A stretch of 62,962 bases of DNA from an uncultured bacterium. Lineage in GTDB: Bacteria > Patescibacteriota > Minisyncoccia > Phycocordibacterales > Phycocordibacteraceae. Made by a program: the position numbers and the translations under genes. Shown in pieces: positions 1 through 62,962 of the stretch (positions within the stretch are counted from its first letter, which is position 1; the number at the start of each line of letters is the position of its first letter). The notes beneath the pieces are model-generated. The model was not told where the DNA came from, ran no database searches, and saw only the letters and a list, made by a program, of their open reading frames with translations. The stretch is from assembly GCA_903994795.1 (NCBI GenBank), contig CAJEYI010000001.1, positions 1 to 62,962 on the forward strand. Direction: 5' to 3'.

Positions 1-136
1 AGAGGGTGGTGCAATTAGCCTGCGAACTTCGGTGCAATTAGGGTGAGAATTCACCTACCTTTGTTTGACTTATATTAAAATTAATGTACCATATTTTTGT
101 GGCAATTCGCCATCTTAGAAATGAGAAAGGCAAACG

Positions 137-760
137 ATGAACGTTGGTAAGGGTGAAATGACAGATCAGCAAGCACTTAAAAGGGTGCGTCGCATGGTTA
201 GTCGAGGAGAAATATATGCTCCGGCCATGCTGGGAATTCTTCGGAGGCTTCATGCTCCTGAAATATACGAGATGGCAGAGCTCCTAGTTTCGGACCAGAA
301 AGACCATCCAGAACGTTACACAAAGCTACCCCGCCCAAAACTTATACACATTGCAGTTCAGGTTTTAGAAGAAAGAGAGATACAATCCCAAATTCCACAA
401 CAGGTGTTAGTGGTAGCAGTATCAGGAGGAATTCCTTTTTCTTCTGCAAAACTTCTCACGAGACCACAACTAACCATCTACAATGATGGGAATCGAGTAT
501 ACGTGGGTAGGCAAAAACCGGAATTGAGGGATCCTTTCCTTTTTTCCCATCTATCCTATGAGCGTTTTTGCGGTGATGGGGAATATTTTAGAAATATCCG
601 TATTCAGCATCTTGGCCACAGCCATGGACTCCTCGGAGGAATAGCTCATATAAGAATTACGAGTTGTACAACTCGTTGGGATATCCATTGTGAAGCAGAG
701 AGATATTACTATCTGTACCAATCTGGAAGCTACCAACAATTGTATACTCACGATCTTTAG
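137..760 (+). CDS. hypothetical protein (207 aa)
   Basis: Longest ORF in the region, followed by a hairpin terminator at 839-872. No recognisable motif. Confidence 0.4.
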   Translation: MNVGKGEMTDQQALKRVRRMVSRGEIYAPAMLGILRRLHAPEIYEMAELLVSDQKDHPERYTKLPRPKLIHIAVQVLEEREIQSQIPQQVLVVAVSGGIPFSSAKLLTRPQLTIYNDGNRVYVGRQKPELRDPFLFSHLSYERFCGDGEYFRNIRIQHLGHSHGLLGGIAHIRITSCTTRWDIHCEAERYYYLYQSGSYQQLYTHDL

Positions 761-838
761 TTAACTTAATTATATAAATTCTTTCTAAAGGAGAAATGAT
801 GCATTGCAGATTTTCTCTTAATCCTCTACGGGATATGA

Positions 839-872
839 AAAAGCTACAGATAGAAATACTACTGTAGCTTTT
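839..872 (+). terminator. intrinsic terminator hairpin
   Basis: 11-bp stem AAAGCTACAG/CTGTAGCTTT with a T-rich 3' arm. Confidence 0.55.
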
Positions 873-955
873 CGCGTATAGACATTCTCGCTTTGTCCAC
901 GTTGAGTTGGTATTTATTTAACTAATTAAATGTATTGCGCGCTATACTTTGTGTA

Positions 956-2707
956 ATGCATGTAGCTGAAACAGATTTAAAAACATTCATACTTGATTCG
1001 GGACTTGTATCTCGAAAGGATGTTGAGAGCGCAGAAACAAAAGCGAAAGAAGGGAAGCAGTCGATGGGAGACGTTCTCGTCTCAGAGGGGCTGCTTTCTT
1101 CGGATGCACTTCGACGTATACAAGCGTATGTCCTCGGCATACCGTTTGTGAATTTAAAGGATAGTAAATTGCCTATAGAAATCCTCTCGCTCATTCCTGA
1201 GCCAATTGCTCGTACGCACAACATCATTGCGTTTAAAAAGACTGAAAACAATCTCGAAGTTGCGATGCTTGATACGGAAGATCTTGCGGCTATAGATTCG
1301 GTTCGAAAAAAGACAGGCTTCACGATTCAGGCACGTCTCACAGACGAGGATTCAATTAAGCATGCACTCATGCAATACCAGAAGTCTCTCAAGGAAGAAT
1401 TCGGAGACCTGATAACAAAGGAGGCTGGAAATATTAAACTCGTAAAAGATACGAACGGGGAAGAGGTCTCAGGTGATGACCTTAAGAAAATGGCGGAGGA
1501 CTTACCTATTGTCCGTATCGTCGACACACTTCTTCGCCATGCAATCATCCAGGGTGCATCAGATGTGCATATTGAGCCTATGGAGGAGCAGGTGCTTGTG
1601 CGGTATCGAATTGATGGAATTCTGCATGACGCGATGACTCTTCCTAAAGAAGCTGCTCCGGGAATCACCGCACGCCTCAAGGTGCTTTCGAATTTGAAGC
1701 TCGACGAAAAACGCCTTCCACAAGACGGTCGCTTCAAAATGGAGACTGAGGTTGATAAGGTATCGTTTCGTGTGTCACTGCTTCCAACGTACTACGGAGA
1801 AAAGGTGGTGATGCGACTTTTGCGAGAAACCGGAGAGGGCTTCACACTTGAAGGTCTTGGTTTTCATGGAAGCTCACTTGAACGAATTCATGAAGCAATG
1901 AAGCAGACAACGGGCATCATTCTTATTTCTGGTCCGACTGGTTCTGGAAAAACAACAACGCTCTATACTGTGTTAGATATTTTGAACACACCAGATGTAA
2001 ACATCTCAACAGTTGAAGATCCTATCGAGTATCAGATGAAGCGCGTAAATCAAACGCAGGTAAATCCGGCGATAGGATTTACCTTTGCGAATGGGTTACG
2101 TGCCCTGCTTCGACAAGATCCAAACATCATCATGGTAGGAGAGATTCGTGATGCGGAGACAGCATCACTCGCAATTAACGCGGCTCTTACGGGACACCTC
2201 GTGCTTTCTACTATTCACACAAACAGTGCTGCTGGCGCGATACCTCGCCTTGTAGATATGGGAATCGAACCGTTCCTACTCGTCTCAACACTCCGTGTGG
2301 TTGTGGGTCAACGACTCACTCGACGGCTCACTGACTCAAAGGAGCAATATGCACTTGATAAATATTCACGAGCAAAACTGTTCCACGAAGAAAGTTACGA
2401 AGCCGTGCTTCGTGAACTCAAAGCAGAAAAACTGGTGAAGCCTGAAACAAAAATGGATGAGCTGCCGTTTTATCATCCGGCAGCAGGCCCTCAAGGAGAA
2501 GATGGGTACCACGGACGAATTGGTATACATGAAGTTCTGTCTGTGTCATCTGCAATTAAGGAGCTGATTTTGCACGGTGGAATTATAGATGATATTGAAA
2601 AGCAGGCACGATCTGAAGGAATGCTCACTATGCTCGAAGACGGAATCTATAAAGCAACTCGCGGAGTGACCTCGCTCGAAGAAGTTCTACGAGCTGTAAA
2701 GGAATAA
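956..2707 (+). CDS. pilB: type II/IV secretion ATPase, PilB/GspE family
   Basis: Walker A GPTGSGKTT, GspE-type N-terminal domain, and GEIRD and HLVLST motifs. ATG 956 lies 7 nt after TATACT (943-948); the ORF track starts at TTG 935. Confidence 0.9.
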   Translation: MHVAETDLKTFILDSGLVSRKDVESAETKAKEGKQSMGDVLVSEGLLSSDALRRIQAYVLGIPFVNLKDSKLPIEILSLIPEPIARTHNIIAFKKTENNLEVAMLDTEDLAAIDSVRKKTGFTIQARLTDEDSIKHALMQYQKSLKEEFGDLITKEAGNIKLVKDTNGEEVSGDDLKKMAEDLPIVRIVDTLLRHAIIQGASDVHIEPMEEQVLVRYRIDGILHDAMTLPKEAAPGITARLKVLSNLKLDEKRLPQDGRFKMETEVDKVSFRVSLLPTYYGEKVVMRLLRETGEGFTLEGLGFHGSSLERIHEAMKQTTGIILISGPTGSGKTTTLYTVLDILNTPDVNISTVEDPIEYQMKRVNQTQVNPAIGFTFANGLRALLRQDPNIIMVGEIRDAETASLAINAALTGHLVLSTIHTNSAAGAIPRLVDMGIEPFLLVSTLRVVVGQRLTRRLTDSKEQYALDKYSRAKLFHEESYEAVLRELKAEKLVKPETKMDELPFYHPAAGPQGEDGYHGRIGIHEVLSVSSAIKELILHGGIIDDIEKQARSEGMLTMLEDGIYKATRGVTSLEEVLRAVKE

Positions 2708-2708
2708 T

Positions 2709-3920
2709 ATGAAGTTTCAAGTCGTACTTAAAAAGGCAGATGAATCAGAGGAGACTCGAACTATGGATGCCGCGTCGCGGTTTGAAATCTACGAATCGGT
2801 TCAAAAAGAAGGGGCTAGTGTTGTCTCGATCACCGAGGGACATAGTTCAGGAATGGCCTGGATGGATATCACAATTGGGAGTGGTGTAAAAACCCTTGAA
2901 CGCATTACCTTTACCAAAAACCTTTCTGCGATGTTAAATGCTGGGCTTAGTCTTTCTCGTGCCTTAAATGTTATCGAGCGACAGTCAGGAAATAAAGTAC
3001 TTAAGAAAATTGTTGCCGACTTACAAGAACGAATCAAATCAGGGATGTCATTTCATGAAGCATTGGCAATACATGCAAATATTTTCCCAAAACTTTTCAT
3101 TGCAATGACCAAGGCGGGGGAAGAAGGGGGGACATTGTCTGAAACACTTAAGACAGTGGCGAAACAAATGGACAGATCAGAGACACTCAACAAGAAAGTG
3201 AAGGGCGCAATGATTTATCCGATGATTATATTGTTTGCCATTTTGGTGATAGGAATCTTAATGTTGATATTTGTCGTGCCTACACTTGCTTCAACGTTTG
3301 GTTCTCTTGGCGCGAAGCTACCACTCTCCACCAGAATTATTCTCGGAGCTTCGAATTTCACAACGCATAATGCAGGAATCGTTCTTGGAGGTCTTGCAGT
3401 ACTCATAGTGGGCGGGGCGCTATTTTTTAGAACGAAAAGAGGTAAGGCACTCGTATTGTTTTCTTCGTTACGCTTGCCAGTTATTGGGGAGCTCGTAAAA
3501 GAAACAATGAGTGCACGAACAGCACGAACGCTTTCATCACTGCTGTCCTCAGGAGTCGAAATGCTAAATGCGCTTTCGATTACTGGAGAAGTTGTGGGAG
3601 ATAATATCTTTGGGAAAGTAATTGCAGAAGCAGAAGCAGGTGTACAAAAAGGTGAGCCGCTTTCAAAGTCATTTATTGAACATCCAAAGCTCTACCCGAT
3701 TTTCTTTAGTGACATGGTCAGCGTTGGAGAAGAGACAGGAAAAGTTTCAGATATGTTGGGTCAGATTGCTGACTACTATGAGACTGACGTTGAAGATCAA
3801 ACAAAAGATCTTTCTACAATAATTGAACCGCTACTCATGCTCTTTATAGGAGCGTTCGTTGGAGTCTTTGCCATCTCGATGATTGCACCTATCTACTCAC
3901 TTTCTTCATCAATTAAGTAG
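2709..3920 (+). CDS. pilC: type IV pilus platform protein, PilC/GspF family
   Basis: Duplicated T2SS-F architecture, polytopic membrane protein, directly follows pilB. Confidence 0.9.
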   Translation: MKFQVVLKKADESEETRTMDAASRFEIYESVQKEGASVVSITEGHSSGMAWMDITIGSGVKTLERITFTKNLSAMLNAGLSLSRALNVIERQSGNKVLKKIVADLQERIKSGMSFHEALAIHANIFPKLFIAMTKAGEEGGTLSETLKTVAKQMDRSETLNKKVKGAMIYPMIILFAILVIGILMLIFVVPTLASTFGSLGAKLPLSTRIILGASNFTTHNAGIVLGGLAVLIVGGALFFRTKRGKALVLFSSLRLPVIGELVKETMSARTARTLSSLLSSGVEMLNALSITGEVVGDNIFGKVIAEAEAGVQKGEPLSKSFIEHPKLYPIFFSDMVSVGEETGKVSDMLGQIADYYETDVEDQTKDLSTIIEPLLMLFIGAFVGVFAISMIAPIYSLSSSIK

Positions 3921-3942
3921 GTGGCGCGGTATTATAGAAGTA

Positions 3943-5664
3943 ATGGTTTCTTTGCAAAGCCCACGAGGCATGACGTTGATAGATGTGGTGATTGGCACCG
4001 CGCTCGTTGTCATTATATTTTCAGGATTGTTTGCGACGTTACTTGCATCGATAAAGTTGTCTACTTATGTAAAACAGGAAGCGGCTGCAGACGCTGTTGC
4101 AAATAACCAAATGGAATTCATACGATCACTTTCATACGATCAAATCGGAACTGTAGGGGGTATTCCGAGTGGTGTTGTTCAGCCAACCAGCACCATTACT
4201 CAAGACGGTACGCAGTACGGTGTCACTACATTTATTGAGTACTATGATGATCCGGCAGATGGAACGAATGCAAATGATACAAATGGCATTACGACTGACT
4301 ACAAGAAGGTAAAGATTACAGTGAATTATCAAACCCAAAATGGATTTAAGCAACAGATACTTGCTTCAATGTTTGCGCCACAAGGGGTTGAGACAACTAC
4401 GGGTGGTGGTACGCTCCAAATACTCACTGTAGATTCGGCTGGGGCACCACTCGCAAATGCAGTTGTGCACATTGTAAATTCAGCAATTTCTCCCGCTGTT
4501 GATCTTACTGCGTACTCAGACCGCTATGGCTCAGTTAATTTGCCAGGTGCAGTCGCGTCTTCACAGTATCAAGTAACGGTCTCTAGATATTCGACTTATT
4601 CATCTGCGCGTACATATGCTCGTGATTCAACAAACCAAAACCCAACCCCTGGCTATCTGACCGTGGCAGCGAATCATACTACTACTGGAACATTTGCGAT
4701 TGATTTATTAGCAAATCTAATTGTGAACACGTTCTCGCCAATGGCCACGAGCACCTTTAGTGATACCTTTTCCGACGCGTCAAAAATTAGCTCAAACTCA
4801 GATACTGTAGTTGGTTCTGGTGCAGTCACTCTTTCAAGAATCTCTGGGAATTATGTCTCGAGCGGCAGTGCGGTCACTACCTCTATATCTCCCGCATATC
4901 TTGCTTCGTGGGGTTCATTAGCAGCAACACTTGCGTTGCCTGCTGGGACAGATGCTTCAATACAAATTCTAGATCAGGCAGGAACACCATTGCCCGAAGG
5001 TGTGCTTTCCGGCAATGGTGCAGGGTTTAGGATATTTCCTGTAGATTTGTCCGGTGTTTCAACAACAACATATCCGTCACTCATGCTTTCAGTAAATATG
5101 TCTTCATCTGATCCTACGGTTACACCATCTCTGACTGCATGGAGTTTGCCGGCGCGTGTGGGCCCAATCCCATTACCAAATGTTGGGTTTACCCTGACAG
5201 GAGCGAAGACTGTGGGGTCAACAGGAACCGGTGCGCCGATTTACAAAACAACCGTAACCACAACTACTTCATCAGCAGGTACAAAAACACTGCCTCTCGA
5301 ATGGGATTCTTATGCACTGTCTGTCCCCGGGTATGATGTGGTGGATGCTTGTGCGGCACCTCCGTATGCACTTACCGCTGGTTCAACAAACAGCGCATCA
5401 CTTATACTCGACACACACACGACTAATTCGTTGCTTGTGACTGTAACTGATTCATCTGGAGTGGTTGTGCCGAATGCAACAGTCACACTCAGTCGATCTG
5501 GGTATTCTGCTACGGTTCAAACCTCTGCGTGTGGTACTGCATACTTTGGAAACATAGGGTCTGCAATAGATTACGGAGTCACAATTTCAAAAACAGGATA
5601 CACTTCAGTTACATCGAATGGAGTATCTGTCCATGGTGAGCAATTTTATGAAGAGTCATTTTAA
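3943..5664 (+). CDS. large pilin-like protein (573 aa) with a prepilin-type N-terminus
   Basis: N-terminus SPRG/MTLIDVVIGTALVVIIFSGLF resembles a class III signal plus hydrophobic helix. Long Ser/Thr-rich extracellular part. Start chosen after the pilC stop. Confidence 0.6.
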   Translation: MVSLQSPRGMTLIDVVIGTALVVIIFSGLFATLLASIKLSTYVKQEAAADAVANNQMEFIRSLSYDQIGTVGGIPSGVVQPTSTITQDGTQYGVTTFIEYYDDPADGTNANDTNGITTDYKKVKITVNYQTQNGFKQQILASMFAPQGVETTTGGGTLQILTVDSAGAPLANAVVHIVNSAISPAVDLTAYSDRYGSVNLPGAVASSQYQVTVSRYSTYSSARTYARDSTNQNPTPGYLTVAANHTTTGTFAIDLLANLIVNTFSPMATSTFSDTFSDASKISSNSDTVVGSGAVTLSRISGNYVSSGSAVTTSISPAYLASWGSLAATLALPAGTDASIQILDQAGTPLPEGVLSGNGAGFRIFPVDLSGVSTTTYPSLMLSVNMSSSDPTVTPSLTAWSLPARVGPIPLPNVGFTLTGAKTVGSTGTGAPIYKTTVTTTTSSAGTKTLPLEWDSYALSVPGYDVVDACAAPPYALTAGSTNSASLILDTHTTNSLLVTVTDSSGVVVPNATVTLSRSGYSATVQTSACGTAYFGNIGSAIDYGVTISKTGYTSVTSNGVSVHGEQFYEESF

Positions 5665-6256
5665 TCTTACTTCTGCGTTTACATTGATCGAAACAATGAC
5701 AGTCATTGCGATAACCACCATTGTGGGCGGAGCGCTTTCAATGATGATTCTGAATTTCTATCGGACGAATAGTTACGTTCTTCAGGAAAGCGCTGCTGTC
5801 CAAAGCGCACGTCAAGGACTTGGTGTGGCACTACAGAATTTACGAGAAGCTTCATATGGGGCAGACGGCTCATATCCAATTCAATCCGCAACTAATTCTT
5901 CAATAACTTTTTTCGCAGATACAAATAGTGACGGGGTGGTCGAACGGGTTCAATACACTCTTACCTCTGGGACTCTTTATAAAACGGTTACTACTCCTAA
6001 TGGGAACCCTCCAACATATAATGGGCAGCCACAAATCACCACGATAATTGCGACGTACCTAATTAATAATGCCGGCACTCCATTATTTGCGTATACAGAT
6101 TCATCTGGGAATCCAATTTCCACAGCAACGACAGTGGACACATCGCAAATCGAAACTGTAACAGCGACATTGAAAGTGGATGTAGATGTAAGTAGGTCCC
6201 CTGCACCGTATACTTTAAATAGCACTATTGCATTACGGAACTTACGCGGACAATAA
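5648..6256 (+). CDS. prepilin-type N-terminal cleavage/methylation domain protein (minor pilin)
   Basis: The SAFTLIETMTVIAITTIV motif (FTLIE) sits at the N-terminus. Confidence 0.7.
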   Translation: MKSHFNLTSAFTLIETMTVIAITTIVGGALSMMILNFYRTNSYVLQESAAVQSARQGLGVALQNLREASYGADGSYPIQSATNSSITFFADTNSDGVVERVQYTLTSGTLYKTVTTPNGNPPTYNGQPQITTIIATYLINNAGTPLFAYTDSSGNPISTATTVDTSQIETVTATLKVDVDVSRSPAPYTLNSTIALRNLRGQ

Positions 6257-6257
6257 T

Positions 6258-7745
6258 ATGTACAAACAACCACCACGAGGATACCTTATACTGCTTGCGC
6301 TTGTCTTTGGTGCAATTTTCGTTACGGTCCTAGGTGCACTAAGTAGTGTATTGATTTCGCAAAATAACCGCCAAAATGAAGTACAGGCCCGAAGCAAAAC
6401 ATTTAGTGCGGCAGAGGCTGGTCTTGAGTATTACAGGTGGCACTTGTCGCATTTTCCGACTGATTTACAAAATGGCACAGGGCATGCGGGCCCATACACT
6501 ATGGCATTTAATGATCCTGTTACTGGATATTCGTATGGATCTTATCAGTTATCTATAGCAGGGAACACGTCTTGTGGACAAACAACCTCAATCGATATTA
6601 CCTCCAAGGGTTCTTATTATAATGAGCCAGCAGGATCTGCAGTGACACTCTTTGCTCGATACGCGCTCCCTACGGTCGCGCTTTATTCATACGTAGTAAA
6701 CAACAGTGTATGGGCTGGTGCAGACAGGACAATTTACGGCCCGTATCACTCAAATGGCGGTATTCGTATGGACGGCACTGCCAATGCTCCTGTCACGAGC
6801 TCTCTTTCATCATGGCTCTGTACTTCCGGATTTGGTTGTAATTCAGATACAACTGAAAATGGTGTCTTTGGTGCTGGACCGAATCAGAACTTGTGGAGCT
6901 ATCCTACGCCGCAAGTAGATTTTTCTGCAATTTCTGCAAATTTCACATCACTTAGAACTGCCGCTCAGTCCTACGGTTTGTATTTGCCGCGGTATAGTTC
7001 TGGAACAGGTGTAAGTAATGCCTCGAGTCGTGGGTACCACTTGATATTCAATAGTAATGGAACTGTTACGGTAAAGACCGTGAGCAGTGAGACAAATGTG
7101 CCCTCGATTCCAATTGATAATCCATCAAATGTAACAACACCTCAAACGGATTACTCATTAATAAATACTGAATCAAATTATTCTTCAGTCCCTGCAAAAG
7201 TCACCAATGGTACATATACAATTCCAGCGAGCTGCGGACTTATCTTTGTTGAAGACAATGTCTGGATAGAAGGTGCCATTCCTTCTAAAATTACAGTTGT
7301 TGCTGCAAATGTAACAACTTCAGGCGTCAATCCAAATATTCTCCTTCCTGGTAATATCACCTACACAAATGCCACAGGTGCATCAGGCCTTACCGCTATA
7401 AGTGCAAACGATATCCTTATTACACCAAACTCACCAGACACAATGACGCTTAACGGTGTGTTTGTGGCACAAAGTGGTGCTTTTGGAAGAAATTACTATG
7501 GTGAAAGTTCTAATGGTCATGTGACTTGTCCCAATTCCTACGAACCGCGGACAACTCTAACTATTCATGGCACAACCGTATCAAATAAACGTACTGGTAC
7601 GAAATGGGTTGGTGGATGTTCGTCAGGAGATGCTGGGTATCAGACGCGTATTGATGCATTTGATCGATTGCTTTCGACAAATCCACCGCCATTTACACCA
7701 ACTGTTTCAAATACGTATCAATTCGTTGATTGGAGGCAGCAATAG
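6258..7745 (+). CDS. PilX-like pilus-associated protein
   Basis: N-terminal hydrophobic helix followed by FSAAEAGLEYYRWHL, which resembles PilX_N. Ser/Thr/Asn-rich remainder. Confidence 0.5.
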   Translation: MYKQPPRGYLILLALVFGAIFVTVLGALSSVLISQNNRQNEVQARSKTFSAAEAGLEYYRWHLSHFPTDLQNGTGHAGPYTMAFNDPVTGYSYGSYQLSIAGNTSCGQTTSIDITSKGSYYNEPAGSAVTLFARYALPTVALYSYVVNNSVWAGADRTIYGPYHSNGGIRMDGTANAPVTSSLSSWLCTSGFGCNSDTTENGVFGAGPNQNLWSYPTPQVDFSAISANFTSLRTAAQSYGLYLPRYSSGTGVSNASSRGYHLIFNSNGTVTVKTVSSETNVPSIPIDNPSNVTTPQTDYSLINTESNYSSVPAKVTNGTYTIPASCGLIFVEDNVWIEGAIPSKITVVAANVTTSGVNPNILLPGNITYTNATGASGLTAISANDILITPNSPDTMTLNGVFVAQSGAFGRNYYGESSNGHVTCPNSYEPRTTLTIHGTTVSNKRTGTKWVGGCSSGDAGYQTRIDAFDRLLSTNPPPFTPTVSNTYQFVDWRQQ

Positions 7746-7784
7746 CTCTTCCGAAAAGTAGCTGGTATCTGGTACACTAGCAAG

Positions 7785-8120
7785 ATGAATCTTGGAAGCG
7801 ATCATCTACAGTTGCGCAAGCGACTATACAAAAATCTTGAGCCGTACCCTCATCCTGAAGTATTTAAAAGGAATTTCGATCACGTAATGTTCGCAATAGG
7901 AACATTTGCTCCAGTCGCGCTCTTGCCACAAATCTTTCGCATTTTTGTATATAAGGATGTCGCAGGGTTATCAATATGGACGTGGATCTTCCTTGGCATG
8001 ATAAATGCCATGTGGGCTTTGTACGGATACCTGCATAAAGAAAAGCCAATTTTAGTGGCAAACTCTGGGATGGCATTCTTCGACTTCCTCATTTTGTTTG
8101 GAATTTTACTTTTCCGATAG
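7785..8120 (+). CDS. SemiSWEET / PQ-loop sugar transporter
   Basis: Three-TM protein. LLPQIFRIFVYKD...WALYGY...PILVANS matches the SemiSWEET PQ-loop pattern. Confidence 0.7.
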   Translation: MNLGSDHLQLRKRLYKNLEPYPHPEVFKRNFDHVMFAIGTFAPVALLPQIFRIFVYKDVAGLSIWTWIFLGMINAMWALYGYLHKEKPILVANSGMAFFDFLILFGILLFR

Positions 8121-8153
8121 TCGTCATTGGCGAGTGCGTGGTAGCATAGAGGT

Positions 8154-8897
8154 ATGCTTATCGTTGGAAATTGGAAGGCGTATGTAGAATCACAGTTAAA
8201 AGCAAAGGCACTCTTTGCTACGGCAAAGCGCTTGTCTGCACAGCATGATACAGAAATCGTACTCGCAGTTCCTACTCCGTACCTTGGTTTACTGTCTCCA
8301 TCTAATCGATCGAAGGTTGCATTTGCTGCGCAAAACATTTCTGCTGGTACCGGAGGAGCGGCAACCGGTGAAGTAACAGCTGCATTACTTAAGGAATTAG
8401 GGGTCACGTACACACTTGTCGGGCACTCCGAGCGCAGAGCGCTCGGAGAAACAGATGAGATGGTATCTGATAAGGTTCGCCACGCACATGCAAATCAGAT
8501 CATCCCTATAGTCTGTGTAGGAGAAAAAGAACGTGATCCTGATGCGCATTACTTACAGCTACTTCGTGCGCAAATTCACGCAGTCTTTGAACCACTTGCA
8601 CAGAAGGAACGTCAACAGACCATTCTTGCGTATGAACCGATTTGGGCAATTGGAAAGACTGCATCTGAAGCGATGTCGCCACGTGACCTTACAGAAATGA
8701 CGCTCTACATACGAAAGGTTCTCGGTGAATATCTTCCTGGACGTAGCGCATTGAAAGTGAAGCTTTTGTATGGTGGATCAGTCGAACCAAGTAATATTCG
8801 TTCACTCGCAGAGGGGACTGGGGTGGATGGTTTTCTACCAGGTCATGCAAGTGCAGATAGTGATATTTTTAGTGCACTTGTTAAAGCTTTAAAATAA
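8154..8897 (+). CDS. tpiA: triosephosphate isomerase
   Basis: Motifs GNWKAY, GHSERR, AYEPIWAIGTG-like (AYEPIWAIGKTA) and LYGGSV. Confidence 0.9.
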   Translation: MLIVGNWKAYVESQLKAKALFATAKRLSAQHDTEIVLAVPTPYLGLLSPSNRSKVAFAAQNISAGTGGAATGEVTAALLKELGVTYTLVGHSERRALGETDEMVSDKVRHAHANQIIPIVCVGEKERDPDAHYLQLLRAQIHAVFEPLAQKERQQTILAYEPIWAIGKTASEAMSPRDLTEMTLYIRKVLGEYLPGRSALKVKLLYGGSVEPSNIRSLAEGTGVDGFLPGHASADSDIFSALVKALK

Positions 8898-8900
8898 ATC

Positions 8901-10043
8901 ATGAGAACAGTACGAGATATTTCAATACTTGATTCAATTCCGGTATTAGTGCGAGCAGCACTCAATGTGCCAGTTGCAAATGGAAGGGTCACAAACACAT
9001 TTCGCCTACGAAAAGCTATCCCTACTATCGAATATCTTCAAAAAAAGCATGCACGCGTGATTTTAATAGGACATCTCGGAGAGCTTGGAACTGAAACACT
9101 GCAGCCAGTCTATGAAGCAATGAAGGAATTCATACCAAAACTTCAGTTTTGTCCTGTGACGACCGGAGAGGTGGCGCGAGACGCAGTACGAAAACTTCCT
9201 GCGGGTGGGGTGCTTATGCTTGAGAATTTGCGGCGAGACAAGGGAGAAGTTGCAAACAACACAATCTTTGCGAAAGCTCTTGCTGAATTTGCTGATGTAT
9301 TTGTCGAAGATTCGTTCGATGTGTGTCATCGTTCGCACGCATCTGTTGTGGGAATACCACTGTTCTTGCCTTCATATGCAGGATTGCTCGTAGAAGAAGA
9401 AGTGCGCGAACTTACAAAGGCACTTACACCATCGCATCCTGCGGTCGCAGTCATTGGTGGTGCAAAATTTTCAACAAAAGAGCCGGTTATAACAAAGCTC
9501 CTTGAATCATACGATCGTGTGTTTGTAGGTGGTGCGCTAGGAAACGATTTCACAAAAGCCATGGGGTATGACGTAGGGGCGTCACTTGTATCGAGTGCTG
9601 ATTCTAAAGTCATCAAGAGTCTACTCGGAAACAGAAAACTCGCCGTGCCACTTGATGCAGTAGTCGGGCATGCTGAAGCAAAAAAGCAGGAAGGGCATGT
9701 AGTCTCGCTCGATAGTATTCAGAAAGACGAAGTAATCCATGACGATGGGCCAAAAACGAGTGCAATGCTTGAGAAGATTGTGAAAGATGCGAAGACCGTG
9801 CTCTGGAATGGGCCGCTTGGAAATTATGAGAATGGTTACACTGATGCTACATTTGCGCTTGCGCGAGTAATAGCAAAAAGTTCAGCTCACTCCATAATTG
9901 GCGGAGGAGACACGGATGCGGCAATTGAGGAGCTCGGCATGCGAGATAAGTTTTCTTTTATCTCTACTGGAGGAGGTGCGATGCTGGATTTCATAGCGAA
10001 AGGAACGCTCCCAGGACTTCAGGCCTTGGAGCTGGGCACATAA
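8901..10043 (+). CDS. pgk: phosphoglycerate kinase
   Basis: Motifs RAALNVP, LENLRRDKGE, GGAKFSTK and STGGGA. Confidence 0.95.
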   Translation: MRTVRDISILDSIPVLVRAALNVPVANGRVTNTFRLRKAIPTIEYLQKKHARVILIGHLGELGTETLQPVYEAMKEFIPKLQFCPVTTGEVARDAVRKLPAGGVLMLENLRRDKGEVANNTIFAKALAEFADVFVEDSFDVCHRSHASVVGIPLFLPSYAGLLVEEEVRELTKALTPSHPAVAVIGGAKFSTKEPVITKLLESYDRVFVGGALGNDFTKAMGYDVGASLVSSADSKVIKSLLGNRKLAVPLDAVVGHAEAKKQEGHVVSLDSIQKDEVIHDDGPKTSAMLEKIVKDAKTVLWNGPLGNYENGYTDATFALARVIAKSSAHSIIGGGDTDAAIEELGMRDKFSFISTGGGAMLDFIAKGTLPGLQALELGT

Positions 10044-10140
10044 ATAGTCTAAGTTGACGAGCAATTCCAGAGGAGTATTATTTCAGTATGTCTGTAGGCG
10101 AAAGCCTTGTTCAGCCTCTAGTATTAAGCTGATAAGCAGA

Positions 10141-10183
10141 CCAAATGAACTGAGCCCTCTTTATGAGGGCTCAGTTCATTTGG
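10141..10183. terminator. bidirectional terminator hairpin
   Basis: 17-19-bp perfect inverted repeat CCAAATGAACTGAGCCC/GGGCTCAGTTCATTTGG between convergent genes. Confidence 0.7.
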
Positions 10184-10571
10184 TATTTAATTCCATTATG
10201 CTCCAAAACGTTATCCTTCCTTTTCCAAGCTGTCGTAGTACCAACCTTACTTTTTTCTCTGGATTTTCACTTATCTTTGCATCAATGCCCCAGTATCTAG
10301 TGTTTTTAGTTGCTGCATATCTATGTGTTATGGGTAGGTTTGCCTTCAGGATTGGCATAATATTTGAAACCAATCTCAATCTGCGAAACTGCTCCGCAGG
10401 CTGTCTTTTGTGGCCGAGTCCATTATAAACAATATGATGAAATCCTTTAGCATTAAAAAATATTTTTGCTCGCACTGATTCGCACCAAATAGGATTTATA
10501 AACGCATTATATTGCTTACGAGCCGATTCTTTGAGTGCGCCTAATGATTTTGTTTCTTGTTCTGCATCCAT
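10176..10571 (-). CDS. hypothetical protein (131 aa)
   Basis: Only plausible ORF in the pgk-HIT gap. No motif recognised. Confidence 0.4.
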   Translation of the reverse strand: MDAEQETKSLGALKESARKQYNAFINPIWCESVRAKIFFNAKGFHHIVYNGLGHKRQPAEQFRRLRLVSNIMPILKANLPITHRYAATKNTRYWGIDAKISENPEKKVRLVLRQLGKGRITFWSIMELNTK

Positions 10572-10647
10572 AGATGCAGAACTGTAGCACAGTGAGATGA
10601 AATAAAAGTGGAATTTTTCTAAAGGTTTTCTGAAGAATATATAATCG

Positions 10648-11112
10648 CTAGTTGTTTAGGAGTTTGCGTATCTTTTGGGCTGTTTCTTTTGCTTGTTCCT
10701 CTGATACTTCTACCTTTGGCCAAAACTCATAGTTGCCTCTAGTGTGTCGAGGAATTATATGGAAGTGTAGGTGAAACACAACTTGGCCAGCTTCTGCTCC
10801 GTGATTTGAGTTTATGTGTACACCGTGGGCACCTACGCTGTCACGAACAGCTGGTGCAATTTTCCGTACTGTTTCCATGGTGTGAGACAAAGTTTCCGGA
10901 TCGACATCAAAAATATTAGTCACATGCTTTTTAGGAATAACGAGGGTATGACCCAGAGAATTAGGCGCAATATCTAGAAATGCCAATGTATATTCATCTT
11001 CGTACAAGATGCTCTTAGGAATTTCTCTAGAAATAATCTTATCAAAAATGCAGTCTTGAGTGCTCTCGCTTGTATCAGTATTCATATATAAAGAATAGCA
11101 TTTCTGGTACAA
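10648..11112 (-). CDS. HIT-family nucleotide hydrolase
   Basis: Histidine triad HLHFHIIP. The start may instead be the internal ATG at 11085. Confidence 0.85.
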   Translation of the reverse strand: MYQKCYSLYMNTDTSESTQDCIFDKIISREIPKSILYEDEYTLAFLDIAPNSLGHTLVIPKKHVTNIFDVDPETLSHTMETVRKIAPAVRDSVGAHGVHINSNHGAEAGQVVFHLHFHIIPRHTRGNYEFWPKVEVSEEQAKETAQKIRKLLNN

Positions 11113-11121
11113 TCAAGTTCT

Positions 11122-12885
11122 ATGTTTCCGCTCTTTGAGACGCTTAGCGAAGAATTACGAAAAGAACTTGAAGAATATGATGATTTGACCGCCGCGCTTT
11201 TAGCGCGGCGGGGCGTTACCACTTCTACAGAGGCAGAAGCTTTTCTCTCTCCTTCGTACAACGATCATCTAGATGATCCCATGCTTATAAAAGACATGCC
11301 AAAGGCAGTCGAGCGCATTGTGCAGGCAATTAATTCCGGTGAACGAATTGCCGTATGGAGCGACTATGACTGCGACGGTATTCCTGGTGGAGTTGTGCTA
11401 CATGACTTTTTTAAGAAAATTAATGCGAATTTTTGTAACTATATTCCACACAGACATCACGAGGGTTTTGGTTTAAATAATGGTGGTATCGACACTCTTA
11501 AGATAGATGGTGTCTCTCTTATAATTACTGTCGATTGCGGGATTGCTGATGTTGCCTCTGTCGCGTACGCGAACTCTCTTGGTATTGATGTGATTGTTAC
11601 AGACCACCACCTACCAGGCGAGACCTTGCCAGAAGCATTTGCGATTGTAGACCCAAAGCAGGAAGGAGAAACGTATTCATACCGAGACTTTTGTGGTGGA
11701 GGTCTCGCATGGAAGCTCGTCACAGCATTGATTGGTCTCGAGACGAGTGAGGCGAAGCCATCTTTTAAAGGGCGCGAGCTTATTAAAGATGGTTGGGAGA
11801 AATGGCTTCTGGACATGGCAGGACTCTCAACAATTGCAGATATGGTTCCGCTCACAGGAGAGAATCGCGTGATAGCAAAGTATGGACTCATGGTGATGCG
11901 AAAGTCACAGCGCATAGGTTTTCAGAAGCTTTGCAAAGTCGCGCGAGTTGATCAGCGAACAATGACCGAAGATGATGTGGGTTTTATGATTGCGCCGCGT
12001 GTAAACGCGGCATCGAGAATGGGAGACGCAATAGATGCTTTCCGACTTTTCACAACTGAAGATGGGACGGAGGCAGATATGCTCGCAAAGAAATTAGAAG
12101 CAACGAACAGAAGTCGCCGCGCTTCCAGCGCGGCGGTCACCAAACGCGTGCATGAAAGACTCGAGGAACGAAAGGAGCAAGGAATACCTGTACAAGATGT
12201 AATAGTCATGGGTGATCCAGAATGGCGACCGGGCCTTTTGGGCCTCGTTGCAAACTCCGTTGCTGAAGAATATCAGCGACCTGTGTTTCTTTGGGGAAGG
12301 GAGGGAAGCAATATTTTAAAAGGCTCTTGTAGGGCAGGGCGACCGGATGTGCATTTACTTAAGCTTATGCAGGCGGTACCAGCAGACACTTTTATAGATT
12401 TCGGAGGTCATCGAGCATCCGGAGGATTTTCAGTACAGGAAGACGCAATCCATTCGCTCGAGGAGCGCCTAAATACTGCATACGCAACAATGTCGATGGC
12501 AGAGCTCGACGAACAGGAACAGGCAGATGGCGAGCTTGCGATCTCTTCCGCTACTCCGCAATTTTTAAAGATTCTCGATCGGCTTGCGCCATTTGGTATG
12601 GGAAATCCAAAGCCAACGTTTGTACTCCGTGAGGTTTTAATTGATGAGTTGTCATGGTTCGGAAAGACTGAAGAGCATTTGCGTATACGTGTGTCACCAG
12701 TTGGTTTAGAGTTTGAGACAAAAAGCATCGAGGGTATTACATTTTATGCGAAGCGCCAACTTGGAAAGGCTATCGATTCACTAGAGAAAGGAAAGAACAC
12801 TACATTACTTGTGACTCTTGAACGCGACACGTTTACGAGAGGTCAGCCTGTTCGTTTGCGGATAGTTTCGATTGGGGGATATTAG
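11122..12885 (+). CDS. recJ: single-stranded-DNA-specific exonuclease RecJ
   Basis: DHH motifs (DYDCDG, TVDCG, VTDHH) and a DHHA1-type GGH. Extended -10 TGgTACAAT lies 8 nt before the ATG. Confidence 0.9.
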   Translation: MFPLFETLSEELRKELEEYDDLTAALLARRGVTTSTEAEAFLSPSYNDHLDDPMLIKDMPKAVERIVQAINSGERIAVWSDYDCDGIPGGVVLHDFFKKINANFCNYIPHRHHEGFGLNNGGIDTLKIDGVSLIITVDCGIADVASVAYANSLGIDVIVTDHHLPGETLPEAFAIVDPKQEGETYSYRDFCGGGLAWKLVTALIGLETSEAKPSFKGRELIKDGWEKWLLDMAGLSTIADMVPLTGENRVIAKYGLMVMRKSQRIGFQKLCKVARVDQRTMTEDDVGFMIAPRVNAASRMGDAIDAFRLFTTEDGTEADMLAKKLEATNRSRRASSAAVTKRVHERLEERKEQGIPVQDVIVMGDPEWRPGLLGLVANSVAEEYQRPVFLWGREGSNILKGSCRAGRPDVHLLKLMQAVPADTFIDFGGHRASGGFSVQEDAIHSLEERLNTAYATMSMAELDEQEQADGELAISSATPQFLKILDRLAPFGMGNPKPTFVLREVLIDELSWFGKTEEHLRIRVSPVGLEFETKSIEGITFYAKRQLGKAIDSLEKGKNTTLLVTLERDTFTRGQPVRLRIVSIGGY

Positions 12886-12948
12886 TTATGCTCTGTTTAT
12901 AGATACACCACATCTTCAGTAACATTACGGCATGATATCCTGTCCATA

Positions 12949-13371
12949 ATGACGTCCGAACAAAAACAACAACTTATTCAAGAAGCGATGAAGGCACGAC
13001 AGAATTGCTACCCAAAAGATTCAACTACTTCTTTTGCTGCAGCTGTCTTAACTGAAAGTGGAGCTATCTACTCAGCAGCTAACTATGCATCATATACTGG
13101 ATCTTTAACATTGCACGGTGAACAGTCAGCTCTCGCACACGCTGCTGCCCACGGAGAAGGGGTAATTCTTGCAATGGCAACAGCTAGTACCGAGGAACTT
13201 ACGCCAGGTGAGTTTACGGCGCCATGCCACATGTGTAAGCAACTTCTGTGGGAAAGCCGACTTCGTTCTGAGGTTCCGTTACTTATCATTCTTGCAAACA
13301 ATCATGGAGAGACAAAGGAGGTGTATATAGATGAGTTGATACCACTTCCGTGGCCTGCGAAAAAAAAGTAA
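12949..13371 (+). CDS. cytidine/deoxycytidylate deaminase-family protein
   Basis: Zinc-ligand pattern H-G-E ... PC-H-M-C (HGEQSA, APCHMCKQ). Confidence 0.65.
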   Translation: MTSEQKQQLIQEAMKARQNCYPKDSTTSFAAAVLTESGAIYSAANYASYTGSLTLHGEQSALAHAAAHGEGVILAMATASTEELTPGEFTAPCHMCKQLLWESRLRSEVPLLIILANNHGETKEVYIDELIPLPWPAKKK

Positions 13372-13436
13372 TGTTTTTCTATTCCACTATATAAGATACT
13401 GTGGTATTCAAGACTGTCGAGACGTATACTACACAG

Positions 13437-13871
13437 ATGCAATTTACGATTTTCGCAGATGGAGGTTCGAGAGGGAATCCCGGCCCCGCAGGGGCCGGAG
13501 CAATAGTTCGTGATGAAAAGGGAGCTGTGGTTGCAGAAATCTCAGAATTCCTCGGACACACCACAAACAACGTTGCAGAATACACGGGCATACTTTCTGC
13601 ACTCGAAACACTCCTAAGTTTAATGGGAAGCGATGGAAGAGGGGAGGCCAGTGATGCCGTGGTTGTAGTTAAAATGGATAGTTTGCTTGTGGTGAAGCAA
13701 ATGAATGGCGAGTATAAAATTAAGCACCCGAACCTGACACCGCTTGCTGCTCGAGTTAAGGCTCTCACAAAAGAATTTAAGTCAGTTTCGTTTGCGCATG
13801 TATATCGTGAGCACAATAAAGAGGCTGACAAGCTAGCGAACCTTGCCATGGATCGAGGGATGAATCGCTAG
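13437..13871 (+). CDS. rnhA: ribonuclease HI
   Basis: Motifs FADGGSRGNPGPAG, NNVAEY and NKEADKLAN. The ORF track starts at GTG 13401; ATG 13437 is preferred. Confidence 0.85.
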   Translation: MQFTIFADGGSRGNPGPAGAGAIVRDEKGAVVAEISEFLGHTTNNVAEYTGILSALETLLSLMGSDGRGEASDAVVVVKMDSLLVVKQMNGEYKIKHPNLTPLAARVKALTKEFKSVSFAHVYREHNKEADKLANLAMDRGMNR

Positions 13872-13961
13872 AGGCTTGGGTTTAGGATGGGTTTTGAAAA
13901 TTCAGGAAAAGTTTATCTCCACTTTACTTTTTCTTCATAGGTAATTTTGTATCGTGAATAG

Positions 13962-15503
13962 ATGATACTCGCGCTACGCGGAAAGCTGTTTTTTGTCTGC
14001 TCGGGAGTTTTTGCTGTTGGTATTGTGTGGGGAACAATTTCCTCAATCTCAATTCCGTATTTACTATTGAGTGAGTTTATTGGTGCGCTGTGTTTGCTAG
14101 TCGGGACGTTCATTTCAGATGAAGCCGAAATACTTGATGCAAATCTTGCGAAAAGAAAGATAGTACTTTTAGTGCTGGGTGTGATTTTCATTTCTACCCC
14201 AATTGGAGAAGTGCGTGCGGCATTAGCGCCACACGCAATCCAGTCATTTTTAGCAACTCAGATTAATTCCCAGGTCGAAATGACTGGTACGATAATTTCC
14301 GACCCAGACATCCGGGAAAAGAATCAGCAGCTGCTAGTGCGAGTAGGTCATGCCACAAATATTCTTGTTTTCGCGTCTGTCTTTTCTCACTTTACATATG
14401 GCGAGCAAGTGCATTTTTCTGGAGTACTTACTGTCCCGACTCCTTTTGATACAGGTAACGGACGAAGTTTCCGATACGATAACTTCCTTGCGAAGAAAGG
14501 TGTGTTTGCGATTGTGCCAAGGGCGAACGTATACGAGGTTGCTCCTGCTTCCGGCATTTGGAATACAGGTGCGGAGATGCTATTTGAATTCAAACATATC
14601 TTCGTGACCGGTGTGTCGCATGCACTCCCAAATCCATACTCAGAGCTTGCGCGAGGACTTCTCACGGGCGATCAACATGGGCTAGGTGACTCACTTGTAA
14701 CAATACTTGCTTCGTCAGGATTGATTTGGGTCGTGGTGCTTTCTGGGTATCATGTCACGTTGATCGCGACAGGAGTATTAAAACTATTTGAAGTGCTTCC
14801 ACGAAGACTAAAGTACATGCTCGCAGGCCTAAGCGTAATTGCGATAGTTTTTGCTACGGGTGCCAGTGCTCCATCTATACGGGGAAGTGTTATGGCGTGC
14901 TTCACGCTTTTTGCTGAGGCCACACACAGAAAGTACGACGCGTTGCGTGCTCTCGCTGTAACCCTGATTGGAGTACTTTTGTGGAGTCCGTTCTTGCTCG
15001 CGTATGACTCTGGTTTTCAGATGTCGGTTGTGGTAACTCCCGCACTAATTCTTGCGGTTCCGATTCTCGAATCGAAGCTTCTTTGGATAAAAAGTGGTTT
15101 GCTTCGAGAAATAATTTCAGTGAGCATCGTTGCACAGCTTGCATGCTTGCCACTTATTCTTTGGCAGACCGGTGAACTTGGTGTCTGGGCTATACCAGCA
15201 AACATGTTGGTGATGTCATTTGTGCCGGTTGCGATGGTCACAACATTCTTCGCTGGAGTTGCTGGAGTGGTCGTACCAATGCTTGCGCCGGTAGCAGGGC
15301 TACCGGCGTTTTGCATTCTCTATTATGTTTTAGGAGTTGCGAAGTTCTCCGCGGCGCTTCCATTCTCAGATGTCATTATTCCGCCAATTCCATTTATCGC
15401 AGTGCTCGGAATGTACGCATTCTTTATCTTTGTTCTTTATCTACTTACACGACTTCACTCAGAAAACGCTTCTCAATTACTTCCCAATTCACATTCTCCA
15501 TAA
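13962..15503 (+). CDS. comEC: ComEC/Rec2 competence channel, membrane domains only
   Basis: Polytopic membrane protein with ComEC-like core (LLTGD, SGLIWVVVLSGYHV). No MBL domain in this ORF. Confidence 0.8.
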   Translation: MILALRGKLFFVCSGVFAVGIVWGTISSISIPYLLLSEFIGALCLLVGTFISDEAEILDANLAKRKIVLLVLGVIFISTPIGEVRAALAPHAIQSFLATQINSQVEMTGTIISDPDIREKNQQLLVRVGHATNILVFASVFSHFTYGEQVHFSGVLTVPTPFDTGNGRSFRYDNFLAKKGVFAIVPRANVYEVAPASGIWNTGAEMLFEFKHIFVTGVSHALPNPYSELARGLLTGDQHGLGDSLVTILASSGLIWVVVLSGYHVTLIATGVLKLFEVLPRRLKYMLAGLSVIAIVFATGASAPSIRGSVMACFTLFAEATHRKYDALRALAVTLIGVLLWSPFLLAYDSGFQMSVVVTPALILAVPILESKLLWIKSGLLREIISVSIVAQLACLPLILWQTGELGVWAIPANMLVMSFVPVAMVTTFFAGVAGVVVPMLAPVAGLPAFCILYYVLGVAKFSAALPFSDVIIPPIPFIAVLGMYAFFIFVLYLLTRLHSENASQLLPNSHSP

Positions 15504-16041
15504 ACGCTTCGACGTAGGATTTCTTGTCTGCAGGTACGTAGTCAACCATATATGCGTGCTCCCACATATCGATGGCGAGAATTATTGGAAGACCTGCGAG
15601 CTGGCCAACTTCGTGGTCGTTTACCCAAGCCGTATGAAGTGATCGAGCTGCGGGATCATAGTACACAACTGTCCATCCGATTCCGCGAGTACCACACACT
15701 TCTTTGATGTGTGCGATAAATGTATCCCAACTACCATACCTCTCTACCGCCGCATCCATGAGAGGCCCTTCTCCTTGTGGACGTAGTGAGCCGCCTTCAA
15801 ATTGCTCGAAGTAGTACTCGTGCATGCGCATGCCGTCGAACTCAAAACCGAATCGACGTCGGAGTTCAGTAATAAGGAAGGCGTTCTCTTCTGCGTTTTC
15901 TTCACGAAGTGCTTCGATTTTGCTTAGGATAAGGTTTGCGTGCTTTACGTATCCTTCATAGAGTGCGAGGTGCACATCCATCTGCTTTTGTGACAGACCT
16001 TTGAGCTCTGGAATGTTGAATGTTTGTTTTGTATACATCAT
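15445..16041 (-). CDS. sodA: Fe/Mn superoxide dismutase
   Basis: DMWEHAY signature and N-terminal His ligands. Its 3' end overlaps the comEC 3' end by 59 nt. Confidence 0.9.
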   Translation of the reverse strand: MMYTKQTFNIPELKGLSQKQMDVHLALYEGYVKHANLILSKIEALREENAEENAFLITELRRRFGFEFDGMRMHEYYFEQFEGGSLRPQGEGPLMDAAVERYGSWDTFIAHIKEVCGTRGIGWTVVYYDPAARSLHTAWVNDHEVGQLAGLPIILAIDMWEHAYMVDYVPADKKSYVEAFMENVNWEVIEKRFLSEVV

Positions 16042-16081
16042 AAAAATTTTATTATTTCTTTATCAGAATTATAACTCTTTT

Positions 16082-16999
16082 ATGTATGATGGGCACATGA
16101 ATAAAAGTCAGCTCATGTTTCTGCAACTATTTCCGTATGTTGCGATTCTTTTGTTTGTCATTGCGAACGGAACTACTTATTGGTTCGTGTTCCAGCACTA
16201 CAACCAACCCTATCCGGTCGGCGTTTTGAAAGTATCAGTGCTGGATATCGGGCAGGGTGATGCGATTCTTGTGCAAGGCCCAACAGGAAAAACAATGCTT
16301 GTGGATGCTGGGCCAGATAAGTCAGTGCTTGCGGGTTTAGGCACAGAGCTCGGCCCACTCAAACGTTCGATAGATATGATTGTGGAGACTCATCCGGATT
16401 CAGATCATATTACGGGTTTCAAATACGTATTGCAGAACTACTCAGTCACACAATTTATGACTTCTGGTATTCCGGCCTCGACGACAATCGCAATGCAGAT
16501 CGAAGGCGCAGTGAAGAGTGCGCCAAGCATTCAGCAAATTATTGCACGGCGAGGGATGCGGATAGATCTTGGTGGGGGAGCGTATGCGGATGTACTGTAT
16601 CCCGATCGGGACATGTCGAGAGAAACCGTGACCAATGATGGCTCAATCACAATGCGAGTAGTATACGGAAATAATTCTTTTATGCTTACGGGTGACCTGC
16701 CATCGCCAATTGAAGGTTGGTTGATTAAGCTCGATGAAAAAGATGGTGAATTAAAAACAGACGTACTCAAGGCTGGTCATCATGGCTCGAAATATTCTAC
16801 GAGTAGTGAATGGTTGAAGGCACTGAGTCCATCGGTCGTAGCAATCTCAGTTGGGAAAGAAAATACATATGGACACCCTGCTCCAGAAACGCTAACAAGG
16901 ATTGAGGGGCAGGGGTCAAAGATTATAGAAACCGAAAACGTTGGCACGATTGATTTTGTAAGTGATGGAAAAGTGATTACGGAACATTCAGTTCGGTGA
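16082..16999 (+). CDS. ComEC-type metallo-beta-lactamase domain protein (stand-alone)
   Basis: N-terminal TM, then VLDIGQGDAILV, HPDSDHITG and AGHHGS, which are typical of the ComEC C-terminal MBL domain. The start may be 16097. Confidence 0.8.
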   Translation: MYDGHMNKSQLMFLQLFPYVAILLFVIANGTTYWFVFQHYNQPYPVGVLKVSVLDIGQGDAILVQGPTGKTMLVDAGPDKSVLAGLGTELGPLKRSIDMIVETHPDSDHITGFKYVLQNYSVTQFMTSGIPASTTIAMQIEGAVKSAPSIQQIIARRGMRIDLGGGAYADVLYPDRDMSRETVTNDGSITMRVVYGNNSFMLTGDLPSPIEGWLIKLDEKDGELKTDVLKAGHHGSKYSTSSEWLKALSPSVVAISVGKENTYGHPAPETLTRIEGQGSKIIETENVGTIDFVSDGKVITEHSVR

Positions 17000-17025
17000 A
17001 ATGAAAGGTTGGAAGTAGAGAGCAT

Positions 17026-17057
17026 AGAAAAAGCCGAGACATGTCTCGGCTTTTTCT
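17026..17057. terminator. bidirectional terminator
   Basis: 14-bp stem AGAAAAAGCCGAGA/TCTCGGCTTTTTCT between convergent genes. Confidence 0.75.
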
Positions 17058-17073
17058 ATTTTCTTTTTCTCCT

Positions 17074-17316
17074 TTAAATAATTCCAGCTTTCTTAAGTGT
17101 GGCGAGTGCGCCGTTCTTCTTGATGTGCTTGTATCCCTTAACTGAGACGTCGATTAAAAATGTCTTGTCGAGTTCAGGAACGAATACTCGTCGCTTCTGA
17201 AGGTTGGCCTTTCGACGAACCTTTCCAGTAGGGTTGAATTGAGTAGCACGCGTACGGTTTGAGTACCGTCCGCCTACTTGGGATGATTTTCCAGTGATTT
17301 CGCAACTTCGTGCCAT
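17074..17316 (-). CDS. rpmB: 50S ribosomal protein L28
   Basis: MARSCEITGK...GGRYSNR pattern. Confidence 0.9.
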   Translation of the reverse strand: MARSCEITGKSSQVGGRYSNRTRATQFNPTGKVRRKANLQKRRVFVPELDKTFLIDVSVKGYKHIKKNGALATLKKAGII

Positions 17317-17349
17317 AGTCCATGCATGCTAGCATATAAATACTAATTT

Positions 17350-17991
17350 ATGCAACCAGACCTAACTCTCGAGATTTTCACCATTATAATTCTTATTCTT
17401 TCTATCATCATGCACGAGGTGGCTCACGGCTACATGGCATATGTTTTAGGAGATCCAACGGCGAAGCTCCAGGGTCGACTTACACTCAATCCGCTCGCCC
17501 ACATAGATATGATGGGCTCAATTATTGTGCCTGCACTTCTAGTATTTATGAATGCTGGAATACTTTTCGGATGGGCGAAACCAGTTCCGTATAATCCGTA
17601 CAATTTGAAAAATCAGCGATGGGGTGAGGCACTCGTAGGGGTGGCTGGAGTTGCTACCAATATTCTCCTCGCACTGCTTTTTGCACTCGTTACGAGAGTT
17701 GCTTTTGGATACGGTGCAACGCTTTTCGCAACTCTTGCATCCGAGATAGTGCTGGTGAATTTATCGCTCGGACTTTTCAACTTAGTTCCAATCCCGCCAC
17801 TCGATGGATTCACCGTACTTCGTGGAATACTTCCGGCTCGATTTAGTCTAGTATTCCGCGATCTTGAAGCACGACTTTTTGGAAATAATATCCTGACACG
17901 ATTTATCATTGTGTTTATTTTCGCGTATTTTTTTGCGACGCCGTTCTTCGTGATGATCGAGTGGCTTTTCAAGATACTAGTCGGGATGTAA
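17350..17991 (+). CDS. site-2 protease (peptidase M50) family protein
   Basis: HEVAHG zinc motif in a TM helix. Polytopic. Confidence 0.8.
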   Translation: MQPDLTLEIFTIIILILSIIMHEVAHGYMAYVLGDPTAKLQGRLTLNPLAHIDMMGSIIVPALLVFMNAGILFGWAKPVPYNPYNLKNQRWGEALVGVAGVATNILLALLFALVTRVAFGYGATLFATLASEIVLVNLSLGLFNLVPIPPLDGFTVLRGILPARFSLVFRDLEARLFGNNILTRFIIVFIFAYFFATPFFVMIEWLFKILVGM

Positions 17992-18001
17992 TTTATTGCG
18001 T

Positions 18002-18316
18002 ATGAATTTTACGCCACTTCCAGAAAAGGGTTTTTACAAACATTACAAACATGACCCGGTTGGAGTGCCTTATAACTACATGTATGAAGTTGTCGGAATT
18101 GGGCGCAACACAGAAGAAAAAACACTTACCGTTCTGTACCGTCCGCTCTACAAAAGCGATTGGATGCCACCTGCCGATCTTCAATCAAGGCCACTTGAGA
18201 TGTTTATGGGTATGGTACAAAAGGACGGAGTAGAAGTGTCTCGTTTCTCTAAAATAACCGATTCAGCACTTATTACTGAGTTAGAGATCGCAAGGAAAGA
18301 TTTGTACGGATTTTAG
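18002..18316 (+). CDS. DUF1653-like protein
   Basis: The pattern FYKHYKH...YMYEVVGIG...LYRPLY is typical of DUF1653. Confidence 0.55.
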   Translation: MNFTPLPEKGFYKHYKHDPVGVPYNYMYEVVGIGRNTEEKTLTVLYRPLYKSDWMPPADLQSRPLEMFMGMVQKDGVEVSRFSKITDSALITELEIARKDLYGF

Positions 18317-18488
18317 TAAAAGTGAGTCACTCGAACCACTGAGTTAACCGTGGAACGTAGTGCGTATGCAGTTCCACGCTTTCAATTCGCTTGAACTAGG
18401 TCGTGGAATGACGTGTCATCAGTTTCGTACCCTAGAGCACTACTTCCAGGAGATGTATCTCAGGGGTTCGGTTTTCATTAGGCTTTTC

Positions 18489-18509
18489 GGGAAACGCTTC
18501 CCTCTTTTT
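18489..18509 (+). terminator. intrinsic terminator (GGGAA-ACGC-TTCCC plus T5)
   Basis: Short GC hairpin followed by TCTTTTT, about 190 nt after the DUF1653 stop. Confidence 0.5.
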
Positions 18510-18545
18510 CTGACATACATATATATAGTAAATCGAGTTTCACAT

Positions 18546-18582
18546 CGGTAGACCACTTCGTGTACATCGAAGTGGTCTACCG
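18546..18582. terminator. 15-bp hairpin overlapping the stop of the lipase gene
   Basis: Perfect inverted repeat CGGTAGACCACTTCG/CGAAGTGGTCTACCG. Confidence 0.5.
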
Positions 18583-20955
18583 ATTCGATTTTTGAATAAG
18601 CACGTTCGTACCGAGCCCCGTGATGTCTACAGGGAGCATAAGTGGAGTCTCTGTGCGACTTGGAATGCTTGAGACAGGTAAGACTTTGAGTCCAGATTTC
18701 ATAGTCGCAGTAGTCGGGATATTTGAGTACTCAGCACTAATGCTTTGTGTACCTTGCGAGTTGGTCGACCCGATATCTAGGAAGGTTAATCCGGGTTCGT
18801 ATCCTTGTAGAGAAATTGTGTATGGTTGTCCCGTTGGAAGGTACACCTGCTTCTCGTCACCATGTACTTGCACAGAGCTTCCTGGAATCGATTCTTTTTT
18901 GTAATACACGTCAGTAGTTCCAGGCACTGGGAATATGCCACTCTGATTTCCACTCGCATCAGTCGCAATAATATTTGCAGATGCACCTACTGTCGCGGTC
19001 ATCATCAGTGGTAGTGATGAAGAAGGAAGGCTTGTGCTTATGAACGGACTCAGGACTGGTTTGTGTTCGAGCATATCTTGTAGTACAAGTTGAATTGGAA
19101 TCGCTGACGTAATATTTCCATGACCAATTTGTCCAAGTCGCGCGGATGCAAAGGCTTGCGCATTGAAATAATATTTTTCAGACGAGCTAGCGGTTACGCT
19201 TCTCGTAAGGACAGTATCGTCTCCATCAAAAGAATTTATTACAGCATGACTTGCCACATATGTGCTGCTACAGAATTTAGAGAATAGTGGAGGAAGTATA
19301 CATTTTGCATTTTTAATAATCGAAGCAGAATACGAATACTGGATTGGCGTCGGATTACCCCAGCCCGCAATGGTCGAGATAAGAATAGTTGGTGGTGGTT
19401 GCCATGAGTCGAGTAGTGCGTGTGTTGCATTTTCTTTGACGAGTAATTGTCCAGATAAAGGGATGGGTACACGCAAGTCGAATGAGGAAAAATTTCTTGT
19501 AATATTTGCAGAGTCAGTCACGAAGCGTACAAAGTCGGCGAATGACTTTGTTGCGCTCCCATACGTGTTTGTAAAAATATTTGTTGTTGCGGTTCCTGGA
19601 AACAATACTGGAAAGTTGCTTTCAAAAAAGTATGAACTTGATGGAAGTAGTCCATACATACCTGGAAGTGTTTTGGAAACTTCGCGAACTGTTCCTCCGT
19701 ACATAATGATTCCACCAGCGGCATCTGTCTGCCCGTCTCCATTTAGGAGAGCGCCAATACTTAATGGTGTGCCTAGTTGAGGGCTTGCGATTAGTGCAAT
19801 GCGGTCGATTAAATTTAGCCTACGTTCTTTTTGTAATTCTATGGCGAGTGCTTTCGCAAGAAGTCCTCCATTTGAATGGGCAATGATTGTGACTTGTCCT
19901 GATGGAGAAGTTGAGGCAAGATTTTGAATAACGTCTTGCAAAAAGACACGTGATATTTTCCCTGTAGGATTTCCGACAAGTGTACCGTTTTGGATAATGT
20001 CCTGAACATCGTATCTCCAGTCGTACGGATATGCTTGCCATCTTGAAATTATTTTCTTCGACACAAGCCCGTCCATGAATTTCTCGAACGGCCCGTAGAC
20101 GTCACCGAGTTTCTGAAGTCCATACTTGTAGTCAACCAAGTCTCTTGTGTAGATTAGTTTTTGACTTGTGCCGTTGGCATTAAGTACTAGGTTTAGTAAG
20201 CTCAGTGCACCCGAAGGTTCCCAGACGTTATTTTCTATTCCGAACGCATTTCTCATATAGAGGCGACTACCTTCGATGCCAGGCAGGAAGAGCACATTCG
20301 ATGTTCGCACTGGAACGGAATTTGTCAGCACATTGAATCGAACTCCTCCGAACGCTGTCGGTAAGTATGGGAATGGGTCAGGCGCATCAAGTGGGAACGT
20401 GAAGTAGCTCCACATTTGCTCCAGCGTGTATGGAGGTGCGCAATCAATTTCCCAATTGGGATTGTTTGGGCACGATGCGTGTGGATCGATATACATACTG
20501 TCAGGAATCGCGACGACAAAGAAGTACGAATCTGCCTTTGGAAATGTCGCCAGCACTTGTCCTGAAACAGTTCTCGAAACTTCCCATGATTGAACAAGGT
20601 GGGCCGTGGTCGAGAATGGAGAACCTTCCCAAAGCGAAATAAAAATACGAGACTCTTTTATTGTCTGATCAAACGCACTCGCGTTATCTTTTGAGGAAAG
20701 GTTCGGGTTCGGCCAGGTTGGAATATTGCTAAATTCATACGTAATGGGCACAAGGTCTTCTGTCGGTATGGTGATATTGCTGGTACTGGAAGCTGCAATG
20801 CTGATGCCTGATATCTTAAGACTAAGCTTGAGTTGTTGAATACTTTCAAACGTAGGCGGTGTATATGGTGGAGCTACTAAGTCCGCATGAACAAGGCCTG
20901 GTGAATAAAATAAGCTTATAAATAGGAAAACAATCGTGTTGGGTATCTTTTGCAT
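18577..20955 (-). CDS. secreted LCAT/PGAP1-like alpha/beta-hydrolase (lipase/acyltransferase), 792 aa
   Basis: Signal peptide, the YPYDWRYD motif, and the nucleophile elbow IIAHSNGG. Confidence 0.65.
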   Translation of the reverse strand: MQKIPNTIVFLFISLFYSPGLVHADLVAPPYTPPTFESIQQLKLSLKISGISIAASSTSNITIPTEDLVPITYEFSNIPTWPNPNLSSKDNASAFDQTIKESRIFISLWEGSPFSTTAHLVQSWEVSRTVSGQVLATFPKADSYFFVVAIPDSMYIDPHASCPNNPNWEIDCAPPYTLEQMWSYFTFPLDAPDPFPYLPTAFGGVRFNVLTNSVPVRTSNVLFLPGIEGSRLYMRNAFGIENNVWEPSGALSLLNLVLNANGTSQKLIYTRDLVDYKYGLQKLGDVYGPFEKFMDGLVSKKIISRWQAYPYDWRYDVQDIIQNGTLVGNPTGKISRVFLQDVIQNLASTSPSGQVTIIAHSNGGLLAKALAIELQKERRLNLIDRIALIASPQLGTPLSIGALLNGDGQTDAAGGIIMYGGTVREVSKTLPGMYGLLPSSSYFFESNFPVLFPGTATTNIFTNTYGSATKSFADFVRFVTDSANITRNFSSFDLRVPIPLSGQLLVKENATHALLDSWQPPPTILISTIAGWGNPTPIQYSYSASIIKNAKCILPPLFSKFCSSTYVASHAVINSFDGDDTVLTRSVTASSSEKYYFNAQAFASARLGQIGHGNITSAIPIQLVLQDMLEHKPVLSPFISTSLPSSSLPLMMTATVGASANIIATDASGNQSGIFPVPGTTDVYYKKESIPGSSVQVHGDEKQVYLPTGQPYTISLQGYEPGLTFLDIGSTNSQGTQSISAEYSNIPTTATMKSGLKVLPVSSIPSRTETPLMLPVDITGLGTNVLIQKSNR

Positions 20956-21057
20956 GCTACTATCGTAGCTAATTAGGTATGAAATAAAGCTAAAGCAGTT
21001 CTAAAGTTTTTCTGAGTTTTGGACTTTTTATATTTTTGGGTGCTTATAATTAGATAT

Positions 21058-21402
21058 ATGCAAATACCACATAAACTTGTATTGCTAGTTGTCACTGTAA
21101 GCACGATCTTCTTTGTTGCGGGATTATTTCTGTCAGCGCATGCAGAATCAAATAAAGGTGAGGTGGTTAGCGATTCTGTCGCCTCCAGCACTCCTGCCCA
21201 CTCACATGAACATCACAGACATAAATCAGATATACTTCATTTGGATAAAGATAGGGCTTCAGAATACAAGACAGTTAATCCTAGCTACTATGAGCACTCT
21301 GGGGTACTGGGTGGCTCAGCCGCACTTTTGGTGATTATTCTGCTGGGCTGGGTTTACCATCAAAATCACGAACATGATAAGAGGACCAGGCAAGATGATT
21401 GA
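21058..21402 (+). CDS. His-rich secreted/C-terminally anchored small protein
   Basis: Signal-like N-terminus ending in [11 protein letters not shown], and a C-terminal TM plus charged tail. TATAAT (21045-21050) lies 7 nt before the ATG. Confidence 0.45.
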
Positions 21403-21419
21403 GAAAGGGCCAAAGAGTT

Positions 21420-21448
21420 TGCATTTATACGCGGTATCTTATATAGTC
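21420..21448 (+). promoter_or_regulatory. candidate str-operon promoter
   Basis: TTGCAT, 17 nt, TATAGT. Followed by a small hairpin (21461-21476) and a U-rich tract before rpsL. Confidence 0.5.
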
Positions 21449-21502
21449 TCTAAAGCTCATCCAGAGGTATCTGGAGGGTTTTCGTTTCGACAAAACAGCC
21501 AT

Positions 21503-21910
21503 ATGGCAACAATCAACCAACTTACAAAAACACGTCGCAAAGATAAGTCCCGCAAAACAAAGGTGGTGGCTCTTTCTCGTGGCTTCAACGCCCTTAAGAA
21601 CCGACCTACGTTCTACGCGTCACCATTCAAGCGTGGTGTTTGTACAAAGGTAACAACGAAAACTCCTCGCAAGCCTAACTCTGCTATTCGAAAGATCGCC
21701 CGCGTACGTCTTACAAACGGCATGGAAGTAACTGCATATATCCCAGGAGAAGGTCACAACCTCCAGGAACACTCAGTGGTTATGCTCCGCGGTGGTCGCG
21801 TGAAGGATATTGGTGTTCAGTACACCGTAGTTCGAGGTCGTCTCGATACTGCAGGGCTTGATAAGCGCCGACGCAGCCGTTCTCGTTACGGAGCTAAGAA
21901 GCCTAAATAG
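21503..21910 (+). CDS. rpsL: 30S ribosomal protein S12
   Basis: MATINQL...PNSAIRK...GGRVKD. The ORF-track start at 21374 is rejected. Confidence 0.95.
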
Positions 21911-21938
21911 TCATATTTTATAATATTAAATAACTCCT

Positions 21939-22409
21939 ATGCGCCGCCCTATTAAAAACAAGCCAGTTCGCCGCCCTGACCTCGTGTACCAGTCTGAGGC
22001 TGTATCTCGATTCATCAACACTGTTATGTGGGATGGAAAGAAGGATGTTGCCCGAAAGGTTGTATACGATGCAATGGATCTTCTCAAGAATAGCGAGGGA
22101 AATCCTGATGCTCTAGAGACTTTTGAGACTGCGATCCGAAATGTGGCTCCACTTATGGAAGTTCGTTCACGGCGTGTGGGAGGTGCAAACTACCAGGTAC
22201 CTCGTGAGGTTCCTCAGCAGCGCCGAATTGCACTTGCATACCGATGGCTTATCAATGCTGCTCGAAACAAGAAGGGAAAGCCAATGGCTCAGAAACTAGC
22301 AGAGCAGATTCTACTTGCAGCAAAGAACGAAGGTGAGGCAATCAAGAAGAAGGAAGATATGCACCGCATGGCGGAAAGCAACAAGGCATTCGCTCACTTT
22401 GCTTGGTAG
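21939..22409 (+). CDS. rpsG: 30S ribosomal protein S7
   Basis: Conserved S7 pattern (VEVRSRRVGGANYQVP) with a C-terminal HFAW. Confidence 0.95.
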   Translation: MRRPIKNKPVRRPDLVYQSEAVSRFINTVMWDGKKDVARKVVYDAMDLLKNSEGNPDALETFETAIRNVAPLMEVRSRRVGGANYQVPREVPQQRRIALAYRWLINAARNKKGKPMAQKLAEQILLAAKNEGEAIKKKEDMHRMAESNKAFAHFAW

Positions 22410-22437
22410 AGTACGTCCCAAAAATTCAAAAATAAGA

Positions 22438-22475
22438 AAAGCAAAAAGACTTCCGAATGGAAGTCTTTTTGCTTT
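22438..22475 (+). terminator. intrinsic terminator after rpsG
   Basis: 17-bp stem AAAGCAAAAAGACTTCC/GGAAGTCTTTTTGCTTT. Confidence 0.8.
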
Positions 22476-22548
22476 GGCATGTAACAAATACTTTACTTCA
22501 TCAGTATAATAAGTTGAGGCAACGAAAGTTGCTTTCGCTCTTTGGCGC

Positions 22549-22755
22549 ATGCGCGTCGTAACTAATGGTGCACAAGTGGTTGATTCAGTTACCAATACTG
22601 AACCGAAACAATCAGGGGATTCTGAAAAGAAACCCGGAAGTCTGGTTCAGGAAGTTCCACACCCCTTCGAGGATCTCAAAAAGGGCGATTATGAGATGAT
22701 TTTAGGAGATAGTGATCCGCGTGCTCTGATATCCCCTCTAGATTGCCTGGTCTAA
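22549..22755 (+). CDS. hypothetical small protein (68 aa)
   Basis: ORF followed by its own terminator (CCCCGCG/CGCGGGG at 22766-22794, then a T run). Confidence 0.35.
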   Translation: MRVVTNGAQVVDSVTNTEPKQSGDSEKKPGSLVQEVPHPFEDLKKGDYEMILGDSDPRALISPLDCLV

Positions 22756-22826
22756 ATCACCAAGTCCCCGCGTTGCCTCTATGGCTGCGCGGGGCTCGAT
22801 TTTTATTCGAGAGTCTCATATACTGT

Positions 22827-23177
22827 ATGGACAGGGAATATTATTCTTTTATTTTAATGATTATGGAAGAAATGAAACACGGAGAAAGTATTATGGACAA
22901 ATTGCCTCACATGCACAACCATGAAGGACCAATGGGAGCTTTAAAGGGTATGCTTTGGCAGAATAATTGGAAGTCACCAGTGGCTCTCGGAATTTTCCTA
23001 GCAACATCAATGTTTGGTCTCGTAATGCTTATGTACGCGCTAAACCTTGCAGCAGCAGCAGTTCAGGCAATGCGTCCAGAACAGCAAAGCCAGGGACTAT
23101 CACAGCAACAGCTTCAGCAGATGATGCAGCAGCAAGCTCCTGCAACTTCAGGCGCTTCAGCAGGTGCAACTCAGTAA
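22827..23177 (+). CDS. hypothetical membrane protein with a Gln-rich tail
   Basis: One TM (ALGIFLATSMFGLVMLMYAL) and a QQQLQQMMQQQ tail. The start is uncertain (22827, 22857 or 22872). Confidence 0.4.
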   Translation: MDREYYSFILMIMEEMKHGESIMDKLPHMHNHEGPMGALKGMLWQNNWKSPVALGIFLATSMFGLVMLMYALNLAAAAVQAMRPEQQSQGLSQQQLQQMMQQQAPATSGASAGATQ

Positions 23178-23198
23178 ACTCAGGGAATTAAAGAAAAC

Positions 23199-23229
23199 GA
23201 ACAAAACCGCCTCAAAAGCGGTTTTGTTT
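23199..23229. terminator. bidirectional terminator
   Basis: AACAAAACCGC/GCGGTTTTGTT stem with A/T runs on both sides. Confidence 0.7.
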
Positions 23230-23747
23230 TGTATATATAAAGTAGTCGGCGTCGCCCCAGCCTTAGCTAGAACGACGCCGTGGCGGTCTCAGGATCCATC
23301 AAGATCCTATATGCCGTCATAAGGCAAAATGTTTGCCATGTATTCACCTCCTTTCTATCGTGACTAAGCTTCGTAGCTCAGTCGTTCGTGTCCGGGTTTT
23401 GATCCGGGCGCGGGGTGGGCAGTTCATCATCCTCATAGCCGTTTGGCAAGTGGACTCCTTTCCGTCAGCAATGTCTGACCCAAATATGCTAGCACAAATA
23501 CTAAAATGTAGCAGGAGGATGGGTATTCCTCGAGTAACGCAGTACCGAAGGCGGAGCATTTTGATTGGAGTTGCGCGACAATCTTAAAATGCGACTGGGC
23601 CGTGCCTCGGGACGAGTAACACCGAGGACATACCCAACTCCCTGTCTCGTATTGCGTTTTAGCCTATTTATCAGTATTCTGTAGAAAACGCTCTGGCGGC
23701 TTTTATTTTATTTACTCAGCCAAATAGTAACCATTACTTATTACTTT

Positions 23748-25895
23748 ATGAACCGTGACTATCCTCTAGAGAAAGTGCGAAACTTCGGAATTGTGGCCCA
23801 TGTGGATGCAGGAAAGACAACAACGTCTGAACGCGTGCTTTTCTACACAGGCTCACAGCACAAGATAGGTGAGGTGCACGAGGGAGAGACAACCACAGAC
23901 TGGATGGAGCAGGAGCGAGAGCGCGGTATCACTATTACTGCAGCTGCTATTACTTGTTTCTGGACCAAGTCTCAGGAACCAGACAAGAAAGACACTGCCA
24001 AGAAGTACCGATTCAACGTGATCGACACTCCAGGACACATCGACTTCACAGCTGAGGTGAAGCGCTCTATGCGTGTGCTCGACGGAGCTATTGTGGTATT
24101 TGACGGTGTTGCTGGAGTAGAGCCACAGTCTGAGACTAACTGGCGCTATGCTGACGAAGCTGGTGTACCTCGCGTATGTTTCATCAACAAGCTCGACCGA
24201 ACAGGTGCGTCATTTGAGGACTCGTACCAGTCAATCCTTGACCGTCTTTCAAAGAAGGCAGTTCGCGCGCAGATCCCAATGGGAGCAGAGGGTGATTTCG
24301 AAGGAGTGGTAGACCTTCTCTCAATGAAGTCATACACATTCACAGGAAACATGGGTGAGAACGTTATTGAGGGTGAAGTACCAGCTGAATATCTCGAAGA
24401 GGCTAAGAAGTACCGTGCAGAGCTCGTAGAGCGAATTGTGGAACACGATGAAGAACAGCTCGCCGCCTTCTTCGAAGGAAATGAACCATCTCTTGCAGAT
24501 CTAAAGAAAACTCTCCGAAAGGCAGTTATTGCAAATGAAATTTTCCCTGTATACACAGGTTCTGCACTTAAGAACAAGGGTGTACAGCTCGTACTCGATG
24601 CAGTTGTGGACTACCTTCCATCTCCACTCGATCTTCCAGCAGTAAAGGGTATCAATCCTAAGACTGGTGAAGAAGTAGAGCGAATGCCTTCAGATGAAGA
24701 GCCATTCACAGCACTCGCCTTCAAGCTTCAGACCGATCCATTCGTGGGAGCTCTTACGTTCTTCCGTGTGTACGCAGGAACAGTATCTGCAGGTTCATAC
24801 ATCTACAACGCCAATACTGGCACAAAGGAGCGCGTAGGACGTATTGTGCGACTTCAGGCTGATAAGCGCGAAGAAGTGGATCAGGTGTTCACGGGAGAAA
24901 TTGCCTCATTTGTTGGTCTTAAGGACACAAAGACTTCTCACACACTCTGTGACGAGGCAAATCCAATCATTCTTGAACAGATTAAGTTCCCAGAGCCAGT
25001 GGTATCTCTCCGAATCGAGCCAAAGACAAAGGCTGACCAGGAAAAGATGGGTATCGCGCTTCGAAAACTTTCTGATGAAGACCCAACATTTAAAATCACT
25101 TCTGACGAGGAAACAGCTGAGACAATTATCTCAGGAATGGGCGAGCTTCACCTCGAAATTCTTGTGGATCGTATGCAGCGCGAGTTCAATGTCGGAGCAA
25201 ACGTAGGAAAGCCACAGGTGGCATACCGCGAGACAATTATGGGAAGTGCAGATGTAGAAGGAAAGTACATCAAGCAGTCTGGAGGTAAGGGTCAGTACGG
25301 TCACGTGAAGATCAAGATGAAACGAATGGAGCCAGTTGATCCAGAAGCTAAGGTCGCAAAGAACGTTACGCGTGATTCAAACTTCGAATTCATCAACAAC
25401 ATCAAAGGAGGTGCTATTCCAGGTGAATACATCCCAGCTGTTGAAAAGGGAATGCGTGAATCAATGCACCGAGGTGTCCTTGCAGGATTCCCAATCGTTG
25501 AAATCTCAATCGAGTTGTATGACGGTTCATACCACGATGTGGACTCTTCAGAAATCGCCTTCAAGATCGCTGCATCTATGGCATTTGCCGAAGCAGCAGC
25601 AAAGGCGAAACCAGTTATTCTCGAGCCTATTATGCGCGTAGAAGTAGTTATTCCTGAACAGTTCCTTGGAGACATCACAGGTTCTCTCTCAGGAAAGCGT
25701 GGATCTATTGATGCTATGGAGGAACGAGGCATGAATAAGGTTGTAAATGCTAAGGTTCCGCTATCTGAAATGTTCGGATACACCACAACTCTTCGTTCTA
25801 TGACAGAAGGTCGTGGATCTATGACAATGGAATTCGATCATTACGAAGTTGTTCCAAACAATGTTGCTCAGGAAATTATCGCAAGCAGGAAGTAA
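23748..25895 (+). CDS. fusA: elongation factor G
   Basis: Motifs [14 protein letters not shown] and NKLD. Full-length EF-G domains. Confidence 0.97.
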
Positions 25896-25913
25896 TTTAA
25901 GAAAATTAGAGGA

Positions 25914-25948
25914 AAGCAAAAATCCCATTTTAAATGGGATTTTTGCTT
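25914..25948 (+). terminator. intrinsic terminator after fusA
   Basis: 16-bp stem AAGCAAAAATCCCATT/AATGGGATTTTTGCTT. Confidence 0.75.
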
Positions 25949-25981
25949 ATATAAAACCCAAATACTTGCTATGCTAGAGGT

Positions 25982-26869
25982 ATGTCAGCTGAACAGCCTT
26001 CACAGCCAAGGAAAGAAGTCTTGTCTTACGTTCCTGAAGACGTGCAGACAATTGATTGGACAGAAGTTGGGCAAATAGAAGATAACGAAACTGAAGAGTT
26101 CTTGGCACATAAGGCAGTAGTAAATACTCGCGAAAGTATTGAGTACGAAGATGCAATAAAAGAACCAGAATCAGTGAAAATCCAGACTGAAGAGAATTTG
26201 AAACAAGTACTCGCTAGACTGGAAGAGAATAAAATTAAGTGGGGGAGTACTGAGATAAATCCAAAAGAACCAGATTTAGTGCTAAAAGAAACCGTCCCAG
26301 CAACTCCTGAAAAGACTACCTTAGGTTCTGAGACAGTTGAAACACCAAAAGAAGCAGTAGGTTTGGAGATAGTAGAGAGTAAGGAACATCATGAGGCCCA
26401 TGAGCATCCAAAAGATAGCGCTACTGAGAAAGTGAAAGAACCAGAAATTACAGTGCACGCAAAAGAGGTTGAATCTCATAAGGAAAAACCCCACGTCGCT
26501 GGAGGTCATGGGCATGACGAGAAAAAGACAAAGCCTTGGGGACTTAAAGACTGGGGAACCACAGCTGGTGCAGTTCTTGGTGGATTCGGTGTTGGAGCGG
26601 CTCTTACATTGTGGGGTGCGCCCGCCCTTACATCGTTCATTGGTATCCAAACAACCATCGTTAGTTCTTTGGCTACAGTTGGGCTAACTGGGTTCATTTG
26701 GGCGGGTTTAGGGGCAACAGCAGTGTTAGGATTTTTGTTTATGATTGGAAAGGCAATATATGATGAACGCGGAAAATTCCCCGGTATGAGTTTTCTTGGT
26801 GGCGGAGGAGGAAGTCATACGTCAGCACCTAAAAAAGCTGCTGCTGCTCCGGCAGCTCACGGACACTAA
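25982..26869 (+). CDS. hypothetical membrane protein with an acidic/His-rich N-terminal half
   Basis: Glu/Lys/His-rich region (HHEAHEHP, GGHGHDE), then Gly-rich TM segments. Inserted between fusA and tuf. Confidence 0.5.
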   Translation: MSAEQPSQPRKEVLSYVPEDVQTIDWTEVGQIEDNETEEFLAHKAVVNTRESIEYEDAIKEPESVKIQTEENLKQVLARLEENKIKWGSTEINPKEPDLVLKETVPATPEKTTLGSETVETPKEAVGLEIVESKEHHEAHEHPKDSATEKVKEPEITVHAKEVESHKEKPHVAGGHGHDEKKTKPWGLKDWGTTAGAVLGGFGVGAALTLWGAPALTSFIGIQTTIVSSLATVGLTGFIWAGLGATAVLGFLFMIGKAIYDERGKFPGMSFLGGGGGSHTSAPKKAAAAPAAHGH

Positions 26870-27073
26870 ATTACTTGACCTTTCAAGTCGCGCGCGGTAC
26901 CTTTACCTATAACGCGAGAACTGCGTTCTTTTTGTCGTCTACGGTAGTAAAGGGCAAAAGGAATGCGCGCCGCGGCAAGTCATCGTCACACGTCTTGGTC
27001 ACCTGTCGCCATTTTCGGATCGCAGGCAGGCGCGGCGATTTCCTTATTAATCTACCCGTAATTTTACAACTAT

Positions 27074-28279
27074 ATGGCAGCAGAAGCTTTTGATCGCAGC
27101 AAGCCGCACATGAACGTAGGAACCATCGGTCACGTTGACCATGGAAAGACTACGCTCACAGCGGGAATTCTTAATGTTCTCAACCTCAACACTGGTCTTG
27201 GATACAAGGCTCGTGCAGAGAACGTCGATAACATCGACAACGCTCCTGAGGAAAAGGCTCGCGGTATTACTATCGCACTTCACCACTCAGAGTACGAGAC
27301 ACCAAATCGTCACTACGCTCACATTGATGCACCAGGCCACGCCGACTACATCAAGAACATGATTACAGGAGCTGCCCAGATGGACGGCGCCGTACTCGTG
27401 GTTGCAGCAACTGATGGTGCTATGCCTCAGACACGTGAGCACATCCTTCTTGCAAAGCAGGTTGGTGTGCCCCGCCTCATTGTCTTCTTGAACAAAGTAG
27501 ACATGGTAGATGACCAGGACATGGTTGACCTCGTTGAGGAAGAAATCCGTGAACTTCTAACCAAGCAGGGATTTGACGGTGCAGCGACTCCAGTTATCAA
27601 GGGATCAGGACTTAAGGCTCTCGAGGCTACTTCAGCTGAGGACCCATGGGCTCTAAAGGTTAAGGAACTTGTGGACACTATGGACACATACTTCCCACAG
27701 CCAGAGCGTGACCTCGACAAGCCATTCCTTATGCCTATCGAAGACATCTTCTCAATTGAAGGTCGCGGAACAGTTATCACTGGCCGTATCGAGCGAGGTA
27801 TCATCAAGGTTGGTGATGAAGTAGAAATCGTTGGTCTTCACCCTACAGCTAAGACAACTGTTACTGGTATTGAAATGTTCAATAAGCAGCTTCAGGAAGG
27901 TCAGGCAGGTGACAACGCAGGTATTCTTCTCCGAGGTACAAAGAAAGAAGATGTACACCGTGGACAGGTTCTTGCAAAGACAGGTTCTGTAACTCCGCAC
28001 ACAGAGTTCGAAGCGGAGGTATACATCCTCTCTAAGGACGAAGGCGGACGACACACTCCTTTCTTCTCAGGATATAAGCCTCAGTTCTACATCCGAACCA
28101 CTGACGTTACAGGTGAAGTTACTCTTCCAGATGGAAAGGAAATGGTTATGCCAGGTGACACTGTTACCTTCAAGGTAAAGCTCACAGCTCCTATCGCTCT
28201 TGAGGACAATACTCGCTTCTCAGTTCGTGAAGGTGGAAAGACTGTTGGTGCGGGTGTTGTTACAAAGATCACTGCGTAA
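27074..28279 (+). CDS. tuf: elongation factor Tu
   Basis: Motifs [14 protein letters not shown] and NKVD. Confidence 0.98.
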
Positions 28280-28303
28280 GCAATCATTCCTAATCTTTTA
28301 CTC

Positions 28304-28660
28304 ATGGCAACTGCAACCAAAAAGACAACAAAGAAAGAGGCAACAGCTCCAGCGGAGCCAAAGCTTCGGATTCGGGTGCGTGCCTATGAGCACAAGATCC
28401 TCGATCTCTCTGTGAAGCAAATCATGGACACAGCTAATCGCTTCGATGCGAAAATTGTGGGCCCAGTACCGCTTCCAACAGAAATCAAGCGCTGGACAGT
28501 GAACCGATCGACATTCATCGATAAGGATTCACGCGAACAGTTCGAAATGCGTATTCACAAGCGCCTCATTGATATCATGAGTCCATCAGGAAAGGTGATT
28601 GAGGCTCTCACGAATCTCAACCTCCCATCCGGTGTGACTATTGACGTGAAGATGGTGTAA
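28304..28660 (+). CDS. rpsJ: 30S ribosomal protein S10
   Basis: Motifs RIRVRAYEHKILD and GPVPLPT. Confidence 0.95.
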   Translation: MATATKKTTKKEATAPAEPKLRIRVRAYEHKILDLSVKQIMDTANRFDAKIVGPVPLPTEIKRWTVNRSTFIDKDSREQFEMRIHKRLIDIMSPSGKVIEALTNLNLPSGVTIDVKMV

Positions 28661-28680
28661 GCTTGTAGTAATACAATATT

Positions 28681-28710
28681 AGAAAAACCGCCTATTTGGG
28701 CGGTTTTTCT
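28681..28710 (+). terminator. intrinsic terminator after rpsJ
   Basis: AGAAAAACCGCC/GGCGGTTTTTCT stem. Confidence 0.8.
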
Positions 28711-28832
28711 AATATATTTATAAAACTTATGCACCTCTCGGGATTCAGACGTATGAAAGGCGTGCTATAAAGAGGGTGGGATGTACCCGAATTACAAATT
28801 GACTTATTCATCAAATTTATAAAAACTTCTTT

Positions 28833-29855
28833 ATGAAGATTCAAAAAAAGTTTTCAAAGCAAATGACCATGGCTTTTATACCAGGTATCGTGGTGGTTAT
28901 CGGTCTTTTGCTTGCTTCAGGTGTGTATGCTGCAGTTATTTTAGATAAAATTCCTCCAGCAGCGCCTACTGCTCTCGCTGGTTCCGCTAATAGTTCTGCA
29001 AAGGTTACCCTCACTTGGGCTGCTGCAATTGATAATGTTGGTGTAACTGCTTATCAGGTTTACAGAAATGGTCTATTGGTGGGAACTGTGGCAACTCCTG
29101 GGTATGTAGATACAGGACTAACTCAGAAAAGTGTATACAGTTACAGCGTTAGGGCAGCTGATGCAGCGGGAAATATTTCTATACCCAGCAACACAATCAC
29201 TGTACAGACACCTGTGGCGATAGTAGATAATACTGCTCCAACAGCACCTACTGCGCTTAAGGGATACGTAAATAGTTCCACAAAAATTACACTTGCGTGG
29301 ACTGCTGCAACAGACAATGTCGGTGTTGATAAATATCAGGTCTTTAGAAATTCTGTATTAGTTGGGACTTCTGCCACTCCTGGGTATGTAGATACAGGAG
29401 TAACTCAGCGAAACCACTATACTTACAGCGTAAAGGCAGTTGATGCTGCGGGAAATGTTTCCCCAGCAAGTAATGTTATCGACATGCAAACAATCTCAAC
29501 GACCTCACCTGGACCTGAAGTATTTGTTCAAAGTCAACAGGTCGTTACTGCTGTTAATGGTACTACTGGTTCTGCAAGCATCTATTGGAACACCAGTCCG
29601 TACAACACTGCCTCAAGTTCAGTGGCATATGGAACTGCAATGAATGCGCTTAATTCAAAGGTTGCAGGTTCTAATAATGTATCTGAACAGACTGTACAGT
29701 TAACGGGTCTTAGTCGAAACACAACGTACTACTACCAGGTTACTGTTACATTCCAAGTACCTCCTCCAGCACCACCAGCCGGAGTTAATGTACCTCCAAT
29801 GGTAGCTCCAAGCATATCAATGCCAGGACCTATTATGTCATTCAAGGTAAATTAA
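28833..29855 (+). CDS. secreted protein with two tandem fibronectin-III-like repeats
   Basis: Signal/TM at the N-terminus. Two repeats of about 91 aa (PTAL.G..NSS.K.TL.W.AA.DNVGV..YQV.RN..LVGT.ATPGYVDTG.TQ...Y.YSV.A.DAAGN.S). Confidence 0.65.
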   Translation: MKIQKKFSKQMTMAFIPGIVVVIGLLLASGVYAAVILDKIPPAAPTALAGSANSSAKVTLTWAAAIDNVGVTAYQVYRNGLLVGTVATPGYVDTGLTQKSVYSYSVRAADAAGNISIPSNTITVQTPVAIVDNTAPTAPTALKGYVNSSTKITLAWTAATDNVGVDKYQVFRNSVLVGTSATPGYVDTGVTQRNHYTYSVKAVDAAGNVSPASNVIDMQTISTTSPGPEVFVQSQQVVTAVNGTTGSASIYWNTSPYNTASSSVAYGTAMNALNSKVAGSNNVSEQTVQLTGLSRNTTYYYQVTVTFQVPPPAPPAGVNVPPMVAPSISMPGPIMSFKVN

Positions 29856-29876
29856 CCTTAGGTAAAAAGCATTAAG

Positions 29877-29908
29877 CAAAAAGCACCTCCGAAATGGGGT
29901 GCTTTTTG
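29877..29908 (+). terminator. intrinsic terminator
   Basis: CAAAAAGCACC/GGTGCTTTTTG stem. Confidence 0.75.
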
Positions 29909-29957
29909 TTTTTCAAGTATAGTTTTTAAATAGGTGTGTTACTGACAGAGAGAATGT

Positions 29958-30067
29958 TTGCATACTACAGAAAGGTAGTGTACAGTGCTTCTATTCGCTA
30001 CGTACGGCTGACGGCCGGACCAATGGTCAAGGATTCCTAGGAATCTGGCGCCAAAAGGCGCATTTTT
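29958..30067 (+). promoter_or_regulatory. candidate promoter plus structured leader/attenuator of rplC
   Basis: TTGCAT, 17 nt, TACAGT (29958-29986). Leader hairpins follow, ending in GCGCC-AAAA-GGCGC plus ATTTTT (30048-30067), 9 nt before the ATG. Confidence 0.4.
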
Positions 30068-30076
30068 ACTTTACTT

Positions 30077-30700
30077 ATGAAATTTATCCTCGCCCGCAAA
30101 GGCCGCATGACTCAAATCTTCCAGGAAGATGGTCGTGTTAAGGCTGGAACTGTACTTGTTGCAGGTCCAATTACTGTTACTCAGGTGAAAACTCCTGAAG
30201 TAGATGGATACTCAGCGGTGCAGGTCGGCTTTAGTCCCCAGAAGGCCGAGAGAGTAAATAAGCCACAGCGTGCAGACAAGGCATATATGTTTGTGAAGGA
30301 ATTCCGTGCTGAAAACGCTTCAGACATTTCTGCCATGGGAGATCTCGTAGTTGGAAGCGAGATTACTCTTGATACATTTGCTGTAGGCGACGGTGTAACA
30401 GTAGTGGGAACAAGCAAAGGACGTGGATTCGCTGGTGTTGTTAAACGACATGGTTTCCATGGAGGACGTCGCTCACACGGTCAGAAGCACTCAGAGCGTG
30501 AGCCAGGTTCTATTGGTGGAGGTGGTCGCGCTGGAGGTCGTGTTGCAAAGGGTCTACGCATGGGTGGTCGCATGGGTACAGACCGCGTAACGGTGAAGAA
30601 TCTTGAGATTCTACATGTAGATGTGGCACGTGGTGAAATTATCGTCTCTGGAGCTATTCCAGGAGCGCCTAACTCTCTTGTTGAGATTGTGTCTAAATAA
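30077..30700 (+). CDS. rplC: 50S ribosomal protein L3
   Basis: Motifs KGRMTQIF and GKGFAGVVKRHGF. Confidence 0.95.
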   Translation: MKFILARKGRMTQIFQEDGRVKAGTVLVAGPITVTQVKTPEVDGYSAVQVGFSPQKAERVNKPQRADKAYMFVKEFRAENASDISAMGDLVVGSEITLDTFAVGDGVTVVGTSKGRGFAGVVKRHGFHGGRRSHGQKHSEREPGSIGGGGRAGGRVAKGLRMGGRMGTDRVTVKNLEILHVDVARGEIIVSGAIPGAPNSLVEIVSK

Positions 30701-30706
30701 ACTTTT

Positions 30707-31516
30707 ATGTACATCAAACCTAAAACAATCATCAAGACAAAGCCAATGCGTACTCCCGCAAAGAGTAACCAGCGCAAGCGCACAACTCCTAAAGTAGTTG
30801 TAGACAAATTCCCTGCAATGCCAGGTGAGGCTATCGAAGCAAAGATCTGGAGCGTAGACGGAAAGCAGTCTGGAACAATCACACTTCCACCTGAAATCTT
30901 CAGCATGCCTTGGAATGCAGACCTCGTACACCAGGTATTTACTGGTATGCGTGCAAACGCTCGACCAACTGTTGCGAACACTAAGTTCCGCGGTGAAGTC
31001 TCTGGAGGTGGTAAGAAGCCATGGAAGCAAAAGGGTACTGGACGTGCTCGACATGGTTCAAACCGTTCTCCAATTTGGCGCAAGGGAGGTATTACTCACG
31101 GACCTCGTGCAGAGCGAGATTTCTCAGTGAAGATCAACAAGAAAATGCGCGTAGCAGCACTTATGTCAGTACTTTCTAAGAAAGTACGTGATGGTGAAGT
31201 AATCTTCGTAGACAAGCTTCTCTTCACAGAGCCAAAGACTCGAGACGCAAAGGCAATGCTTGTAGCAATTGCAGCAGCAGCTGGAGCACCAACACTTGCA
31301 ACAAAGCGTGTAAACGCTGCAGTGGTAGCATTCGCAAAGAAGGACACTATTGCTGAGAAGTCATTCCACAACATTGGTAGCGTTATCTCTGAGGAGGTTC
31401 GAAACTTGAATACGGTAGATCTTCTCAACAAGAAGTTCCTCGTTATCGAGAATCCTACTGAGGCATTTGCAGTTCTCAAAGCACGTCTCACAAAGAACAC
31501 GGCTGAAGCCGCATAA
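30707..31516 (+). CDS. rplD: 50S ribosomal protein L4 (with N-terminal extension)
   Basis: GGGKKPWKQKGTGRAR motif. The exact start is uncertain. Confidence 0.9.
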   Translation: MYIKPKTIIKTKPMRTPAKSNQRKRTTPKVVVDKFPAMPGEAIEAKIWSVDGKQSGTITLPPEIFSMPWNADLVHQVFTGMRANARPTVANTKFRGEVSGGGKKPWKQKGTGRARHGSNRSPIWRKGGITHGPRAERDFSVKINKKMRVAALMSVLSKKVRDGEVIFVDKLLFTEPKTRDAKAMLVAIAAAAGAPTLATKRVNAAVVAFAKKDTIAEKSFHNIGSVISEEVRNLNTVDLLNKKFLVIENPTEAFAVLKARLTKNTAEAA

Positions 31517-31527
31517 CCAATACGCCT

Positions 31528-31896
31528 ATGCCACTATTTTCTAACAACAAAAAAGAGACTAAGCAGCAGATGATTGCATCAGCTAAGAAGCTTGGAAAAA
31601 TCACTGCAGAGGATGGACGACATCACTCAGTGCTTCGAGCACCTTGGCTTTCTGAGAAGGCACTTATCGGCACAGAGAACGGTGTCTACGTATTCGAAGT
31701 ACCACCAGCAGCTACTAAGTATGAAATTGCAGCAGCAGTTGAAGCAATATACAAAGTAACTCCTCGCCAGATTCGTGTTGCTAATCTCCCTGCAAAGAAG
31801 AAAGCACTTCGCACTCGCCGTGGATTTGGAGTACGTGCTGCTCGTCACAAGGCATATGTGTACCTTAAGAAAGGCGACACTATTCAATTTGCATAG
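31528..31896 (+). CDS. rplW: 50S ribosomal protein L23
   Basis: Conserved order, plus the VFEV....K.EI..AVE..Y.V pattern. Confidence 0.9.
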   Translation: MPLFSNNKKETKQQMIASAKKLGKITAEDGRHHSVLRAPWLSEKALIGTENGVYVFEVPPAATKYEIAAAVEAIYKVTPRQIRVANLPAKKKALRTRRGFGVRAARHKAYVYLKKGDTIQFA

Positions 31897-31912
31897 TCCT
31901 AGCCAATAGCTT

Positions 31913-32755
31913 ATGAAAACATACAAACCAACCTCAAAAAGCCGACGACAGATGACAACCGTGACATATCGCGGTGTACTTTCTGGCGACAAGCCACACA
32001 AGGCTCTCCTCAGTACTAAGAAGAATCGTGCAGGACGAAACAATCAGGGTCGCATCACTACTCGTCACCAGGGTGGAGGTCACAAGAAGCGACTTCGCGA
32101 TGTAGATTTCGCATACAACAAGAAGAACATCCCTGCAAAGATCGAGACTATCGAATATGATCCATACCGAACAGCATTCATCGCTCTAGCGCTTTATGCA
32201 GATGGAGAGCGTCGATACGTAACAGCTATCAAGGATATGAAAGTTGGAGATACATTCATCGTTGGAGAAGATGCTCCTGTAAAGCCAGGAAATCGTATGC
32301 CTCTCGGCAAGATTCCTTCTGGAACATTTATCTACAATATCGAGCTTAAGCTCGGAGCAGGAGCTCGCCTAGCGCGCTCTGCTGGTAACTACGCAGAAGT
32401 TGTGGCTCATGACTCAGGATACGCCCAGATCAAGCTTCCTTCTTCTGAAATTCGTAAGGTGTCTGATCTTTGCTACGCATCTATCGGTGCAGTAAGTAAC
32501 GAAGAACAGCGACTTGTGAACTATGGAAAGGCTGGAAAGTCACGATGGATGGGTATTCGCCCTACAGTACGTGGTACAGCAATGAACCCTGTTGATCACC
32601 CACACGGAGGTGGTGAAGGACGTCAGGGACGTGGTCTACGACGCGCAAAGAGCATGTGGGGCAAGCCTACAGGAAAGGGTCAGAAGACTCGAACTCCAAA
32701 GAAGTACTCGAATTCATTTATCGTTTCAAGACGAAAGGTTGGGAAGAAGCGGTAG
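31913..32755 (+). CDS. rplB: 50S ribosomal protein L2
   Basis: Motifs RHQGGGHKK and NPVDHPHGGGEG. Confidence 0.97.
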   Translation: MKTYKPTSKSRRQMTTVTYRGVLSGDKPHKALLSTKKNRAGRNNQGRITTRHQGGGHKKRLRDVDFAYNKKNIPAKIETIEYDPYRTAFIALALYADGERRYVTAIKDMKVGDTFIVGEDAPVKPGNRMPLGKIPSGTFIYNIELKLGAGARLARSAGNYAEVVAHDSGYAQIKLPSSEIRKVSDLCYASIGAVSNEEQRLVNYGKAGKSRWMGIRPTVRGTAMNPVDHPHGGGEGRQGRGLRRAKSMWGKPTGKGQKTRTPKKYSNSFIVSRRKVGKKR

Positions 32756-32781
32756 TAGGCCTCTGGTAAAAAGAAGTTCGC

Positions 32782-32838
32782 AAAAGAATACGAAAAATGG
32801 CCCTCTAAATTCTGACGGGCCATTTTTCGTATTCTTTT
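32782..32838 (+). repeat. conserved-loop hairpin, copy 1 (22-bp stem, loop TCTAAATTCTGAC)
   Basis: Perfect inverted repeat AAAAGAATACGAAAAATGGCCC/GGGCCATTTTTCGTATTCTTTT, 26 nt after the rplB stop. Confidence 0.85.
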
Positions 32839-32949
32839 TGCCGTACCGAAAAGTTATCCACAGGCTTTATTTTCTCACTATTTTATTTTCATATTTATTT
32901 CAGCTCGCTATGCTACATTCTTGCCATACCAATTTAACGAAATACGAAT

Positions 32950-33255
32950 ATGGCACGAAAAAACCAAAGCACTCATACAACAGAAGTATTCATTAATAAC
33001 AATCATGCAGGCTACTCAGAACACGAGCATCTTTTGGAGCATGTTCATTTCCTAGAAGAACGAACTACCGAACTAGAAGAGAAAGTAGACTTCTTTCAGA
33101 CGATTTTCCAGGATTTACTAGATGATGAAGACGACGAGGATGAGGATACAGAAGATGAGGTAGGAGAAGATGAATACGAAGATGAAGAAGACCTCTTCGA
33201 AAATGGCCTGTGTGGCCATTCGTGTTGCTGTGTGTGGAGTCGTGTGGTGAGTTAG
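32950..33255 (+). CDS. hypothetical acidic protein with a Cys-rich C-terminus
   Basis: DDEDDEDEDTEDE run and a CGHSCCCVW tail. Inserted between rplB and rpsS. Confidence 0.4.
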   Translation: MARKNQSTHTTEVFINNNHAGYSEHEHLLEHVHFLEERTTELEEKVDFFQTIFQDLLDDEDDEDEDTEDEVGEDEYEDEEDLFENGLCGHSCCCVWSRVVS

Positions 33256-33297
33256 GGGTGTTTATAACCAAAAAATCACCATGATAAACTTACTACT

Positions 33298-33780
33298 ATG
33301 ACGGCGGACACAGAGCTAATTATTACTGAACTCACAAAAGTATTTGATTCTAAAATCGATCAATTAGGTAGTGAAATCAATGGAAGGTTCGAGCTGATGG
33401 ACACAGCTTTTGCTGATTTAGCATCTGCGATGCAGTATGGATTTGAGAAGGTTTACGATAGATTCGACGAGGTCGATGAGAGATTCGAGAATGTTGAGGG
33501 TAGATTAGGTAGAATCGAAGGCAGATCGGATAACTTTGAGAGCAGAATGAATAGAATCGATGAAAGTATCGAGTATTTGAAAGTAGAGATGAGAGACGTA
33601 AAGACGAGAGTCATTCACCTGGAGTCCTCTATGGAAGAAGTGCAGGAAAGTCTTGCAAATCTTGAAAACGCTGAAGAAAAAGACGCAAAAGCTACTATTA
33701 ATCACGAAACACGTATACAGAAGCTCGAAAAGGTAAATAAAATCAAACCGAAACCAGTGGCGCACTTATTGAATATATGA
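33298..33780 (+). CDS. heptad-repeat coiled-coil protein
   Basis: Six consecutive heptads of the form (D/E)xR(F/L/M)xx(V/I). Resembles the 51204-51608 product. Confidence 0.55.
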   Translation: MTADTELIITELTKVFDSKIDQLGSEINGRFELMDTAFADLASAMQYGFEKVYDRFDEVDERFENVEGRLGRIEGRSDNFESRMNRIDESIEYLKVEMRDVKTRVIHLESSMEEVQESLANLENAEEKDAKATINHETRIQKLEKVNKIKPKPVAHLLNI

Positions 33781-33820
33781 GCAGGAGAGGGCACAAGAAC
33801 CCTCATAAAGCCGTCATAAT

Positions 33821-33870
33821 TTGACAGTCTGCCTCATTTCGTATAGATTTTATCTATCCCGCGTCGCGGG
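33821..33870 (+). promoter_or_regulatory. candidate promoter plus leader hairpin of rpsS
   Basis: TTGACA (33821-33826) with TAGATT/TATAGA as -10. CCCGCG-T-CGCGGG hairpin (33858-33870), then CTTTTACTTCTC and the ATG. Confidence 0.45.
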
Positions 33871-33882
33871 CTTTTACTTCTC

Positions 33883-34236
33883 ATGTCACGATCACTCAAG
33901 AAAGGACCCTACATCGACGTTAAGTTGATGAAAAAGGTAACAACAGCAGGAAAACCCTCAACTTCAGGGGTTATTAAGACATGGGCTCGTAGAAGCCAAA
34001 TTGCTCCGGAAATGGTTGGTTTCACCTTTGGAGTTCATAATGGTAAGTCACACGTTGACGTACTAGTGAGCGAAGATATGGTTGGTCACCGACTAGGTGA
34101 ATTCTCACCAACGAAGAAATTCGTTCGTCACGGAGGAAAGATGCAGAAAGATCTCGAGCAGAAGCGCCAGGCTTCTGAGATTGCAGCAGCTAAGGCTGCA
34201 AAGGCAGCACCTGCGGCTCCTGCAAAGAAGAAGTAG
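33883..34236 (+). CDS. rpsS: 30S ribosomal protein S19 (Ala/Lys-rich C-terminal extension)
   Basis: Motifs SRSLKKGPY and GHRLGEF. Confidence 0.95.
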
Positions 34237-34273
34237 CCCCAGTAATCAGACCTCTCACTTTCACCAAACTCTT

Positions 34274-34630
34274 ATGCGCGCAATACTAACCAGCCACAAT
34301 CAGCCACCTCGCAAGGTTCGTCTTGTGACAGAGCTTGTAAAGGGAAAGAATGTGTCTGAGGCACTTGCGATTTTGTCGTTCTTGCCAAAGCGCGCATCTC
34401 AGCCAATTGCAAAGCTCATTGCTTCAGCTGCTGCAAATGCAACAGTGAAGGGTGAGGATCCTGCAACTCTACGAGTGAAGAACATCACTGTAGATAGTGC
34501 TGGAATGCTCGTACGCATGATGCCTCGCGCTATGGGACGTGGAGCTCCTATTCGCCGTCGAAAGAGCTCTGTGACTGTAACCCTCGACACTAACGCGAAG
34601 ATTGGAAAGACTAAGAAAGTCGCAAAATAG
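34274..34630 (+). CDS. rplV: 50S ribosomal protein L22
   Basis: PRKVRLV....G pattern. ATG 34274 is chosen because the longer ORF overlaps rpsS. Confidence 0.9.
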   Translation: MRAILTSHNQPPRKVRLVTELVKGKNVSEALAILSFLPKRASQPIAKLIASAAANATVKGEDPATLRVKNITVDSAGMLVRMMPRAMGRGAPIRRRKSSVTVTLDTNAKIGKTKKVAK

Positions 34631-34641
34631 ATTTTAATACC

Positions 34642-35382
34642 ATGACACACACCGTACATCCTTACGCACACCGACTTGGCATCATTCGCGATTGGCGAAG
34701 CCGATGGTTTGCTGCAGACAAGAAGACATACCGCGAGAACGTTCTCGTAGATCAGACTGTTCGCGTATTCCTCAAGAAGCGCCTAAAGGGAATGCACGTA
34801 ACTGAAATCGAAATCGAGCGAACACAGAGCGAGGTTCGTGTGCTTCTTCACACTGCTCGCCCAGGTCTCGTTATTGGTCGCTCAGGTGAGAATGCAGGAA
34901 AGCTCCGCAAGGAAGTTACTGATGTCATCCGAAAGGTTGCTCCTCTACACGGCCGAACAGTTAAGCTCGACATCATGGAAATCCGCCAGCCTGAAACAAG
35001 CGCAGCTATCGTAGGATTTATGATTGCTGAAGGGCTTGAGAAGCGTATGCCATTCCGACGTGTACTTAAGCAGACACTTGAGAAAGTAATGGCGGTTCGA
35101 GAAGTTATCGGTATCCGCGTGGTGATCTCAGGACGCCTTGGAGGTGCTGATATGTCTCGCACAGAGCAGATGAAGCGAGGACGTGTGCCTCTTCAGACAT
35201 TCCGTGCAAACATCGACTACGCACAGGTAGAGGCAAACCTTCCATACGGTGTTATCGGTATCAAGGTGTGGATCTACATGGGTGATCAGTTTAACGATCG
35301 CGAACACCAGGCAACTCAGGCTCCTCAGCAGCAGGCAGCACCTCGAGCAATGTCACGCCAGCCAGCTGGTCGCACTTCATAA
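34642..35382 (+). CDS. rpsC: 30S ribosomal protein S3
   Basis: KH domain, GRLGGADMSRTE, and a Gln/Ala-rich tail. Confidence 0.95.
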   Translation: MTHTVHPYAHRLGIIRDWRSRWFAADKKTYRENVLVDQTVRVFLKKRLKGMHVTEIEIERTQSEVRVLLHTARPGLVIGRSGENAGKLRKEVTDVIRKVAPLHGRTVKLDIMEIRQPETSAAIVGFMIAEGLEKRMPFRRVLKQTLEKVMAVREVIGIRVVISGRLGGADMSRTEQMKRGRVPLQTFRANIDYAQVEANLPYGVIGIKVWIYMGDQFNDREHQATQAPQQQAAPRAMSRQPAGRTS

Positions 35383-35393
35383 TCAATACGCTT

Positions 35394-35816
35394 ATGTTAT
35401 TCCCTAAAAAAGTAAAACACCGAAAATGGCAGAGTGGCCGCAAGAGCGAAACAAAGCTCCAGCGTCCTGAGACTCGTGGTACCAAAGTATCTTTTGGTGC
35501 ATACGGTCTAAAGGCTACAACTCCTCACCGAATCACTTCAAACCAGATTGAGGCAGCTCGAAAGGTTCTCTCTCGTGCAACAGGAAAGGGAGGAAAGATG
35601 TGGATCCGAATTTTCCCAGACCGACCAGTTACTGAAAAGGCAGCAGGTCTAAAGATGGGTAAAGGAAAGGGAGATCCTAAGCACTTCGTATTCGAAGTTC
35701 GACCAGGACGAGTGATGTTTGAGATCGATGGCGTAACAGACGCAGTCGCTCGTGACGCAATGCGACGCGCTGGTTCAAAGCTTCCTGTTAAGACTACTGT
35801 CGTGACTCGAGTATAA
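35394..35816 (+). CDS. rplP: 50S ribosomal protein L16
   Basis: Motifs MLFPKKVKHRK and RMGKGKG. Confidence 0.95.
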   Translation: MLFPKKVKHRKWQSGRKSETKLQRPETRGTKVSFGAYGLKATTPHRITSNQIEAARKVLSRATGKGGKMWIRIFPDRPVTEKAAGLKMGKGKGDPKHFVFEVRPGRVMFEIDGVTDAVARDAMRRAGSKLPVKTTVVTRV

Positions 35817-35827
35817 CCAAAACTATT

Positions 35828-36046
35828 ATGGCTACTAAAAAAACAAAACTAACAGAGAAGAATCCAGCAGAGCTCACAGCATTGCTTGCAAAGCAGCGTG
35901 AAGAAATGCGCACTCTCCGATTTGCATCTGCAGGAGGACGTCCAAAAGACAGCGCAGCTCCAAAGAAGACTCGTCGAAACATCGCACGAATCCTCACAGA
36001 GCTTCATGCCCAGAAGACAGCTTCAATGCTCGGAGCAAACGCATAA
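35828..36046 (+). CDS. rpmC: 50S ribosomal protein L29
   Basis: Position and size, plus the L..E...LRF pattern. Confidence 0.85.
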   Translation: MATKKTKLTEKNPAELTALLAKQREEMRTLRFASAGGRPKDSAAPKKTRRNIARILTELHAQKTASMLGANA

Positions 36047-36054
36047 TACTTTTT

Positions 36055-36342
36055 ATGAAAACAACACCTACAACAAAAAAAGAAACAGTAGCTAAGCCAC
36101 AGACATTCCGTGGTGTGGTTGTGAAGGCCGCAATGAAGGACACTGTAACAGTTGCAGTATCTCGCTATGTAAAGCACCCTAAGTACAAGAAATACCAGAC
36201 CCTCACAAAGAAGTATCTCGTAGAGGACACGGGAAACAAGACTCAGGTTGGTGACCAGGTTACTATCGTAGCGTGCCGCCCACTTTCAAAGCTTAAGCAC
36301 TTCACTATTTCTGAAGTAACTTCAACTGCAACAGCAGAATAA
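36055..36342 (+). CDS. rpsQ: 30S ribosomal protein S17
   Basis: GVVVK..M.DTVTV.V.R.V.HP.Y.K pattern. Confidence 0.9.
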   Translation: MKTTPTTKKETVAKPQTFRGVVVKAAMKDTVTVAVSRYVKHPKYKKYQTLTKKYLVEDTGNKTQVGDQVTIVACRPLSKLKHFTISEVTSTATAE

Positions 36343-36363
36343 CCAAACCCTAATTACCCGCTT

Positions 36364-36741
36364 ATGATCCAAGACCAAACAATCGTAAAAGTAGCAGACA
36401 ACACTGGAGCAACCGTTGCTCGCGTCTTCAAAGTGCTTGGCGGATCAAAGCGTCGCTATGCAGAGCTTGGTGATGTTGTGGTTATCTCAGTACAAAGCGC
36501 ACAGCCTCGAAAGGCTGCAAAGAAAAAGGACATCTACAAAGCCGTAGTTGTACGTCAGGTGAAGCCATTCCGACGCGCAAACGGTTCATACGTATCTTTT
36601 GATGACAACGCAGTAGTGATTATCGAGAAGCAGGGAAAGGAAATGGGACCTAAGGGTAACCGCGTATTCGGTCCTGTACCACGTGACCTTATAGAGCGCG
36701 GATGGGGAAACATTGCGTCTCTCGCACCAGAAGTTGTATAA
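36364..36741 (+). CDS. rplN: 50S ribosomal protein L14
   Basis: MIQ..T...ADN.GA pattern. Confidence 0.95.
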   Translation: MIQDQTIVKVADNTGATVARVFKVLGGSKRRYAELGDVVVISVQSAQPRKAAKKKDIYKAVVVRQVKPFRRANGSYVSFDDNAVVIIEKQGKEMGPKGNRVFGPVPRDLIERGWGNIASLAPEVV

Positions 36742-36752
36742 CGACTATTTAT

Positions 36753-37064
36753 ATGAAAATGAAACTAAAAAAAGGCGATCACGTAGTAGTGGTATCAGGA
36801 AAGGACAAGGGTAAGACCGGAACTATTGAGCGTGTTATCCGAACAGATGGCAAGGTAGTAGTAGAGGGAATTGCACTCGCTAAGCACCACACAAAGGGCC
36901 GACAAGGTCAGTCTGGACAGATTATCGAGAAGCCTCGCGCTATCGATGCTTCAAACGTGATGTTTGTAGAGCCAGAGTCTAAAAAGCCTACTCGCATCGG
37001 ACGTGAACTTCGCGACGGAAAGCGCGTACGTGTGACTGCTAAAGGTAAGAAAGTACTGAGCTAG
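36753..37064 (+). CDS. rplX: 50S ribosomal protein L24
   Basis: KKGDHVVVVSGKDKGKTG (KOW motif). Confidence 0.9.
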   Translation: MKMKLKKGDHVVVVSGKDKGKTGTIERVIRTDGKVVVEGIALAKHHTKGRQGQSGQIIEKPRAIDASNVMFVEPESKKPTRIGRELRDGKRVRVTAKGKKVLS

Positions 37065-37085
37065 TCTCCACATAACCAAATTTTT

Positions 37086-37619
37086 ATGATTACCAAACAA
37101 CAACAGCAATCAACATTCGAAACTCTAGGAAAGGAGTTTAAGTACACAAACGTAAATCAGTCACCAAAACTGATGAAGATTGTTGTGTCTTCAGGAGTTG
37201 GTTCAGCAAAGGACAAGGCACGCATCAAACTCGTAGAAGACCGCCTCATGCGCATCACAGGACAGAAGCCAGCAGCACGACTCGCAAAGCAGTCAGTTGC
37301 GCAGTTCAAGGTCCGTCAGGGCGATACAGTAGGCTTCCAGGTAACACTTCGCGGTACTCGCATGTATGAATTCCTTGATAAGCTCATCCATATCGCACTT
37401 CCTCGTACTCGTGACTTCCGTGGTCTAAATGCTACAGCAATCGATGACATGGGAAACATCACTATCGGTCTCAAAGAGCACTCAATCTTCCCAGAAGTAG
37501 CAGATGAGGACCTCAAGGACGTCTTCGGAGTAGCAATCACTCTCGTAACAACAGCAGGATCAAAGCCCGAAGCAGAAGCATTCTTCCGCCACCTCGGAAT
37601 TCCCCTAAAGACTGCGTAA
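37086..37619 (+). CDS. rplE: 50S ribosomal protein L5
   Basis: Motifs PRTRDFRG and GITI. Confidence 0.95.
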   Translation: MITKQQQQSTFETLGKEFKYTNVNQSPKLMKIVVSSGVGSAKDKARIKLVEDRLMRITGQKPAARLAKQSVAQFKVRQGDTVGFQVTLRGTRMYEFLDKLIHIALPRTRDFRGLNATAIDDMGNITIGLKEHSIFPEVADEDLKDVFGVAITLVTTAGSKPEAEAFFRHLGIPLKTA

Positions 37620-37639
37620 GTTTAAGTAAAGAAGTAGTA

Positions 37640-37667
37640 GTAAAAGCGCCCGAAAGGGCGCTTTTAC
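37640..37667 (+). terminator. intrinsic terminator after rplE
   Basis: GTAAAAGCGCCC-GAAA-GGGCGCTTTTAC. Confidence 0.8.
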
Positions 37668-37731
37668 TTTATAGATCAAACTTGGGGATTTGCTACGTAG
37701 CCATTGCTTGGTGGGATGCTAGTATTTACAT

Positions 37732-38958
37732 ATGAAAATTCAACCGCTCAAAGTATTTGTTTCTATGCCATTTACAGGTAAGACTTGGGAGAACCTTACT
37801 CAAGAACGTAAAGACCTGCATGTGCTCGCAGAGAAATACGGCATGGAAATGGTAGAGCAATTTATTGGATATCAAGGAAAGGAAGATTTCGAAAGTAAAT
37901 CTTATAATCCTTCATTTATTTTAGCGAAAGATAAGAATTTTATAAAAGAAGCAGATGTAGTAATTGCTGACTTCTCGTCACCTTCAGTTGGAACAGATTG
38001 TGAGGTAACTATAGCGAAAGAGTTATTTGATAAGAAGATTTATGGTGTGGTGCCACAGGAAAAGCGTCGACACATGTGGCTCATTTTCTATTGTGATTAC
38101 TTCTTTGATACGGTTGAGGATGCTTTTAAGCAAATTCAGAAAGACTTTGAAGGTAAGCACCAATTAGCACGTCTAGATAAGCGTCAGTATGACCCAATTG
38201 CAATTGAGTACAGACTAGTTGAAGAAACTCCTTCACAGAAAAGTATCTATGATCCAGCAGTAATCGAGTTTGTTCAGAAAGAAGCCGTAGGGAAAGATGT
38301 CATCGTTCTCCATGACGGTAGCGGATATCGAGCACGTCTCGCAAAGAAAAACGGCGCAGCAAAGGTAATCGGTATTGATATATCATTTAAGCAAACGCAA
38401 ATTGCTAAAGGTGAAGAGTTACGCGAGCCCCTTGGTATTGAATATCTAGTGCTTGACCCATACTCCCGAGACTTTGATACGGCAGTTCCACAAGAGCTAA
38501 TTTCATCTGCAGATGTGGTACTTGGAGCTTTTCTGCTCGATCACGCAATGGCATTGGATGAATTGGAATTAGTCGTTAAACACACAGCAATGCTCCTAAA
38601 GTCAGGAGGAAAGTTCTTTGGACTCTCTGATCACCCAGATGCACACATACCCACGGAGCCTAAATATGGAGTAGTTGTGAATCTTGATGAAGAAATTGAG
38701 AATACAGGTGATGGTACTCCGCGCCGCATATCAATATTTCAAAGTGTACCTGGGGGACAGATGGAAGTGCTACATTTCCATAATTTCCTTTGGACCAAGG
38801 AAACAGTTACACGTATTCTAGCTGATGCAGGATTTAAGGATATTGAATTCCACGTACCTGAGGTATCAAAAGAAGGTATTGAAGCAAGTGAGCCAGAATT
38901 CTGGGACGCGTATAAAGAGCATCCTACAACTATAGCTTTTACAGCAGTAAAGAATTAA
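37732..38958 (+). CDS. fusion protein: nucleoside 2-deoxyribosyltransferase-like domain plus class I SAM methyltransferase domain
   Basis: N-terminus: VFVSMPF ... ADVVIADFSSPSVGTDCEVTIA, an NDT/Rcl-like fold with a Glu. C-terminus: VLHDGSGYRA, VIGIDIS and LLKSGGKF, which are MTase motifs I, II and post-II. TGcTAGTAT lies 6 nt before the ATG. Confidence 0.6.
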   Translation: MKIQPLKVFVSMPFTGKTWENLTQERKDLHVLAEKYGMEMVEQFIGYQGKEDFESKSYNPSFILAKDKNFIKEADVVIADFSSPSVGTDCEVTIAKELFDKKIYGVVPQEKRRHMWLIFYCDYFFDTVEDAFKQIQKDFEGKHQLARLDKRQYDPIAIEYRLVEETPSQKSIYDPAVIEFVQKEAVGKDVIVLHDGSGYRARLAKKNGAAKVIGIDISFKQTQIAKGEELREPLGIEYLVLDPYSRDFDTAVPQELISSADVVLGAFLLDHAMALDELELVVKHTAMLLKSGGKFFGLSDHPDAHIPTEPKYGVVVNLDEEIENTGDGTPRRISIFQSVPGGQMEVLHFHNFLWTKETVTRILADAGFKDIEFHVPEVSKEGIEASEPEFWDAYKEHPTTIAFTAVKN

Positions 38959-38963
38959 TAACT

Positions 38964-39003
38964 AAAATGACAACGCCCCCGGTCTCATTTGAGACGCGGG
39001 GGC
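38964..39003 (-). terminator. terminator of GC-rich cassette A
   Basis: GCCCCCG(C)GTCTCA/TGAGACCGGGGGC stem, followed by TTGTCATTTT on the minus strand. Confidence 0.6.
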
Positions 39004-39028
39004 TTGAGGCCGAGTGACCGAGTGAAGC

Positions 39029-39280
39029 TCACTCGGTCGGGGGATTTGGCGCTGAAACGAGGCGCATGGCTTCGGGACATCCCGCAACGCCGATGACGCC
39101 GAAGATGATGGCTATCCAGCCGAAAAGGATCAGCTGGCCGGAGGTGTTGTCGAGTAGCACGGGCTGATGGTGAAAAATCTGCCACTGAATCAGGCCGTGG
39201 TCGAGAAGCTTCCCGACGTTCTCGGCAATTGCGCCGCCGGCGACTCCGATGAGGGAACCGGTAAGGGTCTTGGACATCAT
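39029..39280 (-). CDS. small Gly-rich two-TM protein (83 aa), GC-rich cassette A
   Basis: GGGAGA SD 6 nt before the ATG. 62 of 83 codons end in G/C. Hydrophobic segments GSLIGVAGGAIA and LILFGWIAIIFGVIGVAG. Confidence 0.5.
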   Translation of the reverse strand: MMSKTLTGSLIGVAGGAIAENVGKLLDHGLIQWQIFHHQPVLLDNTSGQLILFGWIAIIFGVIGVAGCPEAMRLVSAPNPPTE

Positions 39281-39324
39281 AGCTTGTCTCCCGGCTAGTA
39301 TCGCCTAATTGCGAACACCTAGCT

Positions 39325-39362
39325 CTAAGTATTATATATATCATAAATATTAATATTGTCAA
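39325..39362 (-). promoter_or_regulatory. consensus-like promoter of cassette A
   Basis: TTGACA (39362-39357), then an AT-rich spacer with TGaTATATA as -10. Confidence 0.55.
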
Positions 39363-39641
39363 ATCTTTTGCAGGTAACACGTGCCACCTTAAAAAGAATC
39401 ACTTATTTAAGATATGCAGAAGTAAAAATACAAATGCTTAATAAATTCTGTAATTTGACTTTAATATAGCTTTCAAACACTTAGTAAATTGGTGAATTCG
39501 CGAGGAGCTACGCAGTGCTATTTTTAGGGCTCTCGGAGCGCCACGGCGCGAGAGCGAGCTGATTTTCTAGCAAGAAAATACAGCGTACCCAAAAATGGCG
39601 TAGGTGCGGGCGAGCTACTTTCACCACGCCACTCTCGAAGT

Positions 39642-39670
39642 TTGACAGCGTAAACGCTTACTGATACATT
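39642..39670 (+). promoter_or_regulatory. candidate promoter restarting the spc operon at rpsN
   Basis: TTGACA, 17 nt, TACATT. Confidence 0.5.
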
Positions 39671-39699
39671 ACTTGAAGCTCCTCGGAGCGCTTTTTCGT

Positions 39700-39969
39700 A
39701 TGGCTAAAACCTCACAACTCGCTCGCAACCGCAAGAAAATCAAACTTGCAGAAAAGTACGCTGAAAAGCGGGCTGCTCTTAAGGCTGCTGGTGACTATGA
39801 GGGCATGCAGAAACTGCCTCGAAACTCATCCCCTGTGCGTATTAAGAACCGTTGCGCCATCTCAGGTCGAAGCCGCGGATACCTCCGAGCCTTTGGACTC
39901 TCACGTATCGTATTTCGTGAACTAGCTCGAGAAGGAAAGATTCCTGGTGTTAAGAAGGCTTCTTGGTAA
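39700..39969 (+). CDS. rpsN: 30S ribosomal protein S14 (long form)
   Basis: [10 protein letters not shown]...RNRC..SGRSRGY...SR pattern. Confidence 0.92.
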
Positions 39970-39990
39970 ATCTGAACAACTAACTACTTT

Positions 39991-40383
39991 ATGATCACTG
40001 ACCGCGTAGGAGACTTCATTATTCGACTAAAGAACGCTGGTGCCATTGGCAACCAGATCGTCTCTGTTCCTTATTCAAAGCACCTAGAAGCTATTGCAAA
40101 CAAGCTTAAGGATCTAGGATTCGTTGAACGAGTAGAGGTCTCAAAGAAGGGTCATGGATCACTTGAGGTTACCCTTGCCTATGACGCACAAGGAAAGCAC
40201 AAGATTCACGATGTAAAGCGCATCAGCAAGCCAGGTCGTCGTATGTACGTACCAGCTCGTGAGGCTCACACTGTGAAGAATGGTCTTGGAGCTCGCGTCC
40301 TTTCTACTCCAAAGGGAATCCTTTCTGATAAGGAAGCTCGAAAGGTACGTGCTGGAGGTGAGACACTTTTTGAAGTCTGGTAA
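39991..40383 (+). CDS. rpsH: 30S ribosomal protein S8
   Basis: DRVGDFIIRLKNA and a C-terminal GGE.L..VW. Confidence 0.95.
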   Translation: MITDRVGDFIIRLKNAGAIGNQIVSVPYSKHLEAIANKLKDLGFVERVEVSKKGHGSLEVTLAYDAQGKHKIHDVKRISKPGRRMYVPAREAHTVKNGLGARVLSTPKGILSDKEARKVRAGGETLFEVW

Positions 40384-40398
40384 TTCATTTCTATACTT

Positions 40399-40935
40399 AT
40401 GCCATCACGACTAGCTAAAAAACCAATACAAGTACCTACTAAGGTTAGCGTAACTGCTGGCGACGGTATTCTTTCTGTAACAGGACCAAAGGAAACTCTC
40501 ACAAAGACATACCACCCTTCAATTTCAATAGAAGTAACTCCAGAGGGAGTTGTGATCACTCCAAAGAACACTAGCCGACTTGCACACGCTCTCACAGGAA
40601 CATTTGCAGCTCACCTAAACGCGATGATGGCTGGAGTTGAGACACCTTTCAAGAAAGTGCTTATCCTAAAGGGTGTTGGATACAAAGTAGAACTTAAGGG
40701 AACAGACCTCGTCTTCAACGTAGGATTCTCACACCAGGTAACTCTTGCAGTACCACAAGGACTCACTGCAGCAGTTGAAAAGGGAACTATCCGCATCGAA
40801 GGAGCTGACAAGCAGCGTGTAGGACAGTTCGCAGCAGAAGTTCGTGCAGTGAAGCCACCTGAACCATATCTCGGAAAGGGAATTGCGTACGAGGGTGAAG
40901 TTATCCGACGCAAGCAGGGTAAGAAGTCCGTCTAG
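40399..40935 (+). CDS. rplF: 50S ribosomal protein L6
   Basis: Motifs SRLAKKPI and PEPYLGKGI. Confidence 0.95.
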   Translation: MPSRLAKKPIQVPTKVSVTAGDGILSVTGPKETLTKTYHPSISIEVTPEGVVITPKNTSRLAHALTGTFAAHLNAMMAGVETPFKKVLILKGVGYKVELKGTDLVFNVGFSHQVTLAVPQGLTAAVEKGTIRIEGADKQRVGQFAAEVRAVKPPEPYLGKGIAYEGEVIRRKQGKKSV

Positions 40936-40956
40936 TTCTGAAATCATAAAATTTTT

Positions 40957-41319
40957 ATGCCACAACTTCCAACAACAAAACTCAGCACAAAGAAAGAACT
41001 ACGTGATCGTCGTCACGCTCGTGTTCGCGCACGTATCTCTGGAACTGCAGAGCGCCCTCGCCTTGCTTTCTCTAAGTCAAACAAATTTGTGCAGGCACAG
41101 ATTATCGATGACGTAGCTGGACGCACACTCGTAGCGGCTCATGGTCGTGCAGTAAAAGGTTCACTTTCAAAGCAGGCTGAAACAGTTGGTGCAGAGATTG
41201 CAGCAAAGGCAGTAAAGGCTGGAGTAACAGCAGTTGTCTTCGATCGCGGAGGCTTTAACTACGAAGGACAGGTAAAAATGCTTGCAGATGCTGCCCGCGC
41301 AAACGGACTACAATTTTAA
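40957..41319 (+). CDS. rplR: 50S ribosomal protein L18
   Basis: RR..R.R..ISGT.ERPRL pattern and DRGG..Y.G. Confidence 0.93.
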   Translation: MPQLPTTKLSTKKELRDRRHARVRARISGTAERPRLAFSKSNKFVQAQIIDDVAGRTLVAAHGRAVKGSLSKQAETVGAEIAAKAVKAGVTAVVFDRGGFNYEGQVKMLADAARANGLQF

Positions 41320-41320
41320 T

Positions 41321-41974
41321 ATGACTGACACCGAAACAATTATGGATACAGAAACAGCAGCACCAGAAGTGGTAGTTGAAGCAGTAACTGCACCAGAGGC
41401 AGCAGCAGAAGCTCCTGCAACAGCAGTACGTCAGCGTCGCAATGGTCCTGGAGGCCGCACAGGTGGACGCCCACGTGAACGAGCTCCTCGTGAACGAAGC
41501 GAATTTGAGCAGGCAACTCTCGACGTACGTCGTGTAGCCCGAGTTATGGGTGGAGGTCGCCGTTTCTCTTTTAGTGTTACCGTAGTTATCGGTGACCGAA
41601 AAGGTCGCGTAGGTGTTGGTCTTGGAAAGGCTGCAGATACTGCACTTGCTATTGATAAGGCTGTACGTGCTGCAAAGAAGAACCTCATCACAGTTCCTCT
41701 AACAGCTGACAAGTCTATTGCACACAACGTAACAGCTCGATACGGCTCATCTGACATTGAGATTCGTCCTTCTCCAGGTCGCGGTCTTGTTGCTGGTTCT
41801 GCAATGCGTATCGTTCTTGAGTACGCTGGCGTAACAAACGTTGTTACTAAGATTCTTAGCCGCACAAAGAACAAGCTCACTATTGCTCGCGCAACAGTTA
41901 TCGCCCTCGAATCACTTCAGAAGCGACCGGCGAAAGTAGTTCGCGAAGTAGAGGCAACAGAAGTTGCAGCGTAA
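41321..41974 (+). CDS. rpsE: 30S ribosomal protein S5 (Ala/Glu-rich N-terminal extension)
   Basis: Motifs VRRVARVMGGGRRF and GVGLGKA. Confidence 0.93.
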   Translation: MTDTETIMDTETAAPEVVVEAVTAPEAAAEAPATAVRQRRNGPGGRTGGRPRERAPRERSEFEQATLDVRRVARVMGGGRRFSFSVTVVIGDRKGRVGVGLGKAADTALAIDKAVRAAKKNLITVPLTADKSIAHNVTARYGSSDIEIRPSPGRGLVAGSAMRIVLEYAGVTNVVTKILSRTKNKLTIARATVIALESLQKRPAKVVREVEATEVAA

Positions 41975-41984
41975 TCAATATTTT

Positions 41985-42431
41985 ATGCAAACAAACACAC
42001 TTAAACCAGCACACGCAAACATCACTAGTCCTCGAGTAGGACGTGGAGGAAAGCGCGGAAAGACTTCCGGTCGCGGAACAAAGGGACAGAACGCTCGTGC
42101 AGGTCACAAGAAGCGCCCAGAAATGCGTGACCTTATCAAGAAGATTCCAAAGCTCCGAGGTCATGGAAAGAACCGTTCTCGAACAGTTCGAAACAACCCA
42201 AGCTACACCCCAGTTAACATCGCAGCTCTCGAGCTCGCATTTAACGCAGGAGACGCAGTTACTCTCGCAACACTTACTCAGAAGGGAATCACGAGCACTC
42301 GTGGAGGTCGCGTAGGAAAGGTTAAGATCCTCGGATCTGGAACACTCACAAAGAAGCTCGACCTATCTGGTCTTGAAATCTCAGCTACCGCAAAGGCAGC
42401 AGTTGAAGCGGTAGGAGGGACGGTTCTGTAG
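41985..42431 (+). CDS. rplO: 50S ribosomal protein L15
   Basis: RVGRGGKRGKTSGRGTKGQ motif. Follows rpsE directly, so there is no rpmD. Confidence 0.93.
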   Translation: MQTNTLKPAHANITSPRVGRGGKRGKTSGRGTKGQNARAGHKKRPEMRDLIKKIPKLRGHGKNRSRTVRNNPSYTPVNIAALELAFNAGDAVTLATLTQKGITSTRGGRVGKVKILGSGTLTKKLDLSGLEISATAKAAVEAVGGTVL

Positions 42432-42469
42432 GAACCAATTACCTGCCTTGATCAAACACTTTTTACACC

Positions 42470-43747
42470 ATGATTACAAAGGCACTACACAAACTAAGAC
42501 TCGTCTTCACTGACTCGGCTATCCGCGCACGAATGCTTTTCCTTTTGGGAGCACTCGTCGTCTTCCGTTTCCTTGCTGCTATTCCAATTCCAGGAGTTGA
42601 TAAGAATGCACTTGCTTCATTCTTCCAGAACAATCAGTTCTTCGGACTCCTCAACGTCTTCTCTGGAGGTGGTTTTTCACGACTTTCAATTGTGATGCTT
42701 GGTGTTGGCCCATACATTACATCTTCTATCATCATGCAGCTTGCAACATTTGTATTCCCTCAGCTAAAGGAAATGCAGAACGAAGAGGGTGAAGCTGGAC
42801 GCACAAAGTTCATCATGTGGAGCCGAATGATTACTATTCCAATTGCAATTCTGCAGGGCGTAGCATTCCTTTCACTCCTTGAGTCACAAGGAATTATCGC
42901 AGGACCACTATCGTCACTCGCATTTGCTGCAAACGTCTTCCTCGTTGCGGGTGGATCAGTACTCCTTATGTGGATTGGTGAGCTTATTACTGAGTTTGGT
43001 ATCGGAAACGGTGTTTCACTCATCATCTTCGCAGGTATCGTTGCTCGACTTCCAGAAGGCATTTCTCAGACACTCTTCACGGCAACAACTGCTCAGATCC
43101 CTGCATACCTAGGATTCCTCGTTGTGGCAATCGCTGTCATCTACGCAGTGGTTGTGGTATCTGACGCTGAGCGATCAATTCCAATTGCATACGCACGCGC
43201 AAACCGAGCAGCAGCGCTTCAGAATGGTGGTGAGACATACCTCCCAATTCGTATTCTTCAGACTGGAGTTATTCCAATCATCTTCGCGCTTTCTCTACTC
43301 CTTCTCCCTCAGATGGCATTTACAGGCCTTACTGCAATCGGTATAAAGGGCCTCGCAGGAGCTTCAACATGGTACGCAGCATTCTCTGCAAACCTTCTTG
43401 AGTACGGTATCGTCTACTTCCTTCTTGTTATTCTATTCACCTATTTCTACACAACAGTTATCTTCGAACCTACACGTATGGCTGATAATCTCCAGAAATC
43501 AGGAGCATTCATTCCAGGTGTTCGTCCAGGAAAAGAGACTGAGAAGTACATCAGTGCAGTTGTGAACCGAATCACGCTTCCAGGAGCAGTCTTCCTCGGT
43601 TTCGTGGCGGTCATCCCATTCATTATTCAGGGTGTTACTGGTATCAGCGCTATTCTTGTGGGAGGTACAGCACTGTTGATTGCGGTGCAGGTGGTTCTCG
43701 ACCTTGTGCGAAAGGTGGATGCGCAGGCATCTTTGCGCGAATATTAG
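42470..43747 (+). CDS. secY: preprotein translocase subunit SecY
   Basis: 10-TM pattern, with the GVGPYITSSIIMQL and ITEFGIGNGVSLIIF motifs. Confidence 0.97.
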   Translation: MITKALHKLRLVFTDSAIRARMLFLLGALVVFRFLAAIPIPGVDKNALASFFQNNQFFGLLNVFSGGGFSRLSIVMLGVGPYITSSIIMQLATFVFPQLKEMQNEEGEAGRTKFIMWSRMITIPIAILQGVAFLSLLESQGIIAGPLSSLAFAANVFLVAGGSVLLMWIGELITEFGIGNGVSLIIFAGIVARLPEGISQTLFTATTAQIPAYLGFLVVAIAVIYAVVVVSDAERSIPIAYARANRAAALQNGGETYLPIRILQTGVIPIIFALSLLLLPQMAFTGLTAIGIKGLAGASTWYAAFSANLLEYGIVYFLLVILFTYFYTTVIFEPTRMADNLQKSGAFIPGVRPGKETEKYISAVVNRITLPGAVFLGFVAVIPFIIQGVTGISAILVGGTALLIAVQVVLDLVRKVDAQASLREY

Positions 43748-43773
43748 AATGCTTTAAAGATATAGAAGGGTAA

Positions 43774-43828
43774 GTAAAAAGCCTGAACGATTTCTCTAAA
43801 TTCTGACGAAATCATTCAGGCTTTTTAC
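43774..43828 (+). repeat. conserved-loop hairpin, copy 2 (21-bp stem with one C.A mismatch, loop TCTAAATTCTGAC)
   Basis: GTAAAAAGCCTGAACGATTTC/GAAATCATTCAGGCTTTTTAC, 27 nt after the secY stop. Confidence 0.85.
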
Positions 43829-43850
43829 GTTGCCTCACAGTTTACTTTTA

Positions 43851-44411
43851 TTACGCTTCAAGCCAGTTTTTGTATGAGTTTGTAATCATTTGAGCGACCT
43901 CTACGAGGGGGTATTTTGAGGTATCGATAACTAAGTCGAAAGGTGTTAAATCAAGCGCGTCTACATTATAGAGATTCATGTAACGTTTCTGCTCGCTGGT
44001 TCGGCGGTCAATTATATTGTTGTAAACTGCGTCTACAGAATCTCCACTCTCACTTACACGACCAGATTCTTGAATTTGTTTGTAAATTCGTTCAGCTGCG
44101 ATATGTGGGTCTAGGGAAAGATAGACTTTAAAGGAGTTCGGCATCCAGTGATATGCCATCCGAGAGTCGATAAGTAAATCAGATTCGTTCGCCATGTCTT
44201 GCAATTTCTTGTCTACCGCATGATCTATTTCGTGCTCAAGCTCTGCTTGCTGATTAATTTCTGTAATTGATACGCCTCGTTCTGCCGCAATTGATCTAAA
44301 GAGGTCTCCTGATGAGAAATGTCGGTATTCAAGGGTGCTTGCTACTAATTTCCCTGTGGAAGACTTTCCGCTTCCGAGTGATCCGGCAATTGTAATGATT
44401 TTTGTTCTCAT
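43851..44411 (-). CDS. cytidylate kinase-like (archaeal-type Cmk / AAA_18) P-loop kinase
   Basis: The P-loop GSLGSGKSS and the overall pattern resemble the Cytidylate_kin2 family. Antisense to the operon. Confidence 0.65.
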   Translation of the reverse strand: MRTKIITIAGSLGSGKSSTGKLVASTLEYRHFSSGDLFRSIAAERGVSITEINQQAELEHEIDHAVDKKLQDMANESDLLIDSRMAYHWMPNSFKVYLSLDPHIAAERIYKQIQESGRVSESGDSVDAVYNNIIDRRTSEQKRYMNLYNVDALDLTPFDLVIDTSKYPLVEVAQMITNSYKNWLEA

Positions 44412-44451
44412 GGTGCGATATTATGAATTTATTGCTATCATAACGGTATTC

Positions 44452-45027
44452 ATGGAACACGTAAATACAATACTTTTAATGGGGCGACCAGGTTCGGGAA
44501 AAGGTACTCAAACAAAGCTTTTATCAGAAGAGTTAAAGTGGATGCGAGCATCAACGGGAGACCGCATGAAGGAGATCCGAGACGGCAACGAGCCATTCTC
44601 TCCTCGCGTGCGAGAAATGTACGACAAGGGTATTTATTTGCCTAACTGGTTCGCTGACTATCTGCTCGAAGGGGCGCTTCTCGGTATAGACTCGCATGTA
44701 GGCATAGTGCTTGAAGGTTTCGGACGTACTGTGGAGCAGGCAGAGCACCTGGTTGAAATCGTCTCGTGGCTTGGACGAAAGCTCGTGATCTTTAATCTTG
44801 AGGTCTCAGAGGAGGAGGTGTTGAGGCGAATGCTTAAGCGCGCCGAGACTGTGGACCGACCAGACAGTAGTGATGAAGAAAAGGTCCGTGGCCGACTTCG
44901 TCAGTATGATGAGAATACCGCTCCTGCTGTCAGATACTTCAGAGAGTTTGGCTTGGTGGTGGATATAGATGGTGAGAAATCTCCTGCGGAAATTGCTCAG
45001 GAAATCGAGAAAGCGCTCGAAGGATAA
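44452..45027 (+). CDS. adk: adenylate kinase
   Basis: GRPGSGKGTQ P-loop. Position between secY and map. Confidence 0.9.
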   Translation: MEHVNTILLMGRPGSGKGTQTKLLSEELKWMRASTGDRMKEIRDGNEPFSPRVREMYDKGIYLPNWFADYLLEGALLGIDSHVGIVLEGFGRTVEQAEHLVEIVSWLGRKLVIFNLEVSEEEVLRRMLKRAETVDRPDSSDEEKVRGRLRQYDENTAPAVRYFREFGLVVDIDGEKSPAEIAQEIEKALEG

Positions 45028-45029
45028 TT

Positions 45030-45800
45030 ATGATTGCGCAGCAGAGTGATATAGAAGGACTCAAAGAAGCAGGAAGACGCTTTGGGTCGATTCTCGATGC
45101 GGTCGCGGCTGCGGTACGACCTGGAGTGACGACTGGCGAACTCGATGCGCTTTCAGAGAAACTCATTCGTGATGGTGGAGACATTCCGTCTTTCAAAGGA
45201 TATCGACCAGAAGGTGCTCCGAGAGCATATCCTGCGACGTGCTGCATATCCGTGAACGACGAAGTCGTTCACGGTATTCCTGGTTCTCGAGTATTAAAAG
45301 AGGGCGATCTAGTAACGCTCGATCTCGGATTAACGCATGACGGGTACGTTATGGACTCAGCAGTGACTGTTCCTGTTGGAAAAGTCTCAAAGGAAGCCGA
45401 GGCACTTATGCGAGCGACGCAAGCGTCGCTCGAGTCTGCTATCCTTGCGGCGCGCCCTGGCGCGCGTATCGGCGACATTTCTCACGCCACAGAGCTCGCC
45501 TTCAAAGGCACAGGCTTCTCAGTCGTTAAGCTCCTAGGAGGTCATGGAGTGGGCGGAGCAGTCCATGAGGAGCCATTTATTGCGAACGCAGGCCATCCTG
45601 GAACAGGTCCAGAGATTGTTCCTGGTATGGTTCTCGCGCTTGAGCCTATCGCAAATGCCGGAAAGGCAAGTGTATTCATTGCTCCTGACGGCTTCACGTA
45701 TCGCACAAAAGATGGATCCATTTCAGCTCACTTCGAGCACACCATACTCGTACTAGACAATGAGACGATTGTTCTTACACGCCGCCCATCAGAAGGTTAG
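45030..45800 (+). CDS. map: methionine aminopeptidase type I
   Basis: VVHGIP, DLG, GHGVG and EP metal-ligand pattern. Confidence 0.95.
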   Translation: MIAQQSDIEGLKEAGRRFGSILDAVAAAVRPGVTTGELDALSEKLIRDGGDIPSFKGYRPEGAPRAYPATCCISVNDEVVHGIPGSRVLKEGDLVTLDLGLTHDGYVMDSAVTVPVGKVSKEAEALMRATQASLESAILAARPGARIGDISHATELAFKGTGFSVVKLLGGHGVGGAVHEEPFIANAGHPGTGPEIVPGMVLALEPIANAGKASVFIAPDGFTYRTKDGSISAHFEHTILVLDNETIVLTRRPSEG

Positions 45801-45894
45801 TGCTCGCAGCCTGTTTGCCTGGTATCTTCAGTTTTTTCCTTTATACTGCCTATATAAACGCCACCGGCGATTTTTTATTCATTTATAAAACCTT

Positions 45895-46503
45895 ATGCCC
45901 ATTCCTCATCCAAAGACAGAACGAACATTCGTTATTATTAAGCCAGATGGCGTTCAGCGCTCACTCATTGGAGAAATTATTAAGCGTTTTGAGCGTTCAG
46001 GCCTAAAGCTCATTGGTCTCAAACTCACAACTCTCGATTCAGACCGCATCTGGAAGCACTACAACAAAGACGATGCGTGGTTTATTAAGAAAGGTACAAA
46101 GATTGCTGAAGACCGTGCTGCTGCAGGACTTTCAGCTGAGAAGGAGCCAATTGAATACGGAAAGGACATCATCCGCGCTCTTGATAAGTTTATGACTGCT
46201 GGTCCTGTCGTCATGATGGCATGGGAAGGAAACTCTGCTGTTGGCGTAATCACAAAGCTTGTTGGTGGCACAGAGCCTTCAACATCAGACGTTGGAACAA
46301 TCCGCGGAGACTACACAATTGACTCATACAATATTGCAGCAATTGATGACCGTGCAGTTCGAAACCTCATCCACTGCTCAGATACTCCTGAGAACGCAGA
46401 GTCTGAAATCGCCCTCTGGTTTACTCCTGAAGAGCTTCTCTCATACCGCCTCATGGTTGATGAAATCCTCTATGATGTAAATCTAGACGGGATAATGGAG
46501 TAG
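45895..46503 (+). CDS. ndk: nucleoside diphosphate kinase (long variant with insertions)
   Basis: Motifs ERTFVIIKPDGV, GTIRGDY and NLIHCSD. Confidence 0.85.
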   Translation: MPIPHPKTERTFVIIKPDGVQRSLIGEIIKRFERSGLKLIGLKLTTLDSDRIWKHYNKDDAWFIKKGTKIAEDRAAAGLSAEKEPIEYGKDIIRALDKFMTAGPVVMMAWEGNSAVGVITKLVGGTEPSTSDVGTIRGDYTIDSYNIAAIDDRAVRNLIHCSDTPENAESEIALWFTPEELLSYRLMVDEILYDVNLDGIME

Positions 46504-46665
46504 GATATAATTCAAGCAGAAGCCAGTCGTTAAAACGCAACTTGCTTCAATTTAGGGAGGTTTATATCCCGCGAACCCGCAAAGTTTCCTTAGAAACTTT
46601 CAAAGGCGCGCGATGCGACCACCCACGTGGCACCCAAAAGTTGCCACAGACGGCTGGCTTCCGAC

Positions 46666-46696
46666 AAAACCCGCACTCGAAAGAGCTGTGGGTTTT
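46666..46696 (+). terminator. intrinsic terminator
   Basis: AAAACCCGCA-CTC-GAAA-GAG-C-TGTGGGTTTT. Confidence 0.65.
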
Positions 46697-46722
46697 GTCG
46701 TTGGCAGAATAACTTTGTGACA

Positions 46723-46751
46723 TTGACATTTTTATATAATATGTTTAATAT
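46723..46751 (+). promoter_or_regulatory. consensus promoter of GC-rich cassette C
   Basis: TTGACA, 17 nt, TAATAT. Confidence 0.6.
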
Positions 46752-46798
46752 GTATGCAACCACAAACCCGTGGTAACCACTATTGCTTGGAGGATTGC

Positions 46799-46993
46799 AT
46801 GGAAGTTCTTTCGGAGCTGGGTGCCTTGTACATCAATCTGGCGACGCGCTGGAACGAGTTCGCCGACAGGCACACTGTCGAAATAACGGTGTGCCTTGGC
46901 GAGCTCGCGCAAGCGGCTCTCGCTGGGTTCTTGTGGTATTGCCACAAGAACCCTTGCCGTACCGTCAACCGCCGCCCGTATCATCATCAGTAG
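46799..46993 (+). CDS. small Cys-containing protein (64 aa), GC-rich cassette C
   Basis: GGAGGA 5 nt before the ATG. 46 of 64 codons end in G/C. The region is open in several frames and contains a 12-bp perfect hairpin, so coding status is uncertain. Confidence 0.4.
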   Translation: MEVLSELGALYINLATRWNEFADRHTVEITVCLGELAQAALAGFLWYCHKNPCRTVNRRPYHHQ

Positions 46994-47042
46994 TCGCGCA
47001 CTCGTCGCCGGTCTTACTGAAGCCCCGGCTCTCTGAAGTCAA

Positions 47043-47080
47043 CCGCCGACAAGGTCTAACCTTGTCGGCGGGTTTCATTT
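47043..47080 (+). terminator. terminator of cassette C
   Basis: CCGCCGACAAGG-TCTAA-CCTTGTCGGCGG, then GTTTCATTTT. Confidence 0.7.
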
Positions 47081-47102
47081 TGTTATTGAAAGTTATGCGA
47101 AT

Positions 47103-48059
47103 ATGTTGAAATTTTTGGTATATGATGAACTTATGAGATTCAACAGTCCAGAAGGATTTAAAAAACTACAAGAAACAAAACCAATTCGAAAGACTGAAAC
47201 AAAAACAGTATTCGAAACCGATGCACATGGTGGCCCTGTGATCGAAGTTCTTGGTCCTAGACCCAAAGCATATTCGTTTCAAGTAGATACTAGCTATGAA
47301 AAGAAAACGCTACAAAGTCTAAAGGGAACTTTTTACTTAACTAAGATACTGCATTTACTAAGACCAGGCAGTGTGCCGGACATTAGGCAGTCCGGTGAAA
47401 CAAGAGAGGGTGAGCAGATTATTGATCGGGAATCGTATACGCGCAAGAAAATAAAAAAAATAGGCATAGCTGGAAAAGTACATGAAGAGATGCGCGATAT
47501 TGGCTTAGGTAATGCACTTGCACATAAGCCAGAGAATTATAACGAAAATGGTGACGGAAGTATTTCCTATTTAGAGGAGTTTGAACCATGGATAATTAAT
47601 CCAGAAACAAGGACAGTGGAATGGAACTTTGATAGAGATTCACTAATAGCAGCTATAGATGCAGTACAAGACCCTGAAGCGCAGACGAGGTGTAGGACTT
47701 TTTTTGAAAGACTTGAAATCCTGCATAACGAAGCACAAGAAAGTTTTGCCGATGCAGAGATTGCTCGGACTAAAGAAGCTCAAGAGCTTACGGAAAGGCT
47801 TGAGAGAATAATGGACGAATTTGAAAAAAAACACGATCTCGATTTGCTATTAAATATTAAGACTAAGGAAGAAGCAGAAGCGAGTAAGGAAAGAGTTGCT
47901 GCGCATGAGGACTTTAAAGCCATAGAACCAATCTTAAGATTGTTAGTTGTTCCGTATATTTCTGATGAAAAAATGCAGGAATTAACGGCCAGGAAACTTA
48001 TGTTTTCGAATGCAATTGGGGGCATAAATAATATAACTGGTTTAATGAACCGTAGATAA
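47103..48059 (+). CDS. hypothetical protein (318 aa)
   Basis: AT-rich ORF with a charged, helical C-terminal half. No motif recognised. Confidence 0.5.
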   Translation: MLKFLVYDELMRFNSPEGFKKLQETKPIRKTETKTVFETDAHGGPVIEVLGPRPKAYSFQVDTSYEKKTLQSLKGTFYLTKILHLLRPGSVPDIRQSGETREGEQIIDRESYTRKKIKKIGIAGKVHEEMRDIGLGNALAHKPENYNENGDGSISYLEEFEPWIINPETRTVEWNFDRDSLIAAIDAVQDPEAQTRCRTFFERLEILHNEAQESFADAEIARTKEAQELTERLERIMDEFEKKHDLDLLLNIKTKEEAEASKERVAAHEDFKAIEPILRLLVVPYISDEKMQELTARKLMFSNAIGGINNITGLMNRR

Positions 48060-48098
48060 AGTCACAAACGATACTATTAGTTTTGATATACTAGAATT

Positions 48099-48716
48099 AT
48101 GGAAAAGAATATCGAAGTCGAAATACGGGGACTACTTACACCAGAGGAATACTCGAAGCTGAAATCCTTTCTTGATAAAGAGGGTGAAAAGACAGAGGAA
48201 AAAGATAGAATTTTAATTGACTACTCCACATTTCTTCCTGGGGGAGTTGAGGAACGCAAGAAAGATATTCGATTGAGGGTCACGAATGGCGTGCCAGAAA
48301 TTGTGGTTAAGCTTGGGGAATGGGGCGGAACAGAGCAACGCAAAGAGCTGTCAGTTAAAACAGCGCCAGGAACATTCGACACACTGACTGAAATTTTTGA
48401 AGCACTAGGGTACGAGAAAGGGGTGCTAGCAGTACGCAAAAGTCAGGTATATATGTACAAAGATATAGAGTTTGCTCTCGTAGAGGTGCCTGGTCACAGT
48501 TATTACTTCGAAGCAGAAAAAATGGCACATGCTGAGGAAAACGCAGATGAATTACTTGAGGAGATGCAGGCCGTCTGTAAAGAATTGGGACTCTCAGTTT
48601 TTTCAAAAGAGGAATTCTTTGCGTATGTTCAAAAATTAAACAAAGAAGCGAACGGAGTATTCGATGCTTCTATGGCTGAGCCGGACTATTTCAAAAAGAA
48701 TTATGGTCTTGAGTAA
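48099..48716 (+). CDS. CYTH-domain protein (class IV adenylyl cyclase / triphosphatase family)
   Basis: N-terminal EVEIRG (ExExK-like) and alternating charged beta-strand pattern. Confidence 0.6.
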   Translation: MEKNIEVEIRGLLTPEEYSKLKSFLDKEGEKTEEKDRILIDYSTFLPGGVEERKKDIRLRVTNGVPEIVVKLGEWGGTEQRKELSVKTAPGTFDTLTEIFEALGYEKGVLAVRKSQVYMYKDIEFALVEVPGHSYYFEAEKMAHAEENADELLEEMQAVCKELGLSVFSKEEFFAYVQKLNKEANGVFDASMAEPDYFKKNYGLE

Positions 48717-48770
48717 AATGTACGTGAATTTACTCTTCGCGATAGATACGTACATTATTTAAATAATATG

Positions 48771-48802
48771 AAAACCCGCCGCGGTCCGGGGACAACGGCG
48801 GG
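48771..48802 (-). terminator. terminator of GC-rich cassette B
   Basis: CCCGCCG...CGGCGGG stem, followed by TTTT on the minus strand. Confidence 0.6.
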
Positions 48803-48824
48803 CGCTTCCAGAGTGGAAGATTTC

Positions 48825-48986
48825 TCAGGGCCTGCGGACTGACCGCGGGAAGAGCCTGGACTCGACCCAGTCGTAGGCGCGCTCGCCGACGAGGCACGTT
48901 GAGAGACACAGGCAGGAGGAGATCAGAGCGAAGCTCACTCCCGCCACAATCCTATGGGCGGCGGCCCACGTATCGAAATCACTCAT
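48825..48986 (-). CDS. small hydrophobic Cys-rich protein (53 aa), GC-rich cassette B
   Basis: Not in the ORF track because it is under 60 aa. GAGGA 6 nt before the ATG. 43 of 53 codons end in G/C. Product: MSDFDTWAAAHRIVAGVSFALISSCLCLSTCLVGERAYDWVESRLFPRSVRRP. Confidence 0.45.
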   Translation of the reverse strand: MSDFDTWAAAHRIVAGVSFALISSCLCLSTCLVGERAYDWVESRLFPRSVRRP

Positions 48987-49031
48987 CGTCTGTCCTCAAT
49001 TGAGTCACGCGGGATGCAGTGACTTCATGCT

Positions 49032-49082
49032 ATATTATACATATTTCAGTATATTGTCAAGTACACTGTTTAGTATTAATAT
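49032..49082. promoter_or_regulatory. back-to-back divergent promoters sharing the -35 (TTGTCAA/TTGACAA)
   Basis: Minus strand: TTGACA (49060-49055), 17 nt, TAATAT. Plus strand: TTGTCA (49054-49059), 17 nt, TAATAT (49077-49082), 6 nt before ATG 49089. Confidence 0.55.
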
Positions 49083-49088
49083 ATACAG

Positions 49089-49295
49089 ATGGCAACATAC
49101 TCCCGGCAATTTATAAACGATAAAGGTGAGTCAGTCTCTGTGCTTGTAGGGGATGATGACCGAAATGGAGTGAAGGGTGTGAGAATCTATGTGACGGCTC
49201 CAGACGAAGATTCAGAGATATTTGTTTCACGACAAGAGGCAGTTGAGGTGCTTGAAGGGCTTTCTAGGATAATGCGCACCAAGAATCCTCGCTAG
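49089..49295 (+). CDS. hypothetical small acidic protein (68 aa)
   Basis: Leaderless-type start. Divergent from cassette B. Confidence 0.4.
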   Translation: MATYSRQFINDKGESVSVLVGDDDRNGVKGVRIYVTAPDEDSEIFVSRQEAVEVLEGLSRIMRTKNPR

Positions 49296-49298
49296 TTG

Positions 49299-49760
49299 CT
49301 ATAGAGGGAGAAATTCGATTCGCTCAAAGTCCGCCGCGCGTTGTTTGTAGTATACGTTTGCACGGAACTCCTCACCTGCTACTGCTTTGGAGAACCATTC
49401 TCGATCTGACTCGAGCATGCGATCAAGAGGAAGTGCGTCAATAGGAAACCATTCAGGAATCATATCGACTGTTTCAGTTGGTGTGCCGGTGAATTCATGT
49501 GTGAGATATACGTGCACTTCAAAGTCTGGCTCGCCTGCTGCAAAGAATGTAATTATGGAGATGAGCTTGAGGCTCTCAGGATGGAGTGTAATACCAAGCT
49601 CTTCGTCAGTCTCTCGAATAACACATTCAACTGTAGTCTCGCCTGGTTCGACTTTTCCACCTGGACCGTTATAGGTTTGGGTACCAATCTCACCTTTTTT
49701 CTTAAGACCCAGCAAGACTTTGTCTTGCTGGCGAATAATTGCAAGTGTTGCGACTTTCAT
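49299..49760 (-). CDS. NUDIX hydrolase
   Basis: Nudix box GPGGKVEPGETTVECVIRETDEELGI. The start is taken at the internal ATG to avoid overlap. Confidence 0.85.
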   Translation of the reverse strand: MKVATLAIIRQQDKVLLGLKKKGEIGTQTYNGPGGKVEPGETTVECVIRETDEELGITLHPESLKLISIITFFAAGEPDFEVHVYLTHEFTGTPTETVDMIPEWFPIDALPLDRMLESDREWFSKAVAGEEFRANVYYKQRAADFERIEFLPL

Positions 49761-49816
49761 ATGTCTAATAGTATAGCAACGAATTGCGTTGGGATTTGGT
49801 GTGGTAAATTTAAGAG

Positions 49817-51217
49817 ATGTCACTACGTCTCACTTGCTACGGCGCTGCCGAAACTGTAACTGGTTCTAATTTCTTAGTGGAAGGTCCCAAAGGAAAGATT
49901 CTTATAGATTGTGGTATTGAGCAGGGAAGGGACTTTGTGGAGTCAGAAATGTATAAGCCGTTTGCGTATGATGTTCCTTCAATAGACGCACTCGTCATAA
50001 CGCATGCACACCTCGACCACATTGGTCGCGCACCGAAACTCATAAATGAAGGCTTTAAGGGTCGAGTGTTCACAACAGCTCCAACACGAGACCTCACCGA
50101 AATAATGCTTCGTGATACCGTGAAGATATTGGCGGAGACTGCTAGAGAGCACGGCCTCCCACTTCTCTATACAGATGACGACGTAACCAAGTTCCTTGAG
50201 AAGATTGAGGTCATTGCATATCACGAAGAAAAAGAAGTTGCTCCAGGGCTCTCAATCTTCTTGCGTCAGACCGGTCACATACTTGGTTCTGCAAGCGTGC
50301 GCATAAAAGATTTATCTGACGATACATCCCTCGCTCTCACTGGAGACATTGGAAATATGCCATCGCCATATCTTCCTGACTGGGAAGCGATCACTGATGC
50401 AGATGCGGTGCTTATGGAAAGTGTGTATGGAGACAGGGTAAATGCGGATAAGGAGGATCGTGTCGCGCTTTTGCGCGACACGATCAAGAAGTCCGTCGCT
50501 CGCGGCGGCGTCATTCTCATACCAGCATTCTCTATTGAGCGCACTCAGCTCATGCTCTACGAATTTTCAAAGTTAATGGAAGAAGGTGAGATTCCTCATG
50601 TGCCGGTGTATCTTGACTCACCACTCGCCATTAAAGCTACAGAAGTATATGAGAAGTGGGGGAGCGAATTCTTCAAGTCTGCTGCAGAAGAAGAGTTGCA
50701 CCGACGACATGATCTATTTAAATTCCCATTTCTCATGGAGACCCCTTCACGCCAGGATTCTGAGGAAATTGCAAAAGCACCTAATCCTAAAATCATTATG
50801 GCTGGCGCTGGCATGTCGCATGGTGGCCGTATCGGACATTGGGAGCAAAAATACCTTCCAGACCCAACGACCACACTTATCATTGTGGGCTATCAGGCTC
50901 CAGGAAGCCCTGGACGCTTGCTTCAGGATGGTGCGCCCCATGTACGTCTCGGAGGTGTAGATGTGCGTGTACGAGCCAAAATAGAGACTTTTGTGGGGTG
51001 GTCAGCACACGCAGACAGAGACGGATTACTTGATTTTGCAAAAGCGGCACTCCCAGAGTCAGGAGGACGCACGAAGAACTTCTTCGTGGCACTCGGCGAG
51101 CCGTCCTCGGCTCGCTTCCTCGCGCAGCGAATTCATGATTATCTAGGCACGAATGCCATAGTGCCCACACAGGGAGAAAGCTTTGAGATCACAAAAGATA
51201 AGATTAAGCGACTATAA
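49817..51217 (+). CDS. MBL-fold beta-CASP ribonuclease-like hydrolase
   Basis: ITHAHLDHIG, the beta-CASP pattern, and a C-terminal SAHAD. Confidence 0.8.
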   Translation: MSLRLTCYGAAETVTGSNFLVEGPKGKILIDCGIEQGRDFVESEMYKPFAYDVPSIDALVITHAHLDHIGRAPKLINEGFKGRVFTTAPTRDLTEIMLRDTVKILAETAREHGLPLLYTDDDVTKFLEKIEVIAYHEEKEVAPGLSIFLRQTGHILGSASVRIKDLSDDTSLALTGDIGNMPSPYLPDWEAITDADAVLMESVYGDRVNADKEDRVALLRDTIKKSVARGGVILIPAFSIERTQLMLYEFSKLMEEGEIPHVPVYLDSPLAIKATEVYEKWGSEFFKSAAEEELHRRHDLFKFPFLMETPSRQDSEEIAKAPNPKIIMAGAGMSHGGRIGHWEQKYLPDPTTTLIIVGYQAPGSPGRLLQDGAPHVRLGGVDVRVRAKIETFVGWSAHADRDGLLDFAKAALPESGGRTKNFFVALGEPSSARFLAQRIHDYLGTNAIVPTQGESFEITKDKIKRL

Positions 51218-51608
51218 ATCGTGATTCGAAGTGCTCTTCCAGTGTCATTAGGTCATCTTTGGTTGCATAGTTTTCTTCTATAATATCGAGCTTTTCTTCA
51301 ACGACATTGATTTTATTTTCAATAACGTCGACCTTGTTCTCAATTACGGTAACCTTTCGCTCTATAGCGTCAACTTTTTTCTCTACAGTATCAACCTTGT
51401 CCTCAAGTACGTCGAGTCTATCTTCGACAACTTGGAAGTTTGCAGTTACTTCTGCAAAGCCTCGCGCAGTTATGGCTGCGAGTTCGTCTATCTTTTCGTC
51501 AATTTTTTGATCTACCTGATCAAATCGTACGTTCATTTCCGTACTTAGTGCGCTGAGTTTGTTATCAATATTCCCAATTTGTTCGCTTAATGTTTCTAGT
51601 GTCATCAT
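51204..51608 (-). CDS. heptad-repeat coiled-coil protein
   Basis: Repeats LEDKVDT VEKKVDA IERKVTV IENKVDV IENKINV VEEKLDI. Resembles the 33298-33780 product. Confidence 0.55.
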   Translation of the reverse strand: MMTLETLSEQIGNIDNKLSALSTEMNVRFDQVDQKIDEKIDELAAITARGFAEVTANFQVVEDRLDVLEDKVDTVEKKVDAIERKVTVIENKVDVIENKINVVEEKLDIIEENYATKDDLMTLEEHFESRFIVA

Positions 51609-51743
51609 GTTGTTAGTAGTATCGTCTTAAATAAAAGTCGGGTCAAGCACTCGTGAAAGTATATAAATTTCATGCTGAAGAATACCTCAAGGAGTTCTAA
51701 AATATTTCTGAGTTTTGCTAGAAAGGAAGGGAAGCAGTGTTCA

Positions 51744-51810
51744 GGGCGAAAGCATAAAAGAAAAAATCCCGTCAGAATTTAGAGGGATTTTTTCTTTTAT
51801 GCTTTCGCCC
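51744..51810 (-). repeat. conserved-loop hairpin, copy 3 (27-bp perfect stem, loop reads TCTAAATTCTGAC on the minus strand)
   Basis: GGGCGAAAGCATAAAAGAAAAAATCCC/GGGATTTTTTCTTTTATGCTTTCGCCC, 14 nt after the rplT stop. Confidence 0.85.
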
Positions 51811-51824
51811 GTTCACTCGTTACT

Positions 51825-52175
51825 TTACGCTTCTACCTGCTTCGCAATTCTTGTGAAAATCTCTGGGTGCATCTGTGCGAATTCAGAAAGTACCTTTCGG
51901 TCGAGTTCCATTTCCTTTTTCTTCATGTTTGCAATGAATGTGCTGTATGACTTGAAACCATTCTCACGAATAGCAGCATTGAGACGTACGATCCAGAGGG
52001 ATCGGTAGTTGCTCTTATTATCTTTGCGGTGAGCAAAGGAGTTCTTTCCCGCGTGTACGAGGGACTCTTTCGCTGCTCGCTCTTTAGTTGAGCGACCATG
52101 ACGATATCCCTTCGCGCGCTTGAGAACGCTGCGACGTCGTTTTAGTGAGATGACTCCTCCTTTTACTCGTGACAT
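51825..52175 (-). CDS. rplT: 50S ribosomal protein L20
   Basis: MSRVKGG...RR pattern. Confidence 0.95.
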   Translation of the reverse strand: MSRVKGGVISLKRRRSVLKRAKGYRHGRSTKERAAKESLVHAGKNSFAHRKDNKSNYRSLWIVRLNAAIRENGFKSYSTFIANMKKKEMELDRKVLSEFAQMHPEIFTRIAKQVEA

Positions 52176-52199
52176 ACAAAATTGCTAAAGATTAATAAG

Positions 52200-52421
52200 T
52201 TATGCTGCAGGCTGTGTGCCGGAAATCTTCTTGCCACCATTTCCAGGAAGGAAACGTCGCATGATAGCTGTGGTGACGTTAAGGCGCTGCATGCCACCTT
52301 TGTTGTGCTTCTCGCTACCAGACTCAAGGGCGTTGTAGTGATCCTGACCAGGGCGGCGTGACATAAGCTTCCCATTTCGGGTAACTCGGATGCGCTTGCT
52401 GTATGCTTTGTTTGTTTTCAT
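52200..52421 (-). CDS. rpmI: 50S ribosomal protein L35
   Basis: MKTNKA.SKR..VT..GK pattern. Confidence 0.9.
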   Translation of the reverse strand: MKTNKAYSKRIRVTRNGKLMSRRPGQDHYNALESGSEKHNKGGMQRLNVTTAIMRRFLPGNGGKKISGTQPAA

Positions 52422-52426
52422 AAGGG

Positions 52427-53005
52427 TTATTGTTCAGGATTTACTTCTACGGTTGCTGGTTTTGGAGCGGAAGCGTTAGTTGCAGCTTTCGGATCTCGTT
52501 CGAGAATCGCAGCGAAGCCTTTCGGAGCTTTGGTAATTGGCTCGGCAATTCGGTACGGATAGGGGATAAGAAGCATGAATTTCTCGAGGCGAGCCTTGAG
52601 AAAAGCTTCTTCCATTCCCTTATAGCGGCCCTTGAGGAAGAGCTCCATACGTACTCGGTGCCCATCAGCAAGCCATTCGGCAGCTTTCTTGGCTTTGAGA
52701 CGCATATCATTCTCTCCAGTGCCCACTTTTATCTGTACTTCCTTGGTTTCTGAGACTTTTGCCTTCGCTCGGGCAGCACTTTCCTTTTTCTTCTGCTCGT
52801 ACTGAAATTTACCATAATCCATGATTTTCGCAACGGGGGGCACGGCATTTGGTGATATTTCGATCAAATCTAGCTCAACTGCCTGGGCAGCCTTAAGCGC
52901 ATCGGCAAATGACAATACGCCAAGGTTTTCACCTTGTGCACCGATGACGCGCAGCTCCGCTGCGCGTATTTCCTTATTAATTCTGACTTTCTCGGTTGTA
53001 CTCAA
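52427..53005 (-). CDS. infC: translation initiation factor IF-3
   Basis: INKEIRAAELRVIG, PPVAKIMDYGKF. The start is TTG (53005) or ATT (53011). Confidence 0.93.
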   Translation of the reverse strand: MSTTEKVRINKEIRAAELRVIGAQGENLGVLSFADALKAAQAVELDLIEISPNAVPPVAKIMDYGKFQYEQKKKESAARAKAKVSETKEVQIKVGTGENDMRLKAKKAAEWLADGHRVRMELFLKGRYKGMEEAFLKARLEKFMLLIPYPYRIAEPITKAPKGFAAILERDPKAATNASAPKPATVEVNPEQ

Positions 53006-53139
53006 AGCAATTTGGTTCCTTATACTGTACCACGTGAATGCTTAAGTCGCAATGAATTTACTACTCGTTTGCTGATTATACTGGAGGTCCTACACCTTCA
53101 TTAGAGTAAGTATGAATTTTTTCATGATAAATTTATCTA

Positions 53140-53961
53140 ATGATAAGAATATTTTTCTATATAAGTTTATGTATTGGCATTTTGTCAGTTCTCGCAATGT
53201 GTTACTTTCAATCTGCTGCATATGGAATTTCTCACCCACAGTTCTTCAGTGGCATCCAAGAACTTTTGTTAGCCTTTTTCATATTTGGAATAATGACTGT
53301 GTGGTGGGTTATTTATTTTGCAATTACAAAGGACTGGAAACAGTTATGGGTTCCACTCATTTTAATTTTTATCATAGTTGGTGCTGAAGTTAATTTTCGC
53401 ATACGAGCAGCAATTTTCGAGAATAATTACCAAACATCTCTGGATACGTGGTTTGCCACAACGCGTCTTCTAAATTTTGAGTCAAAGAATCTCGGTATAT
53501 CTTTTCAGTATCTTTCGAGCACTCCATTTGGAGGAGTTGTGTCAGTAAAAGAGGAGGGAGATACGATATTTGTTGGAGATACGGTTTCCAAAACTTCAGA
53601 TGGAGGTGCCATAAAGGTTTTCAGTAAAGATCCATCCTTGACTCTCCTTGAGTACCTAAATAAGAAATATAAAAGTAACTACCCATCATGCATATTTACA
53701 GACATATCTTCGAGTACCTCAACCAATTCGATGGTTGACATGGATAGAGAGCTTGGTGTGGGTGGAGATTATTTGTGTCCAATAATAGGTATCGAAGTTC
53801 CTCATCTTGCCTCAAGCTATAATTTCTTTATATCAAGCAAAACGCATTTAGATAAATATGCATTTGTATCTATTCCTGATGATCCAGTCGCTGGAGTTCA
53901 GCCTAAAGATCGATTAGATAGTGGAGATAAAAAGTGGTTTCAAACTATTGCTTTTCATTAA
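53140..53961 (+). CDS. hypothetical membrane protein (273 aa)
   Basis: Three N-terminal TM helices. AT-rich. No motif recognised. Confidence 0.5.
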   Translation: MIRIFFYISLCIGILSVLAMCYFQSAAYGISHPQFFSGIQELLLAFFIFGIMTVWWVIYFAITKDWKQLWVPLILIFIIVGAEVNFRIRAAIFENNYQTSLDTWFATTRLLNFESKNLGISFQYLSSTPFGGVVSVKEEGDTIFVGDTVSKTSDGGAIKVFSKDPSLTLLEYLNKKYKSNYPSCIFTDISSSTSTNSMVDMDRELGVGGDYLCPIIGIEVPHLASSYNFFISSKTHLDKYAFVSIPDDPVAGVQPKDRLDSGDKKWFQTIAFH

Positions 53962-54015
53962 ATTCTTAAGCATATACTCAAAGAGTATATAAGTTAGAGT
54001 GATAATTATTCTACG

Positions 54016-54870
54016 TTAATTACAAAGCACTGGCTCTGTACCATGTGGTAGCTTCTGTGCAAACCACTTCTGTACTTCAATCTGTCCACCAAGCTCGTCA
54101 ATAAGTCCTGTACCAATTGCGAGCGCGCCAGTTAGCGACCTGCCATCAGCAAATGCCTTAACGGCATCGGGTGACATGTGCCTATTTGCTGCAATTTCTT
54201 TAATTAGTGTTTGATATTCATCATCTACGTTTTTCTGAAGGTACGCCTTGCCCGCGGGTGTGAGTGGTGCGTTTGGATTACCGACATCTTTGTAGGTCCC
54301 TGCTGAAATTTGTTGAAACTTTGAACCGCTCTGTGTGTTACTTCCAGACTGATCAAGATATGAGCCTGTTACTCCTATGTCCGCAACATCAGAAAATGCC
54401 GAAGCAATAATTGCTGTTGCGCCAGTTGATGCAAGGTATGCTGCAGAGTCACCTGAGTCAGTTATCCAGGCGACTGAGGGTTTGCCAAGAGTAGTGAGAG
54501 CATTTGCAATCATCTCGCCTCCAGCTGGAGAACCGCCTGGCGAATCAACACGGAGCGCAATACCTACTATTGAAGGATCATTCTTTGCTCGCTCAAGAGA
54601 TGCAAGAATTGCCTCGCCAGAACTGTTTGCGGTGCTGTCGTATTGAGTCTGTGCATCTGCGTCTGCTTGAGTTGCCCAAAGTTGGCCCGTGAGTGGAATG
54701 ACTGCAATATTACAGTAGGCACCGGTGGCTGTTTGGTAGGGAAGGCCTTCGTATGGAATGTCGTTTGCGCGCTGGAGGAGGTAGTCACCGACCAAGTATG
54801 TAATACATCCGGTAATGCCAAGAAGCACAGTTCCCACGAATAATAATTGAAGTGATGTCAGGAATTTCAT
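54016..54870 (-). CDS. sppA: signal peptide peptidase SppA (36K type, S49)
   Basis: RVDSPGGS and the Ser/Lys dyad region. N-terminal TM. Confidence 0.85.
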   Translation of the reverse strand: MKFLTSLQLLFVGTVLLGITGCITYLVGDYLLQRANDIPYEGLPYQTATGAYCNIAVIPLTGQLWATQADADAQTQYDSTANSSGEAILASLERAKNDPSIVGIALRVDSPGGSPAGGEMIANALTTLGKPSVAWITDSGDSAAYLASTGATAIIASAFSDVADIGVTGSYLDQSGSNTQSGSKFQQISAGTYKDVGNPNAPLTPAGKAYLQKNVDDEYQTLIKEIAANRHMSPDAVKAFADGRSLTGALAIGTGLIDELGGQIEVQKWFAQKLPHGTEPVLCN

Positions 54871-54922
54871 CGGTATATTATAACAAAGCTAGTTCATATT
54901 TATTGGAAAACGTATAGAAAAG

Positions 54923-54948
54923 TGAAAATGCCCCGCGGGGCATTTTCA
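54923..54948. terminator. hairpin terminator
   Basis: TGAAAATGCCCC/GGGGCATTTTCA. Confidence 0.7.
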
Positions 54949-55070
54949 GGTAGCTTGTGCTTCGGTGAAGGAGAACTCCACTTACTCGGTTGAGCTCCAC
55001 ACAAGACTTACACCTAATATAGAATTTTAGGGCTTCTGAACTGAAAGTCAAATGGATAAATTTTAGAGAG

Positions 55071-55682
55071 TTAGCTTCCGAATTTTCCAGCAGGAAATTT
55101 AATTGAATCTTTTACTTTCAAGAGATTATAGAGATGGTCTTTGTCTTGCATATATTTACTAAAAATAGTATTTGCAATAAGGTCAGCAACTTGAATTGCC
55201 CGGCATGCTTTAGAGTCTAGGTATTGGAGACTTATTGGGTTCCTTACACCCCAATCAAAATAAGCTTTGGCTTTTATATAGTCCCCAAGAGAGTTTCGTG
55301 AACCAACACGTGTCGAGTGATTGTCAGTAATAATGTTTAGACTTTCAGTTGATGATTTGGCAATCGGTTCGATTACCCATTGATAGATGTAGTTATAAAG
55401 CAGGTTCTTATCATTAAAAAGAATTGGATCAATATGATTTTTATCAGCAACGACATAACTTATTGAATAATCTTGAACTGAGCCTATTTTTCTTAAAAGA
55501 GTTTCTTTTGCAGGAAATGTAAGGTTATAAGCTTTAATTTCAACAGTTCCATTATCAGCACAGTGATGCTTAACAATATTATCAAGCCTCTTTTTATTAT
55601 CTGGCGATATAGCAGCAATTACAAAATATCTGCTGCCCTTTTGTCCCAAATCTCCTGATTCGTCAATAAAAATACTCGCCAT
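55071..55682 (-). CDS. DUF3800-domain protein
   Basis: N-terminal IFIDESGDLG and C-terminal IQVADLIAN, typical of DUF3800. AT-rich. Confidence 0.7.
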   Translation of the reverse strand: MASIFIDESGDLGQKGSRYFVIAAISPDNKKRLDNIVKHHCADNGTVEIKAYNLTFPAKETLLRKIGSVQDYSISYVVADKNHIDPILFNDKNLLYNYIYQWVIEPIAKSSTESLNIITDNHSTRVGSRNSLGDYIKAKAYFDWGVRNPISLQYLDSKACRAIQVADLIANTIFSKYMQDKDHLYNLLKVKDSIKFPAGKFGS

Positions 55683-55696
55683 ACTCTAAGAAGGTT

Positions 55697-56053
55697 TTAT
55701 TTGTCAATTGTATTCTGTGACATGAAAGTCTCTGACCACAATATCGTCACAATCTCATCTCTTTGTTTTTCTGTAATTTTAGTTGAATAAGCTAAGTCCT
55801 GACACATGTTGCGAACTCCGTTCCATAGTCCATTTTGGTTTGAGAATAGTAGGTGATCTACACCAAGTATGTTCTTTATAGACACAGTAAAAATAGTTCT
55901 TTGGGTCACAGTCTGAGGACCACCTTCAATTTGGGAAATCATTTTGATAATCGAGGGTTGACCTATTTGCGTGACCATTCCATTAATAGGAGAAAGGGCT
56001 ATTTTTGTAAGTTCGCAAATTTTATTCTGCTCATTTAGCGTTAATTCTTTCAT
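55697..56053 (-). CDS. hypothetical protein (118 aa), upstream partner of DUF3800
   Basis: 14-nt gap to the DUF3800 gene, same strand, AT-rich. Confidence 0.5.
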   Translation of the reverse strand: MKELTLNEQNKICELTKIALSPINGMVTQIGQPSIIKMISQIEGGPQTVTQRTIFTVSIKNILGVDHLLFSNQNGLWNGVRNMCQDLAYSTKITEKQRDEIVTILWSETFMSQNTIDK

Positions 56054-56093
56054 ATCAATATTTTAGCACTTAATTAAATTCGACGTGTCGGTG

Positions 56094-56116
56094 AAAAGAG
56101 TCGCCCCACGACTCTT
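56094..56116 (-). terminator. hairpin AAGAGTCG-loop-CGACTCTT downstream of ssrA
   Basis: 8-bp stem followed by a U run on the minus strand. Confidence 0.5.
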
Positions 56117-56170
56117 GCCCACCTCCACCAGATAAACAAAAACCACCTATCGGTGGCCATGTTTATATCT

Positions 56171-56592
56171 GGTGGAGGTGGGGGTAGTTGAAACCCCGTC
56201 CGAATCCGGCTTTGAGAGCGAGTCTACGACGCGTAGTTCATATTAGTGTTTCAGAATGAAGGTAAAAACAGGAACGAAACCCTTCACACCTACGCCCGTT
56301 TTTTAAGAGACTTATGTGGGCACATGAATCTTCCGATCCCATAGAGAATTCCGCCCAATCACCCAGCTATGAGAACCTGGAATGATGAACGTCGCTCAGC
56401 GAGGCGAGCCGAAGCTCAAGCCTGCTTACGCGAACGCAAAGTCGCTCGGAGTAAAATACCTCGAAACGATGCTCTTTGCGCTTGCAACTGTAGTGTTAGC
56501 AAGTATTTGTGCTTGTGGGATTTGAGTGTCCAGCAAGCTTGCACTGCGTCGCACGTCTCTCAAAGAGCAGACCGTCAAAACCGGTCACCCCC
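56171..56592 (-). ncRNA. ssrA: tmRNA (SsrA)
   Basis: 5' GGGGGUGACCGGUUUUGACGG and 3' GGAUUCGGACGGGGUUUCAACUACCCCCACCUCCACCA. The acceptor stem has a G3:U70 pair. Lies directly downstream of smpB. Confidence 0.9.
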
Positions 56593-56639
56593 GCGCAGAA
56601 CCTATCAGGAGATCGGTTCTGCGCGCGAGCGATCGATTA

Positions 56640-57083
56640 CTATCTTCGTTTCATTGCACGCTCAATCTCACGCTGATCATCTTTCTTCTTCAAATCTTCC
56701 CGCTTATCTGCCTTTCCCTTACCTCGTACTATAGCAACTTTCACCTTAATATACTTGCCTGCAGTATACAACTCAATTGGGACTAATGTCAAGCCCTTTT
56801 TTGCTTCTCCTTCTGCAAGCTCTACAATTTCTCTTTTATTGAGGAGAAGCTTGCGAGGATGCTCAGGATCGTACGATACTGGCGTATTTGCAGACTGATA
56901 TGGGGGAATTGTTGCTCCTACGAGGTATGCTTCACCACCTCGCACAACAACTCGTGACCCTTCGAGGCTTCCAAGCTTCTTCCGAAGCGACTTCACTTCT
57001 CCACCAGAAAGCTCTATTCCTGCCTGGAACGTTTCGAGTACTGCAAATCGCAGGTGGACCTTTTTGTTTTGGATAAGTGACAT
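56640..57083 (-). CDS. smpB: SsrA-binding protein SmpB
   Basis: Motifs FQAGIELSGGEVKSLR and KLLL.K.EI. Confidence 0.95.
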   Translation of the reverse strand: MSLIQNKKVHLRFAVLETFQAGIELSGGEVKSLRKKLGSLEGSRVVVRGGEAYLVGATIPPYQSANTPVSYDPEHPRKLLLNKREIVELAEGEAKKGLTLVPIELYTAGKYIKVKVAIVRGKGKADKREDLKKKDDQREIERAMKRR

Positions 57084-57146
57084 GGAAAGTAGACGGATTT
57101 CGAAGGGATTTCTTACGAATGCTTATTATTGTATAATGTATCAGCT

Positions 57147-59117
57147 ATGCCTCCTACTGAAAACAAACCCCCAAAAATCAAGAAAGTAAAAGGAAGAATC
57201 GAAAACCTTACCAAGGATTCAGAAAAGTCACCTGCAGGACCTCAACCAAAAGGTCCAGTGAAGCCTGGAAATGGCTTTGTGACAAACTTGCTCACAGTCA
57301 TAGTGATATTCCTACTCCTTATGGGAATCTATAGCTATGTCGCAACAAGTGCGAAGTCAAAAGCTGTCGTTTCACTTTCACAAGTCGCAAATGACATCAG
57401 AGCAGGGCAGGTGACTGCAATTAAAGTCACAACAAATGACCTCCTGCTCACGTATGCAGACGGAACACAGAAGACTTCAATGAAAGATCCAAGCGATGGT
57501 CTTCCTCAGACGCTCGTGCCATATGGCGTGACTCCGGATGAGCTTTCAAAAGTTTCACTAACTATCGCAACTGATACTGGGTTTGGGTATTGGTTTATGC
57601 AGCTTGCGCCGCTCCTCATTCCTGCGGTTTTGCTCGGTGCGCTCTTCTGGTTCCTTTCACGACAAGTTCGTGGTGCTGGCATGCAGGCGTTTACATTTGG
57701 TCAGTCGAAGGCTCGCATGATTGATCCTGCTGACACGAACTCTCGTGTAACATTTGCAGACGTGGCTGGGGCAAAGGAAGCAAAGGAAGAATTGATGGAA
57801 ATAGTCGACTTCTTGAAAAATCCTAAAAAGTTTCTCGATATCGGCGCACGTATTCCAAAAGGTATTCTCTTGATGGGAGCGCCTGGGACAGGGAAGACAC
57901 TTCTTGCACGAGCTGTGGCGGGTGAAGCTGGCGTGCCGTTCTACTCAATTTCAGGATCAGAGTTTGTCGAGATGTTTGTGGGGGTTGGAGCATCACGCGT
58001 GCGTGACCTCTTCCAGATGGCAAAAAAATCAGCACCAGCAATTATTTTCGTAGATGAAATCGATGCTGTTGGGCGTGCTCGAGGAAGCGGCGTGGGTGGC
58101 GGAAATGATGAGCGTGAGCAGACTCTCAATCAGATCTTGGTGGAGATGGATGGATTCGAGCCAACAGAGAAGGTTATCGTGATGGCTGCAACTAACCGTC
58201 CGGACGTTCTAGATCCTGCACTTCTTCGTCCGGGACGATTTGATCGTCGCGTGACTATCGACCTTCCTGATCGAAAGGATCGTGAAGAAATTCTTGCAGT
58301 GCATGCGCGGAAAAAGCCGTTTGGTCCTGATGTAAATTTCCCACTTATTGCAGAACGAACACCCGGTTTCTCTGGTGCCGAGCTCTACTCGCTTATGAAT
58401 GAAGCGGCCATTCTCGCTGCGCGCGAAGCGCGCAAAGAGATTACACAGTTCGATCTCATCCGCTCAATCGAGAAAGTCATGCTCGGTCCAGAACGGAAGA
58501 GTCACTTGCTCTCAAAGAAAGAGAAGCGCGTCACTGCATATCATGAAGCTGGTCACGCGCTCGTCTCCTCGATTCTTCCGTATGCTGATCCTGTGCATAA
58601 AGTTTCCATCATCAGTCGTGGAACAGCAGGAGGATATACGCTCAAGCTTCCATTCGAAGACAAGAAAATGCCATCAAAGAAAGAGTTCATCGATGACATC
58701 GCTACGCTTCTTGGCGGATACGCTGCGGAGAGTCTTATCTTTGACGACGTCACAACAGGTCCTTCAAACGATCTCGCCGTAGCAACAAACGTCGCTCGCA
58801 ACATGGTTGCTCGATACGGCATGAGTGATTCAATTGGTCCTGCTGCTTTCGCATCAGATCGCGCGTACGGGCCTGAGTCATACTCACAAGAGCTTGCTGC
58901 GAAGATTGATGGGGAAGTTGCACGAATTGTTGAGGATGGAAAACAAAAGGCGACTGAAGTCATTACAGAGCATCGCAAGGCACTCGACGCAATCGCAGCA
59001 GCACTCGTAGATGTTGAGACACTCGAGCGAGAAGACTTTGAAAAGATACTTATCGTGAATGGCATTACCCCAAAGAAGAAGGAAGACTATACTGATGCGG
59101 TGACGATAGTTGGATAG
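57147..59117 (+). CDS. ftsH: ATP-dependent zinc metalloprotease FtsH
   Basis: Walker [12 protein letters not shown], and HEAGHA zinc motif. TATAAT (57132-57137) lies 9 nt before ATG 57147; the ORF track starts at TTG 57129. Confidence 0.96.
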
Positions 59118-59192
59118 TTGGTCGGACAAAATTCAGTTTTTCTTTAGAGTTTCTTTAAAACTCCTTCAGTCCCTTTTTGCTACGCTTACCGC

Positions 59193-59867
59193 ATGGCAAA
59201 AAGAGAGTTACATGCTAAGGCAATAGAACTGCGAAAGCAGGGTATGAGCTTTACGCAGATCAAGGAAGTGGTTGGTGTGAGTAACAGTACTCTCAGTGTT
59301 TGGCTACGCGACTACCCACTTTCAAAAGAGAGGATTCGCGAATTACGAATAGTTACTGACCAACAAATTGAAAGAACGCGGGAAAGTAAATCCAAGACTA
59401 GGAATATCAGGTTACTTGCAGTTCGGTCAAAAGCAGAAAAAGAAATCGGTACGTTGACTGAAAGAGATTTACTGATTGCAGGATTTTTCCTTTATTGGGG
59501 AGAGGGAAGTAAGACGTCTCATGGAACTACATCAGTTTCAAATACTGATCCAGCGGTACTCAGAGTTTTTATGTCATGGCTTACGTTACTAAAAGTACCG
59601 AAGGAAAGATTACGAGTTAATCTCCATCTATATAACGACATGGACATCAATTCTGAGATTAGTTTTTGGTCTAATGAATTAGGTCTTCCAATAAGTACAT
59701 TTAGAAAGCCATACATAAAGAAGTCACTAAGAGAAAACATTACGTTCTTTCAGAGGTTTACGCATGGCACGTGTAATGTAATTTTTGAGAATAGAGATAT
59801 CTTCGAGTATGTTCAACAGGGGTTAGGATATCTGAGAGACACATTTGCTGTAATCCCCACAACGTGA
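59193..59867 (+). CDS. HTH-domain protein with a possible LAGLIDADG-like core
   Basis: N-terminal resolvase-type HTH (GMSFTQIKEVVGVSNSTLSVWL) and a LIAGFFLYWGEGSK motif. The call is tentative. Confidence 0.45.
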   Translation: MAKRELHAKAIELRKQGMSFTQIKEVVGVSNSTLSVWLRDYPLSKERIRELRIVTDQQIERTRESKSKTRNIRLLAVRSKAEKEIGTLTERDLLIAGFFLYWGEGSKTSHGTTSVSNTDPAVLRVFMSWLTLLKVPKERLRVNLHLYNDMDINSEISFWSNELGLPISTFRKPYIKKSLRENITFFQRFTHGTCNVIFENRDIFEYVQQGLGYLRDTFAVIPTT

Positions 59868-59881
59868 TTTCATTAGGTTAT

Positions 59882-59957
59882 ACGCGCGTAGCTCAATTGG
59901 TAGAGCACTGAGCTTATACCTCAGCGGTTGCAGGATCGTGCCCTGCCGCGCGTACCA
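59882..59957 (+). tRNA. tRNA with anticodon UAU (Ile, AUA-reading), CCA encoded
   Basis: Hand-folded cloverleaf: acceptor ACGCGCG/CGCGCGT, D arm GCTC-AATTGGTA-GAGC, anticodon arm CTGAG-CTTATAC-CTCAG, T arm GCAGG-ATCGTGC-CCTGC, discriminator A, CCA. Confidence 0.7.
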
Positions 59958-59960
59958 AAA

Positions 59961-60851
59961 TTACTTCGGAAATACATCCAAAAGAAGTCCTGAATCGTAG
60001 AACTGGAAGGCCAGACCGCCGAAACTATAGTCAACGCCATTTACCGTGATTTGCGCGCCACCCACTTGTGGATTTGCATTAGGGGTTGAGTGCTCAAAGC
60101 CGATATTGTAAAGCGTTGCGAGAATGTCGGGTCGATTATCAATTGGAAATCCTGCATTTTGCCACTGAGTTTCGAGTTCTTTGAGATAGAGCGATGCGTA
60201 GAGGTAGTTGTAGTAGTGGTCGTGAGAGTTCGTCATGCGAGTGAAGCGCTGTTCGGAAATGGTGCTCGAAGCATTCGCAGGATTGACTGGCGCAAAGTCC
60301 AAGAGGTGTTCATACTGTGAACCAAGGTAGTACGGAGACGCGGAGTCTTTTAGATTATTTTCTACCTGCACAGCAGTTGCTTCCTTCATGCCCATGACGC
60401 CCCACGAGAACTGAGTTTGTGAGCCAAGAATTTTAAGGGGAGCAAAGAACTTTTTATAAAAGGCGCGCTCTGTGAAGAAGAGGCGGAGTTGCTCGACGAT
60501 CAAGTCTTCAACTAGAAGTCGAGGCTTAATATCTGCGATAGCTGCGGCACGATTGATTGCGGGTGCATCAGTTGTCGCGGCTGCTGAGAGGACCTGCCAC
60601 TCTTCAGTATTTTGCCACGGCGTGCCATTTGGGTATTCAGGTGCCTGGGTAACTGCTGTGGTCGATGTGGCATTTCCTAGAAACGTCTCGCGTTGGAGGT
60701 CAATGATGCCAGTGGTGTTTGTGAACCCAAAACGCACTGCGAAGTACGTAACCACGAGCCCAAAACCAATTGCAGCAAAAAGATAGACCACAACGGTCCA
60801 GATGATTTTCACTACACGCCACATTTTTTCATGATTCATTCTACTTACCAT
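59961..60851 (-). CDS. membrane-anchored hypothetical protein (possibly transglycosylase-like)
   Basis: N-terminal TM. There is only weak resemblance to SLT motifs (WGVMGMK, LYNIGF). Confidence 0.45.
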   Translation of the reverse strand: MVSRMNHEKMWRVVKIIWTVVVYLFAAIGFGLVVTYFAVRFGFTNTTGIIDLQRETFLGNATSTTAVTQAPEYPNGTPWQNTEEWQVLSAAATTDAPAINRAAAIADIKPRLLVEDLIVEQLRLFFTERAFYKKFFAPLKILGSQTQFSWGVMGMKEATAVQVENNLKDSASPYYLGSQYEHLLDFAPVNPANASSTISEQRFTRMTNSHDHYYNYLYASLYLKELETQWQNAGFPIDNRPDILATLYNIGFEHSTPNANPQVGGAQITVNGVDYSFGGLAFQFYDSGLLLDVFPK

Positions 60852-60904
60852 ATCGCGCCTCCTGCTTGGTGTAAACTAACTACGTATACGTAAGCACATA
60901 TCCT

Positions 60905-61804
60905 ATGAGGCACATACTTTACTCGCAAGACGTAAGCATAGAAGAAATCAATACCATATTTGCCAGCGCGACAAAATTGGAGTACGAGAAAGACGATTCA
61001 ATGAAAGGAAAGATTATGGCATCGCTTTTCTACGAGCCGAGTACCCGAACACGGTTTTCATTTGAATCAGCGATGCTTCGTCTAGGTGGCAGTGTCATTA
61101 CAACAGAGAACGCTCGCGAATTTTCATCTGCAGCGAAAGGTGAGACTCTTGAAGATTCTATTGCTGTTGTGAATTATTATGCGGATTTGATCGTAATGCG
61201 TCACTACGAAATGGGTGCATCCGAACGCGCTTCGAAAGTATCAAGTGTGCCGATTATTAATGCGGGAGACGGCCCGGGTCAGCACCCAACACAAGCATTG
61301 CTAGATTTATATACGATCCAAAGGGAACTTGGGCATATTGATAACATCACAATAGCCATGGTCGGGGATTTAAAGAATGGCAGAACAGCGCGCTCACTTG
61401 CATATTTATTAGGAAAATATACAGGAATTACGATAGTTTTCGTATCACCACAGGAGTTAGGTATAAGTCCAGACATAAAGAGTTATTTAGAAAAGCATAA
61501 TGTTGCATATTCCGAAGTTGAAGATTTGGAAAGTGCACTTCCGGATGTTGATGTTGTGTACCAGACAAGAATACAGAAAGAGAGATTTGAAAGCGAAGAA
61601 AGTTATCTGAAGCACAAAGGGCGCTATGTCATCACATTAAAACAAGTCGCACTACTCAAGCCAACGGCAATTATTATGCACCCTTTACCAAGAGTTGATG
61701 AAATCGCGCCGGAAGTTGATGGCTCACCACATGCTGCATATTTCAAGCAAGCAAAGTACGGAGTGCTTGTACGAATGGCGTTGCTTAAGTTTGTGTTTGA
61801 GTAG
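60905..61804 (+). CDS. pyrB: aspartate carbamoyltransferase catalytic subunit
   Basis: Motifs STRTRFSFE, HPTQALLD and HPLPR. Confidence 0.93.
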   Translation: MRHILYSQDVSIEEINTIFASATKLEYEKDDSMKGKIMASLFYEPSTRTRFSFESAMLRLGGSVITTENAREFSSAAKGETLEDSIAVVNYYADLIVMRHYEMGASERASKVSSVPIINAGDGPGQHPTQALLDLYTIQRELGHIDNITIAMVGDLKNGRTARSLAYLLGKYTGITIVFVSPQELGISPDIKSYLEKHNVAYSEVEDLESALPDVDVVYQTRIQKERFESEESYLKHKGRYVITLKQVALLKPTAIIMHPLPRVDEIAPEVDGSPHAAYFKQAKYGVLVRMALLKFVFE

Positions 61805-61814
61805 AGTGCCCGTG

Positions 61815-62962
61815 TTACTCAATGTGGATTTTTTCAGTTTTTGATTCGAGAAGTTTCTTGAGGAGTGGATGAGAGTCGAGCGAAGGGTCTTCCGTAATGA
61901 GCTTTGCGGACTCGGTCCGCGCTGCTTCGACGAGCTTGAGATTTTTGATTGCTTCCATGGTTATATCTGAGATACCCCATTGTTTTGATCCATAGAATTG
62001 TCCGGCGCCACGGTTGAGAAGATCGGCTTCAGCGAGCTTGAAGCCGTTCTTTGCCGTTGCGAGAGCCTTTAGGCGGTCTTTAGTTGCTTGTGGAACTTTC
62101 TCAGGAAGCACAAAGCAGTATGCTTGATTGTTTGAGCGAATAACTCGACCACGAAGTTGGTGAAGTTGCGAGAGGCCGAAACGTTCTGCGCCTTCAATTA
62201 AGATGACTGTGGCGTTTGGAACGTTTACACCGACTTCAACTACAGACGTCGCTACGAGTATATTTGTTTCGCCGGCTTCAAACGCACGCATCGACTCTTC
62301 CTTTTCAGCAGGAGTCATTTTGCTGTGAAGAATGCCGATAGTGGATTCAGGGAAGACTTCATTTTGTAAACGCGTAGCTTCTGCTTTTACGGACTTGGCA
62401 ATAATCGCCATTTCTTTCGTTGGGTCGGGTTCGTCGATGCGCGGGCAGATTACGTATGCTTGGCGACCAGCTTTGAGCTCTTCGCGAACTCTTGCGTATG
62501 CGAGTTCGCGCTTCTCAGGTCCAAGAATTTCTGTGATGATTGGTTTGCGACCGACAGGCATCTGATCGAGAAGTGAGAGATCGAGGTCGCCATAGATAGT
62601 GAGTGCGAGGGTGCGGGGAATTGGTGTTGCAGTCATTGAGAGTAGGTGGGGGGAGAGGCCGCTCTTTTGCGCGAGCGAATGACGCGCGACTTTTCCGAAG
62701 CGGTGTTGCTCGTCGATAATTGCGTATGCAAGTGTTTTGAATTCGAGTGATTTCTGAATCAAAGCATGCGTACCTATGACGATAGGAATTTCTCCATTTG
62801 CGACCCACTTACGAAACTGCGCACGAGAAATTTTCGTTGAAAGTTCGCGATTGATTTTAGAAGGAAACTTCCGGCACTCGCTTCCGGTGATGAGACCTAT
62901 TTGTATTGGATGGTCTTTAAAGTATGAGACGAATGTCGCAAAGTGCTGCTTTGCGAGAATTT
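61815..62962 (-). CDS. recG: ATP-dependent DNA helicase RecG (N-terminus outside the window)
   Basis: GTHALIQ...IIDEQHRFG and MTATPIPRT. The frame stays open to the window edge, upstream of the ORF-track start at 62762. Confidence 0.9.
   Translation of the reverse strand, partial: ILAKQHFATFVSYFKDHPIQIGLITGSECRKFPSKINRELSTKISRAQFRKWVANGEIPIVIGTHALIQKSLEFKTLAYAIIDEQHRFGKVARHSLAQKSGLSPHLLSMTATPIPRTLALTIYGDLDLSLLDQMPVGRKPIITEILGPEKRELAYARVREELKAGRQAYVICPRIDEPDPTKEMAIIAKSVKAEATRLQNEVFPESTIGILHSKMTPAEKEESMRAFEAGETNILVATSVVEVGVNVPNATVILIEGAERFGLSQLHQLRGRVIRSNNQAYCFVLPEKVPQATKDRLKALATAKNGFKLAEADLLNRGAGQFYGSKQWGISDITMEAIKNLKLVEAARTESAKLITEDPSLDSHPLLKKLLESKTEKIHIE

Follow-up and report, generated by a model that had tools for sequence, protein, structure and literature searches.

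Three genes of the translation and secretion machinery of an uncultured bacterium, rplB, secY, and rplT, are each followed by a long hairpin, and the three hairpins present an identical 13-nt loop on stems of unrelated sequence. The question that these loci raise is what keeps such a loop constant. The hairpins lie in a complete contig of 62,962 nucleotides (GCA_903994795.1, CAJEYI010000001.1:1-62962), which is hereafter referred to as the window. The window organism is a metagenome-assembled genome of the Patescibacteria (Paceibacteria/Parcubacteria). Its RplT and the genes neighboring it are identical in GCA_903994865.1 and in other lake assemblies, and relatives of its SecY are labeled Patescibacteria, Pacebacteria, or Paceibacterota.

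The first hairpin (copy 1; 32782-32838, plus strand) begins 26 nt past the stop codon of rplB (ribosomal protein L2; 31913-32755, plus strand), a gene that is 89-93% identical to genes annotated Ribosomal_L2 at two related loci (L128 and L129). It comprises a 22-bp perfect stem (AAAAGAATACGAAAAATGGCCC / GGGCCATTTTTCGTATTCTTTT) and a 13-nt loop, TCTAAATTCTGAC (32804-32816, plus strand). Copy 2 (43774-43828, plus strand) comprises a 21-bp stem with one C.A mismatch and the same 13-nt loop (43795-43807, plus strand). It begins 26 nt past the stop of secY (42470-43747, plus strand; PF00344) and lies between convergent genes, secY on the plus strand and a cytidylate-kinase-like gene (43851-44411) on the minus strand. 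Copy 3 (51744-51810, minus strand) has a 27-bp perfect stem and carries its 13-nt loop at 51771-51783 (minus strand), 14 nt past the stop of rplT (ribosomal protein L20; 51825-52175, minus strand; PF00453), the last gene of infC-rpmI-rplT. All three loops read TCTAAATTCTGAC in the sense of the upstream gene. A first-pass annotation of the window had described these hairpins, and its coordinates and sequences, its stem lengths (by inverted-repeat analysis), and the words shared among copies (a 19-mer common to copies 1 and 3 and a 15-mer common to all three) were reproduced here; its spacing of 14-27 nt past the stop is 14-26 nt by our measurement.

A search of both strands of the window recovered exactly three matches to TCTAAATTCTGAC, all of them hairpin loops, where base composition predicts ~0.002 per 63 kb by chance on both strands. 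Three further hits with two mismatches form no hairpin, and their number is within chance. Copies 1-3 are among the four longest inverted repeats of the window, and the stem of copy 2, if extended, reaches 28 bp at 86%. As RNA, copies 1, 2, and 3 fold with energies of -37.7, -34.8, and -47.2 kcal/mol, which correspond to z-scores of -10.8, -9.8, and -11.8 relative to shuffled sequences. RNAfold places two extra pairs within the 13-nt loop (UC/GA) together with a bulged C, such that the effective loop would be 8 nt plus the bulge if those pairs form. The clamp of copy 1 reads GGCCC-loop-GGGCC and is followed by ATTTTTCG, that of copy 3 reads ATCCC-loop-GGGAT and is followed by TTTTTCTTTT, and the stem of copy 2 (GCCTGAA...TTCAGGC) is followed by TTTTTAC. 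Copy 3 was found again in independent assemblies of the window's species, and an assembly or library artefact is ruled out, since copies recur in independent NCBI, ENA, Logan, and JGI assemblies.

The usual gene-end structure, in the window and in every relative examined, comprises an A-run, a G+C clamp, a short loop, the second half of the clamp, and a T-run. Ordinary gene-end hairpins in this lineage have stems of 13-35 bp and loops of 0-7 nt, and some are loop-less perfect palindromes. Long perfect palindromes at gene ends occur in the window at 10138-10186, 17024-17059, 22438-22475, 25914-25948, 28676-28715, and 37639-37668, and in relatives at L129 20533-20580, L236 1442-1520, and L242 11319-11378; long stems with loops of 0-4 nt include a loop-less 24-bp stem in L129 and a 28-bp stem with a 4-nt loop in L242. 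The terminator of the window's own rpmB (17024-17059) is such an ordinary loop-less palindrome, unlike the rpmB site of a relative (L160) described below. At least nine other terminators in the window have short, unrelated loops, as the first-pass annotation had correctly noted. The stems of copies 1-3 are unrelated in sequence, yet they have the generic A-run, G+C clamp, and loop build, and the earlier statement that they share no sequence therefore holds for their sequences and not for their architecture, which is that of all terminators in the genome. Since long perfect stems are the rule in the lineage, the stems themselves are ordinary and only the conserved 12-13-nt loop is unusual.

Copies 1-3 possess the stem, the U-tract, and the post-stop position of an intrinsic terminator, and their 13-nt loop is longer than the short loop (typically 3-8 nt) of such terminators. 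A simple consensus terminator scan did not list them because that scan admits only loops of 3-8 nt. Like intrinsic bidirectional terminators in general, the hairpins follow the order A-run, clamp, loop, clamp, and T-run and lie 0-26 nt past the last gene of an operon. They differ in that a 12-13-nt loop is conserved across genes and species, whereas ordinary loops here are unrelated to one another, and in that their stems, 21-30 bp of pure Watson-Crick pairs, go far beyond what termination needs. The claim that these are not plain intrinsic terminators is thus upheld for the conserved loop and not for the long palindromes, which are normal for the lineage.

A constant loop displayed on stems that vary freely is also seen in other species and after other genes. 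Two related loci (L160 and L171) were retrieved from metagenomes by motif pattern, without gene-class bias. L160 carries the identical 13-mer on a 28-bp stem 13 nt past rpmB (L28), and L171 carries it on a 27-bp stem 6 nt past rplL (L7/L12), both in the sense orientation; L160 is a syntenic relative of the window (81% identity for L28 and 66% for the adjacent M50 protease). Two other loci (L234 and L236) were retrieved by SecY homology, without use of the motif. In L234, whose SecY is 91% identical to that of the window, a 29-bp stem after rplB bears a 12-nt loop, TCAAATTCTGAC, which is TCTAAATTCTGAC minus one T. The same 12-nt loop is found in L236 at the tip of a 30-bp stem that follows rplT; this hairpin lies on the opposite strand and is again in the sense orientation relative to its gene. 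Window copies 1 and 3 occupy the orthologous rplB and rplT sites, respectively, and have different stems. Together with the three window copies, this makes seven intact copies on unrelated stems of 21-30 bp, with a loop module consensus of TC[T]AAATTCTGAC closed by a C-G pair, usually as CCC/GGG.

Diverged versions of the loop were found at four further sites: TCAAATTTTTA after rplB in L236, TCAATACTAAC after rpmB in L239 (the sister of L160; sense), ATTAGAATCTGA after rplL in L242 (the same genome as L128), and TCGATACTGAC after rplB in L129, where the loop is both diverged and flipped to the antisense strand. The canonical motif is absent from the 21 kb analyzed of each of L128, L131, and L237, and it seems to have been lost from the genome to which L128 and L242 belong. 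Because loops have diverged at orthologous sites (L239 relative to L160; L242 relative to L171), the constraint on the loop is not universal. The post-rplB terminator of L128 (654-727) has a 30-nt loop that itself holds a palindrome, TTATCTG-GGAT-CAGATAA. This different insert in an orthologous rplB hairpin suggests that hairpin tips may be hotspots for small insertions.

The 9 kb of the source genome that adjoin the window contain no further copy of TCTAAATTCTGAC, which gives a density of three copies per ~72 kb, all in loops and none in coding DNA. When 185,579 species genomes were searched with the 15-mer, at least 119 stretches were returned, with five or fewer complementary flanking bases among the matches listed, and none of 51 viral-contig matches is in a hairpin. 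A metagenome scan with YYCTCTAAATTCTGACGRR listed 47 matches, 45 of them bare and two in long perfect hairpins (L160 and L171). Across unrelated genomes, viral contigs, and metagenomes, at least ~215 matches to the 15-mer or to YYC...GRR were listed, none in a hairpin. The first-pass annotation had asked whether the 13-mer is always found in hairpin loops and in the sense orientation; this is the case for the intact copies within the clade and not for the matches listed elsewhere, which are bare of hairpins.

A covariance model, which the first-pass annotation had proposed and which we built from the seven intact copies, scored them at 65-78 bits on the sense strand and 40-45 bits on the antisense strand (copy 1, 77.7 bits on the plus and 45.1 on the minus strand; copy 2, 67.8 bits on the plus strand; copy 3, 72.8 bits on the minus and 40.3 on the plus strand). 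The four diverged versions scored 49-53 bits, and the model recovered nothing beyond the intact and diverged versions in 257 kb of clade DNA. Rfam searches of the window and seven related loci returned only tmRNA and tRNA, and the use of E-value thresholds for L160 and L171 yielded only weak look-alikes of miRNA precursors, far below the gathering score. A literature search retrieved no paper with the 13-mer or with such a feature in Patescibacteria/Candidate Phyla Radiation.

When the seven intact copies were aligned over 20 pairs each, 139 of 140 stem cells were Watson-Crick and none was G-U. Both sides had changed in 18 of the 20 stem pairs, and 12 of 13 loop columns were invariant. Sliding the 3' partner along the alignment reduced pairing to 43-56%. 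The opinion that this is not a MITE is borne out by these figures: a MITE or REP-type repeat is ruled out, given that the arms are not conserved. REP/BIME, REP-RAYT, Correia, RUP, and SMAG elements are multi-copy extragenic hairpins in which the palindromic arms are conserved. The hairpins described here resemble REP/BIME-type repeats in being multi-copy structures at operon 3' ends with signs of concerted evolution; they differ in that their arms vary and their loop is conserved, and no RAYT-like gene occurs in the annotated regions. The possibility raised earlier that the three loci are fragments of a known repeat family with conserved arms likewise found no support, the arms being variable and Rfam giving no match. 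An integron attC site is also rejected, since conservation is at the tip rather than the base and the gene tables (41.8-62.9 kb of the window plus 9 kb) hold no integrase.

The loop is in the sense orientation relative to the upstream gene in all seven intact copies, and the five distinct loci (rplB, secY, rplT, rpmB, and rplL) all involve translation or secretion genes, statistics for which the number of independent loci is five and in which the loci retrieved by SecY are biased toward ribosomal-protein clusters. In both the window and L236, the rplB-side and rplT-side hairpins are on opposite strands of one locus. Cumulative GC skew climbs steadily throughout the window. Together, these observations indicate that the orientation of the loop follows transcription and not replication.

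The arms vary even among strains, as a C-to-A arm variant in the GROS21 strains shows. Comparison of L234 and L236, whose SecY proteins are 99% identical (421 of 425 residues), reveals how the arms change. Their hairpins after rplB are 74% identical, whereas the flanks (300 nt on each side) are 83-90% identical, and every substitution and indel in the hairpin is mirrored in the opposite arm. These mirrored changes and the lack of wobble pairs suggest that the arms are kept complementary at the level of DNA and not by selection on RNA alone. Hairpin-templated correction, in which the template is switched at quasi-palindromes, is the likely mechanism, and the process is established in E. coli genetics. 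The 3' half of the L236 rplB loop is now nearly complementary to its 5' half (TCAAA-T-TTTTA), which indicates that the templating process erodes loops as well as maintaining arms. Given such erosion, the presence of one and the same 13-mer at five non-homologous loci, in three species whose proteins have clearly diverged, points to selection on the loop or to its continual re-copying.

Independent origin of the identical 13-mer at five loci is implausible, which implies copying between terminators. Two further observations support such copying: the 12-nt variant occurs at two loci of one lineage and the 13-nt form at three loci of another, and inner clamps are shared by subsets of copies (TGGCCC...GGGCCA in copy 1 and L171; CCGCCC...GGGCGG in L234 and L236). 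Direct repeats between the arms of different copies are limited to the generic A-run and clamp.

The explanation that we favor, tentatively and as a possibility rather than a probability, is that the loop is a sense-strand recognition element, likely acting at the level of RNA, that is carried on intrinsic terminators of translation operons, has been spread by recombination, and is bound by a putative reader. Copies 1-3 would be intrinsic and potentially bidirectional terminators of the type common to the lineage, equipped with a strand-specific module at the tip. RNA polymerase would proceed through the A-rich 5' arm and the loop into the G+C clamp, and the transcript would end through the clamp hairpin and the U-rich 3' arm that follows. 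Messages that end in rplB, secY, and rplT (and, in relatives, rpmB and rplL) would thus finish in a hairpin that displays a common single strand. A putative sequence-specific reader, protein or RNA, would bind this loop and might co-ordinate termination efficiency, 3'-end protection, or decay of messages for the translation machinery. Non-homologous terminators would have acquired the module from one another, probably through short-patch recombination with the A-run and clamp as anchors, and it would then have been retained by selection against the DNA-level process that converts loop into stem.

Several observations are consistent with the recognition-loop explanation. Sense orientation, gene class, and low copy number fit a signal on a few highly expressed mRNAs, and the low copy number is easier to reconcile with a small regulon than with a prolific repeat. 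The divergence of the flipped L129 version and of the three others is what decay would produce once an orientation-dependent function had been lost. The general idea put forward in the first-pass annotation, that a displayed single strand is recognized by its sequence, remains the best one. Conserved 3'-end elements on functionally related mRNAs have precedents in the histone mRNA stem-loop, which is read by SLBP and in which the stem is conserved as well as the loop, and in Bacteroidales-1, a 3'-UTR RNA motif located after rplT. The present hairpins differ from the former in that the stem varies and from the latter in that they have no Rfam match. Other observations fit recognition at the RNA level less well. 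The absence of G-U pairs points to maintenance of the arms at the DNA rather than the RNA level, which counts against the explanation that we favor, and the occurrence of TCAAATTCTGAC at two loci of the L234/L236 lineage has the look of concerted evolution, which is equally typical of a propagated DNA module. A search for a complementary RNA partner of the loop revealed none beyond chance in the window or in tmRNA.

The most serious rival, which we consider unlikely, is that the loop and clamp have no role in RNA and constitute a DNA-level module, either the site of an enzyme that acts on hairpin tips (HUH/Y1, transposase, or recombinase) or a sequence homogenized by gene conversion. Such a module would be written into the centers of pre-existing palindromic terminators and kept uniform by repeated re-copying. 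Some copying process is demanded by the identical 13-mer at five non-homologous loci, and a DNA module would account for the concerted pattern of 12-nt loops at two L234/L236 loci versus 13-nt loops at three window loci and for the inner stems shared by subsets of copies. Decay at orthologous sites (L239, L242, and the rplB site of L236) and one flip (L129) are expected of unselected insertions, and the upkeep of the arms at the DNA level indicates that hairpin extrusion evidently matters here. A conserved loop on variable stems is, moreover, a hallmark of HUH nick sites, and it is what the present hairpins display. In the nick-site hairpins of rolling-circle origins, CRESS-DNA viruses, and geminiviruses, the enzyme recognizes the loop and not the stem; there, too, a single-stranded loop of ~9-13 nt is conserved and stems differ between replicons. 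However, those sites lie at replication origins beside a Rep gene, one per replicon, whereas the sites described here follow chromosomal ribosomal-protein operons, occur several times in a genome, have the orientation of transcription, and have no Rep or HUH gene nearby in the regions scanned.

The gene content and distribution of the copies also weigh against a DNA module. No transposase, Rep, HUH, or integrase gene is present in the gene tables for 41.8-62.9 kb of the window plus 9 kb, and a Pfam scan of 20 window ORFs detected no such domain; a cognate Rep, relaxase, or Y1 transposase was sought among the Pfam-hit genes of the same regions and among the 20 ORFs, and none was found. Copy number is very low, the intact copies (7 of 7) are oriented with transcription rather than replication, all copies follow translation or secretion genes, and the 13-mer is identical across species with strongly diverged proteins. 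On balance, a DNA module has the advantage for the concerted variants and for decay at orthologous sites, and it does worse on orientation, gene class, and copy number.

An improbable alternative is that the loop is a neutral passenger that has no reader, moved by occasional ectopic recombination between look-alike terminators with the help of natural transformation among related populations and tolerated as a spacer that stabilizes long palindromes. The motif hairpins are among the longest stems at each locus (21-30 bp), and the A-run and clamp offer microhomology common to all terminators. A capacity for transformation would be consistent with the type IV pilus parts that the window encodes, whose T2SSE and T2SSF domains were annotated in L232, a locus corresponding to the start of the window, and with a Competence-domain protein in L239; loss or degradation of the motif in several relatives is also in keeping with neutrality. 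Against this, loops erode quickly (those of L234 and L236 differ), yet the 13-mer is identical in three species with protein identities of 66-81%. Long stems with 0-4-nt loops exist, so a spacer is unnecessary, and neutral movement would give neither sense orientation in 7 of 7 copies nor restriction to translation genes.

A DNA-uptake signal in terminators, in the style of Neisseria and Pasteurellaceae, had been suggested by the first-pass annotation and is now very improbable. The idea drew on the type IV pilus genes of the window and gains from the Competence-domain protein of L239, and at 8 of 10 positions TTCTGACGGG agrees with the reverse complement of the Neisseria signal (TTCAGACGGC). 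DUS (Neisseria) and USS (Pasteurellaceae) are also short conserved words at terminator hairpins, in lineages which, like this one, have pilus or competence genes. However, those signals are abundant, at 1000 or more per genome, occur within genes as well, and form terminator stems as paired inverted copies (PMC1852404), whereas the motif here is single, confined to the loop, and in one orientation, at three copies per ~72 kb with none in coding DNA or outside loops and with two hairpin matches listed in the metagenome collection; an uptake signal is therefore ruled out on frequency. A search of the literature on terminator loops in general surfaced only this comparator (PMC1852404).

The remaining candidates were rejected. 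A resemblance of the motif to 16S positions 907-927 failed a shuffle test: in a comparison that used the E. coli rrnH operon, the best match among 16S, 23S, and 5S rRNA was E. coli 16S 909-927 (CTCAAAT..TGACGGG), and this match was equaled or surpassed by 66 of 300 shuffles in the case of the 12-nt form and by 227 of 300 in that of the 13-nt form. Readings of the loop as a K-turn, T-loop, anticodon loop, or promoter hexamer, assessed by eye against consensus rules, do not fit.

The neighborhood of the hairpins has features of its own. The S10-spc cluster is split by inserted genes at 32756-33882, 37620-39672, and 43748-44334 of the window, each insert being bounded by its own terminators and by promoter-like conserved boxes (TTATCCACA...). 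The insert between rplB and rpsS encodes an acidic 101-aa ORF and a 160-aa coiled-coil protein, that between rplE and rpsN a 408-aa methyltransferase/deoxyribosyltransferase-like protein, and that between secY and adk the convergent cytidylate-kinase-like gene. Insert content varies among close relatives, with DUF3298 and guanylate kinase in others. A gene for an RNase J-type beta-CASP ribonuclease (49817-51217) and the coiled-coil gene located after the post-rplT hairpin are convergent, with an overlap of 14 nt, and this neighborhood is kept in all relatives. The first-pass annotation had linked copies 1 and 3 to two similar coiled-coil genes. The two proteins are 24% identical and are generic coiled coils, an uncharacterized 104-aa gene follows rplT in L236, and copy 2, L160, L171, and L234 have no such neighbor; the association is thus one of local synteny.

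Separate structures were observed at RNA genes. The last 13 nt of the tmRNA gene, together with 4 nt of 3' flank, pair with an inverted copy ~30 nt downstream to form a helix of 17-26 bp that encloses a small terminator-like hairpin (window 56118-56182, minus strand; L234 17925-17986; L236 17221-17294). Relatives conserve this helix, which may serve in precursor processing or in termination. In L002, from a strain of the window's species, a hairpin that includes the 3' end of the tmRNA gene (CCCACCTCCAC..., 27-bp stem) is duplicated at 3908-3980 and 4913-4985. The duplicates are ~1 kb apart and surround a 171-aa ORF, and a 257-aa ORF lies just past the second copy. The arrangement has the look of a small island that integrated at the tmRNA 3' end, an insertion that is absent from the window (56118-56182). 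An 87-nt tRNA gene is directly adjoined by a free-standing LAGLIDADG homing-endonuclease gene at L230 17656-18402, ~7 kb past the window on its right side. CPR bacteria usually carry LAGLIDADG genes inside rRNA genes, which is not the case for this gene.

Collectively, our findings indicate that the motif is real and reproducible and that it is apparently an undescribed terminator-associated signal in an understudied phylum, to which we attach a putative function. To our knowledge, almost nothing is known of gene regulation in Patescibacteria (Candidate Phyla Radiation), which have minimal genomes, few recognizable regulators, and no culture-based genetics. If the recognition-loop explanation is correct, the motif would provide a handle on post-transcriptional co-ordination of the synthesis of the ribosome and the secretion machinery through operons that end in rplB, secY, rplT, rpmB, and rplL, and the loop is an exact RNA or single-stranded DNA bait with which to fish out the reader. 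For the annotation of such genomes, terminator predictors limited to 8-nt loops miss sites of this kind. Arms that change faster than their flanks by mirrored events beneath a constant loop make these hairpins a natural system for the study of hairpin-templated mutagenesis and of the stability of long palindromes. A bolder and doubtful version of this explanation is that the loop is a displayed tag for a putative dedicated factor, defining a 3'-end regulon of Paceibacteria translation operons on self-templating palindromes between whose tips the loop is specifically copied. If true, this displayed-loop tag would represent a new class of cis-regulatory element together with a new way in which the terminators of reduced genomes evolve.

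Follow-up and report, generated by a model that had tools for sequence, protein, structure and literature searches.

In the window (the whole stretch of 62,962 nucleotides that was analyzed), an inverted repeat lies between secY and a convergent gene for a cytidylate-kinase-like protein, 26 nt downstream of the end of secY at 43747 and 22 nt from the end of the convergent gene at 43851. The preliminary description had placed a 21-bp stem with a single C.A mismatch at this site, between secY and an antisense cmk-like gene, and both statements are borne out: the repeat has 21 stem positions (20 Watson-Crick pairs and the C.A mismatch at 43788/43814), and Pfam supports both flanking genes. On the minus strand the C.A mismatch becomes a G.U wobble, and the stem is therefore uninterrupted there. 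The calculated RNA folding energies are -35.5 kcal/mol for the plus strand (z = -8.66) and -35.0 kcal/mol for the minus strand (z = -8.31), and for either strand none of 200 shuffled sequences equalled the observed value. The features of the locus and the related features in the window are collected in Table 1.

Table 1. Features of the hairpin downstream of secY, its flanking genes and the two further copies in the window
Feature	Position	Strand	Remark
secY, upstream in the sense of the loop	42470..43747	+	Pfam SecY, E = 3.5e-95
Whole hairpin (copy 2)	43774..43828	+	Covariance model R1 match 43766-43836, E = 2.2e-8
5′ arm GTAAAAAGCCTGAACGATTTC	43774..43794	+	A-run 43776-43780 inside
Conserved loop TCTAAATTCTGAC	43795..43807	+	13 nt
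Loop plus closing pair, CTCTAAATTCTGACG	43794-43808	+	
3′ arm GAAATCATTCAGGCTTTTTAC	43808..43828	+	T-run 43822-43826 inside
Convergent cytidylate-kinase-like gene	43851..44411	-	186 aa; Pfam Cytidylate_kin, E = 6.9e-15
Copy 1, perfect 22-bp stem, same loop	32782..32838	+	26 nt past rplB stop codon (32753-32755)
Copy 3, perfect 27-bp stem, same loop	51744..51810	-	Downstream of rplT
rplT, upstream of copy 3	51825-52175	-	

The GC-containing part of the stem (43781-43794/43808-43821) is followed directly by TTTTT, and the arrangement is mirrored on the minus strand. Since an A-run precedes the stem and a T-run follows it, each of the two converging transcripts would end in a hairpin plus U5. Judged from sequence, a bidirectional intrinsic terminator at 43774-43828 is plausible, and the same A-tract/stem/T-tract design is present at other operon ends of the genome. 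The earlier suggestion that the hairpin could terminate both transcripts thus agrees with its anatomy, but a terminator alone leaves the conserved loop unexplained. A consensus terminator scan made no call at 43774-43828, because the 13-nt loop exceeds the 3-8 nt that the scan accepts. The genome has 109 perfect hairpins with stems of 12 bp or longer; loop length is 3-5 nt in 73 of them, and copies of the element described here account for three of the four longest stems in this set. Long loops make terminators weaker, and termination by itself does not account for a 13-nt loop that is kept where SecY is only about 70% identical across species.

The source genome (G000; 902,262 bases in 66 contigs, 45.7% GC, 96% completeness) contains the exact 13-mer TCTAAATTCTGAC four times: at 32804 (+), 43795 (+) and 51771 (-) in the window and at 25969 (-) on contig C9. 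The loop had been reported to be identical to that at 32804-32816, which is correct, and both copies listed for the window are present, but a third, on the minus strand, had been overlooked. At this genome size we calculate a chance expectation of about 0.03 exact matches; all four copies are hairpin loops, and a chance origin was ruled out. The stems of copies 1-4 comprise 22, 21, 27 and 25 positions (at most one mismatch allowed) and are unrelated in sequence, as had been stated for the first two. Over the four copies, 94 of the 95 stem positions are paired, all loops are closed by a C-G pair, and CCC/GGG adjoins the loop in three. The loop of the hairpin after secY has the pattern CTCTAAATTCTKACG and a C-G closing pair; its stem exceeds the 12-bp minimum by which we define the family, and the hairpin lies past a stop codon, in sense orientation.

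The genes upstream of the four copies are rplB, secY, rplT and rplL, and in each case the loop is in the sense of the upstream gene. Where the end of the upstream gene is the only adjacent gene end, the orientation is sense in three of three copies in this genome and in most copies of relatives. The rplT gene is preceded by infC-rpmI, and rplL by an L10 leader and rplJ. The rplB copy lies inside the classical S10 operon order. Between rplB and rpsS, this genome and all five relatives checked carry 1.0-2.5 kb of unrelated, species-specific DNA, and similarity between genomes resumes at a promoter-like TTGACA-N17-TATAGA sequence 63 nt upstream of rpsS (in the window, the gap spans 32756-33882 and the promoter-like site is at ca. 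33820-33848). Since this separation is present in five of five relatives, the rplB copy, too, is located at an operon end. All four copies thus follow the last gene of a highly expressed operon. For annotation, the element marks operon ends, and the S10 operon of the genus is split after rplB.

Downstream of copies 1 and 3, weakly related coiled-coil proteins are encoded at 33298-33780 (+) and 51204-51608 (-), with 24% identity and E = 1e-6 in a two-sequence BLASTP comparison. No Pfam match was obtained for a highly acidic 101-aa ORF at 32950-33255. On contig C9, a gene of the zeta-toxin family (L004:740-1447, minus strand; Pfam E = 3.9e-30) stands between the rplL hairpin (copy 4) and a conserved neighbor gene. 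We considered the hairpins as cassette boundaries and rejected this: the rplB-rpsS island is present in five of five relatives checked, without the loop described here (type A); in G028 the conserved neighbor directly follows the rplL hairpin; and the DNAs downstream of the four copies do not align with one another. The genome also contains two candidate members of the family. One is a 16-bp hairpin after rpoC (C2:7739-7786) with the loop TCCCGCTTTAACGGGG, which ends in CTTWACGGG as the loops of relatives do; the other is a 13-bp hairpin 1 nt past a release-factor gene (C3:13768-13807) with the loop CTCAAATGAATGAA and a stem resembling that of copy 3. Model R1 (see below) reported neither.

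Genome sizes in the genus range from 0.4 to 1.5 Mb, and rplL relatives carry the labels Minisyncoccia, Campbellbacteria, Nomurabacteria and Parcubacteria; both assign the organism to the Patescibacteria/CPR. All 222 genomes of the genus were searched with the 15-mer, one mismatch being allowed. Matches were found in ten genomes and are hairpin loops in six of these (G000, G028, G081, G203, G217 and G237); each of the other four has a single match, none of them a hairpin. The same loop therefore caps hairpins in at least five other species of the genus, and G191 has a long form. The commonest variant carries T instead of G at loop position 11. We built a covariance model, R1, from an alignment of 15 copies (A1), in which 14 of the 15 columns from the closing C to the closing G are invariant. 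In the source genome the model matched only the four known copies; among 151 genus genomes it gave 19 matches in G028, four in G237, three each in G081 and G217 and one in G191.

The element recurs at the ends of orthologous genes. It follows rplL in five genomes (G000, G028, G081, G217 and G237), ftsZ in G081 and G203, and smc in G028 and G237; further upstream genes include gyrA and an mscS-like gene. At the same orthologous gene end, the stems differ between genomes. In about 20 of the 28 copies outside the source genome, the model match begins between -5 and +8 nt from the stop codon of a sense ORF.

In relatives the unit spans ca. 70 nt. Its outer stem (GCNNGC) is near-palindromic; next come, in order, a short internal loop, 5-9 bp of variable stem, a conserved bulged C, an inner AACC/GGTT stem, the loop, and CUCC-type flanks that are conserved and single-stranded. 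Other loops, e.g., CTGGAGTACCTTAACG, are found on the same scaffold, with the 3′ part CYTNACG common to all. Three long-form copies contain an extra covarying hairpin of ca. 45-49 nt nested in the loop and flanked by a CTCTA repeat. The element of relatives has no U-tract, and an ordinary terminator follows it in both cases inspected; it follows that the element is something other than the terminator there. Judged by eye, the 3′ flank (CCGTAG) could pair with the 3′ part of the loop as a pseudoknot in the T-variant copies of relatives, but this pairing is not conserved in the source genome, and we did not retain it. After ftsZ in G217 and G191 (L139 and L140), elements of ca. 190 nt share the outer flanks of the unit and also have a variable, paired stem, but an interior of 125-130 nt takes the place of the loop; the loop of one interior hairpin repeats the flank motif CGCTCCGCT.

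Within the genus the family is patchy. The relatives nearest to the source genome by secY DNA identity (G132, 80%; G123, 77%; G077, 76%) have no type-A loop, and the carriers of this loop are 70-73% identical. In the ten nearest relatives and five carriers, secY is followed by other sequence, namely, a co-oriented kinase gene, an ordinary terminator (G242) or a different structured element (G081, G203, G028 and G201), and no precise empty site after secY was seen in this set. The different structured element (L143, L146, L147 and L161) has the layout GGGTCCC ... CCGTA-hairpin ... CCCGCG and no Rfam match.

A second loop class was found in the nearer relatives of the source genome, at partly the same gene ends as type A. 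G077 contains perfect hairpins of 23-28 bp with the loop CGAAAGCACTTAGG, or CGAAACCACTTAGA after rplL, and CGAAAGCACTTAGG caps unrelated long stems in G132, G002, G161 and G244. In a genus-wide search, seven of 31 examined contexts of this class were hairpins, the remainder being about as frequent as in a reversed-pattern control, i.e., at chance level. Second-class copies after rplL, the mscS-like gene, ftsZ (twice) and a gene for a 490-aa protein are in sense orientation in five of five cases. It had been asked whether, where genes converge, the loop always follows the plus-sense upstream operon. It follows secY at the site studied here, but in G077 and G161 the second-class loops at an orthologous convergent pair face opposite genes, and orientation at convergent sites is thus not fixed. 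When the second-class loop was compared with the type-A T variant, 32 of 5000 shuffles matched the score of the reverse complement and 828 of 5000 that of the forward sequence; for the 8-nt loop of the 28-bp rplL hairpin of G133 against the G variant, the numbers were 21 and 4239 of 5000, respectively. We offer no explanation for this alignment to the type-A reverse complement and build nothing on it.

Outside the genus, three pattern matches occurred in a sample of 401 genomes of the order (395 of them from outside the genus), with about one expected by chance according to our own arithmetic, and none was a hairpin. Model R1 found no match in 28 rplL loci of other Patescibacteria, and a scan of viral contigs gave none. 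Of 13 stretches with the 19-mer in metagenome contigs, six are hairpins; one of these follows rplT and has a further, different stem (L221), and two others have stems of 28 and 30 bp. Eleven loci compared with Rfam 15 at E ≤ 1 (or 0.1) had only spurious, sub-threshold overlaps with microRNA-type hairpins, and seven further loci with long forms had no matches. The listings and abstracts returned by a full-text literature search mention no such element. On the basis of these searches, the conserved-loop hairpin family is undescribed and restricted to the genus.

The stems of the family covary. In 32 distinct sequences, 92.8% of the cells are paired and double changes are present in 11 of the 12 pairs; the observed covariation score was reached by none of 500 shuffles, and pairing fell to 57-60% when the partner was slid by one column, although the alignment had been fitted to the model, which somewhat favors the structure. 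On the sense strand, G.U and A.C pairs number 12 and 11 in all rows and six and eight when the source genome and weak rows are left out. A stem selected only as sense RNA should favor G.U, and the equal counts speak against such selection. As in the source genome, long stems (18-30 bp) in G077, G132, G133 and metagenome contigs are close to perfect; this suggests that one arm is corrected against the other at the DNA level, and not that compensatory changes accumulate slowly. Five copies in G028 have one shared stem and different loops, as though they had proliferated or been exchanged as DNA. In small genomes, moreover, sense orientation coincides with co-orientation with replication, and orientation alone is thus no proof of an RNA role. 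On sequence evidence, a role at the RNA level is supported by sense orientation, by the closeness to stop codons and by the asymmetric bulge and flanks; it is weakened by the equality of G.U and A.C, by the perfect long stems, by the stem multiplication in G028 and by tandem and half copies.

Known systems resemble the element in part. Like bidirectional intrinsic terminators, it combines an A-tract, a GC-containing stem and a U-tract at convergent genes or operon ends and is stable on both strands; unlike them, it has a conserved loop of 13 nt and stems of 21-27 bp, and the form found in relatives dispenses with the U-tract and has a separate terminator after it. REP sequences and BIMEs are likewise multi-copy palindromes, imperfect or perfect, in 3′ untranslated regions, often near stop codons, where REPs lower translation, and their copy number varies between species. 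REPs, however, conserve the stem and a 5′ GTAG and leave the loop free to vary, the reverse of what is seen here. The sharing of stems among copies, a REP/RAYT feature, is absent from the source genome and partly present in G028. MITEs and insertion sequences should have terminal inverted repeats of conserved sequence and target-site duplications that differ by site; the flanks of our element, in contrast, carry one and the same motif everywhere and make up the outer stem.

Integron attC sites also conserve structure and not sequence, start right after a stop codon and have an extrahelical base, but their conserved cores are at the base of the stem and the center is variable, whereas the center of our element is conserved. 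A GTTAGAT-type motif of relatives adjoins the loop instead of lying at the base and is absent from the source genome. The best-known case of a conserved loop on a variable stem at the DNA level is provided by origins and ends cut by HUH endonucleases, in which a conserved loop motif is presented on variable stems in small ssDNA replicons; the element is, in contrast, chromosomal and located at orthologous gene ends, and a search with PF01797 revealed no associated Rep or transposase. Antitermination hairpins, among them phage lambda nut boxB and put, are small, and their loop is read by a factor that changes RNA polymerase read-through, but they reside in leaders, whereas the element comes after stop codons and has no Rfam match. 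The IRE/IRP system and the histone mRNA 3′ stem-loop could serve as a working analogy for a post-transcriptional regulon: a UTR hairpin on a variable stem is recognized through its conserved apical loop, and the bulged C recalls the form found in relatives. There is no sequence similarity, the domain of life is a different one, and a reader is only putative here.

The explanation that we favor, at about even confidence, is a lineage-specific 3′-end element whose loop is recognized in trans and which is merged here with a terminator. The hairpin at 43774-43828 belongs to an element with four copies in this genome and dozens in the genus, in which a long stem, free in sequence, carries a conserved loop of 13-15 nt. 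In the source genome the element would be merged with the intrinsic terminator of the operon, and this copy most likely ends both the spc/secY and the convergent cmk-like transcripts, although the loop would not be required for termination as such. Since the loop is kept even though long loops weaken terminators, and since the element is distinct from the terminator in relatives, a role in recognition is favored. We infer that a trans-acting factor, either a protein or another RNA, may read the loop on the RNA. Such a factor would link the fates of growth-related messages (ribosomal-protein operons, secY, ftsZ and smc) and could act via 3′-end stability, processing or read-through.

More tentatively, the genus may possess a loop-and-reader system, in which 3′-end hairpins mark core growth genes and the apical loop serves as the address. 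It is possible, though to be treated with reserve, that the members of such a regulon are ribosomal-protein operons, secY, ftsZ, smc and gyrA, and that their stems are kept perfect by correction between the arms at the DNA level. The change of loop class between lineages (TCTAAATTCTKAC, CGAAAGCACTTAGG and others) would fit co-evolution with the putative reader. If real, this would be a new kind of 3′-end regulon in bacteria with very few known regulators. To our knowledge, CPR/Patescibacteria have tiny genomes with few recognizable regulators and almost no described non-coding elements. With its constant loop, its free stem, its recurrence after the same core genes and its loop classes, at least two of which are lineage-specific, the family provides a concrete, testable handle on post-transcriptional or DNA-level control in these bacteria, and it offers a clean natural system in which to ask what maintains long perfect palindromes.

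A serious rival, which we hold to be possible but would not bet on, is a selfish or domesticated palindromic DNA element of REP/MITE type. The hairpin would form in single-stranded DNA, and an enzyme that recognizes or cuts the loop would copy, correct or move the element; the position at gene ends would reflect tolerated insertion and the sense orientation the direction of replication. The 19 model matches in G028, with their subfamily of five copies on the same stem, agree with this, and so do the tandem and half copies, among them a second copy in G081 (L007) whose arms are unpaired and whose right arm resembles that of another G081 copy. The three long forms with their hairpin inserted in the loop between CTCTA repeats, the perfection of long stems and the near-equal numbers of G.U and A.C point the same way, as do the patchiness of the family, with secY followed by other sequence in G132, G077 and G123, and the greater similarity of the second-class loop to the type-A reverse complement, as if loops flipped between perfect arms. 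Yet occurrence at the same gene ends in species with proteins of ca. 70-85% identity implies long retention or repeated targeting. Neither shared terminal inverted repeats nor site-specific duplications are present, and the outer stem is formed by the near-palindromic GCTCGC repeat of the flanks, which covaries in several copies. The Y1/RAYT transposase (PF01797) is absent from all four relatives searched (G028, G081, G237 and G217), and the four copies of the source genome share only the loop, unlike a transposed unit. The sole PF01797 match in the source genome is a Y1 IS200/RAYT-like transposase gene (L176:1159-1923, minus strand) on contig C39, which comprises 4094 bases and, at 62.7% GC against 45-46% in C1 and C9, is probably mis-binned foreign DNA.

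It is improbable, in our judgment, that the hairpin together with its terminator is released from the mRNA as a 3′-UTR-derived small RNA, with the loop as the seed for target RNAs. A loop that is conserved and single-stranded, carried by a stable terminator hairpin and present several times per genome, would suit such a molecule, and multi-copy small RNA families with conserved loops exist in Firmicutes. However, the search for conserved complementary sites was negative. The closest look-alike, in the 16S leader of the source genome, has the sense of the loop itself and is not shared by G028 or G081, and a fixed duplex would be disrupted by the G/T polymorphism at loop position 11. We give equally little credence to the idea that these are ordinary terminators whose functionless loops became alike via short-patch gene conversion between hairpins. 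The genome is indeed full of long perfect terminator hairpins, and the CCC/GGG next to the loop in three of the four copies could seed conversion; but the loop has been kept in at least six species and in metagenome contigs while the surroundings diverged, and a neutral loop that weakens a terminator, in comparison with the 3-5 nt loops prevailing in the genome, should have been lost.

The look-alike, GTTCTAAATTAGACG, is located ca. 50 nt before the 5′ end of the 16S rRNA on contig C9 and shares eight contiguous bases plus GACG with the loop. A link to rRNA leaders was dropped, as the aligned positions differ in G028 and G081; a boxA-like motif, sought in the rRNA leaders, had only a weak match, in the 23S leader. 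The 16S gene (C9:2911-4368) is unlinked from the 23S gene, which lies 13.5 kb away. The latter (C9:17898-22236) spans 4.3 kb compared with 2.9 kb for the model and so contains one or more insertions, and the 23S gene of G028 spans 3.9 kb.

Follow-up and report, generated by a model that had tools for sequence, protein, structure and literature searches.

Type I toxin mRNAs such as hok and dinQ are very stable and heavily folded; their 5' and 3' parts pair with each other and the ribosome-binding site is partly paired. Dual-function sRNAs, among them RNAIII/hld, SgrS/SgrT and SR1/SR1P, form a second group with which the locus described here can be compared. Type I toxins themselves are presented in PMC2887945 as products of ORFs under about 60-70 aa, with a hydrophobic helix and a C-terminus of polar/aromatic character; they evolve fast and easily escape homology searches, and the thresholds given there for their search are 400/250 nt to the flanking genes. 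Morons are characterised, in PMC3594210, by their own promoter and terminator, a deviant GC content and their position as extra DNA between otherwise adjacent genes.

Our unit occupies positions 46723-47086 (plus strand) of the window, i.e. the whole stretch of 62,962 nt that was analysed. We interpret it, with a probability of roughly 0.45, as a moron-like orphan gene that is self-contained and was recently acquired; its product would be a small, probably membrane-associated helical-hairpin peptide, and its hyper-structured mRNA would resemble that of a type I toxin. The likeness to the type I toxin mRNAs (hok, aapA1, dinQ, tisB, zorO) lies in the 64-aa ORF with its predicted hydrophobic helix and polar/aromatic C-terminus, in the stable predicted fold with 5'-3' pairing and a partly paired ribosome-binding site, and in the isolated position of the unit within a variable region. 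However, its hydrophobic segment is weak, its distances to the flanking genes (296 nt upstream and 109 nt downstream) are below the 400/250-nt thresholds, it shows no tandem duplication and, in profile searches, its product is unlike any known toxin family. Membership of the type I class, which calls for an antisense or adjacent antitoxin sRNA complementary to the toxin mRNA, fails on this antitoxin, because a consensus scan found no minus-strand promoter-like site in 45800-47400 (non-consensus promoters may escape such a scan) and because RNA pairing between the unit and a neighbouring cassette at 48765-49060 (minus strand, see below) is no better than for shuffled sequences (66/200 as good). 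The interval 46760-47100 also lacks a minus-strand -10-like box.

As for prophage morons, the unit comes with a promoter and a terminator of its own, separates genes that are direct neighbours in relatives and has a GC content (0.57-0.59) unlike that of the neighbouring genes (0.38-0.46). In contrast to them, it has no phage context and belongs to a chromosomal island located next to a conserved RNA gene. The 5 island proteins tested have no match in PHROGs, and scans of the viral contigs of IMG/VR gave no credible relative of the unit, only one 8-residue match at chance level. This match (locus L056) was seeded by the word NLATRWNE in a GC-rich ORF that looks off-frame; it was rejected as a chance match because the search design made 25 stretches match a seed and the flanks bring little further similarity. 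Like the dual-function sRNAs, the unit would combine a small ORF with a highly structured RNA of some hundred nt, bounded by its own promoter and terminator; unlike in those RNAs, the ORF represents 60% of the transcript.

The unit opens with a sigma-70-type promoter match on the plus strand, TTGACA (46723-46728) and TAATAT (46746-46751) separated by 17 nt. It had been proposed in the initial annotation and was also returned by our scan with 10/12 matches. Since the region 45800-47400 includes three promoter-like sites compared to 2.4 +/- 1.5 in shuffled sequences, the promoter match by itself is at chance level; the corresponding figures for terminator-like sites are 2 and 1.8 +/- 1.5. Transcription would start at about 46758, some 7 nt past the -10 box, in which case the 5' UTR would measure about 41 nt instead of the 45 nt or so first estimated. 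The GGAGGA Shine-Dalgarno (SD)-like motif is present at 46789-46794, but 4 nt (TTGC) and not 5 nt upstream of the ATG at 46799. The ORF of 64 codons extends from 46799 to 46993 (stop codon TAG at 46991-46993), and both its limits and its translation agree with the earlier ones, as does the count of 46 codons ending in G or C, which corresponds to a GC3 of 0.719. The intrinsic terminator (47043-47086, plus strand) combines a 13-bp stem with an interrupted T-run; its stem, returned by the scan at 47043-47071 and thus starting where it had been placed initially, includes 13 pairs (9 G-C), a loop of 3 nt and the tail GTTTCATTTT.

The three symmetrical elements described earlier inside the ORF were all retrieved: a perfect 12-bp hairpin, GGGTTCTTGTGG-TATTG-CCACAAGAACCC, at 46925-46953 (plus strand, codons 43-52; 13 pairs when the closing G-U is counted), the hairpin CGACAG-GCACA-CTGTCG at 46864-46880 and the palindrome GCGAGCTCGC at 46899-46908. 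The overlapping frames reported on both strands are also open, with 79/64, 108, 46 and 38 aa on the plus strand and 80, 62 and 37 aa on the minus strand. High GC content runs 80 nt past the stop codon of the ORF. The layout of a unit of about 320 nt with promoter, SD-like motif, ORF, hairpins and terminator is therefore confirmed.

The predicted folding of this unit is exceptional. The minimum free energy (MFE) of 46755-47085 is -143.4 kcal/mol compared to -110.7 +/- 5.4 for 100 dinucleotide shuffles (z = -6.05), none of which is as good. The minus strand of the same segment is equally stable relative to its shuffles (z = -5.73). Because both values are similar, the fold cannot tell the strand, which is given by the promoter and the terminator. 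Three hairpins with stems of at least 11 bp are located inside about 200 nt of the unit. The genome includes 241 such hairpins in 902,262 nt (0.27 per kb), and three of them occur within 330 nt in only 3 places. In the MFE structure, an extended hairpin of 22 pairs (46855-46907, plus strand) is composed of an outer helix, 46855-46865/46897-46907 (11 pairs), and an inner helix, 46868-46878/46886-46896 (11 pairs closing a 7-nt loop). Long-range helices are predicted between the 5' part of the ORF (5' strands in 46813-46846) and the 3' UTR (3' strands in 47003-47032): 46813-46821 and 46823-46824 with 47022-47032, and 46838-46846 with 47003-47011. The SD region (46789-46796) is predicted to pair with 46804-46811, in codons 3-5, forming a weak hairpin of 8 pairs of which 4 are G-U; on average, the SD motif is unpaired with a probability of 0.36 and the ATG with one of 0.49.

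Part of this structure is independent of the peptide. The native ORF folds at -86.5 kcal/mol, compared to -69.1 +/- 6.4 when its synonymous codons are permuted and to -69.1 +/- 7.2 with GC3-matched synonymous codons (3/300 as good in both cases). This shows RNA structure beyond what the amino-acid sequence imposes and points to RNA-level selection. The caveat of the initial annotation, for which an RNA-level function was a serious alternative, was justified. Such an alternative would be a non-coding, lineage-specific structured sRNA of about 320 nt, acting by protein binding or target pairing, with an ORF that is only an accident of GC richness. We regard it as rather unlikely, although it accommodates the z-score, the concentration of long hairpins relative to the rest of the genome, the structure in excess of that imposed by the protein sequence, the extension of the GC-rich stretch past the stop codon and the four additional open frames.

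The codon composition of the ORF is not what would be expected of a pure RNA gene. GC1/GC2/GC3 values are 0.59/0.42/0.72. Positions 1 and 2 are at the host mean (0.55/0.41 for 535 long ORFs), and GC3 is close to the host 99th percentile (0.75). A codon-position spread this large was observed in 0.19% of 20,000 shuffles (P of about 0.002), and the normal order GC3>GC1>GC2 is found in none of the remaining open frames. The open frames had initially been attributed to the GC richness of the island. GC richness suffices for the other frames, yet it fails to account for the codon-position pattern of the 64-codon frame.

The spacing between the SD motif and the ATG is also correct, which again argues against a purely non-coding RNA. 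However, ordinary genes of the host start without SD: GGAG or GAGG is found upstream of 7.3% of the 737 long ORFs of the genome, about the background level, and GGAGG upstream of 1.2% of them. The upstream regions of host genes are AT-rich and often carry a -10-like box right before the ATG, with no detectable -35. Against this background the GGAGGA of the unit is distinctive, which counts for a coding frame. SD-dependent initiation is nonetheless only putative in this host, and the 16S 3' end is absent from the assembly. Intergenic segments nevertheless contain 11 ORFs of 40-100 aa with SD and ATG, compared to 3.4 +/- 1.7 in 30 shuffles (maximum 8). GGAGGA thus either truly marks a special class of genes or belongs to the RNA fold.

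AlphaFold2, run without alignment on the 64-aa product, gives a pLDDT of 86.3 with helices at residues 2-24 and 26-50, whereas the antisense 80-aa ORF used as a control reaches 60.6 and its other four models 40-44. The confidence of this prediction relative to the control is a further argument against an accidental ORF. The product is predicted to be a helical hairpin followed by a basic, Cys/His-rich tail. Its most hydrophobic 19-residue stretch, residues 27-45, includes E35 and Q38 and has a Kyte-Doolittle mean of 1.51, a low value for a membrane helix. The C-terminal residues 46-64, WYCHKNPCRTVNRRPYHHQ, are of the polar/aromatic kind seen in type I toxins. In the ESM Atlas, the product obtains a recognition value of 1550, below the 2300 reached by 91/100 proteins of known families. 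A coding function is favoured by the 3-periodic GC content, by the confident fold compared to the poor antisense control and by the excess of intergenic SD-led ORFs; present data are compatible with a peptide function and with an RNA function alike.

If the unit is indeed an orphan peptide gene, transcription from the consensus-type promoter would yield an RNA of about 320 nt ending at the strong intrinsic terminator. This transcript would carry the SD-led ORF of 64 codons, encoding a putative amphipathic helix, a hydrophobic helix and a basic Cys/His tail, and the peptide would probably be membrane-associated. The 3' UTR would fold back on codons 5-16, three long hairpins would form inside or past the ORF, and partial pairing with codons 3-5 would limit the access of ribosomes to the SD. 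The stable fold might thereby give a long-lived mRNA with restrained translation, following the logic of type I toxin mRNAs and dual-function sRNAs. From these features we infer transcription, translation, membrane association and a regulatory role of the fold.

Neither nucleotide nor protein searches identified a credible relative of the unit in the genomes searched. BLASTN retrieved no homologue in 60 relatives and, in 221 other genomes of the genus, only matches of 21-45 nt in 8 genomes (E from 6e-4 to 0.01), all of them on hairpin arms. A six-frame protein search of the same 221 genomes gave nothing credible (best E per genome 0.001; 25 genomes with E <= 1), and the cassette occurs at 0/80 further Patescibacteria ndk loci. 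For the 64-aa ORF, a word-indexed search covering 5.8 billion proteins (near lengths only) gave no credible homologue, the ESM Atlas no credible relative and the Pfam, PADLOC, PHROGs and NCBIfam profiles no family. The sole phmmer match among 1.84 billion representatives, a 584-aa tandem-repeat protein aligned over 9 stretches, was judged spurious. Searches of JGI metagenomes, GTDB genomes and IMG/VR that started from the 318-aa neighbour gave no credible relative of the unit, nor did an exact pattern search of JGI metagenomes.

Known RNA families do not include the unit either. Rfam models have no match in the unit region of the window at the gathering score; at E up to 10, the interval 46450-47150 shows only single-hairpin chance matches (ncr1175, mir-35, U7; E 0.5-8). 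The absence of a protein homologue would suit an sRNA; the lack of an Rfam match speaks against one, and the 221 genus genomes hold no homologue from which covariation could be drawn. A universal housekeeping RNA was ruled out, as the unit is missing from relatives; RNase P RNA sits on another contig, and models of SRP RNA (small and large) and 6S RNA have no match in the genome. A repeat or mobile element was also considered and rejected: the unit is present as a single copy in its own genome, it has no similarity to 33 other GC-rich islands and none of the repeat families of the window takes it in. The unit is an orphan, its only relative in the databases searched being one 344-nt contig from a lake metagenome.

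This contig, from the lake-water run X1, aligns with 46821-46981, a span approximately equivalent to the ORF, with 23 differences in 161 nt and no gap. The 83 nt at 46982-47064 are then replaced by 81 unlike letters, the sequence being unalignable from codon 62 to the terminator. Similarity resumes at 47065-47166, at the start of the 318-aa gene, with 7 differences in 102 nt. A second, independent data set therefore contains the cassette together with its junction to the 318-aa gene. The ungapped match over the ORF, with its breakdown from codon 62, counts in favour of a coding frame. The comparison rests on the best-supported differences listed, all of which lie at least 37 nt from the piece ends; the list appears complete for 46857-46944 and is incomplete for 46821-46856 and 46945-46981. 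In the contigs of four metagenome runs, 46724-46800 is uncovered in all four, a gap that carries no weight in the comparison.

The 12 differences listed within 46857-46944, read by hand, are distributed 4/5/3 over codon positions 1/2/3. They correspond to eight nonsynonymous and one synonymous codon changes (E20A, E28D, I29I, E35M, L36I, Q38L, A39V, F44T and C48R) and introduce no stop codon. This ratio and the even spread over codon positions give no sign of purifying selection on the peptide. In residues 27-47, four of five replacements lead to M, I, L or V (hand reading), and a hand calculation indicates that the substitutions would raise the hydrophobicity of the 27-45 stretch. Such replacements would fit a membrane helix held only for its hydrophobicity, the numbers being small.

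At the RNA level, also by hand reading, the inner stems of the 46868-46896 hairpin are unchanged, with 2 changes in the loop; the changes at 46912 and 46914 keep wobble pairs and that at 46940 falls in a loop. These observations, together with the lack of third-position bias, are in line with a structured sRNA. Against it, the outer helix 46855-46865/46897-46907 loses 4 of its 11 pairs, and the 3' strands of the long-range helices (47003-47032) fall within the replaced stretch. The pairing partners of 46928 and 46929 are 46950 and 46949, where the list of differences is incomplete. The initial annotation had proposed to judge coding and structural constraint by synonymous bias and covariation in homologues. 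In the single relative available there is no synonymous bias and one helix is partly lost, so that conservation is demonstrated neither for the protein nor for the structure as a whole.

The same comparison bears on the possibility that the unit is a decaying or neutral insert, that is, a leftover of GC-richer foreign DNA including a former small gene and its signals, on which selection has been lost. The unit is confined to the host species and one near relative, its GC3 is near the host 99th percentile, and in the lake contig it diverges faster than its flank (23 differences in 161 nt plus 83 unalignable nt compared to 7 in 102 nt), with a nonsynonymous to synonymous ratio of 8:1. We consider this unlikely: the ORF is intact, as are its SD, promoter and terminator, the alignment is ungapped over 161 nt, the synonymous sites are tuned for structure, and perfect helices of 11-13 bp with a z-score of -6 would erode fast if selection were absent.

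The genome holding the unit comprises 902,262 bp in 66 contigs (45.7% GC). Upstream of the unit, the ndk gene ends at 46503 and is followed by a structured RNA element (about 46484/46521-46702). In relatives, this element is followed by a gene for a 119-130-aa membrane protein or directly by a beta-CASP/MBL gene, which starts at 49817 in the window (Pfam). Synteny with relatives, contigs of other strains and Pfam annotation thus delimit a lineage-specific island of about 3.1 kb (about 46703-49800), flanked by housekeeping genes, that includes the unit, a 318-aa orphan gene, a CYTH gene, a GC-rich cassette (minus strand), a 68-aa ORF and a NUDIX gene (minus strand). Since metagenome contigs of other strains cease matching at 46681-46702, the unit is the first element of this island.

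The 318-aa gene (47103-48059, plus strand), which belongs to no family, starts 17-32 nt past the terminator, depending on the end chosen for the T-run. The unit might then be a cis-acting leader or attenuator of this gene, with a bypass of the terminator perhaps dependent on translation of the 64-codon ORF. This short distance, the conservation of the cassette-gene start adjacency in the lake contig and the presence of weak boxes only, with no plus-strand promoter-like site, in 46751-47400 would be consistent with such a role. In addition, 47003-47011 resembles the 3' arm of the terminator (hand reading), and alternative pairings can be drawn. We nevertheless hold it to be very unlikely. The terminator has 13 perfect pairs, and the MFE structure suggests no competing anti-terminator of similar strength. 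The missing consensus promoter is weak evidence, as many host genes have only a -10-like box before the ATG. The one distant homologue found for the 318-aa gene, in genome G074 (34% identity over 142 aa), begins 37 nt past the preceding ORF, a gap which leaves no room for a leader. Riboswitch and leader families of Rfam have no match in 46450-47150.

Look-alike units in the same genome count in favour of the orphan-gene interpretation. The GC-rich cassette of the island (48765-49060, minus strand) carries the same hexamers and spacing as 46723-46751 (TTGACA-17-TAATAT), GAGGA 6 nt before the ATG, an ORF and a terminator. Its 53-aa peptide exhibits a clear hydrophobic stretch (Kyte-Doolittle 2.02) and a GC3 of 0.81; its fold is less pronounced (z = -2.07) and searches with the peptide found no homologue. 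Another look-alike unit (G000:C25:10240-10520, minus strand) includes GAAGGAG before the ATG, a hydrophobic ORF of 59 aa, a 14-bp terminator and a fold with z = -4.4, and has matches in 0/221 genus genomes. The three units have no sequence in common with one another. It is conceivable, though quite doubtful, that at least these three (46723-47086; 48765-49060, minus strand; and G000:C25:10240-10520, minus strand) belong to one set of small genes for membrane peptides, restricted to the species, GC-rich and SD-led, with hyper-structured mRNAs, in a genome whose ordinary genes are SD-less or leaderless. Such selfish or toxin-like modules would constitute a class of their own in translation control and might be the first loci of the type I toxin kind in this phylum, their gain and loss outpacing the divergence of species.

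To our knowledge, hardly any annotation exists for small genes and structured RNAs in the ultra-small, uncultured Patescibacteria. The unit is statistically exceptional yet orphan, and it is one of several odd SD-led GC-rich cassettes in a Patescibacteria genome otherwise devoid of SD. A 0.9-Mb genome can therefore contain strain-specific, self-contained cassettes whose consensus promoter, SD motif, high GC3 and strong terminator set them apart from its ordinary genes. If the peptide is made and membrane-active, such cassettes may be modules that serve episymbiotic bacteria in addiction, competition or host interaction; if the unit acts as RNA, it would be an unusually compact, hyper-stable fold with no known relatives. 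In both cases, the unit would gain more than modest practical value only once its expression is demonstrated.

The initial annotation had grouped the unit with two sister cassettes of the same layout. Among the neighbouring units, 48765-49060 (minus strand) does have this layout; 46484-46702 is a conserved structured RNA and no peptide cassette. This post-ndk element is kept in 23 of 29 same-genus loci (BLASTN) and in 35 of 80 further ndk loci, and its closing stem exhibits compensatory changes.

The 3.1-kb segment 46703-49800, which opens with cassette C (the GC-rich unit encoding a 64-codon ORF), is a strain-specific island. It lies between the conserved RNA that follows ndk and a beta-CASP/MBL gene, a position at which relatives carry a gene for a membrane protein of 119-130 aa. 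Its gene content includes a 318-aa protein, a CYTH-domain protein, a 68-aa ORF and a NUDIX gene. The 318-aa protein has no family match in Pfam, PADLOC, PHROGs or NCBIfam. The island also contains a second GC-rich unit (48765-49060, minus strand) with the same promoter hexamers as cassette C, TTGACA-17-TAATAT. GAGGA is located 6 nt upstream of the ATG of a 53-aa ORF (48825-48986; GC3 0.81) that includes a hydrophobic stretch and several Cys, and a terminator-like hairpin is observed near 48770-48800. The fold z-score of this unit is -2.07, and no homologue was identified among 5.8 billion proteins and the 221 genomes of the genus.

Another unit resembling cassette C occurs on a different contig of the same assembly (G000). 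Located on C25 (L142; 10240-10520, minus strand), it carries GAAGGAG upstream of the ATG, a 59-aa hydrophobic ORF and a 14-bp terminator; it has a fold z-score of -4.4 and no DNA match in any of the 221 genomes. On other contigs, three further GC-rich small ORFs lie in AT-richer surroundings and reach fold z-scores of only -0.8 to -2.5. Those on C35 (3327-3700, plus strand; 64 aa, GC3 0.95) and C6 (26430-26830, plus strand; 101 aa) have SD-like motifs. The third, on C16 (6813-6600, minus strand), is a hydrophobic ORF preceded by GGGAGG and extending beyond a terminator-like hairpin.

Shine-Dalgarno motifs are absent from the ordinary genes of the genome: GGAG or GAGG precedes 7.3% of the 737 long ORFs (window included). 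Many of these genes have a -10-like box a few nucleotides upstream of the ATG, which suggests that initiation in the host is largely leaderless or SD-independent. The assembly does not include the 16S 3' end. Seven contigs (C5, C26, C29, C39, C40, C43 and C64) have a GC or GC3 well above that of the remaining contigs, for instance GC 0.63 in C43 and 0.70 in C64. The C5 genes show GC3 values of 0.6-0.8 and possess SD motifs. These contigs may represent foreign, mobile or mis-binned DNA.

The conserved structured RNA directly 3' of ndk (about 180 nt; 46484-46702, plus strand) has its own promoter match, TAGACG-16-TATAAT, a terminator hairpin at 46663-46700 and a closing stem of 11 pairs exhibiting compensatory changes. 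By BLASTN, 23 of 29 loci from the same genus have it after ndk, as do 35 of 80 additional loci from Patescibacteria. In one relative, L030, the Rfam 6S model matches over its full length but below threshold (35.1 bits; gathering score 46.4); the 9 other loci of that scan, and 19 more, gave no such match. The element is possibly a divergent form of 6S RNA, or else a new RNA; among the papers searched, none mentions "6S RNA" together with "Candidate Phyla Radiation".

The window also has two short units, each about 100 nt from promoter to terminator and neither of them GC-rich, that may be small RNAs or attenuators: 10054-10184 (plus strand), which ends in a perfect 20-bp hairpin, and 55051-54923 (minus strand). 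Searches of the assembly (96% complete) with both SRP RNA models gave no hit; RNase P RNA is located on C41. The window itself carries a tRNA-Ile with anticodon TAT (59882-59957, plus strand) and a tmRNA (56170-56592, minus strand; 99.3 bits) with the tag peptide ANTTVASAKSIVSRYFTPSDFAFA.

Follow-up and report, generated by a model that had tools for sequence, protein, structure and literature searches.

A conserved-loop, terminator-like hairpin downstream of rplT and its dispersed relatives at gene 3' ends in a patescibacterial genus

Ultra-small genomes are generally regarded as poor in repeats, mobile DNA and known regulatory RNAs, and the described systems closest to a conserved hairpin at the end of a core operon come from several directions. 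The L17 downstream element is a conserved hairpin-type 3'-UTR motif of unknown function that lies directly after a ribosomal-protein gene, the ssoA of rolling-circle plasmids (mentioned here as a lead only) is a long hairpin whose stem varies and whose short conserved loop is read by a protein, and the attC hairpins of integrons carry AAC...GTT-type stem features together with a bulged base. REP/REPIN sequences are short extragenic palindromes at gene 3' ends that are species-specific, occur singly, in tandem or inverted, have been credited with roles in termination or mRNA stabilisation, and spread within their genome (PMC3116915, PMC3337134, PMC2817692, PMC3733652). Within the portion of the literature that our search reached, no paper was found that describes hairpins of this kind in Patescibacteria or in the candidate phyla radiation.

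The hairpin described here (copy 3; Table 1) lies in a window of 62,962 nucleotides, by which we mean the whole stretch of DNA that was analysed. The window belongs to G000, the genome under study, whose assembly comprises 902,262 bases in 66 contigs (96% completeness, 45.7% GC); other G numbers denote relatives, C numbers contigs, and L136 and L137 copies recovered from metagenomes. Read on the minus strand, copy 3 runs GGGCGAAAGCATAAAAGAAAAAATCCC - TCTAAATTCTGAC - GGGATTTTTTCTTTTATGCTTTCGCCC (5' arm - loop - 3' arm), and an inverted-repeat search returned two arms of 27 nt that are 100% complementary and separated by 13 nt, in agreement with the 27-bp perfect stem reported in an earlier note on this DNA; its further claim, that the loop and closing pairs equal those of copy 1, was likewise borne out (CCCTCTAAATTCTGACGGG is identical in both). 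As RNA, the 95-nt region is predicted to fold at -50.1 kcal/mol, as against -16.4 +/- 3.3 kcal/mol for 200 shuffled sequences (z = -10.1).

Table 1. Coordinates of the hairpins, their neighbouring genes and other features (positions refer to the window unless a contig is named)
Feature	Location	Strand	Details
Signature-loop hairpin, copy 3	51744..51810	-	5' arm 51810-51784, loop 51783-51771, 3' arm 51770-51744
Hairpin copy 1	32782-32838	+	22-bp perfect stem; 26 nt past rplB stop
Hairpin copy 2	43767-43835	+	28-nt arms, 86% complementary; 19 nt past secY stop
Hairpin copy 4	C9:25944-26006	-	25-bp perfect stem; after rplL
Metagenome copy L136			28-bp perfect stem; after rpmB
Metagenome copy L137			27-bp perfect stem; after rplL
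rplT (ribosomal protein L20)	51825..52175	-	last gene of infC-rpmI-rplT; PF00453, E = 5.6e-31
Promoter-like repeat (~57 nt)	51658..51724	-	between copy 3 and the promoter-like hexamers; also C4:8926-8982 and C9:4837-4888
Promoter-like TTGACC-17-GATACT	51618..51646	-	before the coiled-coil gene; consensus match only
Coiled-coil protein gene (134 aa)	51204..51608	-	start 135 nt past copy 3
beta-CASP / metallo-beta-lactamase RNase-type gene	49817-51217	+	convergent with the coiled-coil gene; 14-nt overlap of the 3' ends
rplB-rpsS region with a gap of ~1.1 kb	31913-34236		two small ORFs, of 101 aa and a 160-aa coiled-coil protein
Cytidylate-kinase-like gene	43851-44411	-	opposite strand, between secY and adk
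Zeta-toxin-domain P-loop gene	C9:25208-25915	-	PF06414, E = 3.9e-30; between the rplL hairpin and a helix-turn-helix-like gene
98-nt module, first copy	C3:4771-4926		29-bp perfect stem
98-nt module, second copy	C3:30900-31045		24-bp perfect stem
tmRNA	56170-56592	-	Rfam, 99.3 bits
tRNA	59882-59954	+	Rfam

The loop 13-mer TCTAAATTCTGAC has exactly four exact copies genome-wide, and all four of them form the loops of long hairpins (hereafter signature hairpins) situated 14-29 nt past the stop codons of rplB, secY, rplT and rplL, with the loop in sense orientation to the upstream gene (copy 2 also lies 15 nt past the stop of a convergent cytidylate-kinase-like gene). The four stems are unrelated and have only a C:G closing pair in common; downstream of the four copies no further hairpin was found. 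In an alignment of eight sequences (the four G000 copies, two from one relative and the two metagenome copies) 16 of the 18 stem pairs are changed on both sides, and none of 500 shuffles reaches any of five covariation measures, so that the hairpin family proposed beforehand, with one conserved loop on differing stems, holds. The covariance model built from this alignment finds only these four hairpins in the genome, scoring copy 3 at 71.2 bits (E = 2.5e-12). Among relatives' DNA that is roughly 80-95% alike, copies 1 and 2 are each spanned by an X2 contig (a different one in either case, with 0 gaps at copy 2), and an X1 contig connects opposite strands at 32782/32850, a fold-back at the copy 1 palindrome; none of the relatives' contig matches listed spans copy 3.

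As the stems look like the ordinary terminators of the genus, it might be supposed that these are merely ordinary terminators whose loops came to be alike by chance or through recent local duplication, a reading to which we give hardly any credence and which three counts refute. At a tolerance of 3 mismatches, the 17-mer CCTCTAAATTCTGACGG matches the window three times (mean 0.19 in 100 dinucleotide shuffles, of which 0/100 reach three); the loop is identical in the six G-type copies (the four of G000 together with L136 and L137) and nearly so in all 26 members of the family delineated below, on unrelated stems; and among the 99 perfect hairpins of the genome (stem of at least 12 bp, loop of 3-20 nt), 73 of which have loops of 3-5 nt, a 13-nt loop occurs only four times, three of these being signature hairpins.

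The resemblance to terminators is nonetheless close. In those ordinary hairpins that were displayed the 5' arm is rich in A, the top in GC and the 3' arm in T, and the signature hairpins share this stem anatomy; by length of stem they take the first, second and joint fourth places among the 99. Like intrinsic (Rho-independent, bidirectional) terminators, they are stable stem-loops placed just past an operon-final gene (copy 3 begins 14 nt past the rplT stop codon), in which a GC-rich stem top is followed by a T-run and an upstream A-tract pairs with that T-run; unlike them, they possess a 13-nt invariant loop in place of 3-5 variable nucleotides and a stem of 22-27 bp. A simple consensus scan for terminators does not call copy 3, because its loop, at 13 nt, exceeds 8 nt. 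The UUUUUU of copy 3 comes after a 4-bp GC top and is itself paired within the extended stem (i.e. the U-run lies inside the 3' arm). Copy 3 is the sole hairpin of the rplT 3' intergenic region; in other species rplT is followed by ordinary palindromes with loops of 3-6 nt (in G130 by an ordinary terminator with a 4-nt loop), and ordinary terminators also stand after rplB in G123 and G028. At another site, G141 has a terminator whose stem resembles that of copy 3.

We tentatively favour, with a confidence that stays a little below even, the reading that the signature hairpin is a palindromic element, dispersed and lineage-specific, with a REP-like lifestyle, which serves as an operon terminator and whose loop is a recognition tag. 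On this assumption, the signature hairpins of G000 would have replaced ordinary intrinsic terminators at gene 3' ends, and the transcribed copy 3 would form the 3' end of the infC-rpmI-rplT mRNA, where the GC-rich top and the UUUUUU, extended by A:U pairing to a 27-bp helix, would stop RNA polymerase and protect the 3' end, the downstream coiled-coil gene presumably starting from its own promoter. The 13-nt loop would be dispensable for termination and act as the identity tag of the family, to be read by a putative factor that either makes use of the hairpins or places copies of them at further 3' ends. In this reading, transcription, terminator activity, the loop-binding factor and the mode of spread are inferred.

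With regard to the surroundings of copy 3, the earlier note had placed a heptad-repeat coiled-coil gene downstream on the same strand. The open reading frame is present and matches generic coiled-coil families at sub-threshold level only, and the tie that had been implied between hairpins and coiled-coil genes fails, as only two of the four copies in the genome precede such a gene. Furthermore, homologs of the rplT-linked coiled-coil gene follow rplT in G051 and G130 without a signature hairpin; a search of 21 loci from other species and metagenomes found no coiled-coil homolog within ~1.5 kb of the element, and the two coiled-coil proteins of the window are weak paralogs at best (23% identity, with composition correction switched off). 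The link was rejected, and the adjacency of hairpins and coiled-coil genes is coincidental. Identical promoter hexamers precede the homologous coiled-coil gene in G051, the closest relative, and no hairpin was found there between rplT and this gene, hence copy 3 is either a gain in the present lineage or was lost in G051. The ~57-nt promoter-like repeat follows the pattern ...AAATATTTTAGAA...TTCTTCAGCA...TATACT, stands ahead of different genes and has a short match in G130.

The gene neighbourhoods also bear on the idea that the hairpins are attC-like recombination or cassette sites which brought in accessory genes (coiled-coil, zeta-toxin-domain and kinase-like ones). Every signature hairpin in G000 adjoins a non-core gene, and the clamped stems of other species (see below) contain AAC...GTT and a bulged base, reminiscent of attC; however, the rplB-rpsS gap is present in five of five relatives tested, the two that are readable there having ordinary terminators after rplB, and the coiled-coil gene after rplT does without the hairpin in G051 and G130. 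Moreover, the architecture is the inverse of that of attC, in which the ends (R''/R' boxes) are conserved and the centre is variable, whereas the signature hairpins conserve the centre, vary at the base and are dispersed after core genes, with no cassette arrays. We therefore regard this origin as very improbable.

We traced the family beyond G000 with a degenerate loop pattern, which catches the T-variant loops that an exact 13-mer search of 100 relatives misses. Matches were obtained in 11 of the 222 genomes of the genus, with hairpins verified in six (nine in G028, five in G135, four in G000, three in G041, two in G247 and one in G169); the 31 sites examined resolve into 26 members (inclusive of the 2 metagenome copies) and 5 chance matches without a hairpin. 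A 17-mer pattern was absent from 400 other genomes sampled from the order, and a 15-mer contig scan yielded no clear hairpin among the 119 matches listed (one, L121, is weak and partial). The loop consensus of the 26 members is TCT(A/G)AATTC(T/C)(T/G/C)AC, and all 26 are in sense orientation to the upstream gene. The upstream genes of the family include rplL (six genomes or contigs), ftsZ (two), smc (two), gyrA, ppa, rpsO and membrane-protein genes. The rplL site is the only one widely shared, the occupied sites being mostly non-orthologous between species.

In five other species the loop (TCTAAATTCYTAC) is carried by imperfect, 'clamped' hairpins that start 0-4 nt past the stop codon and have a conserved basal clamp, CTCCGCTCGC ... 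GCTCGCTCC, usually with a bulged C. As the clamped element usually precedes an ordinary GC-rich terminator and thus lies between the latter and the stop codon, it falls inside the 3' UTR. That the whole element spreads by duplication is directly evidenced in G028, in which three copies with identical stems follow a membrane-protein gene, smc and ppa. In G135 two copies stand in tandem, the second one being truncated on the 5' side; a tandem pair in G051 is inverted; and one element each of G135 (C16) and G041 (C15) contains a homologous 43-nt insert inside the loop, with its own small covarying hairpin. Among the clamped loci of G028, G135, G041, G247 and G169, the upstream gene ends in a Lys codon (AAR-TAR) in 9 of 11 distinct families (by eye), as compared to 80 of 633 long ORFs (12.6%) in G000.

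After rplL, 60 further 3' regions (one of them cut by a contig end) contained no TCTAAATTC loop, and most have ordinary terminators; by eye, the same basal clamp with other apical sequences occurs after rplL in G135 (C3), G025, G106, G219 and G232, and in flipped form in G139 and G225. A contig of G049 (C4) ends 8 nt past the rplL stop, inside TAATCCGC (the start of the clamp), which may be an assembly break at the element. In a tree of three proteins (23 of the 222 genomes, all rows retained), monophyly of the six pattern-bearing genomes is rejected (AU test, p = 1.4e-5), a result that matters less because G051 and G130 carry variant loops; G000, G051 and G130, all three with signature loops, group together in this tree. 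The simplest history is that of an old hairpin after rplL which was lost many times and spread in particular lineages to other 3' ends.

The variant loops of these two sister genomes differ from that of G000 and from each other. G051 has four hairpins of the form CAG-(C/T)CTAAGTG(C/G)TTTCG-CTG, with a 14-nt loop on unrelated stems (one of the four imperfect), and G130 has four of the form C(C/T)-TAAATGAC-GG, with an 8-nt loop on stems that are again unrelated (one copy being cut by a contig end). After rplL, the G051 hairpin has a 27-bp perfect stem and a 14-nt loop whose reverse complement, TCTAAGTGGTTTCG, equals the motif at 8 of 13 positions by our own count, and the G130 hairpin a 28-bp perfect stem with an 8-nt loop that reads TAAATGAC on the antisense strand. 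At rplL the loop is accordingly antisense in both genomes, so that its orientation is not fixed. Both genomes also have a copy between one and the same pair of convergent genes, of which one is thrS-like, and relative to this pair the two copies are oppositely oriented. We regard homology of the three genomes' loops to one another as tentative, and the loop of G025 was set aside, being single-copy. The loop is uniform inside each genome and differs between sister genomes, indels included, which favours master-copy turnover or copying from tip to tip over slow co-evolution locus by locus.

This pattern bears on a non-mobile alternative, in which the hairpin is a host cis-regulatory 3'-UTR structure whose loop binds one regulatory protein, thereby uniting housekeeping and ribosomal operons in a post-transcriptional regulon, new copies arising through duplication and selection. 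The near-invariance of the loop in 26 members on covarying stems speaks for such a regulon, as do the highly expressed core genes upstream (rplB, rplL, rplT, rpmB, rpsO, secY, ftsZ, smc, gyrA and ppa), the sense orientation throughout this loop family and the retention of the rplL site. Nevertheless, we consider it somewhat unlikely, since loops that differ by indels between the closest genomes and yet are identical within each would be hard to obtain by co-evolution at four loci, the occupied sites are mostly non-orthologous, most of the genus is without the loop (as exemplified by the 60 further rplL regions), and no binding protein was identified.

The length of the stems invites another RNA-based explanation, namely that the hairpin is the precursor of a small hairpin RNA. 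RNase III requires a double-stranded RNA of some two helical turns, and a stem of at least 22 bp could be its site, cleavage either releasing an apical trans-acting RNA (with the loop as seed) or triggering decay of the upstream mRNA. G000 encodes RNase III (PF14622, E = 3.3e-39), its signature perfect stems reach 22-27 bp as opposed to mostly 12-17 bp in other perfect hairpins, and the other very long perfect stems enclose structured inserts (one 5S rRNA-like by eye, and two 98-nt modules). Against this, no target was found: complements of the loop core in G000, and with them a partner RNA, were rejected as being at chance level, the longest having 11 nt (window 19271-19281, inside a 792-aa ORF). 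Moreover, bulges and internal loops interrupt the clamped hairpins of the other species. We hold this explanation to be improbable.

Returning to the dispersed, terminator-like element that we favour, its likeness to REP/REPIN sequences consists in the extragenic position at gene 3' ends and in the occurrence of tandem and inverted pairs. The differences are threefold: REPs conserve the stem and a GTAG/CGTC tag while the spacer varies, whereas signature hairpins conserve the loop, leave the stem free and have no shared tag; there are 1-9 signature copies per genome as compared to tens to hundreds of REPs; and the family is without an accompanying RAYT. The Y1 transposase domain (PF01797) is absent from five of the eight hairpin-bearing genomes (G028, G135, G041, G169 and G130) and was matched in G051, in G247 and once in G000, on a contig (C39) which, having a GC content of 62.7% against 45.7% for the genome, is probably a contaminant. 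The IS110 (DEDD) and TnpB families were not found in G000 at its 96% completeness, and a link to RAYT, IS110 or TnpB was rejected, given that no transposase gene consistently accompanies the hairpins. A general target-site duplication was likewise rejected as inconsistent, for a 5-nt direct repeat (TGAAC) flanks copy 3 only and the other five G-type copies are without one (by eye). Homology of stems between loci (copy 1 with L137, 18/22; copy 4 with L136) does not rise above the terminator-stem background (an unrelated ordinary terminator scores higher), and movement of whole hairpins within the type found in G000 is therefore unsupported. The favoured reading is further weakened by the antisense loops at rplL in G051 and G130, and by the clamped copies, in which the antisense strand folds better in 21 of 26 cases (mainly via tandem G.A in the clamp), a poor fit to a role of the sense-strand RNA.

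The L17 downstream element is alike in being a conserved hairpin directly downstream of ribosomal-protein genes, but the signature motif is multi-copy, follows different genes, has genome-specific loops and finds no Rfam match: in the hairpin region the best Rfam score is 29.9 bits against a threshold of 130, only generic (miRNA-precursor) models matching far below threshold, and over the whole window at gathering score only the tmRNA and one tRNA were returned. In contrast to ssoA, the signature copies are chromosomal, sit at gene ends and have no plasmid or Rep context. That related species carry loop versions of their own suggests a previously undescribed small family of spreading terminator-like elements.

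How the loop alone might travel is addressed by a further, rather unlikely proposal, according to which long perfect palindromes in this genus receive short modules (8-14-nt loops, the 43-nt insert, a 54-127-nt structured module) at their tips, which serve as landing pads; a mechanism that targets structure and has no recognisable transposase would copy the modules between palindromes, each genome having its own loop allele. The longest perfect inverted repeats in G000 nearly all enclose non-trivial inserts, and the proposal rests on two 98-nt modules that sit on long perfect stems, one of them at a signature-loop site. These modules are homologous, with covarying internal helices and unrelated outer stems, both stems ending TTAGGG/CCCTAA; one copy is located between divergent gene starts, and the other (the second in Table 1, for which Rfam gave no match) at the convergent thrS-like gene pair that is occupied by signature loops in G051 and G130. 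The module core is present in 12 of the 222 genus genomes at 15 places, with compensatory variants, and among the 12 places examined, 8 (in 6 genomes) are on a locus-specific perfect outer stem of at least 10 bp and 4 have no clear stem. If this proposal were true, the modules would constitute a new kind of miniature mobile DNA, the inverse of REPINs, with a conserved apex on free stems.

The significance of the locus thus lies in an identical loop carried by unrelated stems at the ends of core operons, and in the fact that the three sister genomes each have a loop of their own. Should a protein read the loop, the hairpins would amount to a hidden layer of 3'-end control over core genes; should the hairpins or their tips move, they would be miniature elements of a new type, and would provide a natural model of how a palindrome can change fast and yet remain perfect.

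Several further features of the assembly were observed. Apart from C39, contigs C40, C43, C59 and C64 (and also C5 and C26) of G000 are probably contaminants, the GC content of this set being 54-70% as compared to 45.7% for the genome. A conserved helix-turn-helix-like gene stands directly after rplL in G028 and L137. By eye, rpsE directly adjoins rplL15, without L30 between them, which, like the genome size and the sizes of the genomes in the order, points to a bacterium of the candidate-phyla-radiation type. The rplB-rpsS gap measures 1.4-2.7 kb in all five relatives tested, and the S10 operon is therefore split across the genus.
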